A stretch of DNA of 63,786 nt, counting the filler, from Reticulomyxa filosa (taxonomy: Eukaryota; Protista; Foraminifera): NCBI GenBank assembly GCA_000512085.1. It is 17 parts of 17 records of this genome, joined end to end, with 100 filler letters (N's around TTAATTAATTAA, not from the genome) between each part and the next. Parts side by side here need not be neighbours in the genome. Positions count along the whole stretch, not along the records: positions 35,790 to 40,269 come from ASPP01006701.1; 16 more parts are not named here. One strand, written 5' to 3'. The notes under the pieces are model-generated. The model made no database searches. It had not been told where the DNA came from and saw only the letters and a program-made list of their open reading frames with translations. Position 1 is the stretch's first letter, and each line of letters opens with the position of its first letter. The translations under genes were made by a program, and so were the position numbers. Below are positions 1-63,786 of this stretch, in pieces.

Positions 1-645
1 TCATTCATTGACATTAAACTTACAAGTAAGTTTACGTGAAAAAATTTGAGAGGTTTCAAAGGTAACATTATGCAAAATATCTCTTAATCCTTAGCGATTT
101 GCAATACTTTTTTTGATCCCCTGTTGGCTCGATGCACAAGAATAATAATAAAAAAATTTATAAAATGTACTGTTTTATAAAAATACAGAGTTTCAATCGA
201 TATGAGTAATACATGCCCCAACATTCGTAGTCTTGAGTTGGCCACTCAAAAATAAAATGTTTTCAAGTTTAGCGCTAGTTTATGCACTGCATCTTAAAAA
301 AGTTTATTGCATGAACATTTGTAAGCTATACAATCAAACAAAGAAAAATGCTTTTTTTTTACAAAGATTTTGCAATTATTTTCTTCCTTTTTCTTTCTTA
401 TTCTCATTCTTTGTCGAGAAAATTTGCATTTAGAGAGCATACACGCTACTATTATACTTCAGGCACTTTTTTATTAACCAAAAACATCAAAAAATGCCGA
501 AATGTTTAAGATTATTTTCATTTTAAAGAATATTTGAATAATTTTTGGAAAAACGTTAAAAGTGAACTTAAAAAAGTACATAAAATATCTTGGCAAAAAT
601 GTCTTTCTAAAACATTATAACAAAAATTAAAAAGATTATCAAGTC

Positions 646-2024
646 ATGTTTTCTGACATTCAAATACAAACTAAACAAAAGAAAACCGCAGAAATTGGGA
701 ATCATGCACAAAACAAAAAGGAAGCGCGTCAACCTGTGATTATCGGCGGAATGATTATTGGTTAAGTTATTCGAAAGCTTTCCCCCTCCTCTTTTTTTTT
801 GCAAAAAAAATAAATAAAATAGATGTGATCGCCCGCGTGACGGAGAAGGTGAAGCCAAAGCATTACAATTCTGGAATAGTGCAATATGTCCGAGGTGGAG
901 TTGGAAGAAATATTGCGGAGTCTTTGGCTAGGTTGGGCCATCGTCCACGGTTGATTAGCGCTGTTGCGGATGATAACCCTGGCCTGGAATTGTTGGAACA
1001 TTGTAACCAGTTGATGATTGATACAACAGGAGTCCATGTGTGGAAGCATGGAAATGTCTCCACCTCCAGCTTTATGGCGATATATAATGAAAATCGTGAT
1101 TTACATGTGGCTGTTGCTGATCTCACTATTTTAGAAAAAACTCTTACCATTCAATATGTATGATTTTTTTTTTTTGAACAAGGTAAAAAAGTTAAAGTTA
1201 TTTTCCATCGTTTTTGTGCTTTCTTCCTTCTCTTTTGACAGTTGGCAAAGTTTGAAAACTGGATAAAAAATGCCCCAATGCTGGTCATCGATGGCAACTT
1301 AACACCTCGAATTATCCAATTTATTTTGTCACTTTGCTTCCAAGAGTCAGGAGACAATGTTCCAGTTTGGTATGTTCCAATTTCAGTTGAAAAAGCGGTA
1401 CGTGTGGTCAATGACCAACATCGCTTGGATGGGATTACGTACATATCACCAAATGTGTTAGAACTATGGAGTTTGTTAGTGGCTACCAAATATCCACATC
1501 CAATCATTCGCGAAAAAACTAACTTAAGTTGGACTGACATAAACCCTCTTGTTTTCTCCCTTCGTTCCCTTATCAAGGTTATCCTTTGCATGTCAATGTG
1601 ATGATCAGAATTTTTAAAAATTTTGAACAAAAATGGCTGCACTTCTACAGAAAAGATTGAAGAATATGCCAGATGGTTGGTAGAGCGTGGTGCACAAAAT
1701 GTTGCCGTTACCCTAGGGGAATTGGGAGCAATGGTCGTAAACCGTAACCAAAGTCAGTACTTTGAAGCTGTTCCGATTGAAAACAGACTCATTCAAACCA
1801 CTTGCGGAGCTGGAGACAACTTAGCAGCAGGAACTATTTGTGGGATACTGGATGGAAAGCCATTGCTAGAAGCAATACAACTTGGTTTAAAAGCAGCAAA
1901 AAGCGCCTTGTTAGTGACAGGAGCTGTCAATCCACTTTTAAGTCGACAACTGCTGCAAAAGCCCGAGTTTTCATTACAAAAAATTAACACAAAGTTATGC
2001 AAAAAAAACTTTGCAGTTGAATGA
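646..2024 (+). CDS. PfkB-family carbohydrate kinase, pseudouridine-kinase-like (spliced)
   Basis: ATG at 646. GT-AG introns 761-822 and 1158-1241 join PVIIGGMIIDV...GGVGRNIAESLARLG. Later motifs are IDGNL, SPNVLEL, VAVTLGELG and TCGAGD (PfkB signature 2). The boundaries of the third intron are uncertain. Confidence 0.88.
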
Positions 2025-2130
2025 ATTATTTTAGAATGTGCCGTTGAGAAGTAATGGCTGTTGACCACTTACTGACAAAAAAATAATGCCAATAAAATCC
2101 CAAATAAGAGGCTATTTTTTTTTCCTTTAT

Positions 2131-4132
2131 TCACAAAGCCAACGATCCCATTGGGTCCCAAGGTGGCAACACAACCGGTTTTTGTGACAATGTGTCAATG
2201 ACATCTTTTGGCAAACGATTTTTGTCCACAACTAATTGGTAAACATGCTCATCGAACCATTCATCTGTCATCAAAATGTATCCCTTATTTCCTTTCTCAC
2301 CGTGTGAATTTTCCACACGCCAACGCACTGGCTTTAAATCATTGTCCAATTCAACTCCGGTGAAAACCTTGTGTATTTAATTACAAGAAAACTTGGTTCA
2401 AGTAGTTTAAAAACAAACAAAAAAAGAAATAGTACTAACCATTGCATGAGTCATCAGTGAGTCTCCATACAACAATCTTTGTGCTTTGGTCATAGTAAAT
2501 TCGGTGTCAAATAACAATTCGTAATCGAATTGTTTCACATCCAATATACCTTTCTCAGAATTATATTCTTTTCCAACTTGACACCCAAACCAAACAGGTA
2601 TATTGTCTCTTAACGCTGTCAAAGCCTGTTCTTTTAATGTTTCGATCGGCATGTTGATATATAATACATTGGGACGCTTTCCTCCTTCGATATTGTTTAA
2701 CTATTTTTCAAAACAGAGCCAATGTCGAGCATTGACGTGTCGAACTGTATCATCACAAAAAAAAAAAAAAAATAAATTACATATATTAAACTCGATCTAT
2801 CGTGTATGTTTTGAAATACTCATTTCTCGGATCATTAATCAAAGAAACTGTATCGCTTACGTTCAAATGCTTGCGAACGTAATAATTGTAGAACTCCAAC
2901 GGAGTGACATCATTAATGCGATGGTATTCCTTATCCTTCATTGTACACATATACATCGCAAAATGTGCAAATTAATAAAAAAAAGACGACGTCAACACAG
3001 AAATGGAAAAAAGCTTCAAAAACTTTGTCTCGGTAAGCCCATGAAAAGGATTTGGGTGGAACACCAAAGGTAATGACCAAAATACGATAGATTTCTTTCA
3101 AATGCTCCTTCTTCATTTCCCTCAAGCGATTGACATCATATTTCTTGTGTTTTTCATGATAACTGCGAATATTGCATGCAAACTCTCGGAGTTTGGAGTT
3201 CAAGATACCGTTTAAACGTTGACAGCTCTACAAATCGTACAGTTTGGATTAAAAAAAAAAAAAAAGCAAATCAATATGAAAAAGTAGCAAACATTTTTTG
3301 TTGTTGTTTGCTTTACCTTGGTTGCTGCTGCCTCCGGAAAAACGTCCTTGGGTACCAAGCCATATTTTTCAACCAAGTTGACGACCATGTCGAACTGCCC
3401 ACCTGTGTTCATTTCATTGTGTCATTTAAAAAAAAACAATTGTGAAATAGAATGTCACACAATCACACCGTCTTCTTGAGGTTTTGCCAACAAGAACTTC
3501 ATTAAACGACTGCTCAATGGCTCATCAACTATTGAAACAAAAAAAAAAAGTGAAGCTGGCTCTATGATTAATACTCGTTTTATATTGACAGATTACTTAT
3601 GCTTATATACATATACATTTATGTATATACCAGTCGAAATGATATTTTCCAAAAAATGATTACATCGCTCAAATTTATCCCAAAAAAAGAGATAAAGTTG
3701 AGAAAACTCAAATGACTCTAATTTTAGCTCTTTCATGAAAGGAATTCGCATTGTGTTTGTTGCAGCAAACAACCAACATCTTCAAATATTGATAAGTTTT
3801 TACCACAATTCGTACAAAAAAAAACAAATTAATACTTTGCGATTGTGTGAAGAGATACAAAAAATGTTTTGTTTTGCTTTTCTCTTTTTCCTCACTTACC
3901 GCCCAGTACCGCCTTGAGATGTCACTGGCTTCACCTCAGATAAATTGATCGAAAATATATGTCGATTTTCGATCACGGATTCTCGCTTCAACGCAGCGTT
4001 GTCAATGTCGTTGCGAGTGACAAAGTTCATTGCCAACGCATTCTTTGGATTTGACTGAAAATCTTGTAAATAAGAAGATACATCCTCAGACGTGATATTT
4101 GAGAGTGTTTCTTGTGTTTTTTCTTCGGACAT
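2131..4132 (-). CDS. BLMH: Bleomycin hydrolase / aminopeptidase C (peptidase C1B), multi-exon
   Basis: Spliced VTSQGGTGR-CWLFAATN (catalytic Cys), GGQFDMVVNLVEKYGLVPK, MTHAMV (His), WRVENSHG (Asn), and C-terminus PVVLPPWDPMGSLAL. Confidence 0.95.
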
Positions 4133-4338
4133 GATTATTTTTTATTAAGCTTTTTTTGTTCCCTTTTTTGGCTTTTACAAGCAGTAACAACTCTTTTGCA
4201 CATATGAAAAATGCTTTCTTATTATATTGTACATTTATCATTATTGATAAAGACATGAGTTCCCAAAAACAGAAAGTTAAAACAACGTAGTGACTTAACA
4301 ACGAAGGTTAAAAGAAAAAACCTTTTTTGGGCTCTGCA

Positions 4339-5712
4339 ATGGGTAAGTGTATCACACATCATGAGCCTCGACCAGTGTTTGCAGGATTGCAACTGGTGTT
4401 CTACACAATTCTTTTGGTAATTGTGCTGGTTTTGTTGTGGTTCTCAACGACACACGCGTATGGTAACAACAGAGTGCCCTTGCCATTACGTATTTTGTGT
4501 TTATCGCACATCACATTTGTTTGCATATACATTTTTGTAAATTGGTTTAACTATTCGATTGGACGAGCAGCCGAAGTTCAATTATATGCAGGATATTGTC
4601 ATACATTTGGTCTTATCTCTTGGAAGTTTAGGCAATGAGTGAGAAAAAAAAAGACCGTTTAAAAAAAATGTGAACTGTGATAAATCTCATTTCTTTTGTG
4701 ACGGTGAAAAAAAACAATAAAAAAGTTGTGGAGTGTTTTGGAACTTGTGTATGGAATTATTTTGGTTTGAGCGTCTGAAACTCGCTTATCAGCATACACC
4801 CTACTTTATATCATCGTATATGAAGTATGCCTTCTATATTATATGTATTGTCATGACGACTTGGGTAATGACATTTGCAGTAATCATTGCGATCGATGGT
4901 AACTGCGCAATGCCATTGAGAGCAGCGGATTTCAATCCATTTGGAAAGGGACATTCCGTCTATGTCTGCGAAGGCTATTCTTCTCGAATCGAATATGCAT
5001 ATTTGATCACAGGTCACTCTTCATACTGCAAACATATATTTGTTAAAAAAAAACTTGTTTATTTGCACGATTACACATGTACACACTCATGTTTATATTA
5101 CCAAAAAAAAAATGTACAAAAATTGTATACGCAAAGCAATTGCAACAGAAACAAATAAATGAATGAAGACATGGATACATACAATAGGTGGAATTGGCCT
5201 TTTTATGTTGAGTGTTTCGTCGGGGTACATGTATTTGTCTCGGTTGATTCGAATGGCCAATGAACATAAAGTAGAAGCGCATTATGACGTCAAAGTATAC
5301 AAAGCCATTCAACGCGCCACAATTATTGCTGTCACGTCGACGACAAGTAATCTCATTGCGATCATCATCGCGATTGCTTTGGTAGGGACATACGAGGCAG
5401 GCTATCTGTTATTCCCGGTTGACGGCTTGATCAATGGAATATGCATGGTGTGCGCGTTTCATTTTGGAAATGAGGTATTATCACTTTTTTCCTTTTTTGT
5501 CAAGCGTCAGTAATATTCGTATGTTTTAATCTTGAAGACACGATTTTTTTTTCTATTTTTTGATGCATTAGATATATCAAACTTTGTTTGGCTGCTGTCG
5601 CAAATTATGTCCGGTTCCTGGACAAATTAAAGTTCCGAAGGCGTTGGAGATACAAAAACCTCTTTCCCCACGTGCCAAAGGCGAGCAACTTCTCAATGAG
5701 AGTCCGCACTAA
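4339..5712 (+). CDS. Multi-pass membrane protein, 7TM GPCR-like (spliced)
   Basis: About seven hydrophobic segments over four exons. The last TM (YLLFPVDGLINGICMVCAF) is followed by a helix-8-like IYQTLFGCCRKLC and a stop at 5710-5712. Confidence 0.6.
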
Positions 5713-6085
5713 TTGTAAATCCTTTTTCTTTTCTTTTGTGTTTGATCTTGTCGTGTTTGTTTCTTTTGTGGAATGTCACAAGTAATTGCTTTATGTTGTC
5801 TATTTTGTCGGTTAATGGCACAAAATTCATTGCTTACATTATCTTGTTTGTTGGAATGACTGTTGTTCTTTCGGTTCTTCAATAGAAAAAAATCCTTCAG
5901 TGATTACTATACAACTGGTCTACTAATTTGCAAAATTTGCACGATTTTTTTAAACGAATAGCTCTTTTGGTGATCTCCCTTAGAAATTAAAAATTATTGT
6001 CTGCAATGTTATTTGACCAGTTAGCAGAGTGAGCTTTTTGTTTTTTAATATGTAATTTTTATTTTGTGACCCAACAATTATTATA

Positions 6086-6672
6086 ATGTCCGATCAGCCC
6101 CTGCAACCGTCTGAAAATAAAGAATCAACTGTATGCCTAAATTGTTGTTTGAATCTATTCTGCTTGTAACATTGCACATGTGTGATGTTTGGCACGCCTT
6201 ACACAAACAGGAAATTTCGGGGACGGATGCAAAACAAGAAAATCAACCAACAACAAAATCAGATCAAACACAAAATACAATAGTGAACACAAATCCCACT
6301 GCGTCACAATCATCTAAGACAAATAATCAAGCTACAAAAGAGCAGAATCGAGAGGCGTCCGATCTAGCCTCTCAAAAATCCATTGTGACAAGCGTTTCTA
6401 GGTGTCTATTGTACGAAATTCAATCAAGTCAAATGGACTACAACTTGCTACAAGAATTGAATGAAAATGCGGCTATGGAATATCATCAAATGACTGACCG
6501 AGCAAAAGGCCTATTGGAATGTATGGAAGTGATGAACTCACAAGAGGAACAATTACTTACTGAATTCTCAAAGATTGGCGTCATTGGCAAAGAAGTTGAC
6601 GATTTGGAAGCGATCATCCAAAAATTGGATGATTATACCAAAAATTTACAAGCACATTTTGAGTTGTTGTAA
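6086..6672 (+). CDS. BLOC1S2: BLOC-1 complex subunit 2-like
   Basis: ATG at 6086, intron 6131-6210. The C-terminal coiled coil DYNLLQELN...EVDDLEAIIQKLDDYTKNLQAHF matches the BLOS2 pattern (DYKLLENMN...LEQAAYKLDAYSKKLE). Confidence 0.8.
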
Positions 6673-7436
6673 GAGCTCTCGTATTCATCTTTCTCTTTTC
6701 TAACTAATCTTTGGTCTTAACTATTCATTTCTACAAATTCAGTGTTGCTTATTTGTTTTTTTCGTACACATGTTGACAATATTCACATAAATCAACTTTA
6801 AGTAATCGTGCGACAAATTTTGTAAATAAAACTCTTTAATAAAAAGAAAAAGACATGTGTATGAAAAATTAAAATAAGCAAAAATGGTGAACAAGTTAAT
6901 TAAAACTATGATTATTTCTCAAACTAACTGACTCTTCATTTCATTTTATTAAAACACATGGAAGATAAATAATATCCAGGCAAGCACAAAAATTCTGTAC
7001 ACAGCTGATGATAATTATTTTACTTGGATAAGTAGTGAAAGAGCAAATAAAGTTAATGCGAGTATTACTGCCTATGTAATGAATCAGAAAGGTGATGTAA
7101 ATGGATTATATTTGAGTAAGACAAATGTCACATCACACTTAAGTAGGATCCAAATTGTGACACAATATCGAGGAGTTACTAAAAAAGTTAAGTGCAGTTG
7201 TTTTTGGAGAAAATCAAGCGTCTTCATAAGATGGATTTCACTTGATTATAGTGTGTAACATTAATTCATATGTTCTACAAATAACGTTAACAAAATTTTA
7301 CTTTGAATTTTTTGAAGAATGATATATTTTTGTTGTGCTAAGTTCAAGTGTTAAAATTTGGCGTCGCGAATTATTTTAGTAAAGAAATCGAAACACAAAA
7401 GTAAACAATGGTATTGTTGCTAAAGATGACCAGCAA

Positions 7437-9364
7437 TCAAAACCTTGTACAGCATACAGGACAATCGGTAATAGAGGCGAATTGGGGGTCAAGAACGCTT
7501 CTTTCGACCACCGCTTGTGTTTTTTCGTCTTGATAGAGATGCACGAATGAGAGTGATCCTCTTGAAGCATCCCATCGAATGGTCGAAAATGGTAATTTTT
7601 TCTTCATCAAGTTTACAATGGTATTCATTTGCATTCGATACAAATCAAAAGCAATTGGGTCAAATTTTAAGACAAGAGTGGTACATTTGCAGCCCAATTT
7701 CAACAAACTGATAAATAAATTGACAAAGTCTTGTACAATTTGTGGAGTTGGGTTATTTTGATCGCTTCCTTCCCACATTGCATATTGTTTCAATCTGTTC
7801 ATAATTGTAGCACGTGCAAAGTTTTCATTGTCTGTGGACAAGGTAAGTCGCAGCATGAGATCGTACTCCTTGCGTAAGTGTTTGTTTTGATGGGCCTGTT
7901 GAAACGTTTGCTGTAAGAGCTCACATAAAACAGTGACAGCAATGAATTCACTATTCGGGTTTATATTGCACAATATCGACAAATAACGAACATCGGACTC
8001 GCTCTTTGAATAGAGTAGAAATGATACCAGCGATTGTAAATTCTATTCTCGACAATATATATATATATATGCATATACACAGATATGTTGATCATTATTT
8101 TGTATATTATTTGGAGTCAATTGCATTTGACACAAAAACAAAAGTGCTTTGAGACCAGCTATGATTGAGCGTTAACTGGATGGCACAACGACGCATTTCT
8201 AGGAGCAACGAGTTGGAATTCCACAGACAAGAAAAGTTTGAATAGCTGAGGCATGTGTTGACAAGCACCTTTGATACCCTCGACAAATAAATGCTGTCGA
8301 CAAAAGCTATCTGTCTTTAATTCCCACGACACGTCTACGCACAGCTCCTGCACGTGAAGCGGCAAGTGGCAATAGCGATACGTCTTCCCTTGCGTTTTTT
8401 CTTCCTCGTTTCCAATCACAAAGTCATTGTCATTGTGATCGTGTTGGGATTTTAGCTGTGTCCATCTCCACCTCAAAGCAATCAATTCCGAATTCCAAAT
8501 CGAGCCATGCAAGTGCACGGACAAGAGTTGACGACTTAAGACGTCGAGCAGAGTGAGCGCCAAGATCTCGAACACAAAATAGTGATCACCATAGAGGGTC
8601 TGATTGTCGGCGAGTTCGTTGGTCTGCAGTGCCAACGCGGTTAAATTTGGAAACGCTTGCTTTACACGTGCGCCGTTCTTGAATACATCATGCAAGTAAT
8701 TCAATGCAAAATTTTCATCCAGTGCAAATGCATTCCAGTCCAAATACGACAAATCGACGTTACAAATTTTTAATACTTTTAAATTTTGGAAATGATTTCC
8801 CTTTCAAAAAAACAAATGTATATACATATATTTTTTGCAAAAAAAAAAAAAATCAAACTGTGGTTTGGAATAAACGGATTTTGTGCAAATAAAAATCATC
8901 CAAAGAGTTTTGAAAGTCATGACTCAGTTGATGTTCCACCAAAGTCGTAAAGTTGGGACAAGGCACCCACAAATGCGCAAGGAGCAGCAGGATGTCTTTC
9001 GCGGTGTCATCGTCGCCTTCGACTTCGGGCCATGACAATGGATGCAAGAAGCTCGTTGGATCGGGTGCGGTGACTTCGTACAGATCAAGCGCTTGCAAAG
9101 TGCCGTTGTTGGAGGGAATCAACGTCCACATTACGAATTGGACATTGGTAATCCACATGTGCTGTAGCGATAAACGCGTCAGCTGATTGTCTGCATCGTT
9201 GCACCATCCGTCGGCGTAGCAAGTGCTTCCCACGCCGCAAAACAACACATGTCTCAGGCTACTCCCGCAGTTTTTGAACCACTGCTTGTTGTAGCGACTC
9301 AAAAACAAATAAAAATTGTTTTTATTTTCATTTTCGTTATCACTCCAAACTTTTGTTATGTCAC

Positions 9365-9412
<48 letters not shown>

Positions 9413-10369
9413 CATCATTATTATTGTTATTGTCATTGTCATTATCATTGTCAGTCTCACTATCATCAGTCTCATGCTCAATCTCTTGATCGGCGTCATT
9501 GTGAAGCAATAACGCTGCATGCTCGCAGATTTCGAGTGAAGTTAGCGCGCTTAGCAAAGGGTGAAACCAAATAGTCCTTTGGCTTTTCTTGTTCAGTCGC
9601 TCCAAAGCATGTGCGTGATGCACGTAGCGAGTAAACAGTGACGGTACTGTATTTTTGCACACTGAGATATTGTAAAAGCCACAATTTTCCCATTTTTTAC
9701 CTTTTTTGTTTTGTTTCGCTTTGCTTTTGCAACGTGCTCACACAATAAATAAATAAAAATTAAAAAACAATAAAAATCACCCGAGTGCGTAATTGAAAAT
9801 GGAAAACGGCTTATTCGAAATAAGTAGCGGTTGCAAAAAGAAAACTGAATATGGGATCGAAAATCCAAATATTGAAATATTTTGATTGTAACGTCTCTCC
9901 CTATTTGCAAAAATGTGTCGCTTTTTTCTGCATTTTTTTTGGTTATTATACTCATGTGTTCAATTGAATCCTCTTTCAATTGCATTTGTCTACAAATTGA
10001 TTGAAGATAACGCCATTGTGTTGCACTCAAGTGATTTCGGTGATGCAGTATTCCGTTTTGCAGCCAGTTTCCCACCATAGATTCATTAAACTCTTGCAGC
10101 AAACCATTGAAGAATTCCAATAGTTGTGATTTAGAAAACTTATGAATCGGCAGCTCCAATGCATTTAACAAAGGATCCAACACAAAATTGTTCTCCAAAG
10201 CCATTTCCAGCTCTTGTTTTTCCCCCTCGCTGAAAAGTGCAAAGTCAGAGATTGGCCATGCAATCTGCCTTTCTGTGCACAAAGGCTACTAAAAATCTGA
10301 AATAGCTTTGTAATTCTAGACATACAATCAAATCAAGAAAAGGTGCAGAGTACTACGTCTAGTCGACAT
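7437..10369 (-). CDS. F-box protein with poly-Asn tract and possible LRR-like C-terminal part (spliced)
   Basis: F-box-like FLQIGRDVTIKIFQYLDFRSHIQFSFCNRYL. Consecutive minus-strand ORFs (9593-10282, 8853-9662, 8159-8752, 7437-7982) are separated by GT-AG introns. The start is inferred. Confidence 0.65.
9366..9450. repeat. (TAT/AAT)n microsatellite encoding poly-Asn
   Basis: A long tattattat run inside the F-box exon. Similar tracts occur at about 54438-54540 and 55795-55950. Confidence 0.95.
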
Positions 10370-10550
10370 TTGTAAAAAGTGCTTGGCTTTCAATAAACTT
10401 TGTATGTCATAAAGTCTTTTTTTAGGAAAGCGGGCGTTTTCAAAAGTTTGGCAACTTTCGTTTTAAAACGACAGCCACGTGAACCCAGAAAAAGGCTCAG
10501 CCAAATTATAAAATAAAAATTTGTGGCAATTTTTAACATCTTGAAAAAGG

Positions 10551-12852
10551 ATGATGAGCACCCAAGAAGAAACCCAAAAGACGGTTGTAAAACCAAATAC
10601 GGAGGCTGGCGAAGAAGAAAAGCAGCCAGGTCTTGGTGAAGAAAACAAACAAGGAACTGTAAATGATAGCGTGCCTCAAAATAATGACAGCAAGTTGCAA
10701 TCTACGGAAGTATTGTTACCAGGAACGAACTCTAGCGACAAGGAGATGCACAGTGCAGAGGGCGTGCAGCAACCCATAATTGACGACAAGCAGCCGCTCA
10801 TCGCCTACAAACGACCCGAAAGTATCGACAACAAGCAGCCTAGTTTGTAATGCGTACAATGTGTATATGTATATGTATACAAAGACACGTCAAACAACAA
10901 ACAAAATCCAGAAAGCAAACTTGTGGACATTCAAGGTTTGACACAAGGAGTGGTAGCAATAACGGTTGCGGGAAAGACTTTATCAGACTATCAACACGCC
11001 CAAATCACCTCATTTGAACAACTTGGACTGTTTCGTATTTTAATGTGCTTTCAAACTTCACATTCAAAATTGAATCACAATTTCTGTTGATTTGCCATTT
11101 GAGTACAGAAGACAAGAACTTATTGAAGCATGTGCCCTCGCTCATTTCGCTCATCCGTCCAAAATCCAAGCGAATGCATTACCTCTTATCCTTAAGAAAA
11201 AGTTTATCAAATCAACACACAAAGAAAAAAAAAGGGGGAGGAAAGAAAACCAAAAAAAAAAAAAAAAAGCGAAAAATCGGGAAAGTATCCCCATTTTATT
11301 GGTCAAGCGAAACATGGAAGTGGAAAGACAGCAACATTTGTATTAGCGATGCTCCAAAGACTAAACGAGCACTCGGGGAAGTTGCAATGCTTGTGCTTAT
11401 GTCACACCAGAGAATTAGCGATTCAAACGTATGAAGTGATTAAGCTACTGTCAAGTCGAATATCTGACGTGAACATATTCTTGGCAGTGCCTGGAGAAAT
11501 GTTTCCACACCGATGGTATCATCAAATCGTTGTTGGAACGCCTGGAAGTATTCTCAAATTAGTTATCAATCCAACCAATAATTGCTTTGATTCATTCGAA
11601 AAATTTTTACTTGATTTCAAAATGTCAGTCTGCGATTTTATTTTTATTTGTTTTAATTTGTATTTTCATTTCTATTTCCATTTCCCTTGCCAAGCTCGTG
11701 ACAAACTACTTACAAAAGGCTGGTCATTGACGAGGCGGACGAATTGCTACGTCTGTGGGATGGTCCGTCGGAGTCGAGTAGCTACACATATATGAACGGA
11801 GGTGAAAGAGGACGTGGACGTGGACGTGGACGTGGGCGTGGACGCGGTCGTGGGCGTGGCTATCACTCAGGTGAGGACAATTTGACAGACCAAACACGAA
11901 GGATTATTAATCTCATTGAAAACCATTCCAGACCAGAACGACGTGCACAAATGCAAACATTGTTGTTCAGTGCTACGTTCCCAGATGCAGTGCGATCGTT
12001 GGCAAATAAAATCGCACCTAATGCTATTACTATCAGTGTGACCAAGTACGTTTGTATTTACATAACACAAAATAAAAAAACATAATAATCATATCAATTT
12101 ACAAAAATATCAGCAAAGACGTCAAATTAGACAATGTAAAGAATTATTCCATTGAATGTTTTGACGAAAAAGACAAACTTGGCATTTTGACAAAAATATT
12201 GGCGATGGTGAATGTTGGACAAATGATTGTCTTTGTAAACTCCATTCGAAAAGCGGCGGAATTATTTGGGTGCTTGGATAATGAGAAAATAAATGTTCGT
12301 TGCAGTGTCTTAGTTGGAAAAATGGATCCCGAGAAACGAGACAAAACGATGAGTGACTTCAGAGCTGGAAACACAAATGTTTTAATTGCATCCAATGTCA
12401 TCGCTCGAGGTATTGACGTTCCTGCTGTAAAAGTTGTGCTCAATTATGAAATTCCAATTGAACTTAATTCCAAAGGCACTGGTGATTCTGAGACTTTCAT
12501 GCACAGGGTTGGCCGTGCAGGACGATTTGGAACAAAGGGAGCATGCATTAACTTGGTTGATGACAGACAGTTTTGTAAAAATATCTCGTGTTCTCATAGA
12601 AACAAATCGCGCTACTGAGTTTCTTTTTCATATTTGCTACAGATCTGCACAGAGATTGGATACAATTCGCAAAACGTATCAAATCGACATGAAAAGATTT
12701 GATAGTGGAAATTGGAAGAGTCTGACACAAGAGTTAGAATTATGGGTTGGTGTTGGTGCTATTGACCTTAAAGGACAAGATATGCCAATCGACAAACATG
12801 AACCGCAACCACAACCACAATCACAACCACAGCCACAATCACAGCCACAATC
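10551..12852 (+). CDS. DDX19: DEAD-box RNA helicase, DDX19/DDX25/Dbp5 type; 3' end runs into the contig end
   Basis: PSKIQANALPLIL (Q motif), GQAKHGSGKTATF (I), TRELAIQ (Ia), VGTPG (Ib), IDEAD (II), LFSAT (III), IARGIDV (V), HRVGRAGRFG (VI, Dbp5-type). Confidence 0.9.
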
Positions 12853-12952
12853 NNNNNNNNNNNNNNNNNNNNNNNNNNNNNNNNNNNNNNNNNNNNTTAA
12901 TTAATTAANNNNNNNNNNNNNNNNNNNNNNNNNNNNNNNNNNNNNNNNNNNN
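12853..12952. other. Artificial contig spacer (N44-TTAATTAATTAA-N44, stops in all six frames)
   Basis: Identical spacers also start at 14543, 19295, 22479, 23654, 25418, 29634, 33594, 35690, 40270, 41810, 43178, 47759, 53190, 54956 and 60317. Confidence 0.99.
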
Positions 12953-13078
12953 GCGCGCTTCGGCCACGAGCCGGTCGGTGAGCGAGCGCAGTTCGGCGAG
13001 CTGCTCGCCCTCGATCAGACGCGGGATCACGAGATAGCCGTCGCGGCGGTAGGTCTCGATCTGATGATCGGTCAGCAT
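12953..13078 (-). CDS. Bacterial phytanoyl-CoA dioxygenase (PhyH) family protein, N-terminal fragment
   Basis: MLTDHQIETYRRDGYLVIPRLIEGEQLAELR is the typical PhyH N-terminus. GC-rich contig, truncated at the contig edge. Confidence 0.8.
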
Positions 13079-13123
13079 GCGGAAACCATAGCACGCAAAG
13101 CCGGCATCATCGATAATCACGCC

Positions 13124-13754
13124 ATGACGAGCCGTGCCCTGTTTCCGACCCTTGTCTATCGCGAGTCGCTCGTCGACCGGCGCTGGCCGCGTTTCAACCG
13201 GACCTGGCCGACGAGTGTCAGTCGCTGGCGGCCTCGGATGCGGCCGGGCAGCGCTGGTCGGCCCGGCACTATCTCGGCGGCTACACCTCCTACGGCTCGC
13301 TCGACCGCCTCCACTTGGTCTCGTCGCTGTTCGAGCGGCTGCGCCGCCGCATCGATCCGCATGTGAAGACCTTCGCGCGCGACCTCCACTACGATCTCTC
13401 CGGCCGGACGCTGGCGATGACCGATTGCTGGGCCAACCTGATGCCGGCCGGCACGGTCCATTCCATGCACATCCACCCGACCTCCTTCATCAGCGGCACC
13501 TATTACGTGTCGGTGCCCAAAGGGGCAGGGGCGATCAAGTTCGAGGACCCGCGGCTCGGCTACCAGATGGCGGCGCCGCCGCGGCGCGCGGATGCGCCGG
13601 AGGCCTATCGGGCGTTCGTGGCCTTGCGGCGCATGACGGCGATCTGGTGCTGTTCGAGAGCTGGTTGCGCCACGAGGTGCCGCCGGCGCACTTCTCCGGC
13701 GAGCGCATCTCGATTAGCTTCAACTATGCCTGTCCGCCCAAGGCCGGCCGCTGA
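13124..13754 (+). CDS. Bacterial putative 2OG-Fe(II) oxygenase (TIGR02466-like) with two apparent frameshifts
   Basis: LFPTLVY...GYTSYGSL...WANLM...HSMHIHP..ISGTYYV...FEDPR...GDLVLFESWLRHEVP...RISISFNY. The frame changes near 13200 and 13625. Confidence 0.85.
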
Positions 13755-13761
13755 AGGAACA

Positions 13762-14542
13762 ATGATGCGCTTTTTCCCCCTCGTCATCGTCCTGATCGCA
13801 GCCGCGGGCCTCTCCGTCGCAAGAGCGGCGGACGAGCTGCCGATCTTCGACGCGCACATGCACTACAGCCACGACGCCTGGTCGGTCGTGCCGCCCGGGG
13901 AAGTGGTCGAGATCCTGAAGAACGCGGGCATCAAGCGTGCCATGGTGTCGAGTTCGAACAACGAGGGCACCAAAATGCTGCAGGACGTTGCGCCGGCCAT
14001 CATCGTGCCGGAGCTGCGTCCCTACCGTTCACGCGGCGAGATCTCGACGTGGGCGAAGGACCCGACGCTGATCCCGTACCTCGAGGATCTTCTGTCGAAG
14101 CGCAAGTACAGGGCGATCGGCGAGTTCCACATCTATGGCGCCGATGCCGACCTGCCCAACGTGCGTCGCGTGGTCGAGCTCGCGAAGCAGTACGGGCTCT
14201 TCCTGCATTCGCATTCCGACGCCGATGCCGTGACGCGGCACTTCAAGCAGGACCCGAGTGCCAAGGTCCTGTGGGCGCATTCCGGCTTCGAACGGCCGGA
14301 GAAGGTGCGCGAGATGCTGCGCCAGTATCCGACCCTGTGGTGCGATCTCGCCTTCCTCACCGCGCACGTCTCGAACGGCAAGGTGGCGCCCGGCTGGCGC
14401 GAACTCTTCATCGAGTTCCCCGACCGCTTCGTGCTGGGCAGCGACACCTTCACGCCGGAGCGCTGGCACTATGTGATCGAGAATGCCCGCTGGTCGCGGC
14501 AGTGGCTTTCGGACCTGCCGCCCGATGTCGCGCGCAAGATCG
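13762..14542 (+). CDS. Bacterial secreted amidohydrolase-superfamily (TIM barrel) protein, 3' truncated
   Basis: Shine-Dalgarno-like GAAGGA upstream, signal peptide MMRFFPLVIVLIAAAGLSVARA, then FDAHMHY (HxH), IGEFH, HSHSD, WAHSG and FVLGSDT. Confidence 0.88.
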
Positions 14543-14717
14543 NNNNNNNNNNNNNNNNNNNNNNNNNNNNNNNNNNNNNNNNNNNNTTAATTAATTAANN
14601 NNNNNNNNNNNNNNNNNNNNNNNNNNNNNNNNNNNNNNNNNNATGTAGACGAAATTGTATCAAATTATGTTAGTTTTATTTTTTTTTTGTGTATTTATAT
14701 AATAGTTTGTTGTTTTA

Positions 14718-15793
14718 AAAAGACAGCAATAATATTTATGTTTGAAACGCTTCGTTCATACTCTAAATTACTCAAAACGTTCACTGGACATACAAATTGT
14801 GTGAACGCTATTGATTATTTTGAATTTGGTGATTGCAAATTAATTTGTTCTGGATCAGATGATAAAATAGTTCGTGTATGGAATATTGAAAATAACAAAC
14901 AAATTCAATTATTTGATGACATTAAAATTCGGTGCATTGCGTGAAATTTTCACCTTATCATTATCATAAAAATAATCTTAATGTAATTTGTTCATCATCA
15001 ACTGATAATACATTAATTTTTTGGGATTTCAAAGAAAACAGACAATTACAAGTATTCAAAGAACAATGTGTTCCTGTACGTAGGATGGAATTTTCAACAT
15101 TTAATTGTGATCGATATTTATGTTCTGTATCTTTGGACAAAACAATTCGTTTATTGGATGCTGAAGCGTTTAAAATATTGCATATTTTCAATGGACACGA
15201 AGGTGGTGTACGTAGTATTGATATTTCACCATTGCATATCAATTATAAAAACAAGAATAAAAATAATAGTGTTGGTGTAATTGGTGGTAATGGATATAAA
15301 ATTTTTTCTGGATCTGATGATAAAACAATTCGTATATGGTATATTGAAACAACAAAACAATTAAATGTATTCAAAGGACATGATAGTTCAGTTATAAGTG
15401 TAAAATATGGATCAAATGAATCAATAATTAGTGGTGGTAAAAATACAATATTATCTGGCTCATGGGATAAGCGTCCGTTTATGGGATACTAGATCTGGTC
15501 CTCAAATTCAAGTATTCAATGGACATATAACTCATTTAAATGTTGTAGATTATGCACCATTTGTAATTGATAATATTGAAATTAATAATATTTCAAGTGT
15601 GATATGTTCTGGATCATGGGATAACACAATTCGATTTTGGGACATTCGATCAAATAAAAAAGAATTATATGTGATGAAAGAAAGTGATCATAATGGAATA
15701 TTATATCTTAAATTTATAACAATTAGAAATAATGATTGTTTTGTTCATTTATGTTACGGCTCATGTAAAGGTCTAATTCGTGTTTGGGGATAA
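14718..15793 (+). pseudogene. WD40-repeat gene of an expanded lineage-specific family, frameshifted, 5' truncated
   Basis: FTGHTNCVNAID, ICSGSDDKIVRVWN, FNGHEGGV and SGSWDNTIRFWDIRS are split over three frames, with breaks near 14920 and 15470. Confidence 0.8.
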
Positions 15794-16130
15794 ATACTAT
15801 TTATATTTTTAAAAAGTTTATTTTGAATGAATTTGCTTGATTTCATTTTTTTAATTAGTATTTTGATATATTCAATTTTTTCAAGGGACAGCAAAAAAAA
15901 GTTTAAATGCATTGATATATTTAGCACGTGTATAAAAAAGTATTTTGACAAATAAATTGAATCAAAAGTTAAAGCGGAAGTAAACAAAAGCAGTGACAAG
16001 GGGCAAAAAAATTTTGTGTTACGCATTGAGCTCTTGCATGCTTGGCTCTCATTTGCGTGAAAAAGCACGATTTTTATTATCCTTCAAGCAATTTTTATTT
16101 TGCCTCCGCACGTCCGTCACATCTGGCAAA

Positions 16131-18281
16131 ATGGTGATGCTTTTCATTGGAGTCCTTTTTGTTTTGTATCAGTGCGCACTATCACAAGTCACAACAAACG
16201 GCCAGTAAATATACTATCCCCCAACATGCCACAACGACAACAAAAACAGAAGGCGTAGGACAAGAGGGAGAGGGAGTACGCAAGAAAACAAATAAACCGC
16301 TTTGTTTGTTTTTTTTTAATCATTAATCATATCAAAAAAAAAATTTTTCCGAGACAAAAAAAAAGGTTGTAATTATCAAAATGAAGTGTGTTATCTTGAA
16401 CAATAGACATAACTTCGTCTTCGAGTTTCCAATATGAATACGCAGTGGTAATCGATGCAGGAAGCACAGGGTCACGCATTCATGTGTACCAATTTAAGCG
16501 CAAGCCAAACGAATTGTTGATTGATATTGATTTCCGCAATGAAAAGTATTACAAGTTTAAACCAGGGCTATCATCATTCGACAAAAGCTCACTCACAAGC
16601 CACGAAATTGCGCAGTACTTTTCGCCATTGCTCAACTACGCACGCGAACACGTGCCTATGCAAATGCGCTCGAAAACCCCACTGTATGTTCTAGCCACCG
16701 CGGGGATGCGCAAAGTGCGGGAAAGAAACCCGCAGATGGCGGCTACCATCATGCGAATTTGCGCAGAGGAGTTGAAAAAGACAGAATTTATAGTGCACGA
16801 ACAGTGGGTGCGAATTATTGAAGGAAGAGACGAAGGTCTGTGGGGTTGGATCACTGCAAATTATTTGAATGGAGAAATTCAAAACGCAGTGAAATTGGGA
16901 TCACCTTTTAAGGTTTGTTTTTTTTTTTTTTGGGAGAAAAAAAAAAGGGGGGGGGGGGGAGAGGAATAAATATAACACAAACAAAAAAAGTAAACAAATA
17001 AATAAAATAAATAAAAAATTAAATAATAAATAAATAAAGGCACGAACCCGTGGCGTTTTAGAAATGGGCGGAGAATCACTTCAAATATCATTTATTCCAC
17101 CACCACAGCAACTATCAAAGATTCCAAGCCAATACGTCACAAGGGTCGACATTGGAAGTGTCGTGTTTCCAATCTTTACACACTCGTATATGGGCTTAGG
17201 GATGGAAGTTACGTTTGAGTGATGACTACGTTGAAAGAGCTTCAAAAGTAGGCAATTTTTAACATTCGAAGGATTTAAATACACAAAAAGATGAATTGAC
17301 GAATAAACAAAACAAAATAGGCAGCGCAAGGCAAATTAGATATGTATCTCGCCAACAATGGACATAAAGATGAGTCTCCTTGCTATTTAAGAGGGGATGA
17401 ACGCGATTATATACATGAGCAAATCACGTGGCGAGGGAAGGGTAACTTTGATGAGTGCTATCAACATTTGAATCAATTAGTTGATACCAAAAAATGTCCG
17501 ATCGACGCATTGGGACATGGAGAAGACGGATCACTAGAAGGACGTGTTTTTACCTGCACTCCTAATGGCATACTCATGCCACACATCTCCAACGATCTTG
17601 CCTTTTATTGGATTGAAAATTTCTATTACACTGCCCGCGTCTTAAATATTGACAGTATCGATGGAAAAAGCTTTTTGCAGGTGTTGAAAGAGAAGGGAAG
17701 AAGCTTTTGCGCTTTGGATAAAACTTTTGCTTCGCAACAGTTCCCAGGTGCCTCGACTGAAGAAATCGCCAAAGTACGTGTTTTTTTTTTTGGACATGTT
17801 ACAGTGGGTCTACTATATACATATATTTTTTTTTGCACTTTGTCCACATAGACATGCTTTTGCGCGGCGTGGCTTTCTGTAATGATTGACAATGGGTTTT
17901 CTTTGGCTGAATTCAACAATTATCAAGTGATTCGTGACATCAATGAAGTTGGAATTGATTGGGCTCTTGGGTTCTTAGTGCAACATTCTAATGATGCTTT
18001 GACTCAAACTTCAATGGTGTGATCCTTTGATTCTTTTGATGTTCGTAAATACAATATCCCTTTTTTTTTTAGCGTATCTTTAAAATGGGTTTATGGTTTG
18101 AATGCAAAAAAAAAAGTCTTGGGGGGTGATAGGATTATGGCTATTGGCAATTTTGCTTTTAGTAGCGTATTACTTCTACAAGAACCCCGCACGTTGGCAG
18201 TGGATTTACAAACTAAAATGGTTTACCAAAAAACAATTTGGAGGTGTACGTTATTCACGTACGAGTAGCGTTGAAATTTAG
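16131..18281 (+). CDS. GDA1/CD39 family apyrase (NTPDase) with signal peptide and C-terminal TM (spliced)
   Basis: ACR1 VIDAGSTGSRIH, ACR2 ATAGMR, ACR3 EGRDEGLWGWITANY, ACR4 variant LEMGGESLQ, ACR5 IDWALG. The terminal exon reads LWLLAILLLVAYYFY, with the stop ending at 18281. Confidence 0.93.
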
Positions 18282-18849
18282 CTCGCATTGCTTTTGGTTG
18301 GAAAGTACACAATGCAACTTCCTCTCATTTTTCTTTTACACAAATGTATTGCTTTTTCTTTCAATTTAAACATCAAGACGAAATTTTGTGATACACGAAA
18401 AATTGTGAGCTTATCCTTACTTCTTTTCACATATTACTCAACTTATTTTTTAAAGAAAAAAATAGTCGATTATCTTTGTCACATATTTTTTTTTTTTTTC
18501 AGAATAATAAAAAAAGATTGTATTTTATTTGTACACGAAACTGGTTACGGTGCAGTAATATTGATCAAATAACAATCTTTTTGTATAATTACTTGATTTG
18601 TTTTTTGATTCAATTTAAAAAAAAATTTTGTTAATGGAAAATGTAGTTTAATATTCTAAATGATTTAAAAAAAGGACATTTGCGTCTTTGAAAATAGTTT
18701 CAATGAACCAAGAGGTCCGTATTTCGACTTTATTTAATGGAATTAACATATTAAATCAAAAACAACAATTGATTTTATTTGCATGTGTAGTCATTTTAAA
18801 AATTCCTAGTTGATGAAAGACAATTTGAAACTTGCGTGCGAAACACAGC

Positions 18850-19294
18850 TTATGAAGGTGCTAACGGCATTTTGGGTACCAGCTTAGCATAGCGACTACA
18901 GCTCATTCTATCGAACAACGAATTCTGCATAAAGTTCAGTATTCTTGGCCTGTAAAAAAAAAAAAAAAAGCACAACAAGAAATGATAACAATAACAATAA
19001 TTAATAATTAATAATGATAAATAATAGTAATATTATCACAGTAATAAAAATATTATCTACTAATAATACTTATTATTATTTATCATTATCAATTATTAAT
19101 TATGTTATTGTTATCATTTCTTAACATGCCCGCCTCGCCTCTATCTATCTCCTAAAGTTTAGTGAACATGCTTTAGAATGCTCTTCCAATTCGTATCGGT
19201 CTTGCTCAGCTTGCGCGATAAACATTTGCAGTTGCTGCATACATCGTTGGTAGATATCGTCAGGCTTAGGCTGCACGCGCCGGGAGACAAGGAT
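18850..19294 (-). CDS. 3' exons of an unidentified gene
   Basis: A small exon EIDRGEAGM is joined through intron 19125-18950 to PRILNFMQNSLFDRMSCSRYAKLVPKMPLAPS*. Confidence 0.4.
18977..19122. repeat. ~60-bp imperfect inverted repeat (fold-back) filling an intron
   Basis: The arm aagaaatgataacaataacaataattaataattaataatgataaataata pairs with ...tattatttatcattatcaattattaattatgttattgttatcatttctt. Confidence 0.9.
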
Positions 19295-19394
19295 NNNNNN
19301 NNNNNNNNNNNNNNNNNNNNNNNNNNNNNNNNNNNNNNTTAATTAATTAANNNNNNNNNNNNNNNNNNNNNNNNNNNNNNNNNNNNNNNNNNNN

Positions 19395-21993
19395 TTCGAT
19401 ACCGTAATGTCGATCTCGTTTTTTTTGCGCAGTATTTTCATGTCTTTCTTTCTGGATGTCGGTGCTGCCGACTACGAACGAAAGCAAGCTTACCAAGAAT
19501 AAAGATGATCCTTGATTGAACTGGTGTGATTTTTTTTCAACTATTCCAATGCCATCATATGATGGACATTTTCAAAATACGAAGTTCTTCCACCATCATC
19601 GCCCTTGTGATGAGTGATGCGCATTGGCGTTGGATAATGGTCGTTTTTTGAAATTTCTGCATCCATCACAATGAGCATACATTCGATGATATTTGGTTTG
19701 GCGATCCAATGATGGAGTGATAGTACAATTCTTCGTTATTGGGCGTATTCGTTCTAAGTGCCATGATTTGACGATGTTTGATCACTCGCGATTCAAATTT
19801 GAAACCATGTCGACTCGAATTTAACTTAAAAAAAAAAAATTGGTGGTCTTTACTTCATTTTTCTCCAAATGCTGGGAAAATGCAACAAAGTATTATCACA
19901 TCCAATACACCGTTCGTACTTCATAGTCGATCCAAGAGACTATCGAACAAGCACAGATTATCTTTGCCGAATAATGAGAGGCAGGCGAATTTTACAGTAG
20001 AAAATGCAACTAGCTATTTTTATCTTTCTCTATTCATATATCATCAATACCTATGTCAATCGAAAGATTACCATTCATCCAGTCGTAGTATACGTGCAAT
20101 TCGAAATCCAAAATTGCGACTGTGCGCACGTACAAGACCAGTCTCGGCACGAATAGTTTGCATTATTTTTATTGCAACCTTGCTCGTGGAGCCGATGGAT
20201 CGCAGTTTGACGCACGCCTGGAAACGTAAAGTCGCTACTCGCGGGCGTGAAGGCCAATAACCAAATTTAGAAAATCTGGAAACTAGTCATTTTTTTTTAA
20301 GATCCAACGCGAATGATTTCAACGTTCTCTTTATTATCTTCATACTCCTCCTACTAATCATCTTTTCTTCTTGCTTGCCTATGCGTTGACGGAGTTTCGC
20401 GCAACTCCTCCACTAAATTGAACCACTATCACATATAGCGATTCTCCCGATGTGGCGATCATAATGAGTGGACATTTTTTAACAACTTCATCGCCTTCCA
20501 CTTTTTCTCTACAATCATTGCGACACCACAATGTCTATATCATTTCTACTTTGTGTGTATTATCATATTTATTTTTTTTCTTCTTGGCAAGCTGCATTCG
20601 CCGTTTGGGACCAAGATCTCGATTGTTCGGATTGAACTGTGGACATCTTATCAACTAGAGCTAATAGACTTCGTAATTGAAGGTATCATCACCTTTGCAA
20701 TGAGAGACATTTTTGCGCGATGTTTCCAGTATATCCAGCGTTTAAATTAGCGATCTATCGGTATATGCACGATCCAAACTCCAAAATATACGACCAGTTT
20801 CTATTATTTTTTTGTGCTCATAAAATTAGCGCAATTTCCATGACATTGAGTTTCCTTGTTTTAGCGCCGACAGATCAAAGTTGGGCGCTTTCTTTGTCGG
20901 TTTGCAAGTCTACAATTATTTTAATAGACTTGTGTGCCGACGTTGATTGATATCAACTTATTTCCAAACTTCGCGTTGACATTTCCACACTCGTTCTTCG
21001 CCTTTCACTTGAACACACTATTGAACGCTATTTCACGCCTGCGAGTAGCGACTTTGAGCGTTTCCATATATAAAGGCCAATTTCCATCTACAAACTTAAA
21101 AAAATATATGACGTATTTTTTTAAAAAAAACAAATCCAACGAGATTTAACTTTGGCTTTTTTTTTATCTTCGTCGTCTTTCTTCTTATGGCCGGTGTCTT
21201 GACTTCACCACAACTCATCCACCACTTTGCACGATTTCCACTTTTTTCTTTCTTGTCGGCACCAACGATTTATTCAATCACGTATGCAAAATCCAAAGTC
21301 TCGAAGTGCGCAAGCACAAAACAATTTCTTTTTTTTCCTGGCGCTATTACTCTTCTTGATCGCCGACACCTTGACTTCTGGCTCCAACAAATCTTTTGCT
21401 GCTGTTGTTGGTTCTTTGCTTCTACTCTTACTCTTTTTTTTCTTCATAATTTTTTTTTCTACACTTTTCACTTTCCTTTTTTTCTCTTTTTATCTTTTTT
21501 TTTCTTTTTTCTCATTTTGATCTTTTTTTTTTCTTTTTTCACATTGTCATTTTTTTATTTTATTTTATTTTACAACATTTTTTTCATTCTTAATTTTTTA
21601 ATTCTTTTTTAATTTTTCTCATTCTCTTTAATTTTTTCTATTTCTCAAATAAAAATTTTTTCAATATTTTTTTCAACTCTTTTTTTCCCCACCATATTTT
21701 TTCCATCAACCATATTTTTCCCCCCAACTTTTTCCAACAATATTTTTTTCCCCCAACCTTTTTTCCCCCACATTTTTTCCCTAATATCTCTAAAAAAAAT
21801 TTTTTAAAAAAACTTTACAAATTGCTTTCTTGACCCCTATCAACATATCCACAAAGCAAAGTTTTGTTTGTTTTTTTTTCTTAAAAAAAATAATAAATTC
21901 TTGACTGTTGAGCGCAAAGCTCTACTTCTAATTTTCATATATTTTATTTTCTTTTGCAAACATTATTTTTTTTTGATGGGGGGCATGCCTATT
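19395..21993 (-). pseudogene. Decayed member of an unidentified tandem-unit gene/element family
   Basis: Broken minus-strand frames (SAHKSIKIIV, VMEIALIL, GNAQSRYSQA) are homologous to 30150-33050. The leader motif gatggggggcatgcctatt is shared with 33544. Confidence 0.5.
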
Positions 21994-23776
21994 CATAAAT
22001 ACACGTATACTTTTTATTAAAAATAAAAAAATAAACAAACAAACAAATAAACCTTTTAATTTTTTTTTAGCGCAGGGTGGCTTCGACCCCGAAGTTTTTC
22101 TTTGGAGTGAGGATATACACATTTTTTTTTTGGATATAGGGCTGCAGCTGTTATCGCAAGACACAAAATACCATTATGTCAAAAAAATAAAAAAATTTAA
22201 AAAAATATAACAAACCATAATTTCTCCTTGCGGAGACGGAGGGCCTTACCCCTTTTCTTTTTCTTTTGTTGTAAGATGCACAGCATCCAAACAGAAAAGC
22301 AATTTTTTTTTAAGTGGGAGCTGTTGAAAAGCAAACCACTTTTATTTTTAAGTTGAAAAATTTTAAAAAAAGAGATACCAGTGAAAGAGGGTGCAATCAC
22401 CCTGATGACGAGCTGTTACGACGAGACAGACAACCAAAAAAAAAAAAAGACCTTTTTTTTCATTAAGACATAAATGGANNNNNNNNNNNNNNNNNNNNNN
22501 NNNNNNNNNNNNNNNNNNNNNNTTAATTAATTAANNNNNNNNNNNNNNNNNNNNNNNNNNNNNNNNNNNNNNNNNNNNTTCACAAAAGAAAAAAGTTGCG
22601 CTACAAAAGAATTGAATAAGAAGAAACAGGATCATTGGATTCTCTTGCTTGTGTGCTAATTTAATGCAGATTGTTTCAAAGTAGGTGAAATCTTGAGCGC
22701 ATTACAGTTAAAAAAATAAAAAAGCTGGGACTAAGCTCTCCCTTGTGGCATAATGTTTTGATTGATAGTTTTCATTTGATAAAACAAATTAACAATATAA
22801 TAACTGACTTAAATAATAGTTGCTGAATTGAAAAAAATAATTTTCCTGTGGCTACGATTTTCTTTTCTATGTGATTTAATTTTTGATCTTTTTCAAAAAA
22901 TTATTCTAAAAAATGATAAACCATACAAAGTCTTTCGAACGAGAAAAAATCAGAGTAAACACAAAATAATATCCTTCAATCAGACTATAGCATCAGCAAG
23001 TACTTATTACCATAGTTATTCTTTTGAAGATGTAATGATTCTGTTACTTGATTTGTATTGTTTATTCATTCTTGTATTGTGTAAGGAAGATCCAAATTTG
23101 CATTACTGTTATGAAATATGTCTGGCGCATACATCATTTTGATAATAACAAAATTCCTTATTGTGTGCCATAACAGTATTTTTAAAAAACAAAAAACAGT
23201 TCTTTTCACAAGCATTTTAGATGTAATTCTGCTACAATTATTTATACTCTTCTCGATACTGTAGATATTCAAGAGCACATTCTTTGAAACACGAAGTCAT
23301 TCGCTCGTTTACTAGTTTATGTATTCCCTTTTTTTATTTTCACCTTTTTCGTGCTGTGACAACAAAAAAAACTAAAAGAAACATCTTTTGTCGCAAAAAC
23401 GCAACCAATTTGCCTTAAAAAAAAATAGAATACATTTAAAAAATGACAACAACAAAATACGTATAATAGGTCTCAAAAGTGGCCTAATAAAATAATTTTT
23501 TATTTTGATTCCTTTTCCCTCTTTTCCTTAAAAGTGAGTAAGTAAAATCGAATTATTATATCCCATTGAAAAGTATTTGAGACAACAAAAACGTTTTCAT
23601 TGAGGATACAAAAAAGCTTGAGAAAATGTGTTGTAATTATTGCAAACGCTCACNNNNNNNNNNNNNNNNNNNNNNNNNNNNNNNNNNNNNNNNNNNNTTA
23701 ATTAATTAANNNNNNNNNNNNNNNNNNNNNNNNNNNNNNNNNNNNNNNNNNNNAAAAAAAAAAAAAAAAAAAAAAA

Positions 23777-25394
23777 TCAAAGCAAAAGCAAAAAATATTT
23801 AAAAACTTGAAGTTGGCGTTGTAGTGTTTGCAAATGACCAATTTCGTCATTTTGTTTGGCAAACAATGAAGACATTTGGGTTAATTCTTTGGTTTTGTGT
23901 TCAATCAACGCATTCAAATTATCAATTTCATTTTTTTGACACGATATTGTTGTTTCCATGCTCTCAAATTGTTCTGTCGGCAAAATGATGCCCTTTTCAT
24001 TGCGCAAAGCTTCAATTTGTCGTTTGTAGTCGTTCAGCGTGGCCTGCAACTCTTTTACATACGTTTTCTGAGTCATCGCCACATTCACTTCGGGCTTGTT
24101 TTGAATATTTTTCGCACGTAACGCATAATCCAGTGTCGATAAACTTTCGTCTAAAGAGCTCTCTGGTGACACCGTGGCAATCAGCAGACTTTTATTTATT
24201 TATTTACTTACTTATTTACTTATTTGTTATTGTGTCAAAGACCACACAGATTCAACGAAACGTCTTATTCCGGCCTCCCAAGCTTTCTTGCAGCAACCGA
24301 GTTAGTTTGGACTCACTTTTTTTTTATTTGATAAATGCTGTTGTTAATTGACAGCTCCATTACAAATAAATAAAAATAGATATAAATGGATTCTTATGTA
24401 TTGTACATACCGGTATGGAATATGCTTTTGGCGATCAACCAAAGCAGAGATAACGCGACCCAAGGTCAACAAACTCGTGTTAATGTGTCCAGCTTCAACG
24501 GCCCTTTGATCAATCGCACCGCTTCGAGCAATTGACTCAGACCCGGCCAAATCCACCAAATTTAGTGTTCCTGTTTTCACCAAATCCTCTGTTTCCATCA
24601 CTTCTCGCATCCGGATCACAATCGTAAATATGCAATGACTTCGAGAAGATCTTTCATTCAAATTGGTTGACGCAACACGTCTTCGCTGAGAGCTGCAACA
24701 ACACACGACAACAAATTATATACAAATATGGGAGAGCAATAAAAAATATGTGTTGTGTGTTGTATGTGCGCTTTTTTTTTTTTTTTTTTTGTAACCTTTT
24801 GAATAAAATATTAAAAATATCTTGAGGACATTTCACAAGCACTTCTTCTAAACCTCGGACAAATAACCCAGAACCATTTTTACGAGAACAGTGTTTTGCT
24901 GAGTCATCTTTTAACAAGATCAGCTTTTTACTTGTTTCGTCTGTTGCTAACAAATCTCTCAACTCCTCGTTATAAATTTCTAAATGACTCACCGATACCG
25001 CAGACTCAATTTTTTCATCTTTCAAACGTTCAAAGATTGCTCCAATCGCGCGTGGAATAATGCCGTCATTGCTGTTGTTAACCCCACCGCTGCTGTGTTC
25101 CGCATGTGCTGTTTCTGCTGACAGAAATCGGTCTCCTTCCATTGTAAATGTTTTTCCACTTCCAGTTTGTCCATACGCAAATACTGTACAGTTGTAACCA
25201 CTTAATACATCACAAATTATTGGTTCTATTGCCGACTCAAACAACATTTGTTGATTGGCTGAGTTGTCAAATACCATGTCATAAGTGTACAGTCGATGTC
25301 CATCTCGTCCACGTGTTTTTGGCACTATTATACCCACTTGATTCTTACGAGAATTGCAAACAATTTCACATAGACCTTTTTCGTTTTTCAACAA
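23777..25394 (-). CDS. Kinesin-5 (BimC/Eg5-like) motor, partial, spliced
   Basis: [44 protein letters not shown], and neck NIQNKPEVN (kinesin-5 type) followed by a coiled coil. Confidence 0.92.
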
Positions 25395-25622
25395 AGGCCT
25401 TTTTTTTTTTTTTTTTTNNNNNNNNNNNNNNNNNNNNNNNNNNNNNNNNNNNNNNNNNNNNTTAATTAATTAANNNNNNNNNNNNNNNNNNNNNNNNNNN
25501 NNNNNNNNNNNNNNNNNTTTTTTTTTTTTAGGTTTTTTTTTTTTTTTTTTTTGTTGCTGTTATTTATTGTTCTTTGAATCAACAATGATTTTTTTTTTTT
25601 TTTCAATAAAAAAAAAAAAAGG

Positions 25623-27967
25623 GTGGTGAAACATGTAACTGAATTCAAAATTCCAATTGAAAAAATATTAGCAGAAGGGTTGGCAACATTGTATGTTAAT
25701 TATCTAAATGAGGAAACATTATTACGACTAGTTGACACGTTTTGTGTCGAAGGTTACAAGGTTTTGTTTCGAGTTGGGGTTGCATTATTGATCAATGCTG
25801 AAGAAGCTTTACTTGAAGCAAAGTATTGTGTTTTGCCACTCGAAAGAGATACATATACAAATATACATATATGTACACGTATATAAAAGAGGGGGGAGGG
25901 GAGGAGGAGGGACACAAGACAACAAAGAAAAATGAATCTCATTGCATGTATGTATATGCGTGCAACCAACAAAAAAAAAAAAAGAGATATGAGCCAATTC
26001 CGTGACACTTTAATCGAGAAATCAAAAAAACTTTGTCCCAGTGAATTGTATGATTTGGCAAAAGAGGCAAAGTTCAGTCGCAGTCGCTTTGCGAAATTGG
26101 AGAGCTTGCACAAGGAGACGCTGTTACCATCGACTCGATGTGAAGAGGAGGTGGCTCGAAGATGGCCCTCGTGGAACCCAGATTGGCCAAAGCAATCAAA
26201 CATCTTGAAACATAAGGCCGACTTTCTGTTGTTGTGGGTGTGGCTGCCACCGCATTGCCACATTGGTGATTTCCAAATGCTGTTCAACACCGACCAGGAT
26301 GGCTACCAATTGTCGACACTGTATCAAAAAGTATCCCTTTTTTTTTTTTTTTTTTACACATACGTGCACATGCACATGCACATGCAGTGAATGACCTTTT
26401 TTGCAAAATAATATATGACTAGTGTTCTGGGCGACAAAATCTATTGGTGCTAATCAAAACCACGACTGGAGAGTCGTTTGGCTTTCATGTGTCCTCGTTG
26501 CACGACGCTCCTCAAAATCGACGTTATATCGACATGCAAATACTCGCGTTTTTGTTGGAATACCCCAACGACGATTTGGCGGCGAGACAAGTGTTCGAAC
26601 CCCCCCCATATTCACTTTGAATATTTGCGCAACCAACCCATTCGAACTATGAGTCTGTTTATTCCCCAATCCGACATTGCCACGCTGCAAGAGGCATCAA
26701 GTGACCCTCTGTCCTCGGTCTCGTCCACAAACAAAGAGCTGTTCGACAATCCCGGATATCTCATTCCTTCCATCTCGTCCCCTATTGTCACAGTCTCCGC
26801 CAATTTCATTGCTCCCTCCGCTTCTCCCATTGTGACTGCCGACGACGTGCTCGTCAAGCAAAGCAGTGACGAAAGAGCAAAAGACAAGACCGTGTCGTTC
26901 CTCGTTCAGTCTCAAGACCCCAAGAGCGACGACGACGACGACATGGTAGATGACTTTGTCAAGGTCGATGTTTCTACCAGCAAACAAAGCGAGGTCATTT
27001 CATTGGAAAGTTCGAGTGATAATAACATTATCGTCAACATCAACAACAACAACAACAACAACAACGGCAACACTATGGAGAAAAAAAAGACGGAAGAGCC
27101 CAATACGGAAAAGGAAGTCATCACTGATACCATTGTGAGTGACCCGATCAATGATAATGGCAATGACAACAAAATGGAACAAACGGAATCCAATACAAAT
27201 CCAAATCCAAATCCAAACAAAACTGCCGAATCCTCGAATGACAATTGCTCTTTGGTGCCATCTGTTCCACAACCAAAAACACTTCGTATGGTCTCGATCG
27301 AGGAACAGTATACGGACGAGGAGTTTGCACTGTTCAAATATCACGGCACCAAATCGCAAATGCGAAAAATCTCATCCAGAATCGTCTCGCCGTCTCAACA
27401 GCACGTAAACACTGACGAAACCTCCGTTGGCTGTTCGCTGCACGATGTTGAAACCAACAAAACGGACAAAAAAAAAGAACAAACTGAAGTCTTGGGGTCC
27501 GCTGTTCCTAGATTCGACCTTTCGTCCGTTCCGGAATCACATGTCTCGTCCACTGCAGATCCGCCTCCGAATTGCGACGAAAAAAAAGAAAATGATCAAG
27601 GACACAACCAAGACAAATCAAATTGCCAAAAAAAGAGACGATCCGGAGTGCCAAAATTACATGAAAATGATAAGCATAAGACTACTGTCATCTTTGCAAA
27701 CAGAGATTATTTGGCAATTGGAGACGGGTATTATTTTTATTCATGACAATTGTCAAAACATATCTCTTTATCGAAATTTCATGAGGCATTGTAATATACA
27801 CAAAATAAAAACAACACACTTATAGAGATATTAACGCAATCTATTTGGATAAAAATTTGAACAATGGCATATCAAGGAAATGTGCTGCATTACGATGTCC
27901 TCGTCTGGTTGATAACCCAACTGGTGACTTTCAAGTTTCTTATGTTGAAGTTTGGTGTGTAGAATAG
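25623..27967 (+). CDS. TBC + TLDc domain protein (TBC1D24-like), 5' truncated, spliced
   Basis: TBC end LLRLVDTFCVEGYKVLFRVGVALL. TLDc motifs LWVWLP...LFNTDQDGYQLSTLY, LVLIKTTTGESFG, YLAIGDG, AIYLDKNLNNG and FQVSYVEVW. One frameshift in the C8 run at 26600-26607. Confidence 0.85.
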
Positions 27968-28182
27968 TAATTTTTGGCAATCATAAATGCTCTTTTAAAA
28001 GGCATATTTAGTCATCACGATTGTTGTTTCGAAAGTTTCTTTGCTGTTGATGCTCTGAATTGTTTCAATAATTATCTTGTCTACTATTTTTTTGTTGTTG
28101 ATACTTTTTCTGCTATATCATTATAGCTCTTGAAGCTTCACAGCGCACAAGAAAACTCCTTTCTTGTCTGAAAAATAGTTAA

Positions 28183-28605
28183 GATGAACAACATTCCACT
28201 GATACTGAACAACAGCCTATTCAAAATAAAATTGAAAATAAATCCAAACAGGAAAATAAAAAAATAAAAACAATTAAATCTGATACATCAAATAATCAAT
28301 TAAATACTAGAAAACGTAAACATCCAAGTGGATCAACTAAACTCGTTGTTAAAAATATACCTTTTGAAGCGAATCGTAAAGAATTAAGACAATTATTTAG
28401 TGCTTATGCAAAAATGAAATCTTTACGATTACCACAAAAAGTTACTGGAGGTCATAGAGGTTTTTGTTTTATTGAATTTGAAACTTCCAAAGAAGCAGAA
28501 AATGCTATGGATGCATTACGTTCTACTCATTTTTATGGAAGACATTTAGTTATTGATTGGGCTAATGAAGATCCTCAAAATACAAAAAAACAACGTCTTG
28601 TTTGA
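28183..28605 (+). pseudogene. Isolated C-terminal RRM of RBM19/Mrd1 (orphan last exon or gene fragment)
   Basis: TKLVVKNIPFEANRKELRQLFSAY..KSLRLP...HRGFCFIEF...AMDALRSTHFYGRHLVIDWA. The frame opens after a TAA at 28180 with no upstream Met. Confidence 0.75.
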
Positions 28606-30149
28606 TTATGAAAAAACAAATTGAGAAAAATTTTTAATTGATTTAAATTTTCTTTGAGTATTATTTTGCTTGTTTTAACAAGGGCACATGGATTGTCAAC
28701 TAAATTCTTTTTAATATCTCAAATCCTAAAAAATAAGTACATATTTTTTATTATTCTTAATGTTCAGTAGAACCATTTTCTTGATGATCTAGTTTTTTTT
28801 ATTTTCACTTTTTTATTTTTGAATGAAAAAAATTGTTGAGTTCAACACTCTTTAGCAAAAAAAAGACAAAAAATTATAATAAGTTGAAAATCTTTGTGGA
28901 TATTGATGAGATTAGTGATGATGATTGGACTTGTGTTGTCCACTTTTTTTTTCAAATATATATAAATCAAAAAAAATAAAACAAAAATAAAACAGTTAGT
29001 GCAAATTGCACATCAAACATCTTCATTATTTAATTACACTAAAAAAAACAAAACAATTTGAAACAATAACAATACATTTTTGAACACGACAACAATCCTT
29101 GACCTTCAGCCATCGATACTAATACATTCACTTCAACTTTTACACTTGTCCGATGCGATTTTTTGAAGGTCTATCAAACAAAAACATCAACTTGGGTTTA
29201 AAGTATTTTATAAAATATCATACAAATAGAGACAATTATAAAAAAAAAATTACCTGATTGGCTTCGATTTTACGCATACCGATTATCCACTTGATACGCG
29301 CAATTTAATAACATTGATTTGATCATAATTGTCAAATCACAAATATCTTTATGGAGAAAATGATATGAGAATTTACTTGTGGATGTGGCTCATAAAATTT
29401 AATTTTGTTGACAATTTGACTTGAAAATTGCCAAATCTTCTACGTCTTGCACCATTATCACTGCTATTGCTGTCACTATTGTCGTTGCTGTTACCATTGT
29501 CGCTGGAAATTCACTGCAGCATCAATAACAACAGAAATAGCAATATCATGACCATCTGCTTCCAAGTGCATCACAAACAGTCAAATATCAAATTGTGCAA
29601 TTCAACAAAGAATCGCTTTTCATTCTAGTCTGTNNNNNNNNNNNNNNNNNNNNNNNNNNNNNNNNNNNNNNNNNNNNTTAATTAATTAANNNNNNNNNNN
29701 NNNNNNNNNNNNNNNNNNNNNNNNNNNNNNNNNATAGATATTTGTTCAATGATGAACAAATACATTTATTGGAGAAACAACATGTGCGCACCTTGTAATA
29801 CGGCTTCCATGACTCGACAAATTGGGCTTCCAGCAGCAACAATTCGATCATGAGGTTGCCAAATTTACTTTCATTTACTGCAACCATCGATATTGCTACT
29901 GCTACCGTTACTGTTACTGTTGTCATTACGCTGGTAACTCGCTGAAGCACCAATGACAATGTCACAGTAAAAACGTGTCCATCCGCATTCCAAAACTTCG
30001 TTGATATACCTTGGAATATCTATTAAAATATCTCAAGCAACACAATCACATACATACAAGTAAATAATCAACATGCGTATAAAAATATTGTGTTGCTAAT
30101 AGTATTGAATATGTACATATAAAAAACTTTTTCAAACAATGGATCCAAA

Positions 30150-33100
30150 CACGATTATAATGACAGGGAATATGCGCACATAAGTGACCAACCGAATAAC
30201 AGCAAGCAAGGGGGCTCGACTGCTGGCATGGAATGCTGTTCATTTATCCATTCAGCAGGGCCCAGCACAATCAATACATTGCCAATATCCAAGCTTTTTT
30301 TTAATTCGCTAAATAATGGAGCGACTTTTGAATCGTCGGTACAATCATCGACTGGCAGGACGTTGTTACTTTTTGTAACAGCATTAGTTCTCCGCGCGTA
30401 CCAAATCAAATCGTGGAATACAGCGTGACACCCAAATACTGACGCGCACAATACTAGTCCTATGTGTTGGAACAATTGACAAATTAGTAAAAGAGGATAT
30501 GGACTACGTTTTGTCGTTGTTGTTATAAGTATCACTGGCGCTGCGCTTGACATTGTCACACCAGGCAAGAAGCTTCCATTGGGGGGCGCACTATGTGAAA
30601 TTAGTCCATACATAAGAGCGCGCCAAGCCGACACTCGCGAGTGTGTGAAGAGCCATTTAATAACTAACGTAAGTAGACAGACGATTTTTTTTTTTTTAAA
30701 AACAAGTCCAACGCGGTATCCTTGAAATCTTCTTCTGTTCATTATTATCATCATCGTCCTCCTATCTTCTTCTTCTTCTTGTTTGCTGCTGTCATTGCGA
30801 CACCGCAATATCGATATCGTTTCCATTTGCGTGATATTATCGAATCTTTTTTTTTCTTTCTTATTTACAAGTTTGCTTTCATAGTTGGACAGCATCAAGA
30901 TTCATATTTTCTGCGATTGGTCTGGGGCGACTTTTTATTTCAACTGTTTCAATTGCATGTTATAATTGATATTTTCTAAAATACCAAATTCATCCGATCT
31001 CGTCGCCTTCGTAATGAGAAATACACTTTGGCATTGGATAATGATCGTTGCTGGAAATTCTCGCATCAATCAATATTCGTCCATTCAACAATTTTTAGAT
31101 TGAGGGTATCATTTATATTTGCTTTTTTTGGACGTATTCTCGCTGTTGTTCTTCTTTCTTGAGCACCGTCCTCCGTAGTCAATAGCCGATCCCGGAGACA
31201 GCTGAGCAAAGATGATAGGCGTTTGCTCGACAAACGCAAGGCAAACAACTCTTGCAGCGATGGAGCCAAAAAATGCAACTATCTCTCTATCTCTATTCAC
31301 CGATCGACAATGCTCAACGTCGCCCGCGAGCTCATGATTCAAAATCCAAGTTGCGCATGTGAGCACACACACACGACCACTTTCGGCACAAGTATTCAGT
31401 CTCTGGGTTAGCAAAATTAGCGCCATTTCCATGACGACTGAGTGTTTCTTGTTCGGTGGTGCCAGTGGATTGCATTTCGACGTCTTTTTTTGGTGCTTTG
31501 TCGCGCCAACAATTATCCGCAGAGACTTTTGTGCTTGTAAAAGTTCTTTCCAATGCTTTGGGTCGCCACTGCTTGACATTGTCACACTCGCACTTTCCAT
31601 TGGGGGGCGCGACATGATAAGTTAGTCCATGCATGCGATTGGCGAATTTGAGCGTTTCTGGACATAAAGAACATTTTCATCGCCAAAAGCCGGCCGACTG
31701 ACTGTTCTTTTTTTTTTTTTTCTTTTTAAACAAGTCCAACGCAATTCGGACTTGATATCGTTGTTCTTCTCTTCATCATCATTCTACTCCTTCTACTAAT
31801 CTTACTATTCTTGCTTGCCTGTGTCTTGAGAGTTTCGCACACTAAATTGGACATTCTTACATGTGATGATTCACACGATGCAGTGGTTTGCTCGATCGTG
31901 ATGTCGACTTTTCTAACAACTTTCACGTCATTTTCTCCATCGTTTTCCACTTCTTGGTCGGTCCAGTCGCTGCCGCCGCTGCTACACCATAACGTCGACA
32001 CGCCTTCACTTTGCTTGATATCGCCGTCTTCTTTTTTTTTTTTTTGGCGAACTTGCTTTTATATTATCGTCTATATTATCTGCAATTGATATGTGATAAT
32101 CTTACCAACTGTTTTAACTTAATATCGCGATGTCTTCCAACTACAAATCCATCTGCTATCGTCGCTATTGTGATTAGAGACACACTTTGAACTGATCGAA
32201 TGAACTTCAGCATTTGCAATGATTGATTATACCATTTTCACTTCCTTCTATATCATTAGACGTATTCGCTGTTATTCTTTTTTCTTTCTTTCTTGAGTGC
32301 CATCCAACACATCGTCCGTATTCCAAGTCGATCACTGATGCAGTTCAGCAAAGATAACAGGCGCTGCTAGACAAACGCGAGACACACAACTCTTGTAGCG
32401 ATTGAGCCGGAAAATACAATAAGCTATATCTCTTTCTTCACTGATCAACAATGTCAAATGTTTCGCGAGCTTACGATTTCTCCAGTCAGTAGACGTACGA
32501 TTCAAAATCTAAAGTTGAGAATGTGCGTAAGCATACGAACAGTTTTTGATTATGCGATAACGACCGAGTTTTCATTATTCATTTACACTTCAGATCACAT
32601 TTCGACACAATCTTTGATGCCGCCAAGAGTTATCCGCATGGCGTTTGTGCGCCTACGTTGAAGGCAAATAATTGTTCTAATGCTTTGAGTTGCCATTGCC
32701 AGACATTTGCACAATCCTTTAGCATTTTTCATTGGGGCACGATATGGTAAGTTCGCCCACGCCCGCAAGAGATGAAGTTGTGCTTTTCCGGATACGAATA
32801 ACAATTTCATAACCAAATTCAACAAAAATTCCAACTCGACATTGACTTTATCCTTTTTCTTTTCTTCATTCACATCGCCATCTTTCTTTCTTGAATGCAA
32901 TGGTTCGACTTGATTTTTGAGTAAGCCAAAAGTTCATATGCGCATCACGTTCAACAATCACGTCAACTCGAATCCAACGCGAGCGAATACAAAGCGGCGA
33001 TCCGCATTTCATTGTTCTCCGGGAGTAATCTCCAGTTTTTTCATTTTCCAATTTATTTATCTTCTCTTACACTTTTTGTCTTTTTTTTCCTTTTTCTCGT

Positions 33101-33562
33101 TGTCATCTTTTTTTTTTCTCATTGTCATCTTTTATTTATTTATTCTTCTTTTACATTTTTCAACTTTTTCATTTTCAAATATTTTTTTCTTTTCTTTTTT
33201 GTTTTTTATTCTTTATTTTTTTTCATTTTCTTAAATAAAAAATTTTCCAACTTTTTTCTATTATTTTTCAATCATTTTTTACCAATTTTCTTTTACCCAA
33301 ATTTTCCCCTTATTTTCTTTTCCCAAATTTTCCCTACACTCTCGAATAGAAGTAAAAATAAAAAATAAACAAACATTTTTGACTCTTGAACCCTATGAAT
33401 ACAATCACAAATTGAAATAATTTTTTATTTAAAAAAACAAATAAAAACATACATTTGTTGCTGAGCTAAAAAGCTCAAATTCCAATCATCTATTTCTTTT
33501 TTTCTTTTGTAACGGTAAGGGGGGGGACAAATAATTTTTTTTTGATGGGGGGCATGCCTATT
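30150..33562 (-). repeat. Three degenerate ~1.0-1.1-kb tandem units of a decayed coding family, plus a conserved leader
   Basis: 31150-31340 aligns with 32285-32470. The motif cattggggg... recurs at about 30577, 31599 and 32730, and aa(g/t)tccaac at about 30705, 31733 and 32828. Confidence 0.7.
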
Positions 33563-35096
33563 GACAAACACACAAGCATTTGATTAAAAAAAANNNNNNN
33601 NNNNNNNNNNNNNNNNNNNNNNNNNNNNNNNNNNNNNTTAATTAATTAANNNNNNNNNNNNNNNNNNNNNNNNNNNNNNNNNNNNNNNNNNNNTTTTTTT
33701 ACAAAACAAAAATACCATCTTTACAAGTTTACACACAATGGCGCCAGCTCGTCATCAAAATGCACACACAATGTAGTCAACGACCATGATGTTGTGAGAT
33801 CATGTGCACTTATGATGCATTGTATTTTTTTTAAAATATGTTTTTATGTGATTTTTTTGTTGATAGTGTTTTCTTTTTGTGTTTTGTAACATATTTATTC
33901 GAAATTAATGTTTTTAGTTTTTGATTTTGCTATTTTTGATACAATGCTATATACTTTTTCTCAATAATTCTCGCAAAAAAAATATTGCAACTTTTTAGTA
34001 TAAATATTCACTGCAATTATGAAAACAAAAAAATTTTACGATTATAAAATGAAATTAAATATATCAAAAGTAATATCACAACAAAAGGAAATAATTTAAC
34101 ATTGTTCGCTCAATCATTAATTTAAAAGCGAATTTTTTAAAAATTAACAAAAGAAGTTCGTATAAAGAGCTTTTTATTTATGTGATTTATTTTTTTTTAT
34201 AATATGTATTTGACTTTTGTTCACCATAACATTAAGAAAAAATTTTCTAATTAATAAGGTGTCATATTAGTTCCAACATTATCAACTTAATGCACCATAC
34301 CCTCTCCCACAACTTTGCAACGGACAAACCATACAAAAATAAACAGCAATAAATTTAACATAATTTCAATCTCTATCCATCCAATTAAAGAATTTTTACC
34401 GTAAAAAAAGAAAACGCTCAGTATTGTAATATTTTTTATCTAAATATATTTCATATTTCATATTTCATCAAAATTTATATATATTTAATTGCTGCATACT
34501 AAAGGCAGTGCCAATAAACGCGCTAAAAAAGTACGCTCCATGGACAAATTTTTTTGTAAATCAATTGAACCAGGAGTTTGTTGTTTTCAGTTAGTTGTGC
34601 GTGAAAAAAACGCATACAAACAAAATTCAATTTTTTTTTCAAAAAAGGAGATGGAACAAAGTTAAAAGTGAATGACATCAGCAAATTTATATATCCATTG
34701 AATGTTGCCTAGATCGTTCACTGGCTTAATAATCAGGCTTGCTTTTTGCACTTTATTTTCAATGATTTTTAAATAATGTTTGAAAGTATTTTTAAAATTT
34801 GTAGTGTTTTTGCATAACTTGCGGGTATTATCTTTAAAATATTGTTTTATTTTATAAATAAAATCTTGTAGAAGTAGATATTTTTTGAGTTGATTGTATT
34901 GTTCACATGAAAGAAAAGAACAGTTAAAAAAAGTCATTTAAAACCAAAGTTTTTCAAATGGATTTTAGCATACTTAAAAGTAATAAATGCATCACCAATG
35001 CAACACACAGACAAATTATTTGAGGAAGAGACAGGTTAATCCTATCTCCTTCCTTTCTAATAGAAAAAATCTCAATACATTGTGAAAGACAAGAAG

Positions 35097-35689
35097 TTAT
35101 GTCTCTCTGACTAATATTCCATAGACACGAATGTCATTCGAATTTCGCACAGACCATATGGAATCATTAGACTGTGGAGTCAGTGTATTGGCTCCAGGTT
35201 TAACTGCCACTTGAAAAATATACTCAAACTTCTTTTTGCCGTTGATAAGATCAATTTCAGTTTGGCCAATGTAGCCACATCCACGATTATAAAAATTTGG
35301 ATCGGGTGAGCAGTAGACTCCAGGTCCATAGGCATGGTTTTGTGCTAGAGAAATTCAGTTTGATAGATTACTCATCGCATCAATAGGTGTGAAATTTTCG
35401 CACGATGCATTTCCTGTCCCATGATATGCCCTCCACCAGTTTTCAGGGTCCTTTTTTTTTTGTTCGTGTACTTGCTTTGGTTCGCAAAAGCAGTGTTTTG
35501 ACTTTTCTTGGCAACTTTGAAAAAAGATTGGAGCCAAAATAAACAAAATGAAAACATACCGCAAAAGGATGGAGCCATTTGTCGTCTCCATACTTACCCA
35601 AAACTTTTAATCCGTATCGGGTCCATCCCATTGGCTGTCGATAGTTTTTTTTAAGTCCTTCTGGTCCAAGCTCATAGGTCGAGTTTTGG
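35097..35689 (-). CDS. NEURL4/Gig2-like (H-Y clade) ADP-ribosyltransferase domain, C-terminal part of a gene
   Basis: YRQPMGWTRYGLKVLGKYGDDKWL, intron 35559-35451, WRAYHGT, AYGPGVYCSP, YIFQVAVKPG, IWSV, DIRVYGILV. In-frame TGA at 35357-35355. Confidence 0.8.
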
Positions 35690-35789
35690 NNNNNNNNNNN
35701 NNNNNNNNNNNNNNNNNNNNNNNNNNNNNNNNNTTAATTAATTAANNNNNNNNNNNNNNNNNNNNNNNNNNNNNNNNNNNNNNNNNNNN

Positions 35790-35935
35790 GACGTAACTGA
35801 AAGGAATTCAGTAGACTATATTTGGAAAGTGGGTACTCAAAGTGGTTTATCAATGAAAAGTAGTATTTGGAAAGATACAAAATGTGTAACCTCTCAACAA
35901 AAATTGCTTGTGAAGCAACGTGGTGGAATATTTTG
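35790..35935 (+). CDS. 3' tail of a NACHT-WD40 family gene (contig edge)
   Basis: DVTERNSVDYIWKVGTQSGLSMKSSIWKDTK..SQQKLLVKQRGGIF* is homologous to the tail at 52040-52186. Confidence 0.85.
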
Positions 35936-36023
35936 ATGTTTTTTTATATTTATTGTGTGTAAATAAAATTCATTTTTAAGTATTATTGTTAAATACATTT
36001 ACTCTTTCAGCAAAAACTATATT

Positions 36024-36150
36024 AAGTTGCAGAAAAAACTGGCATACATAAATGGTACCTGTATGAGTAGAATCAATTTCCTCCATGAAAAATCAACATT
36101 TAAACCTAATTTTTTAAAATGTCTGCAAATCTTGTAGTTTTTAAATATGA
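36024..36150 (+). repeat. Conserved non-coding dispersed repeat (copy at 43305-43437 in reverse complement)
   Basis: Shared ctccatgaaaaatcaacattta.acctaattttt...aaaat.tct.caaatctt.tagtttttaaatatga. Confidence 0.8.
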
Positions 36151-36609
36151 AATTGATTTTATAATAACTTTTTTTAAGTTGGTTAAACTCAATGTTTTTT
36201 CATATGATTTTTGAAAATTTCATAGTAATGCATATAAATCATGTAATTATTGTTAATAGTCATTTCAACAACTTGGAGGCGTATTTAATGCCCTTCATGT
36301 CGTCGTTCGCTACAATGTCTCAACGTAGACACAATTTTAATATTTCTTTGTTAATTGTTCGGTGTTTCTACAACTGATTTAGTAATTAAGTGAATATTTA
36401 GGTTGTGCTATCTTAAGATATTTCAGTTTATCTTTCTCTCATTGGTTATTGGAATACCTTTTAGCACTAACAAAATGATACAGAAAGTGACTTTCTTTAA
36501 TGCTAGCAACTATTTTTTTTTGTTCATATATTCTGTGTTGCAATTTTATCCAATTTTTATACACATGAACTGTTTGCAAGTGAAAAAAAGACAAACAATT
36601 TTTACTAAT

Positions 36610-39489
36610 TTAATACATTTTTGTTTTTATTAGTGTTTCTTTATCCTTTTTAACAAATGGCAGGCCATTGTTAACAGTATATGATATTGCAAATTTAATT
36701 GTATTTACTCCTTGGTCTTCTTTAAAAAGAAACATACAAAATAAGTTGATATGATGATTGCAACAACGTCTTTCTAAATATTTATTCATTTTCTCTTTGT
36801 ATTTTTGTTCATTGTTATCTTGAAATTTCCATTGTTCAAATTCAAACAATGATTCAATTGTTTTATCAATATCTCCGTGAAAACAACTAAGTGCAACATA
36901 AATAAGATTTAAATCAATGGAATGACTCCATGTTGCACTTATTTGCATAGTTTGTCGAATATACTGATCATATTGTACCCACGTCAATAATATCATCTGT
37001 GTATATTCATCTTCACTCTCTACTTTTGCGTTCCATGCAAATTCTTTTTTATGTATTTTCTCATCTTTAGCAAAATGTATATAAGATCTTGCAAACAAAA
37101 TTTCACGTTCATGTTTGAATGGAGATATCCATGACACATCACAACTAGGAATGTTAAGTGCTCTTCTCATAGAAGGATGAAAATGTAAAATACATCCTTG
37201 ATCACTTCTATACATTTGTGCAACTTCAATATCATCAGAAGTACTTACATGACTTATGAAAAACCCTGATTTTATTTCTTTTTCAATATTCTCAAATCTC
37301 ACATTTTTCAATCCACAATATAACTCCATTTCACTTTCTTCTCTTCTTTCATGTTTATGCAAAATACGTATAGCTTCCCACAAATAAAAATCCAAATAAG
37401 GCCATAAATGATGTCTAAATTGTATTTGATCATAACTGAATTGAACATTACATGATTTACCACAATACATTAAAATTGCACAAATATGAAATAATTGAAG
37501 TGGATATCCCATCTGTTTATGAATATCATCATGATACAATATCTTCAATTCATTTAATATTGTTAATATTTTGTCATTTAATATCAATTCACTATTTTCA
37601 TCTTTTTCATTATAATTTATTTGTTGTTTAATATTGTCATGCCATTGTTTTTCTTCTTTTTTATTTGTGGACTTACGTGTGACCAAGTCATGCAAATAAT
37701 CATTTTTTATCGCTTCATGAAATAATTTCTCCAAGTTATTGCTCCTTATCACCTTTATATTTACTGCATCTTGAATGACTTTGAGTTTGTGTAAATCACA
37801 TTCATACAATAATGGATTGAATTTAGGTTTTTGATTTGATGGGATAAACTCAATATCTAAATCAGCACTCTTTGGTAAATTGTCTCTTTCTATACCAACT
37901 GTGCGTTTATATGGTACCATGAAATATTGTTTTATTTCCCAATATACTTGAATAATTGGATAATGAGGAAGATGTTTGTAAATATCATGTAATAGTACAT
38001 CCGAGTCATTTACTTTTGATGATATTGCTGGTTTACATTTATCAACATCACATTCGAATAATATTAATTCATCTTTTCCGTCTATAAAATGACTTCTTAT
38101 TTGTAATTTATTTTTAAGATATTGTATCCCTTGTTTGAAAGTGATTGAATATGGATTCAATGGCTCTTTGTGTGTTCTATTATCTTTATCTTTCCATATG
38201 ACATGAAAAGAGTTGAATTCCTGTGTGTTTGAAATTGTAAGTGTAACAATTCAACGATTAACAAATAATTGATAATTGATAAAAACATTTTTTCATTAAC
38301 TGATACACAATTTGATAAATCATCTCTATCAATTGTATCCATTGTGCGGAAGTGCCAAGTATGATTAAGAATGAGACAGGCCCATTTGGTACATGTATTA
38401 TTGACATCATTAAAATCATTATACCATTGAATATGAACATTGAATTCCAATGATGATTTGTTTGGATTTCCAACTTGCAATGGTTTTATTTTTAGTTTGT
38501 TTTCATTAAATAGCATTATTGTTCGATGTTGATAATCAAATAAAATACAATAATCTCTCCATTTTCCATTTGACAACATACATACTCTTCTTGTGATATT
38601 ATATCTTGTCTTATATCTAATTAAAATGGGTGGGATTATATCATTATGTCATTTATATCATTTATTTATTAAAATAACAAAAAAAAAAATAAAAAAAATA
38701 TGCAACAAAATACATGGTTTGACTATTAATCACTTTTTGATAACAATTCCATAAATGTGATGCGTGAATCTCATCATATTGATAATACCAATTACCATCA
38801 TTTCCTTTTTTGAATCCAAAGTGTTGTAAATATAATTCCATACCTATGAACATTTGTTCAAAGTTTATATCCAATGAATGACATTTCTGAAATAAATAGT
38901 TGTATAAAACTTGTTTGTGAATTTGACGATATTTGATTTGTTTAGGATATTTCAAAATATTCCACAAAATATGCAAACATATTTCTCGAGATATTTTTAT
39001 TTCATTTTCTTCTTTCAACCTATCATTTTTTTTTTTTTTTTTGTTTTATTTTACACTTATTTTTTTTTATTTTATTTTTTATTCACATTTAACTCATTCA
39101 AGTTGGAAGTTGCACAAATATATTGCAATTTCTCGTATGCATCAACAAAAATTCGATTGCAATTTTTCCATGTTTGTGATATTGTTGTTTTTTCAAATAT
39201 ACCACCAAAACTTTTGAACAAATTCAGTAAATGATGTTGTTGTTGTAAATTTGTGCTGTGTTAAAAATATGAATTGTAATTTGTTAACAAACATGTTAAT
39301 AATGTGTTTTGTCTATTTAAAAAAAAAAAAAAGAGAAAAGAAAAAACTAGAATTTTATTGTTACGTGTTCTCTGTCAGCCAAGTTAAGACAGTCTTAGTC
39401 TCTTCAGCATTTTTATCAAACCATTTCAACACAGCTGAAATGATCTCTTCGCCTATCTTGGGGAATGTTCGTTGAAATTGTGTAAGCAT
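36610..39489 (-). CDS. CUE/PUB/Ubl-like/UBA-like protein with an R-S-E-clade ADP-ribosyltransferase domain (at least 5 exons)
   Basis: Phase-consistent exons 39489-39365, 39255-39094, 39019-38714, 38616-~38301 and ~38221-36610. CUE: FQRTFPKIGEEIISAVLKW. PUB: LHILWNILKYPKQIKYRQI...FGF. ART: LYCG / STS / ISPFKHEREILF. C-terminal IDLNLIYVALSCFHGDIDKTIESL. Further 5' exons are possible. Confidence 0.8.
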
Positions 39490-42400
39490 GACGATGAAAT
39501 GATTATTTATCAACTCTTACAAAGTTTAAAAAGGGATTTTGTTTTGATTACCCGTGTTAATGTTGACGAAGTGTTTTAAGTTTAACTTTTTTAAAAAAGG
39601 TGATGTAACAGAAGAAGCATTTCGGAAATGCAAAGTACACAATAATCTATGTTATATGTTACTTTAAAACAATCTATTGTCCACCTCAAAATAATCTTAC
39701 CAATAGTAACAATATATTCTTAGTTTAAATATTTATACTTAGAATTTGGACTAACCAACTTACCAATGATATTTGTGTTGGCATTTCTTTTTTGTTTTTT
39801 CTTTTGGGATCAAAAACAAAAATAATAAAAAAATACTTAATTAAACTTATTGGATGTTTCCAGCATTTGATATGCATTATTCTCCTTTATTATTTACATG
39901 TACAACATCTAAAAACTTTGGGAAGCTGCGACAAAGCGCAGCTTGAATAAAAACATTGTCGAGGCAGATTCATCTGAAGAATGATGCGTTGGCAGAGTGC
40001 ATTTATCTCAATAGATTACCCAACACAAATACATCCTACTTTTTCCTCCTTTTTGTTCAAAGAAAAAGCCTCGCAGTTAAGTGAGGTTTTTTGATTTTTA
40101 ATTTGTGATATTGTGTTGAAAGATAACACAACCAATTCTCAATCCATGCTTATCTTAATAGTATTAAGCCACACGCACTTCAGTTCCACTTTTTTAAAAT
40201 TAACTAGTTCGAATTTGTATGAACGTTCCAAACCAAAAAAAAAAAAAAACTTCATTTTTTTAAAAACTGNNNNNNNNNNNNNNNNNNNNNNNNNNNNNNN
40301 NNNNNNNNNNNNNTTAATTAATTAANNNNNNNNNNNNNNNNNNNNNNNNNNNNNNNNNNNNNNNNNNNNTGTCTAGTCCTTTCGTGAGTTTGTTATTTTT
40401 GAGACGTTTAATGGCAGGCACTGCAACCAACACAATGCTGTTGTTTTCACAGTACCGTCTAAAGCACTTAAGTTCAGTGAATCTGGGCCCTGCATCATGT
40501 TGTCGAGCAGCGCAAAGCAAAAAAACCTAATATAAGATTTAATATAGCTCCGTTACTCTCGATCCTAGGGGGAGAGTTTCAAAAAATTGTTTCTTTGGCT
40601 TGCGGTCCGTCTGCTTCGTTGACATTTTCATTTATTAATTATGTCAAAAAAAGTAACTGAACACTAGTTTACGCTCCAAATGACACTCTATCTCTAATAT
40701 TTACCACTTTCCAAGTATGTGTGATTACATTGGTAGAAATGTTGTTCAATTTAAGACATATATAACCTTAAGGAATTAATTTTGTTTTTTGACTTGTTTT
40801 ATGTTGATCAAACATTAATTACTTTTTAATGTATTCGTTAGTGATAACATTTGAATTATTACTTAAGTTGTTTGGAGTTTATTGAAAGATAGACTGTTAT
40901 GTTACTTTTTGCACATTTCGCAAGCTTTTCGATTTTCCTTTATGTAAACTTTTTTTACGATAAACATGGCAACACAGTTTTGTAAAAGTGTATTGAATGA
41001 AAAAGTAGAATTGGTAGCAATACTTGAAATTTGCAAAAAAAAAATCCAATTAATGAAAAAGTTTTTGGAGCAAGTTAAACAAATTTGATTTTTAATAACA
41101 ATTATATAAAAGAGGTGTTGAAAGCCATTAAAAAGAAAATTACCCATTGTATGAAGTTGAAAGAAGGAAGGTTAATGTCCAGGAAATCTACCTTCAAAAT
41201 TCCAGACACCAACTACTATATTATTCCTGACAGCAACAATGAAATCAAAAGTGCATTGTGGGTGTAAGAAGGAGGGACAAGTGCGAGTTGCACTTTTGTG
41301 CCAATATTCAACATATCATTTTCAATGTCATTGGAAATCATTCCATAGCCATTGACACAAGAGAAGTATCATTTTATCATTTCCAATAGTGTCGTTCCAC
41401 GTCATCCTTTTCCCCTCCAAATCTTCTTCATGCTGACCATTCGCAGAAGACTGAAGCAAATAATTGGGGACATATTTGCGAATCACCTGAGTAGTGGTCG
41501 GTTCATTTGGCTTTGTTTTCAATGTTTGATTTCCAGCATCCGACAACATTGAGAGCATATTTAACCGAGTCTTCGAATTGGAGTTGACCGATCAAATCAT
41601 GGTAATACTCTTTCGCAATTGCTTTTGCCCACTCGATCGCCCTCTCACTTTCCCGCACTGATCCATACAGCTCAAATCCTTTCTAAATGCAAAGTCTGTC
41701 TGCATTTATTTACCAAAAACTGTAGCATTTCAATCATCTTTGTTTTTCCCGCGGCACCTTCCACTTTGAATGCCTATCGGACTTTCACTCGTTTTGCGCA
41801 AGTCATTCANNNNNNNNNNNNNNNNNNNNNNNNNNNNNNNNNNNNNNNNNNNNTTAATTAATTAANNNNNNNNNNNNNNNNNNNNNNNNNNNNNNNNNNN
41901 NNNNNNNNNATTGTTTTTTGTTCACGAAATTTTTGATTTTTGAACTTTCTTTCGTGATCGACTTAAACTGATACTAATTGGCACTTTTCCAGCTTCAACA
42001 CACTTGGTCCAAGATTCAAAAATCTTGATCAATTGGGTCATCCTTTTCATCGTTCAATTTGTGGTGAAAGACTAACATTGTCCGTTCTTAATTAATGGAA
42101 GAATAGATGATGAATGCTTAATATTGCATTGTCTTTCATGAGCGCGCAAATGCTAATATATTCAGTTATTTTCATAGCAAATTATAATTCTTGAGCAAAT
42201 AATTGAACGTCAGGTTTATCTATTTTTTTGTTTAATGCAAATTTCGATTGAAACTTTTCTAAAAGTGATAGTGTCCAACTACTTGCTTCGCCATTACTAC
42301 TAAATAATATTCGCCATAACCTCTATCCCGAAGTGCAGGCAAAAGTACATGGACCAAAAACATATTACAATCGTCCTCAAACAAATCAAATGTTCAAACG

Positions 42401-44462
42401 GAATGAAAAGTTTCAAATTAAGCGAAATAGTTTAAATTTCATTAAAGTTGTAACAGCGAATTTCGAAAGTTCCGATCCCATCAGGAAATGTTCTATTCTG
42501 CATCATTACAGGCAATCTTTTTAAATGATTGTGTGCTTAAAAAAAAAAATTAGCCAAAACTACGGCGAAAATAAAAGTTCATTAACATGCAAGGGTTGCT
42601 GGACTTATTTTGCAATTTGATTGCTCGTCTTGGATTTCCTCTGAACTCCACAGAGGCGAGTGGGGCAAAGATATAACTGATGCACTTTCTATATCATCAA
42701 ACAATTTTAATTGAAATTGTCGCATTAAAGTTGAAGCTTGAATGTTATTTGTTTGTAAATTCACTTTTGCAAAAAAAATATATCAGGTTACAATATTAAT
42801 CTTTGATATTTGTGGTCGGAAAGTTGTAAGTCTCTGAATTGCATTCAGAGAGAATTACAACTCGTTCGTAATCCATTTTGAGATATTCTTTCATCCAATG
42901 CGTTCAGGATCTTATCTTGGGTCGGTTCCAGATTTATTGAATGTGATACTTTTGCAAAAGACTTGAAAGAATATAAAGAATTGAAGAAACTGGATTGGAA
43001 CATGTTTCCAATGAATAACTGACCACCATTTTGATCATTTATGAGATTCCACAACAAAATGTTGAAGTGTTTTTTCTTTGACCGTTTCTTCGATCGTTGC
43101 TTGTATCGGATTAAAAAAAAAAAAAAAATTTTTAACCCCATTCATCATTAATTTCAACTTAGCTAAAAAAGTTGTTTNNNNNNNNNNNNNNNNNNNNNNN
43201 NNNNNNNNNNNNNNNNNNNNNTTAATTAATTAANNNNNNNNNNNNNNNNNNNNNNNNNNNNNNNNNNNNNNNNNNNNAAAAAAAAAGTTATTAAAAAACC
43301 AATATCATATTTAAAAACTATAAGATTTGTAGATATTTTTAAAAAAAAAAATTAGGTCTAAATGTTGATTTTTCATGGAGAAAATCAATTATCATCATAG
43401 GATATCGTTTTAGGCGTTCAGTTTTCTTTGCAACATACTGTATTTGAAAATAGTTCATAAATTATAACATTAGTTAAAATAATTATTTACTTATCAGTAA
43501 TTAAAAACATTTAAATATGTATACATCCGACGTTATGTATGATTTGATTCATTTATGACTATGCATAACATTTTTTTAAAAAATTGCAAAATTTGAAAAA
43601 ATCAACAAAAGAAATATGTAAAAATTAAACAATTTTAAATAAATAAAAATACTAGTTATTTCATAATTTCAAGCCTGAATTGTTTCGTTTTATTGTTTGT
43701 ATTTGCAGAGAATATATTTGGGGCGAATTGAAAACTTTGTATTTTAAGATACAAAACCGGCATGCCAATTATATCATCACATTGTAAAATGCGATGCAAT
43801 ATGACAATCCTGCAAACAACTTCGCCGACAGATACGAACACACTCCAAACTCCAATGTAACTGCAAATGCCGAATGGCATAGATTTTGTGGTATTTGTGA
43901 CAAGACCTAACTTCGAGACTGGGTTCACAGGAAAAGTGATTATTTTTTGTTCATTTTTTTATTTTTCATTTTTTTTCTTTCAAAATCTTTTTATTAATGA
44001 TGTGATCGAATGTATAAGTTACGTATACACATAAACAAAAAAAAGTAAACTTTTTAATTGTTTGAATCAAATGTCACATTGATCTTTGCTGATATATGTG
44101 GTTTGATTGTTACTGCTATAACACCAACATGTGGAAAGAAATTCTTACAAACATTCCACTACAAACGCAGGTTTACGCTATTGGAAGATTCAAAGACATT
44201 GAGGAGACAATAACAACATTGGTTCGCTCTGGTTATGTACTGTTACGCTTATATAGCTGACCTAAAAAAATTGCAAAAGTATGAATTACTTATGTAAAGT
44301 TTTAAAGATAGTACAAACGTCTATTGGCATTTCAAAATACAACGGACCAGAATGAAAACTTGGCGATGTAAATGACAGCTGTAAGATAACTAACTTTTGA
44401 GCAAGTAAAAAAAAGGTTCTTTTTTTTTAAGTAGTTGTGACTGTTTCGCAACTTCGCCAAAG

Positions 44463-46500
44463 ATGAATGAAAATTTCAAGTTTTCCACTTTATTCATTAC
44501 CCTTTTAATTGCGCTGATTCCTTTCTTTATTTTGGATAAACTAAAAACTCAAGATGGTAATGAAGTGTCTCGCAAACGCGACGTGAATTATACAAGAAAA
44601 CACAAGTCGTTGAAGAGACTTGGTACAACATATGGTCTGCAATGCCTACAATAAGAAAGTTGCGTGTTATATATTTTGTGTGGTGCAAAAAAACTGATAA
44701 ATGGCCAAGCCAATTAAAATGCACAAACGGAGTGATTGTAAGAGATAAATAAAAAACAATATAAACAACTTACTATTATAAATACGTAAGGACGAGGACA
44801 TCGAAGGAGGACTAGAAAATATACATTTGCAGATGTGCCAAAATCCGGTCCAATTGATATCAGTGAACTAGCGAATGAAGTGGATCAAACACAGCTGAAG
44901 AAAATGACGAACGAACACTTGACGCATGAATGGTTGCACGAGGATCAATTAATGTTGTTGGAATTATGGTATAGATTTGGAAAAGCATTTCCAAGAAAAG
45001 TGTACGGCGCGGGATTACTTACGTTTTGTAATTTTCATTTGAGAACATAAAAATATCGTCACTATCAATCTTTTTTTCTTTGGTTTTATTAAAAATCAAA
45101 ACATTCAAAAAAAACTTTGGATTAAAGAGCAAGAAATCGTGACCTTCATACATTTTATTTGTTTTGTTATGCTCAAGAATTGATTGAAAAAAAAATAAAC
45201 AAAACACAAAAAAATGTCATGTTGTTTGATGATGTTGGGATAACATAGTCTTGAGAAGTAAATCAATGTGTCCAAAGTTTTTGCAAATGGCCGAAGTGAA
45301 ACTAGACTGAAAGTACAATTTAAGCAATCCAACAATACAACAGTACCAGGAAAAATACACTTAGGAAAATGTGGTAAAGGTATTAGGGACAGAAAATGCG
45401 GATAATGAAATAATATCAGAACATTTGTGGTTGCCGTTTGAATATGACAAACGAATATCATGTGACAATAGAAAAGGCATTATTGGACGTCGGAAGATTT
45501 AGAAGCAGAAGGTCCAAAACGATATGTAGAAATTCCAGATGACAAATTGGACCAAAGCTTAAGCTATGTATTGTACCCAAAGATGTACTTATTTTGGTCA
45601 AAAGAAAGCGAAACATTACCAAGACTGTCAATACAAATACAGATACGGATACTGACTATTCATCTGGTGCTTGTACGACAATGCAGCAAATGCAAACAAT
45701 AGTGACAATAAGACCAACAATAACAATAATAAATGAATTGAAAAATCAATTTATGAGAACAACAAAAAAAGTACAACCGAAAGAAATAGTATGAAGCTTT
45801 TATTCGCTTTGTTGGCAAAGAGGGTACAGAGAACACTGTCAAGGTATTTGAACGATGAGAAGAAGTGATAACAATGAGTAATTATTAGATACTTTAAGTC
45901 ATACACAAAAGGGGCTTATCGACAATGACCAAACTTTTCATAACAAAGTTATTCCAGTGGATACTCGATTGTGTAATTTGTGCAATACTTGTTTCATGAA
46001 CTCGAACATTCAATGCTTGGCCCAATATTAACACGTGGCATAGTATTTTTTGAGCGAAGACTATGTTCACAATATCAAGTACACTATGCTGAAAAGGCAA
46101 AGAGGTTCAGTTATTGCAGAACATGTTTAGCAACAAGTACATAGTCGTTGCGCTAAGAGAATTCAAAGATACAATTGCTATAATGTATTGAAAAGCGTAT
46201 CAAATATATTCTTGTTAAACAAATAAGATACAAAAACATCATGAAATAAAATACGTTTGTGGTTTTCCTCAATATATTCGTGTGATACTTCCAACAAAAT
46301 AGACAAGAGTTGTTGTCCTTTTTGTTGGATGGTTTGCACGAAGATTGGTCAAGTCGAACGGTCGTCCCGATAATGTGATGGCAGCAGATGCATGACGTAC
46401 ATACTTGAAACCAACGTTTCTATCGTTGTCGATTTGTTATAAGGCAAGTGTAGATCAAATTTGATCACTATATGTTCTTGATCATGAATTTGTCAACTGA
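44463..46500 (+). pseudogene. Ubiquitin-specific protease (DUSP-USP, USP4/11/15/32-like) pseudogene
   Basis: DUSP-like SGPIDISEL...LLELWY, Cys box LCNLCNTCFMNSNIQCLAQ (45969) followed by a stop, QELLSFLLDGLHED (~46300), and GRPD...SIVVDLL*GK. Many stops and frameshifts. Confidence 0.82.
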
Positions 46501-47858
46501 AAGATACAAAATGCTGAAATTTACATGTGTTAGTGACGACGTAAGTATCAATATATATTTATTTAGTAACAGTTATTTGTTTTTATATCTTGAAATTAAA
46601 CTGGAATTCGATGAATGCTATTTTTACAAATAGATGCCGAAAGTGTATAATATTTCGATGTTGAAAAGAGTAATTGCAAAACAACTTGATTTTTATAATA
46701 ATAGTCTTTTATGTGCTATGTTTGAAGATACAATATGAATTAATATAACATATACTATATTTGTAATTTCGAATGCAAGAATTAAAATTTTATTACAAGT
46801 TTATTCGATATAATAGAAGCTAACTGATCACAATATGATAATGTCATATCAATTATGGAACATAAATCATGATATTAAAAGTGATTTAAAGAAAGTCGGA
46901 TAGTGAAATTATTAAATATCATATATTCACTAATATGAAATTTGTATTCTAAGTGTACATGATTATCGATATTTACAACAGAACAAATTACTAAACTATT
47001 GCAAAATTTCCAGTTACAATTTGAAAATTAATATCAATTACAATAATTAAATTGCAATTTCTTATCTAATGAATAGTAACAATAATTATATGTGATATTT
47101 GTCAATAATTTAAATAGTTTAATTAAATTAATGACATAAATAGATGGACTAGTTGATTGTAAATTTTATGTGAATGCGATCCAAAACAAATACAAAACTT
47201 TCATGTTACTCAATATCAACTAATTCATCAAGATGAAGTAGAACATGTTGAACAATTCAACAAATTAGAAATAAGATATAAAATCTGAAACAAGAGGCAA
47301 ACTTGTCAATGAATTTGCAAAGTTTGCTGCTGGAAGGAAAATTTGTACTTTCGTTTGACATGTTGAGTTGACAGATATATGAAATTTTACTGTACACGAG
47401 ATTTTCAACTGGTACATTGTTCTGATGTCTGAATGTGATGTAATGCGTCTTATCAGCTGCAAGTAACATTTTACACTTATTCGATATAATGTCAAATATC
47501 CAAGTTTCCTAGACACGAGTAATTTTTGCTTGAAATATATCATATGGGAATCAAGAAAAAATTCAAGATACTTCACATGATCGATGTATTGGGTCTTATT
47601 CGTTCGAACATTTGCCACTCATTAGATTCCAAGTGTAAATCTTTTGTCTGTCCCTTTGGGATCAAGCTCAAACTATACAAAACTTCAGCAAGTGGTGATG
47701 TCAAATGCTTTGAAAGTTAAATATCAATCAAATTAAGATGGATAAAATTCAACAATATNNNNNNNNNNNNNNNNNNNNNNNNNNNNNNNNNNNNNNNNNN
47801 NNTTAATTAATTAANNNNNNNNNNNNNNNNNNNNNNNNNNNNNNNNNNNNNNNNNNNN

Positions 47859-50800
47859 TCATTTATTTTATGAACATATTCGAGCATGGAAACCTAATAA
47901 CCCATTAGAAGAAGAATTAAAACAAGCAAGCGATGAAACTTTAACAAAAATTAATGATGTAATTTGTGAATGGATTGATGACAAAGGAATACAAAAAATA
48001 GCAAATCGTTACAAATCACATTTGGATATTGGAATATTGAAATCGCCACAACTGCATAAAAAAAGTGAAATAGAAATGAATAATAATATATCATTAAAAA
48101 TGACAAAATTTATATATGAACAACTATGTAAATTCACTCCTGAGAAAATGAAAGGAAAAGCAATTTATGTAATTTTATATGAATATTATAAAAAATATAT
48201 TATTGGAGATAAAAATCCAGCAAGCTGTGCTGATTTTGCATTATTATTGCAAGAATCAAGGAAGCAAGAAATGGAAGAAGATATTGCCATTGCACAAGCA
48301 CTTGAAACATATATTCCATTACAAGCAAATAATTATCCGCATGTAGGTGGAGATGACAATGAAAAAAATGATACATTTGATTGTCATCAACATGTCATTG
48401 AATTTTTGGAAGAAGAAGCATTAGAAAAAAAGAAAAATGAACAAGAAAAAAAATGAAAGTAATGATAATTCAAGGAAAATCAGGATCAGGAAAAAGTATA
48501 TTCTGTCGTCATTTAGAGGAAACATTATGGAATAATTATAATTCAAATTCAAATTCAAAACAATCTATTCCTGTTTATATTTCTTTTCCAAAAGTTTATA
48601 ATAAAAATAATGAAAAAGATATTATCCTACAATCACTACAAGGTAAACATATCAGCAAAGAAATTATGGATGCAATACGTGAAAAAGTATCATTTGTATT
48701 TATTATGGATGGATTTGATGAAATATTCGATTTTTATCGTAAAAGAGATAATGAACAATATTTTTATGATCGATTTAATTTAAATCAATGGAATGCAAAA
48801 GTAATTGTTACTTGTAGAAGCAAAGTATTAAGTGATGAAGATATTAAAACAATTCTAATTGGTATAAATCAAAATCAAACATTAATGACGTATTTATGGC
48901 CATTTACAAAACAACAAATGCATAATTATATTGAAAAATTTGCAAAAATGCAATCCAAAAATGAGAAAAAAAGTGATTATAACAATGATTGGACACCCAA
49001 AAAATATGAAGAAACATTGAACAATTACTCGAATTTACAAAAAATGGTGGAAGAACCATTTCTTCTTCAGCTTATTTTAACTGTATTGCCATCATTGGTG
49101 AAACAATATGGTGCAGGAAATAAAATCTTAAAAGTACAAGTATATGAAGTATTCAATGAACAATGGATTGATATTCATAGTCAAAATATTATTTCCAAAT
49201 TATCAGAATTACGTATTCAAATGAATATTAATAAAATTAAATCTACGTTTAAACGATATTGCCTTGATTTAGGATTTGATATGTTTTATCAAGGAAATCA
49301 AGTTGCAATTGAATCAGAATTTCAATATCAAAATGATGATGGAATTATTTGGAGTAAATCAGATCCGGAACTGGAAAATGAAAATAAAGATGATATTGTA
49401 GAAGAAAAAATAGGAACAAAAACAATACATGAAATTCGTAATAATTCACAAGATATTTGGGAAAAATATTTCAATGGTGACAGTATTGCAAAATATGTAT
49501 TGAGGAGAGTTGGTGATAATAAATATCAGTTTTTACATAGATCGTGTCAAGAATATTATGCAGCACAAAAAATTATATTAGATATTGTTTCGTGGAAACC
49601 AAATATTGTCACTACTGAAAATCAACAATTCCAACAACAATTTGAAATACATGTTCCAAAATTATTTATCAATTATAAATTGTTAAATGAAGAATTGGGA
49701 ATTATTCAATTTATTGCAGAGAGAATACATGACAATAATCCAATATTTGTAAATTTAAAATCAAGATTATTTCGAATCATTGAGTCATCAAAAAATAATG
49801 AAAATGTTAGTATTGCAGCAGCAAATGCAGTCACTATACTCAATTCAGCTAATATTAATATGAATTATCAAAATTGGAATAATGTAAAAATTCCTTATGC
49901 AATTTTAGATCGTGCATTTCTTGAAGGAACTAAGTTTAAAAATGCAAATTTAGATCATGTGCGTTTTCATCAAGCCTGCTTAAATAAGGTCAATTTTACA
50001 AATGCATCAATGAATAATGTTTACTTTGGAGAATATGCAAACTTGGAAGGACATACAGATTCTGTATCGGGTATTCAATTTTCACCTGATGGAACAAAAA
50101 TAATATCTCATTCATATGATAATACTATTCGAATATGGGATACATTATCACGAAAACAATTATACGTATTAGAAGGACATACAAATACAATATTAGCAGT
50201 ACAATTTTTACTTGATGGTTCTAAAATTATATCATATTCTTATGATGCTATTTGTATATGGGATGTATTATCAGGTGAACAAATTAAATTTTTGAAAGGA
50301 AATAAATTGGTTACAGCAGCTTGTTCACTAGATGGTTCTAAGGTTGCAATATATTCATTTGAAAGAACTATCAAAATATTGAGTGTATCATCTGGGGAAC
50401 AACTTCAATTATCAGAACATTCTGATTATGTATCAACAATGCAATTTTCGCCAGATGCTTCCAAAATTGTGACAGGCTCAGAAGATAAAAATATTCGAAT
50501 ATGGGATGTATTTTCTGGGAAACAAATTTTATTATTAGAAGGACATTCTGCTGGGGTAACTGGAGTGTCATTTATATCAAATGGATCAAAAGTTATATCA
50601 TATTCAGAAGATACAACTCTTCGAATATGGGATATATTATCGGGTCAACAAATTTATGTATTAGAAGGACATACAGGTGGTATATATGGAGTTCAACTGT
50701 CATCAGACGACTCAAAAATATTGTCATACTCAGAGGATTCTACTCTTCGATTATGGGATTTGTTTTCTGGAAAACAAATACAAGTATTTGAAGGACATTC

Positions 50801-52186
50801 TCGTGGTATAATAAAAGCAAGATTTTCATCTGATAGTTTTAGAATTGTATCTGTTTCTTTTGATAATACGATTCGATTATGGGATATCTCGTCAGGAAAA
50901 CAAATTCAAGTATTAGAAGGACATTCAAATCATATAACTGGTGTAGAATTTTTTCCAAAGGAACTTAAAATTTTATCATGTTTAGACAATGGAACTATTC
51001 GAATATGGGATGTAGCTGTAGAAAGAAAAATTCAATTAATAGATGGATATATAGATATCATAACAGGAGTACAATTTTCTCCTGATAATCTTAAAATTGT
51101 GTCATGTTCAACAGATAAAACGATTAGATTATGGGATATACAATTAAGAAGACAGATTCAAGTATTTGAAGGTCATTTAGATTGTATACGTGGAATTCTA
51201 TTTTTACCAGATGGTTCCAAAATTGTATCATATTCAGAAGATAACACAATCCGAATATGGGATGTATTATCAGGAAAACAACTTCAATTATTAGAAGGAC
51301 ATTCACATTTGATAAGTGAAGTACAATTTTCACCAGATGGTTCTAAACTTGTATCAAGTTCATTTGATAAAACTATTCGAATATGGGATATATCCTCAGG
51401 AACACAAAATCAATTATTGATTGGACATATTGAAGGTGTAATTGGAGTTCAATTTTCATCAGATGGATCCAAAATTGTATCATCTTCAACAGATAGAACA
51501 ATTCGATTGTGGGATGTATTATCTGGAAAACAACTTCAAGTATTTCAAGGACATTTTAATTTTGTAATGCAAGTAAAATTTTACCAGATGGATCTAAAAT
51601 TGTATCAGGTTCATGGAATAAGACACTTCAAGTATTGGATATATCATCTGGAAGTCAACTTTTTTTATTAGAAGGACATGAAAAGGATGTAAATAACGTA
51701 CAATTTTCTCCAGATGGTACTCAAATCATAACATGTTCAGATGATAAGACAATTCGATTGTGGAATTCATTGACTGGAAAGCAAATACATACATTTGAAG
51801 GACATGCTAATGAAGTAATAAGAATACAATTTTCATCAGATGGTTCTAAAATTATCTCATATTCAAAAGACAATACAATTCGCATATGGGATGTATCTTC
51901 AAGAAAACAACTTCAAATTTTTGAAGGACATAATGAAAGTATCAGAAATATTCATTTATCGTCCGATGGTTCAAAGTTAGTATCATGCTCGATGGATAAA
52001 ACAATTCGATTATGGGGTTGTGATAATAGCAAAATTGTTGATGTAACAGAGATGAGTCTGGTGAAATGTATTTGGAGATTGGGTATTCAAAGTGGTTTAG
52101 CAATGAAAGACAGTATTTGGAAGGACACGAAGGATTTGGAAGATCAACAGAAATTACTTGTAAAACAACATGGTGGAATATTTTAA
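47859..52186 (+). CDS. NLR-like STAND protein: unknown N-terminal domain, NACHT, pentapeptide repeats, 16 WD40 repeats; 5' truncated
   Basis: GKSGSGKS (Walker A), FVFIMDGFDEI (Walker B), VIVTCR, PFLL, YQFLHRSCQEY, AFLEGTKFKNANLDHVRF pentapeptides, and 16 GH...WD repeats. The two frame breaks lie in homopolymers (A8 at 48446-48453, T4 near 51580). Confidence 0.92.
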
Positions 52187-52346
52187 TTTTTTTTGTTGTT
52201 TTTTAGTAACACAAACAATAATTATTGCAAGAGCATACAACAGTATTCGATGAAATGGCAAATTCTCCTTTTCTCAAAAAATAGAAATTAAAAAAAATTC
52301 GTCAAAACAAACTTTTATCAATGTCTTTTCACTTTTAGTAAGTCAT

Positions 52347-52763
52347 TCATCCACCAACACAAATTAGATCTCTAACTGAACCATAATATAAATTTACATC
52401 ATTTAATTTTTGTTTATTATTCACTTCCTTTTTCAATGATACAAATTTAAGACATATTATTTGATAATCTTTGTCATTTCCATTGATCACATATAATTGA
52501 CTCTTATTTGATCGAATATCCCAAAAACGAATATTATCCAATGATCCAGAACATATCACATTTGAATTACAAATACTATTCTTTATTACAAATGGTATGT
52601 CCATTGAATACTTGAATTTGTTTACCAGATCGAATATCCCACAAACGAACACTTCTATCACATGACCCAGATAATTCATGCCCATTGAATACAATAAATT
52701 GTTTGATTGTTTCAATATCACATATTCGAACGGTTTTATCATTTGATCCAGACCAAATTGTAT
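52347..52763 (-). pseudogene. Truncated, internally deleted WD40 gene of the 14.7-kb-type family
   Basis: YTIWSGSNDKTVRICDIETIKQFIVFNGHE...ICSGSLDNIRFWDIRSNK, with frame breaks. Confidence 0.75.
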
Positions 52764-52765
52764 AT

Positions 52766-53051
52766 TCAGGAAAACAACTTCAAATATTAGAAGGACATAA
52801 CGGAGATATTAATTGTATCTACTTATCACGAGATGGTTCAAAACTAGTATCATGTTCAACAGATAAAACAATGAGATTATGGAGTAGTGATAAAGGTAAA
52901 ATTGTTGATGTAACTGAAACTAGTGTGGTGGATTATATTTGGAAAGTAGGAAATCAAAGTGGTTTATCAATGAAAAAAAGTATTTGGAAAAATACAAAAG
53001 GTTTGGAGGATCAACAAAATGCTTGTAAAACAACGTGGTGGAACACTTTGA
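52766..53051 (+). pseudogene. Second copy of the last WD40 repeat and tail of the NACHT-WD40 family
   Basis: SGKQLQILEGHNGDINCIYLSRDGSKLVSCSTDKTMRLWS...WKVGNQSGLSMKKSIWK, with a frameshift near 53020. Confidence 0.8.
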
Positions 53052-53397
53052 TATTTTTTTTTATTTGTGTAAATAAAGATAAATATAATCACATATCAGT
53101 ATTATTACGTTTTTTGTCAATAACATAACATTAATTTCAATTTCACAAAAAATCCACTAAAATACATTTTTTGTTGTTTTCAAAAGGCTNNNNNNNNNNN
53201 NNNNNNNNNNNNNNNNNNNNNNNNNNNNNNNNNTTAATTAATTAANNNNNNNNNNNNNNNNNNNNNNNNNNNNNNNNNNNNNNNNNNNNAATATACATAT
53301 ATACATATATATATATATTATATGTTATTATTATCATTCATTATTCATTTGTCTTTATATGCACGTATATACAAACATGTGTATATGTATATGCTAG

Positions 53398-54507
53398 GAT
53401 AATGACGAGGTGGTTGTTATGCAAAACCAAGTGTCGTCATTTGCGAAGCCGCAGAGTACCACGAATCTCATAGTGAGCGAGGAGAGGTTCCAACGACGCG
53501 ACAGGACCCATTCTACTGGAATTAATACAAATGTAAATGCAAATGCAAATGCAAGTGCGAGTGCAGTGAAGACTGCAAATGACCATGAGCAAACAGCAGC
53601 TACAGTAGCGTCGATAAAAGCGACGACAGCAATGACAACGCTAACGACGACGATGGCGAAGAGGAACACGATAACGAAGACCACCATCACAGGTGCAGGG
53701 ATGGAAGTGGGAGGTGTGTCCGGCAGCTCCGGCAGAGAGAAGCGCAACAGCATCCCCAATCTGCAAGTGAACACGAGCCAAGGAGGGACGACGGCGACGA
53801 CGACGACGACGCACACGTCAATGTTGAGCATAAGCAAGACGACGAATAACACGAGCAATCACAATGTAGTGTCGTCTCCTTCCAACCGCGTCGGCAGCGT
53901 GTCGGGAAGAACAAGCTTGAGTGGTGGTTTCGACAAGTCCATTCAGTCCGCCATTGACGCAGCTGTGGCGTCCAACCGACAGAACAGCACTTTGTCACCA
54001 TCCCCGAGGCCTGCTTCGTTGAAGTCGCTTCCCAAAGTCGCCACTGACGATGTCACCGTTAAACAAAGATCGCTTACGAATAATGAAAAAGACAAAGATA
54101 AAGATAAAGATAAGGACAAGCAGAAACATAAAGAGAAAGAAACAGTCAACAAGACCAAGAGCAATACAAACAAAGGAGGAGATGTAATAATCGAGGAAAA
54201 TGAAAGGACAAAGCAGGAAATGCCTCTGTCGTCCGCGGCCAATAAAGGAGCCAGTCGCAACAAAGGCTACTCGTTTTACACTCACCAATCCTCGCCCAGC
54301 ATGAGCGCCGGGTCGACTGCGTCCATGTATCACTACGTACACACCCCAAAAAACCCTTCGTCTCAACACGTCAACAAAAGTGGCAGCAGTCGCGGCTTGG
54401 TTGGAACGAGTACGACAAATGTCCATCACAATACAAACAATAATAATAATAATAATAATAACAATAATAATAATAATAATCATAGCAATAATAATAACAT
54501 TAATAAC

Positions 54508-54539
<32 letters not shown>

Positions 54540-54921
54540 CAATGGCAGTCTGACCCGTGCCAATTCCATTCGCGCCAACAATGGCGGCGGTAGCGATGCG
54601 ACGAAAAGCAAACGAAATCCGGTGTATGTGGTGGGCGGAAGTGGAGTGAGTCGAGGAGGCTCGGGCAAAGGCAAGCACGGCTCGTCGCTGCGAGTGATGG
54701 ACATCGAGTCCGGCGAAATCGACGATGGCGAGTACGGCGACACCATGGCTCTGCTGCCCTCTCATGGGCCTGGCTATGCTGACACTGTCGCCGATCGCAC
54801 CTTGAAAGAGTACGTCATGCTCATGGTACTGCTGCCCATTGCCACTCATCGCTGGTCCAGGCAAGGTTTCATTGAAGGTGTTGCCAGAGCAATGCGATGT
54901 GATCAAGCCAGGTTTTTTTTT

Positions 54922-54927
<6 letters not shown>
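53398..54927 (+). CDS. Low-complexity S/T/N/G-rich protein, internal exon of an unknown gene
   Basis: An open frame of about 500 codons with poly-Asn and KD repeats, and an AG acceptor at 53396-53397. No recognisable domain. Confidence 0.65.
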
Positions 54928-54955
<28 letters not shown>

Positions 54956-55055
54956 NNNNNNNNNNNNNNNNNNNNNNNNNNNNNNNNNNNNNNNNNNNNT
55001 TAATTAATTAANNNNNNNNNNNNNNNNNNNNNNNNNNNNNNNNNNNNNNNNNNNN

Positions 55056-55795
55056 TAATAATAATAATGATAACAATAATAACAATAATATAACAAGTCA
55101 ATTCAAAGGGTTGACAGATACGTATTATGAGACAGTGTCAACAATGCAAATGGAAATGAGGAAATACGAGCAAGAGATCAACGACTTAAGAGAAAAAGAG
55201 AAAACGCTGAGCGAATATGTGCAATGTTTAGTTATGGAAAAAGTGGCATTGGAGAAACAGTTGGTACAATGCTCGAACCAATCACAAATAGAACCAGACC
55301 AGCCTGTTGCACTTGAGGACGCTCCACAGACACCAAGCACCATTCATCACAATGGCAACAGCGTTCCTCATTCTCATCATTATCCTCATCATCCTCATCA
55401 TCCAATGCATAATCACAATCCTAGCTACAGTCATGCCTCCACGCTCATGCACGACGATTGGGATACTCTTCCTTTATACGAAAACAATAACAACAACAAC
55501 AACAACGAAGCAGGAACGACCCATTCCAATGCAGGATTTATCTTGCACGACTACTCCACAGCGGAACACGAAAGAAACTTGCTAGCCGAACTGAAAGGCT
55601 TGTCGTCATCCATGGCAAACCTGGGGCCAATGCACGGCGTCAGTGACGATGCCGAGAACGAAGAGGAGGATCGGCGTGCCCACACTAGTGGTCCAGACGG
55701 GATTGACATCACTCTCGTTTCCACTCGCATCCTTTCCAAACATGTCCTCGTGTCCTCTCAACAAAATGGACAAAGAGACAGTGAAGAAGATGGAG

Positions 55796-55828
<33 letters not shown>

Positions 55829-56446
55829 GCAATACATATCCTGGTGCACAAGAAGTGCAAGGAGTGCAAGGACAAGTGGTAACAGAGAAAAAGATAGAAG
55901 AAAGTCAAATTAATAATAATAACAACAATGATAATAATAATAATAATATAATAACAAAGGAATAGATAGCCATGATAACAAGAAGCAACCCAATTCGGAT
56001 GTGACAACGTCGTCGCGAAAAAAGTAGGTACGCAAACGTGCGTAGATGCGTATGAAGAGTATCTACACTTGACATGTGCGGCGGTGAAAATTCAATACCC
56101 GTCGGTGGAAGTGTCGTCAGATGACTTGCTTCGCATCGCGCGCTCCAAACGACTGCCCTTTTGGCGAGTGTACGAACACTTGTCTCGCTATATGATGGAC
56201 CGCATGCAATGGGAGGAAAAGGAACAGCAGAAACTCCTTCAGCTTAAAAACTCGGTCATTGCCGCCCAACGCGAACACAAACAAGCCAAGACCAAACCCA
56301 TTTCGCGTTTCCTGCAATTCCTTTGGCGAAACTCAAACGCACCTACCCATCCCAACAACACTGTCACTATACCACCCTCCGCTACCAAAACTGGAGGCTT
56401 GTCGTTGCATCTCAATGGGAATCCCATTTCATTGTCCAAGTCATAG
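55056..56446 (+). CDS. C-terminal part of an unknown coiled-coil / His- and Asn-rich protein (spliced)
   Basis: ORFs 55111-55965 and 56069-56446, coiled coil EMRKYEQEINDLREKEKTL, and a globular-looking last exon. Confidence 0.55.
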
Positions 56447-56894
56447 TCTTCTTCTTCTTCTTTTTCATTGATTTTTTTTGGTTGTTATTTGTTTCGTTTG
56501 ATTTGTCTCTTTTTTGATGTTTGTGTGCGTATCTATGTGTTTTTTCGTATTCTTTATTTTTTCTTTCGTATTTATCTCACATTTTTCATTTGGAAGTGTG
56601 CCTTATTGCTGATCCCCCTTTTTCTTTGCTTTGTTTTGCACAAATGTTATGGACCCTTTTTTTTTGGTAAAATAAAAACTAGTTGGAGCAATTCTTCTTC
56701 CATGGTTTAAATTTCTTAGGTTTTATGGCCTGCTTTTTATTAAAACAGCAATTTGTTCGGCTTAAAACAAAACTTTACAAGTGTTTGTATTGGACAAACA
56801 ACAGCTTCTATTTCAAGTTTATTACCTTCCCATATTGTCAAACAGTTTTTTAAAAAAAGAGGTTGCTTTAGGTCTTTTTTTTTTTGAGTCGTTA

Positions 56895-58772
56895 TGAGAT
56901 GACCACCGTTAATGAACTAGCGTCTGTCACAGAGCAGGAGAACGGGAAGTTAAATATGACATCAACAGGTCAAATAGCAGAAAGTAGTCCCGCCTCGCAG
57001 GTGGGTAGTAATTCCGAGCTTCACTTGCTGCAGGCCGAAGCGGACGAAAGAGCCGACGATGAGCAATCAAGTGAGCGAGGAAACAAAGAGCCGCAAGATC
57101 TGGAAGATCTGACGGAGTTGACCGACCTGACGTCCGCCTCATTCAAGGAACGTCTGAAAGATGTGATTTTGCGTTTCTGTGGTTAGGAGTAATTTCGTTT
57201 GGAGGGCCAACGGCACACTTTGGATTGTTCCATATAAAGTTTGTTAAAGGCAAGAAGTGGTTCAACGATCAGCAATTTTTGGGTATGCAATGCAAATTAT
57301 ATTTTTTTAATTATTTTGTATAAAACGTGCAAAAACCCCTTTCGCATTTGCAATCGATGCAAAAAAAATTTCCTTCCCCCCCCCTTCCTTCATTCCCTTA
57401 TGCATGTACGGCACGTTTGTGTAACTTTTTCTAAAACAAAAAAAATTTCTGTTGTTGTGAATTGGCCAAATTAGATTTATGGGCGGTAGGACAAGGACTT
57501 CCAGGACCAACGTCGACACAAATGGTAGTATCAATGGCGACATGGCGTGCAGGTATCGTCGGCGGGTTGGTTGCGCTTGCGCTGTGGTGTCTCCCGTCGC
57601 TGTTCATAATGATCTGTGCAGGCCTTGGCGTCCAGCAATTGAAGTTGCAAAACGCCGATTGGATGAGCGGCCTGGCGCCGGCCGCGGTGTCGTTGGTGTT
57701 TGTCGCGGCGTTCAAATTGGGGGGAAAAGCTTTGGATAGCAAACTCAAGTTGGCACTGTGTCTGGCCAGTACTCTCATTGTGCTAATTATCACCGGAGAT
57801 CAACGTATCAAACCAAGGATTGCCGCTATCTTTTATCCCATTTTGGTCTTTGGTGGTGGACTCATCACTTACGTTGACTCTCTTATCCCTTCGCGCAAAC
57901 ACTTGTATCGCCAAGCTTTTGAAGTTTTTTTTAAAAAATTTTTTTTAAAAAAAAAGGAATGAAAACAAACATGCACACATGCAAAGGATTTTTGTTTTGC
58001 ATTGTTTTTTTTTTTTTTGAGTGATTAAAGGAAAGTACGAAGGAGTACAAAAGTAATGTGAACATGTCGAAGACGCAAGGGTTTATGTACTTTATGATGT
58101 GGCTCGTGTTGATAATAGTAATGCCAGTGCTCAGAGCTGATGATCCCTCTTTGCCCGAAATTTGGAAATTTTTCGAGTCTTGTTTTCGGATTGGCTCTTT
58201 CATTTACGGAGGAGGACAAGTGGTACTACCTTTGCTATTTGAAGAGGTTATCCATCCTGGATGGCTCACTGAACAAGAGTTTTGGGCTGGATTTGCTCTT
58301 GCTCAAGCTTTGCCTGGTTTCGTGTTTTTTTTTTTTTTTTTTATGTATTTTTTTTTTAATTTAATTTTTTTTAAAATTAGGACCCCTTTTCAATTTTGCA
58401 GCTTACTTAGGCGCAGTGAGCTTTGGCATTGGTGGGGCGCTATTGGGGTGGATTGGATTGTTTGGACCAGGGACTTTGCTGATCTTTGCATTCTTACCTT
58501 TGTGGCAATATGTCCATAAATGGCAATGGTTTCGCATTGCCTTGCAAGGGATCAATGCATCTGCTATTGGTCTAATTTTTGCTGGGTGTGTTTTACTGTG
58601 GAATAGCGCTGTGCAAACACACGCTGATGCTTGTGTTGCTGTTCTAACTGGGGCTTTGGTTGGAATTTTTGATGTCCAAGCACCTATTGCTATTTTTGTT
58701 GGAGCCATTCTGGGCTTGTTGTTGTCCAATACTGTTATGGGACTTGCGCTTGTTAGTGTTTGTCCTACCTAA
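56895..58772 (+). CDS. Long-chain chromate ion transporter (CHR family), spliced
   Basis: WLGVISFGGPTAH, QGLPGPTSTQ, IGSFIYGGGQVVLPLL and AQALPG-PLFNF form two CHR halves. Apparent 1-nt frameshift near 57178. Confidence 0.92.
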
Positions 58773-59358
58773 TCTTCCAATTTTTCTTTGCCCTACTTGT
58801 TTATAATCGTGTAGCACATTGTTTTTTTTGCATTTGTTGTTGAAACAAAAACAAAACATCTTCAAGCAATCTTGAGTTTATATCCACATTTCTGTGATAA
58901 CAAGCAACCAAAAATCTGTCTGCTGCAGCTTTTTATTTTGTCTAAAAAACCTTATCATGACCAAAACTTTCTTTTTTCCTATCACTATGTTCTTGTTGTT
59001 TGGCAAAATAAATTAAAATCCTTGTTAAAGTTGTTTGGAACATAAAATCAACACAGGTCAATACGTGCGCTCTTTGCAAATTTGATCAACGTTTAGGCAA
59101 AGAAAAATCAATTAATTAAACTCTAAAAAATTATTTCAGAAGTTACGGATGTAATTGGGATCAGGTTTGCTCGTTTTGTTCAAAAAAATTTTCCCCCTTC
59201 AAAGGGTGAATAGATATTTGCACATTACAAAGACTTACTGAGAAATATTAAATTTTTTTTTTAGTAAGTATTAAGAGACCAAATTTCTGGAAATTGACGA
59301 TTTAATCATTTTTTTAGTCTGATCAATCGAGAAGAGTGATTGACAGAGCAAGCGTGTA

Positions 59359-60316
59359 ATGGGCAACTCATTGTCTGAGCAAAATTTCTCACAAAAAAGT
59401 TTGCAAGGAACGTTTGAAGAAGATCAACTACTACAATCTTATGACGTGAGTTGTGTTTTTATTCTATAACTTTTTGATGTACAAAGAAGCCTTCGTTTTG
59501 CCGTGACTCCACTATCATTGCATTCAACTTAAAACAAAAAATAAAAAAAAAACAAATCAAACAAAACAAAACGAAAAAAGGAAGAAAAATTATTCAGTGT
59601 GGATTTTCCTCGGTTTTATTCCATTGCATTATGCAATTACTTAGCCGATCGACTAAGAGACAAGTTCCTTTTCTTTTTTTTTTTTTTTAAATTAGCAATT
59701 TCAAATTCGCGAAAAAGAAAAAAAGAAGGGTGCATTTAAAAAAAAAAAAAACGTGAATGTGATTGAAACTGCAGACAAGAGTTTGAAAAAGCCATAAATC
59801 GGCGTGCAAAATTGGCGGACATTGGTAATATTTTTGCAGCGGCAAATATTTCCATCTTTTTGTTTCGTGTTTTTTCAAAAAATGGAGATACAGATTATAT
59901 AATGTGCATATGCATATATATTATATACATAAATATATGTATATGTATATATACATATATGTATATGGGTGTGAAAAATCATTAGACAAAATGGGATGAA
60001 TGAAATGGAAAAGAAAGAAGAAACACAAGTGGAAGACAAATGGGAAGACAACGAAGAAAGAAAGCATGTAATGGAAACAGAGACAAATGGATGTGCATCG
60101 GCAATAATGACGCGATTGAATGAATTCCAAAGTAAACAAATCAAATATTTGCAACAAGAAATGGACTATTTAGTAAGAAACAATGACTCATATTATCATT
60201 TGATTGATGCTCGATTTGATATTTGCAAAAGAGTGTTTTTGGCTAACATTCGATCACGAAAGAGATTACAAGTTTTGAGACAATTGTTCAAAACTCTTCT
60301 CTCTATCTCTCTCTCT
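59359..60316 (+). CDS. Unknown protein, 5' part (spliced, MG start)
   Basis: An exon MGNSLSEQNF...QSYD with a GT donor, further exons, and ORF 59996 running to the contig end. Confidence 0.4.
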
Positions 60317-62726
60317 NNNNNNNNNNNNNNNNNNNNNNNNNNNNNNNNNNNNNNNNNNNNTTAATTAATTAANNNNNNNNNNNNNNNNNNNNNNNNNNNN
60401 NNNNNNNNNNNNNNNNAGTAGTGTTATACTGACAGTTTATTTTCAATTTCGGACGGTGTGTACTTGAAGCATAGTATCATAACATAAATATCTGATTTAT
60501 CAAATTGTTCATTTTGTTTATATATACTGATATTTAATTATTTTCAATTGATACTTTCAATATTTTAAATGCTTCGTCATTTAAAATATATTCATACTTT
60601 AAATTTTTTGTACTTAGTTCGATATATTTAACATTCGTTCAATATATTGCAATATTTAACAAATATTTCTGTACTAAACACAATATCTATTACAATTTTT
60701 TTCATTATGAAGTTTCGTAATTTTGTATATTTTCTTACATATTGTAGACAGTAAGACTAACATAACTTAATATCATAAGTTTCAAAACATTATTAAGCAA
60801 ATATTAAATATAACAAATTGTCTTTTTAAGTTGATTTCGTGAATGTAACAACGATTTGATAATGACAGCATATTGACTGATGAATGCTTTTTTGCATAAT
60901 GTAGCTACGTTCATTTACAGCATCAAAATCTTTTCTAATCAAGAACTAGCTTTTAGGTAGTTGTAATTTAAATTATCTTTTATGATATAGAATTCTATTC
61001 TTCTGGATATCAAATGCCAAGTCTACAGAAAAGGAAATATCATTTGAGAATTGACAAAACCATGTTTTGTGATTTATCATTGAGTTTGATAAAGTTGCAA
61101 TTGAACGAAGTAATGGAACAACGATGTTGTATATACAATTTCAAATAACATATTTCAAGTAGAATATAACAATTCATGACATCGACTGTATGCACTAGCC
61201 AAATTATCAACAAATCTACTACTTTCAAGGTCGCGTCATTTGCAAAATACTACTCGCTTGACTGTCAATTTCACGATAATCACTTTTATTGCATTTAACT
61301 CGCAAGTCAGACACATAATCGTGAAACTGAATCTGCATCTCACATGCTAATGGCACAAATTCCAAATTATCATAAGTTTTTCTTATGATTGTATGATAAT
61401 TATCATACTTAATGGAAACTATTATTTCTAAAATAATTTGATTGATTATACCGCTTACTGTCATGCAAAAATACACACATTATTTGTTCGTTATCGACAA
61501 AAGGTCATACACTTTTGGATTGCTTTTCCATGTTGCTTACAGGTTTACTTGGGTCATGTGGTTGCATTGGACAGTCGTTGATACTGCTGTTGTTGGCATT
61601 CCACTTGACATAAATTGCAATATTGTCATTTGTGCTATAACGTCTTGAATTTCTACTAGTTGTGGTCGCAACTTCAAATAGACCTTGCCTTTCACTATGT
61701 CGCCGGACACTAATATGTTGTCCAAATGACTATACAGAATCTTCTATGATAATGACAATGATTGACTTAAGCTTTCTTCACTACGTGTAAACTTGACAAC
61801 AACTTCACAATGACTTGACTTATCGTGCTCGCTCATGACGAACATATCTTCGCTTTAGAAGACCAGTTCAAAGTCCTAGGCTTAACATGATTGGACCAAA
61901 ACAGAACTAATTGTTTTTTATGACTCGATACCCTAAACAGGGGTGCCAGTTTTAGAAGTGCACACGAGGAAACCGAAAAAGTTAAACAGAAAATAATCTC
62001 AATATTGCCAGAAAAATGTTTATGTACGCTTTCTATAAAACTAATTTTAAACGATAGATATAAGTAATTTCTCCAATTTGTAAATATTTATAAAACGGTC
62101 TTCGGAAAGTGTATTTTAATTCCACAAAGTTGATGTTTTCGGATGATATTCATATTGTTCTCAAAAGATGTGATGATTAGCAATTAAAGATAAGTGCGAC
62201 AAGCAGATGATGAAAGGTTTTCAAAAAGTAAAAAGGCGAAAGAAATTAAAAAACAATAAAGACAAAACATAAATAGAAAAGACAATCAAGGGGTGAAACA
62301 GAAAGATATTTTACAACACTCACACAAAAAGATAAAACAAAAAAAAACTTGTTGTTTTTTCCGTTTTTTTTTTTATGAAGACAGAAAAAGAACAAAACTA
62401 CAAGTCAACAAAAAATGTGTGGAACATGGAACAGCAAAAAAAAAAAAAAACAAAACAAATGTTATAAAAACTGTTGTTTTTGTTCTGTTTTAATTATAGT
62501 GTAAACGACCGATAACAGGAAAAAACAATCGAAGCAACGCAATGGAAGAGCATAATCCACAACAAAAAAAGGAAATACATTCACAAAAACAAGTTTGAGG
62601 ACAAGGGGAAACAGAATAACAATAGCATGAACGTAAAACGAAACATAATTCCAAAAAATATCCGAAAAGGATGTAAAAAATAATATTGAACAATCATAGA
62701 GAAAAAAGAAAAGAAAAGAAAAAAAA

Positions 62727-63786
62727 TCAAAGATGAATCGGATTGCTTTGACTTCGACCCCGGCCTCTCGGACATCGATTCGTCATCGCATCCATTTCAA
62801 TGACGGACAGTTCTACTTTTTGCATAGGTTTTGCGGAGTGTTGTCTACGCAAAGACTTGGAACTGGAGTGATTACTGCAATCGGTGAAGGAAGTTTTGTT
62901 TTGCAAAATATGAGCAGGAAGCATACACGGCGTTGGTGTGCACTCTGCCGAATCCGCTCCGTCAGTTTCATCTGCGACCGCCATTACATCAATGTCATGC
63001 ACTTCGGTTTGGCTTTTGGGCAAATATGCACTCGCGACTGAACGCATTTCATACTTGTATTCTTGATCTGTAATTTGACAAAATAATAGAAATGGAGAGA
63101 AAGGAAAATGAGTGGAATAGGAACAACAACAACAACAACAACAAAATAAAAAAATTACCAAATCGGAAATGAGTGGACTGCACTTCTTCCGTGTTGTAAA
63201 TGTGTTTGTACAACAATGGCGACTGACTCCTCGATACCAAACTGCCTTGGGTGTTGTTCTTGGTGGTTTCAGTAGTGTGCGAGAAGTCGCGAGGCATAGA
63301 GAGTGAGTCATGACTGTGAGGATTGGACTGATTGGACTTGCTTGTGATGCTTGTGCGACGTGAGAACGCGAGAGGTAATGGCGCAGAGCTTCCATTGCCG
63401 TTCTGTGCTTCACTCGACACATGCACGAGTACTGGACTGGACGTCACTTTCGCATTGTCATTATCATTATCATTATCATTGTCATTGTCTTGTGGCCACG
63501 TCATTACGAGACATCCAGCATTTCGGTGATGACCGGCAGATATCAAAGTCCACAAGGGGGACAGTATTGCCGGAGGGGGCACTTTGTCACGAGATTCTAT
63601 CGACGATGACGTGGCAAGTTCACTTTGAGTTGGACTCTGTGATAAGGACTTTGCATTTACTAATTGACTGCGGGTTGTCTTTGTGTGTTGTTTTTGAATT
63701 GCAATTGTTTTTGTTAGTTTATTATCATCCCTTCTCTTTTTCTCCCTTGTCTCTTTCTTGTTGATATCATTGATATCATTGATATC
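62727..63786 (-). CDS. Unknown low-complexity protein, 3' part (spliced)
   Basis: Overlapping minus-strand ORFs 63049-63582 and 62727-63422 are consistent with an intron near 63075-63165. DN repeats present. Confidence 0.45.

Follow-up and report, generated by a model that had tools for sequence, protein, structure and literature searches.

A foraminiferan protein predicted to join an ARTC-fold domain with an altered triad to PUB, PH and CUE-like domains

The Reticulomyxa filosa gene RFI_08758 is predicted to encode a protein in which a domain with the fold of the ARTC (cholera-toxin-like) class of ADP-ribosyltransferases is joined to a PUB domain, a PH-fold domain and CUE-like units, and in which a cysteine occupies the position of the signature arginine of the class. 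The reading that we tentatively favor, at somewhat less than an even chance, is that it is a cytosolic, non-canonical mono-ADP-ribosyltransferase of the ARTC class that is brought to clients handled by p97 and ubiquitin. In textbooks the R-S-E triad identifies this enzyme class, and an altered triad is normally taken to mean a dead enzyme. Approximately 200 diverged foraminiferan sequences that lack the Arg and have the glutamates allow that rule to be tested directly, with the natural Arg-bearing relatives P0090 and P0154 as a comparison.

Gene model and domain layout

The gene lies in a window of 63,786 nucleotides (filler included) made of parts of 17 R. filosa records joined end to end. 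A minus-strand five-exon model, spliced by phase and GT-AG, gives 839 aa from 839 codons with zero internal stops, bearing out the original prediction that four phase-consistent introns would yield one intact protein. The introns are 109, 74, 97 and 80 nt long, all are GT..AG with an AT content of 78–89%, and they are in phases 2, 2, 2 and 0. At all four, the junction spacing is the commonest value among the independently annotated paralogs, and most of the paralog models that do not match have insertions at the junctions, as expected from intron read-through. A GTG donor at 39086, more obvious than the GT-T donor of intron 2, was rejected as out of phase. The public RFI_08758 model (632 aa) begins in exon 4, reads partly through intron 4 and is without three of the exons, and the predicted 839-aa model corrects it. 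The features are as follows:

39365..39489, minus strand: exon 1, holding the start codon and the first CUE-like unit, of three helices (aa 1-41)
39256..39364, minus strand: intron 1, 109 nt, GT..AG, phase 2; spacing as in 13/18 paralog models
39094..39255, minus strand: exon 2, second three-helix CUE-like unit
39020..39093, minus strand: intron 2, 74 nt, GT-T donor, phase 2; spacing as in 12/25 paralog models
38714..39019, minus strand: exon 3, PUB domain
38617..38713, minus strand: intron 3, 97 nt, GT..AG, phase 2; spacing as in 12/37 paralog models
38301..38616, minus strand: exon 4, PH-fold domain
38221..38300, minus strand: intron 4, 80 nt, GT-T donor, phase 0; spacing as in 20/43 paralog models
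36610..38220, minus strand: exon 5, 537 codons including the stop; 100% identity over 97% to RFI_08758
37915..38220, minus strand: possible beta-grasp (ubiquitin-like) domain, aa 304-405, internal, no C-terminal Gly-Gly
36979..37824, minus strand: ARTC-fold domain and its N-terminal helices, aa 436-717, from predicted structure
37423..37437, minus strand: helix-3 segment, with Ser565 and Ile569 at the putative ART2.2 Asn and Arg sites (manual register)
37315..37317, minus strand: Cys605 (TGT), first-strand site where ARTCs have Arg
37237..37245, minus strand: Ser-Thr-Ser motif, aa 629-631
37102..37110, minus strand: Glu-x-Glu motif, Glu674 and Glu676
36826..36972, minus strand: third CUE/UBA-like three-helix unit, aa 720-768, from the predicted model
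36613..36825, minus strand: family-specific C-terminal helical subdomain, helices in the model

Pfam searches gave no match for exons 1, 4 and 5 and a marginal unrelated match only for exon 2. Exon 3 matches the Pfam PUB domain (PF09409) with E=0.00095 and 19.5 bits, under the gathering cut-off of 34.3, and PUB matches at E<=0.05 occur in 7/44 family proteins, none above the cut-off; a search of exon 3 against solved-structure sequences found two unrelated matches only. The PUB fold is supported by the predicted structure of paralog P0029, whose top PUB match is the p97-bound PNGase PUB (2hpl_A; Z 10.5, rmsd 2.7, 87 aligned, 22% identity), with Foldseek values of prob 1.00, TMt 0.69 and E 0.089. 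Among paralogs N116 (32/33), K125 (32/32) and Y126 (32/33) are near-invariant. In the register that we infer, Asn, Lys-Tyr-Arg and Gly-Phe are present as candidates for the p97-tail pocket and the Lys-Tyr pair corresponds to Lys50/Tyr51, the pocket residues named for PNGase in an extract of PMC5389986; the residue equivalent to PNGase Arg55 is not kept in the family, being His, Asn or Ser.

The counterpart of exon 4 in the P0029 model has the seven strands and C-terminal helix of a PH sandwich, and it matches many PH domains (Z 9-10.7; top rmsd 2.5, 88 aligned). Both the PUB-like and the beta-rich, PH-like assignments had been made originally from sequence, as had a ubiquitin-like domain, for which the outcome is divided. 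The strand-strand-helix-strand-helix-strand order of aa 304-405 in the confident P0029 model fits a beta-grasp, and no search gave a match: PH domains occupied the lists from fold searches with the P0029 model including this region and no beta-grasp match was among those listed, an Atlas search returned unnamed clusters only with low recognition, and hhalign against a foraminiferan upstream domain and two ubiquitin-family domains did not exceed the controls.

The CUE motif is a three-helix bundle with a Phe-Pro loop and a di-leucine. Units 1 and 2 have three helices each in the P0029 model, and the unit 1 positions F9 (19/19), P10 (13/19) and L35 (19/19) are kept among paralogs with the second Leu absent. 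Unit 2 aligns with unit 1 with an hhalign probability of 93%, and unit 3 with unit 1 at 77%. Pfam CUE matches 2/44 family proteins, below cut-off (P0060 E=0.002), and unit 3 matches HBS1-like, SOUBA, SMARCAD1 CUE1, TDP2 and Dcn1 UBA with Z 4.6-6.3, in the range of chance helical matches. Of the proposed CUE, CUE-like and UBA-like assignments, what stands is that the three units are related to each other; they match known CUE/UBA domains weakly. By hydropathy there is no signal peptide or membrane-spanning stretch, and the protein is predicted to be cytosolic, as had been suggested.

The ART domain and its active site

The model of the ART domain from the last exon (pLDDT 89) has ART2.2 as its best fold match (Z 14.5, rmsd 3.3, 203 aligned), followed by others including HopU1 (Z 13.4) and a toxin/immunity ART (Z 12.9). 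The top 21 rows of the fold search are all ART-fold proteins and the first row that is not has Z 6.4; Foldseek matches the model to ExoS (E 2.8e-4), and paralog P0019 scores above the Pfam ART cut-off. This supports the ARTC fold originally proposed, and the LYCG (37312-37323), STS (37237-37245) and E-R-E (37102-37110) motifs are where they had been placed. The reading of these as R-STS-ExE fails at the first position, since the quoted LYCG itself has Cys605 at the ART2.2 Arg site; the family profile vYsGL aligns with ART2.2 VYRGT. The signature of RFI_08758 is C-S-ExE, and the strand-1 Arg and a complete R-S-ExE are absent. We take the first-strand Arg and the helix-3 Arg to be the phosphate-binding arginines of ART2.2, and with both replaced the Reticulomyxa branch would be missing both of the usual ones. 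Arginine-specific activity, with which ExE had been linked, is thus not readable from the motif, with the first-strand Arg absent and, in the manual register, the helix-3 Asn and Arg replaced as well.

Among relatives, the first-strand Arg is present in only 2 of the 199 that cover the site (P0090 and P0154). In tallies for which the profiles that picked the sequences had been made from these same motifs, one search contributing the best 150 of 587 matches and the set of 51 distant relatives having one sequence per 50%-identity cluster, the first-strand residue is Ser, Thr or Cys in 50/51 and 74/74 distant relatives and Cys in 62/74 Reticulomyxa branch members. The STS Ser is kept in 57/72, 50/51 and 70/71 members of three sets of relatives, and both glutamates are intact in 119/120 outside the Reticulomyxa branch (51/51 and 68/69). 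Judged from these sequences, the loss of the Arg is old and clade-wide rather than a decay of the RFI_08758 copy, since distant relatives share the small residue and keep both Glu. Helix 3 differs between the groups: the Arg is kept in 49/51 and 86/88 relatives outside the Reticulomyxa branch and is replaced by Ile in 44/65 branch members, and the Asn is Cys in 45/51 and 87/89 relatives. Conservation within the Reticulomyxa family is highest in the ART core (64% mean identity vs 38-55% in nine other regions). Several non-catalytic columns exceed the glutamates in conservation, and branch-specific ones (Glu165 72/72, Ser224 68/68 and Met225 68/68, model numbering) are near-invariant.

The family and its relatives

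RFI_08758 had been handled as a singleton, with a count of paralogs suggested; the protein databases contain 84 family proteins for R. filosa, itself and 83 paralogs, and it belongs to a wider foraminiferan clade. Relatives outside the Reticulomyxa branch include members in Bolivina, Nonionella and a Bacteroidota MAG. A tree of 122 rows, made by a quick method with a midpoint root and with 65/119 branches open, sets the Reticulomyxa branch apart (SH-aLRT 99), and with that rooting and those open branches an ancestral or a regained Arg in P0090 and P0154 both fit. Family profiles for the CUE-like units, PH, ubiquitin-like and C-terminal parts matched none of two sets of 51 and 90 distant relatives, and that for PUB gave one marginal match, so that Reticulomyxa alone shows the complete architecture. 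A PUB-PH-Ubl layout in P0154, suspected by eye, was rejected, as the family profiles gave it no support. Searches of viral contigs and JGI metagenome contigs found no relatives of the family, a viral fold library gave general ART matches only, no free ubiquitin sequences were found via P0276, and searches of solved-structure sequences gave a sulfotransferase chance match only with the family profiles and no match with P0226. Ubiquitin-system domains occur independently in distant relatives, as a ubiquitin family domain (P0199, P0276), an RZ finger (P0195) or Skp1 (P0262); a PH domain is present in 24/75 distant relatives scanned, and conserved Cys/His motifs lie upstream of the ART domain in distant members and are absent from the Reticulomyxa branch.

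Possible functions and comparison with known systems

If the favored reading holds, the enzyme with Cys in place of the signature Arg would still move ADP-ribose from NAD+ to proteins, with the retained Ser and Glu-x-Glu activating NAD+ in a pocket remodelled throughout the foraminiferan clade. Clients would be supplied by the predicted accessory domains at p97 and membranes: PUB may dock on the p97/Cdc48 C-terminal tail, PH may bind a membrane lipid or a protein partner, and the CUE-like units may hold ubiquitin chains. Arg would be the likeliest acceptor because of the Glu-x-Glu. The family, whose 80-odd copies diverge and in some cases have decayed active sites, may act in defence or in conflicts such as those with endosymbionts or viruses. 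Counting against this explanation are PUB and CUE matches below the Pfam cut-offs, a CUE di-leucine that is half kept, and the His, Asn or Ser at the PNGase Arg55 position. Activity itself is also put in question by the role of the Arg and Ser of R-S-E, which keep NAD+ in a reactive shape (extract of PMC10789625). A broader proposal is doubtful as a whole: that a transcribed foraminiferan ARTC clade dropped the NAD-binding Arg and kept E-x-E, implying a new mode of donor binding or a new reaction, that its Reticulomyxa branch is a class of ADP-ribosylating p97 cofactors with more than 80 copies, and that the domain was exchanged with Bacteroidota.

The main rival, a real possibility that we nonetheless doubt, is that the Reticulomyxa branch no longer acts on NAD+ and that its ART fold serves for binding, or as a decoy, in a p97/ubiquitin scaffold, in which case other foraminiferan members may still be active. 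The replaced first-strand Arg and, in the presumed register, helix-3 Asn and Arg are what it would predict, as are the loss of Ser or a Glu in 18/63 branch rows vs 1/51 outside and the near-invariance of the branch-specific non-catalytic columns; mammalian ART3 and ART4, with changed motifs and apparently inactive, are a precedent (extract of PMC2576468). However, RFI_08758 and 45/63 branch rows keep the Ser and both Glu despite 50-75% sequence divergence, and no region of the family is better conserved than the ART core. The protein could instead be active with a different chemistry (as an NAD+ glycohydrolase, as a transferase whose acceptor is nucleic acid or a small molecule, or with a different nucleotide donor), given that the pocket has a rebuilt phosphate-binding half and a retained catalytic half. 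The small hydroxyl or thiol residue at the first-strand site in all but a few of the 199 relatives, the Cys at the helix-3 Asn site and the Cys/His motifs of distant members agree with this; we consider it unlikely given that Glu-x-Glu marks protein-arginine ARTs (extract of PMC3102197), that the accessory domains are of protein- and membrane-binding types and that the Reticulomyxa branch is without Cys/His motifs.

Modification of ubiquitin itself, or of p97, on arginine in the manner of Legionella SidE, as the original prediction proposed, is more improbable still, and nothing found indicates ubiquitin as a substrate. SidE ADP-ribosylates ubiquitin at Arg42 (extract of PMC10951314), and the SidE/SdeA mART has a fold in common with RFI_08758, as do those of ExoS, HopU1 and XopAI. 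The fold search also lists SidE-family mARTs (Z 8.5 and 7.5), three CUE/UBA-like units and the PUB flank the catalytic domain, and Glu-x-Glu is present. But SidE is at rank 16, far under ART2.2; ubiquitin binding is weakly supported; and RFI_08758 differs from SidE in being host-encoded with introns, in lacking the signature Arg and in having no phosphodiesterase domain seen, none being assigned in two models that span the 839 aa minus a 30-residue linker. That the N-terminal exons lie outside the transcript, or that this copy is silent, is very improbable: the public model does begin in exon 4, but all four introns are phase-consistent without a stop and the models of paralogs P0029, P0007 and P0054 continue through the same junctions.

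The closest structural relatives, the vertebrate ecto-ARTCs (ART2.2/ARTC2.2, ARTC1; Pfam PF01129), share the order of helix-3, first-strand, STS and E-x-E motifs seen in ART2.2. They carry R-S-E-x-E and have a non-cytosolic domain, being secreted or attached by a GPI anchor (extract of PMC10789625), whereas RFI_08758 has Cys for Arg, five to six accessory domains and no signal peptide. ART3 and ART4 have the ARTC fold and, like RFI_08758, a residue other than Arg on the first strand, which in human ART4 is Tyr (extract of PMC2576468). Human ART4 (Y-S-KxE) is also without the first Glu and ART3 departs still more from the signature, whereas RFI_08758 keeps the Ser and both Glu, as does a large clade around it.

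As the original prediction had it, we found no described protein of this architecture within the literature searched: a search for PUB with ADP-ribosyltransferase gave no match and the family was not found described, a mention in genome papers or ART reviews, or in their supplements, being possible. A 2010 review notes, in the part excerpted, an apparent lack of arginine-specific ARTs in unicellular eukaryotes (PMC3102197), to which an active cytosolic protist family, if true, would extend them. As a counterweight, the family is lineage-restricted, its function is predicted and it may be partly pseudoenzymatic. The p97 cofactors PNGase, HOIP and UBXD1 combine PUB, ubiquitin-binding-type modules and a catalytic domain in a layout like that of RFI_08758, and the PUB proteins in a published figure legend include none with an ART domain (PMC5389986); an ART joined to PUB and CUE-like modules, if true, would give p97 cofactors a further activity, ADP-ribosylation. 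The paper on the AACRN/AACRNL Crinkler-like ADP-ribosyltransferases (PMC12957317) does not mention Foraminifera or Rhizaria in its main text. These enzymes are diphtheria-type (H-Y-Y) rather than ARTC and, in the same text, are not shown with PUB, PH or CUE, in contrast to the predicted PUB, PH and CUE-like domains of RFI_08758; they too are eukaryote-encoded, with the mART behind a ubiquitin-like domain, and have multiplied in free-living genomes.

Gene model and family of RFI_08758

The window is built of short contigs with N spacers between them, and RFI_08758 sits on a 4,480-base piece (35790-40269, ~27% GC). Spliced-frame analysis predicts the following exons.

39489-39365, minus strand, exon 1
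39255-39094, minus strand, exon 2
39019-38714, minus strand, exon 3
38616-38301, minus strand, exon 4
38220-36610, minus strand, exon 5

The four introns (109, 74, 97 and 80 nt) are all GT..AG with phases 2, 2, 2 and 0, and the joined exons make up 839 codons uninterrupted by any stop. Every frame of introns 1-3 is closed by stops, and intron 4 is open in one frame. The junction spacing is the commonest among the paralog models (13/18, 12/25, 12/37 and 20/43 for junctions 1-4), which are gene predictions rather than transcripts, and in the alignment some paralogs have insertions at the same four sites. As a predicted gene, the five-exon model originally proposed is borne out. The public model (632 aa, 100% identical across 97% of the last-exon query) runs into intron 4 and begins only within exon 4. 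Two of the introns (38221-38300 and 39020-39093) have GT-T donors, and read-through at both is seen in the public model and in many paralog models. A hydropathy scan gave no evident signal peptide or membrane-spanning stretch (highest 19-residue value 1.16).

Searching with the last exon matched 85 proteins among 4,758 candidates, 84 of them from the foraminiferan Reticulomyxa filosa, including RFI_08758 itself. Many of the paralog models are partial, and automatic annotation has already labelled the database entries of some paralogs as ART or CUE; there is no second full copy within the window. Six Reticulomyxa family models (P0043, P0057, P0087, P0089, P0092 and P0096) run on into repeats of the Kelch, TPR or WD40 type, which could be genuine fusions or adjacent genes merged into one model. 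Near a contig end, at 43366-43443 (minus strand), 26 residues match the model of family member P0083 (88%); the matched stretch may belong to the ART family itself or to a part of the P0083 model unrelated to it. WD40-repeat coding regions at 48441-52186 (plus strand, with a 1,076-codon open frame), 14690-15667 (plus strand) and 52552-52951 are matched by protein P0080.

ART fold and active site

The ART region (37842-36613, 410 aa) was modelled from a 58-row alignment with a mean pLDDT of 89. Foldseek placed ExoS and ART2.2 in the top ranks, and comparison with 48,161 representative chains gave ART2.2 as the best match (Z 14.5, rmsd 3.3, 203 aligned), followed by HopU1 (Z 13.4) and a toxin/immunity ART (Z 12.9), with SidE 16th (Z 8.5). 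Because the leading matches score far above the first non-ART-fold row (Z 6.4), the ARTC fold of the exon-5 region is well supported by the predicted structure, in agreement with the original prediction. No region of the Reticulomyxa family is better conserved than the ART core (64% mean identity, versus 38-55% in nine other regions).

The arginine of the R-STS-ExE motif claimed for this protein is, however, absent; the quoted LYCG itself has Cys at that position, and the profile of foraminiferan relatives aligns vYsGL with VYRGT of ART2.2. The protein departs from the R-S-ExE signature of arginine-specific ARTCs. When 1.84 billion cluster representatives were searched with a profile (E<=0.001), 587 matched, and among the best 150 of these the first-strand site is Cys in 62, Ser in 6 and Tyr in 4 of 74 Reticulomyxa-type rows, and Ser in 32, Thr in 15 and Cys in 3 of 51 distant rows. 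The distant set, used as the query in turn, gave 155 matches; in the best 120 of these (90 new), the 74 rows covering the site have Ser (48), Thr (25) or Cys (1). Among distant rows, the two glutamates are both present in 51 of 51 (best 150 of 587 matches) and in 68 of 69 (best 120 of 155). Of 63 complete rows of the Reticulomyxa branch, 45 have Ser with both glutamates, RFI_08758 included. In helix 3, with the register set manually (ART2.2 D-F-N-R-A-V-R against profile D-L-C-K-S-Q-R; HMMER itself shifts with a gap), Asn is replaced by Cys or Ser throughout the matches listed, and Arg is retained in the distant members listed (49/51 and 86/88) and replaced by Ile or Met in the Reticulomyxa branch. 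All these conservation counts are inflated by the choice of rows with profiles containing the motifs. Among the matches listed, first-strand Arg occurs in two relatives only, P0090, a Reticulomyxa protein of similar architecture, and P0154; these are natural activity comparators, and their tree placement is weakly supported.

Accessory domains

The accessory part was modelled with the paralog P0029 (residues 1-421, mean pLDDT 89), which is 55% identical to RFI_08758 across the shared part. Its PUB region resembles the p97-bound PNGase PUB (Z 10.5, rmsd 2.7, 87 aligned, 22% identity) and the region following it many PH domains (Z 8-10.7), so the predicted folds agree with a PUB-like exon 3, which matches Pfam PUB below cut-off (E 0.00095), and a PH-like, beta-rich exon 4. 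Across 32-33 paralogs the Asn, Pro and Lys-Tyr-Arg of the PUB hardly vary; in an inferred register, Lys-Tyr would correspond to PNGase Lys50/Tyr51 (named in the available text of PMC5389986), and His, Asn or Ser stands in place of Arg55. Exon 1, exon 2 and residues 720-768 each form a predicted three-helix unit, and the three are mutually related (hhalign 93% and 77% versus unit 1), with Phe-Pro retained and the di-leucine half retained. Their resemblance to CUE/UBA is weak: two of 44 family proteins match Pfam CUE, both below cut-off, and the third unit matches known CUE/UBA-type domains at Z 4.6-6.3. Similarly, the segment after the PH has the beta-grasp strand order in the P0029 model, but fold searches, Atlas and hhalign gave no match confirming the proposed ubiquitin-like domain.

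Predicted activity and distribution

In the R-S-E triad, Arg and Ser set the conformation of NAD+, which Glu activates (PMC10789625); Glu-x-Glu points to arginine as the acceptor (PMC3102197); and the altered-motif ART3 and ART4 appear inactive (PMC2576468), according to the available text of these sources. Our tentative preference is for a cytosolic mono-ADP-ribosyltransferase brought to clients by its accessory units: the PUB would dock on the p97 tail, the PH would bind membrane or a partner, and the CUE-like units would bind ubiquitin. For a clade that lost the Arg early and has held both glutamates while diverging widely, an active enzyme with a rebuilt pocket is a simpler reading than a dead one, and the strong conservation of the ART core agrees with this. 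A pseudoenzyme adaptor, though rather unlikely, ranks close behind, because the Reticulomyxa branch has additionally lost the helix-3 Arg and 18 of its 63 rows show active-site decay. Altered chemistry is improbable, and the specific SidE-like reading first proposed is more improbable still. A role in defence or conflict is possible, judging from copy number and uneven decay.

In its predicted form, the protein can be likened to a p97 substrate-processing cofactor with an ARTC fused into it; the nearest eukaryotic parallel is AACRNL, in which a diphtheria-type mART lies behind a ubiquitin-like domain (available text of PMC12957317). Reticulomyxa appears only as regards PARPs in the available text of PMC4245714 and is absent from that of PMC7955679, and we found no account of the family or of PUB-ART fusions in the literature covered, which does not take in the genome paper with its supplements, Zhang et al. 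2016 or the 2015 ART review from Aravind and colleagues. The variant is real and new in both architecture and active site, and of known ARTC kind; its function is predicted from sequence and models.

Twenty proteins looked up include six from Reticulomyxa, four from Bolivina argentea, two from Nonionella stella and one from a bacterial MAG (945-base contig), and MMETSP transcriptome entries are among the second-search matches listed. ART is joined to PH in 24 of 75 distant members scanned in one set and three of 60 in another, and other partners include ubiquitin-family domains (P0199, P0276), RZ finger, SAM and Skp1. Because the distant members scanned have no PUB, CUE or UBA, the full architecture appears so far to be Reticulomyxa-specific. 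The fusions of ART to a ubiquitin-family domain, RZ-type zinc finger or Skp1 in P0199, P0276, P0195 and P0262 suggest repeated ties to the ubiquitin system; an NZF-like Cys motif was further read by eye in P0199. Distant members have in common a set of Cys/His motifs that lie upstream of the ART and that the Reticulomyxa branch lacks (alignment A4 of non-Reticulomyxa foraminiferan members; P0143 positions 161-241); these motifs matched no Pfam family and are probably zinc-binding.

A single pattern run against 185,579 prokaryote genomes matched one locus, in an uncultured Bacteroidota MAG (L001:4095-11015, plus strand), an intronless ORF of >2,300 codons with Ser at the first-strand site. P0202, on a 185-kb ENA contig, resembles it; both are bacterial-looking intronless ORFs of >2,200 aa in which an arginine-less ART is followed by a P-loop region, pentapeptide-like repeats and WD40 repeats, the flanking domains being assigned by eye except WD40. 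Exchange of the ART domain between foraminifera and an endosymbiont, in either direction, is possible.
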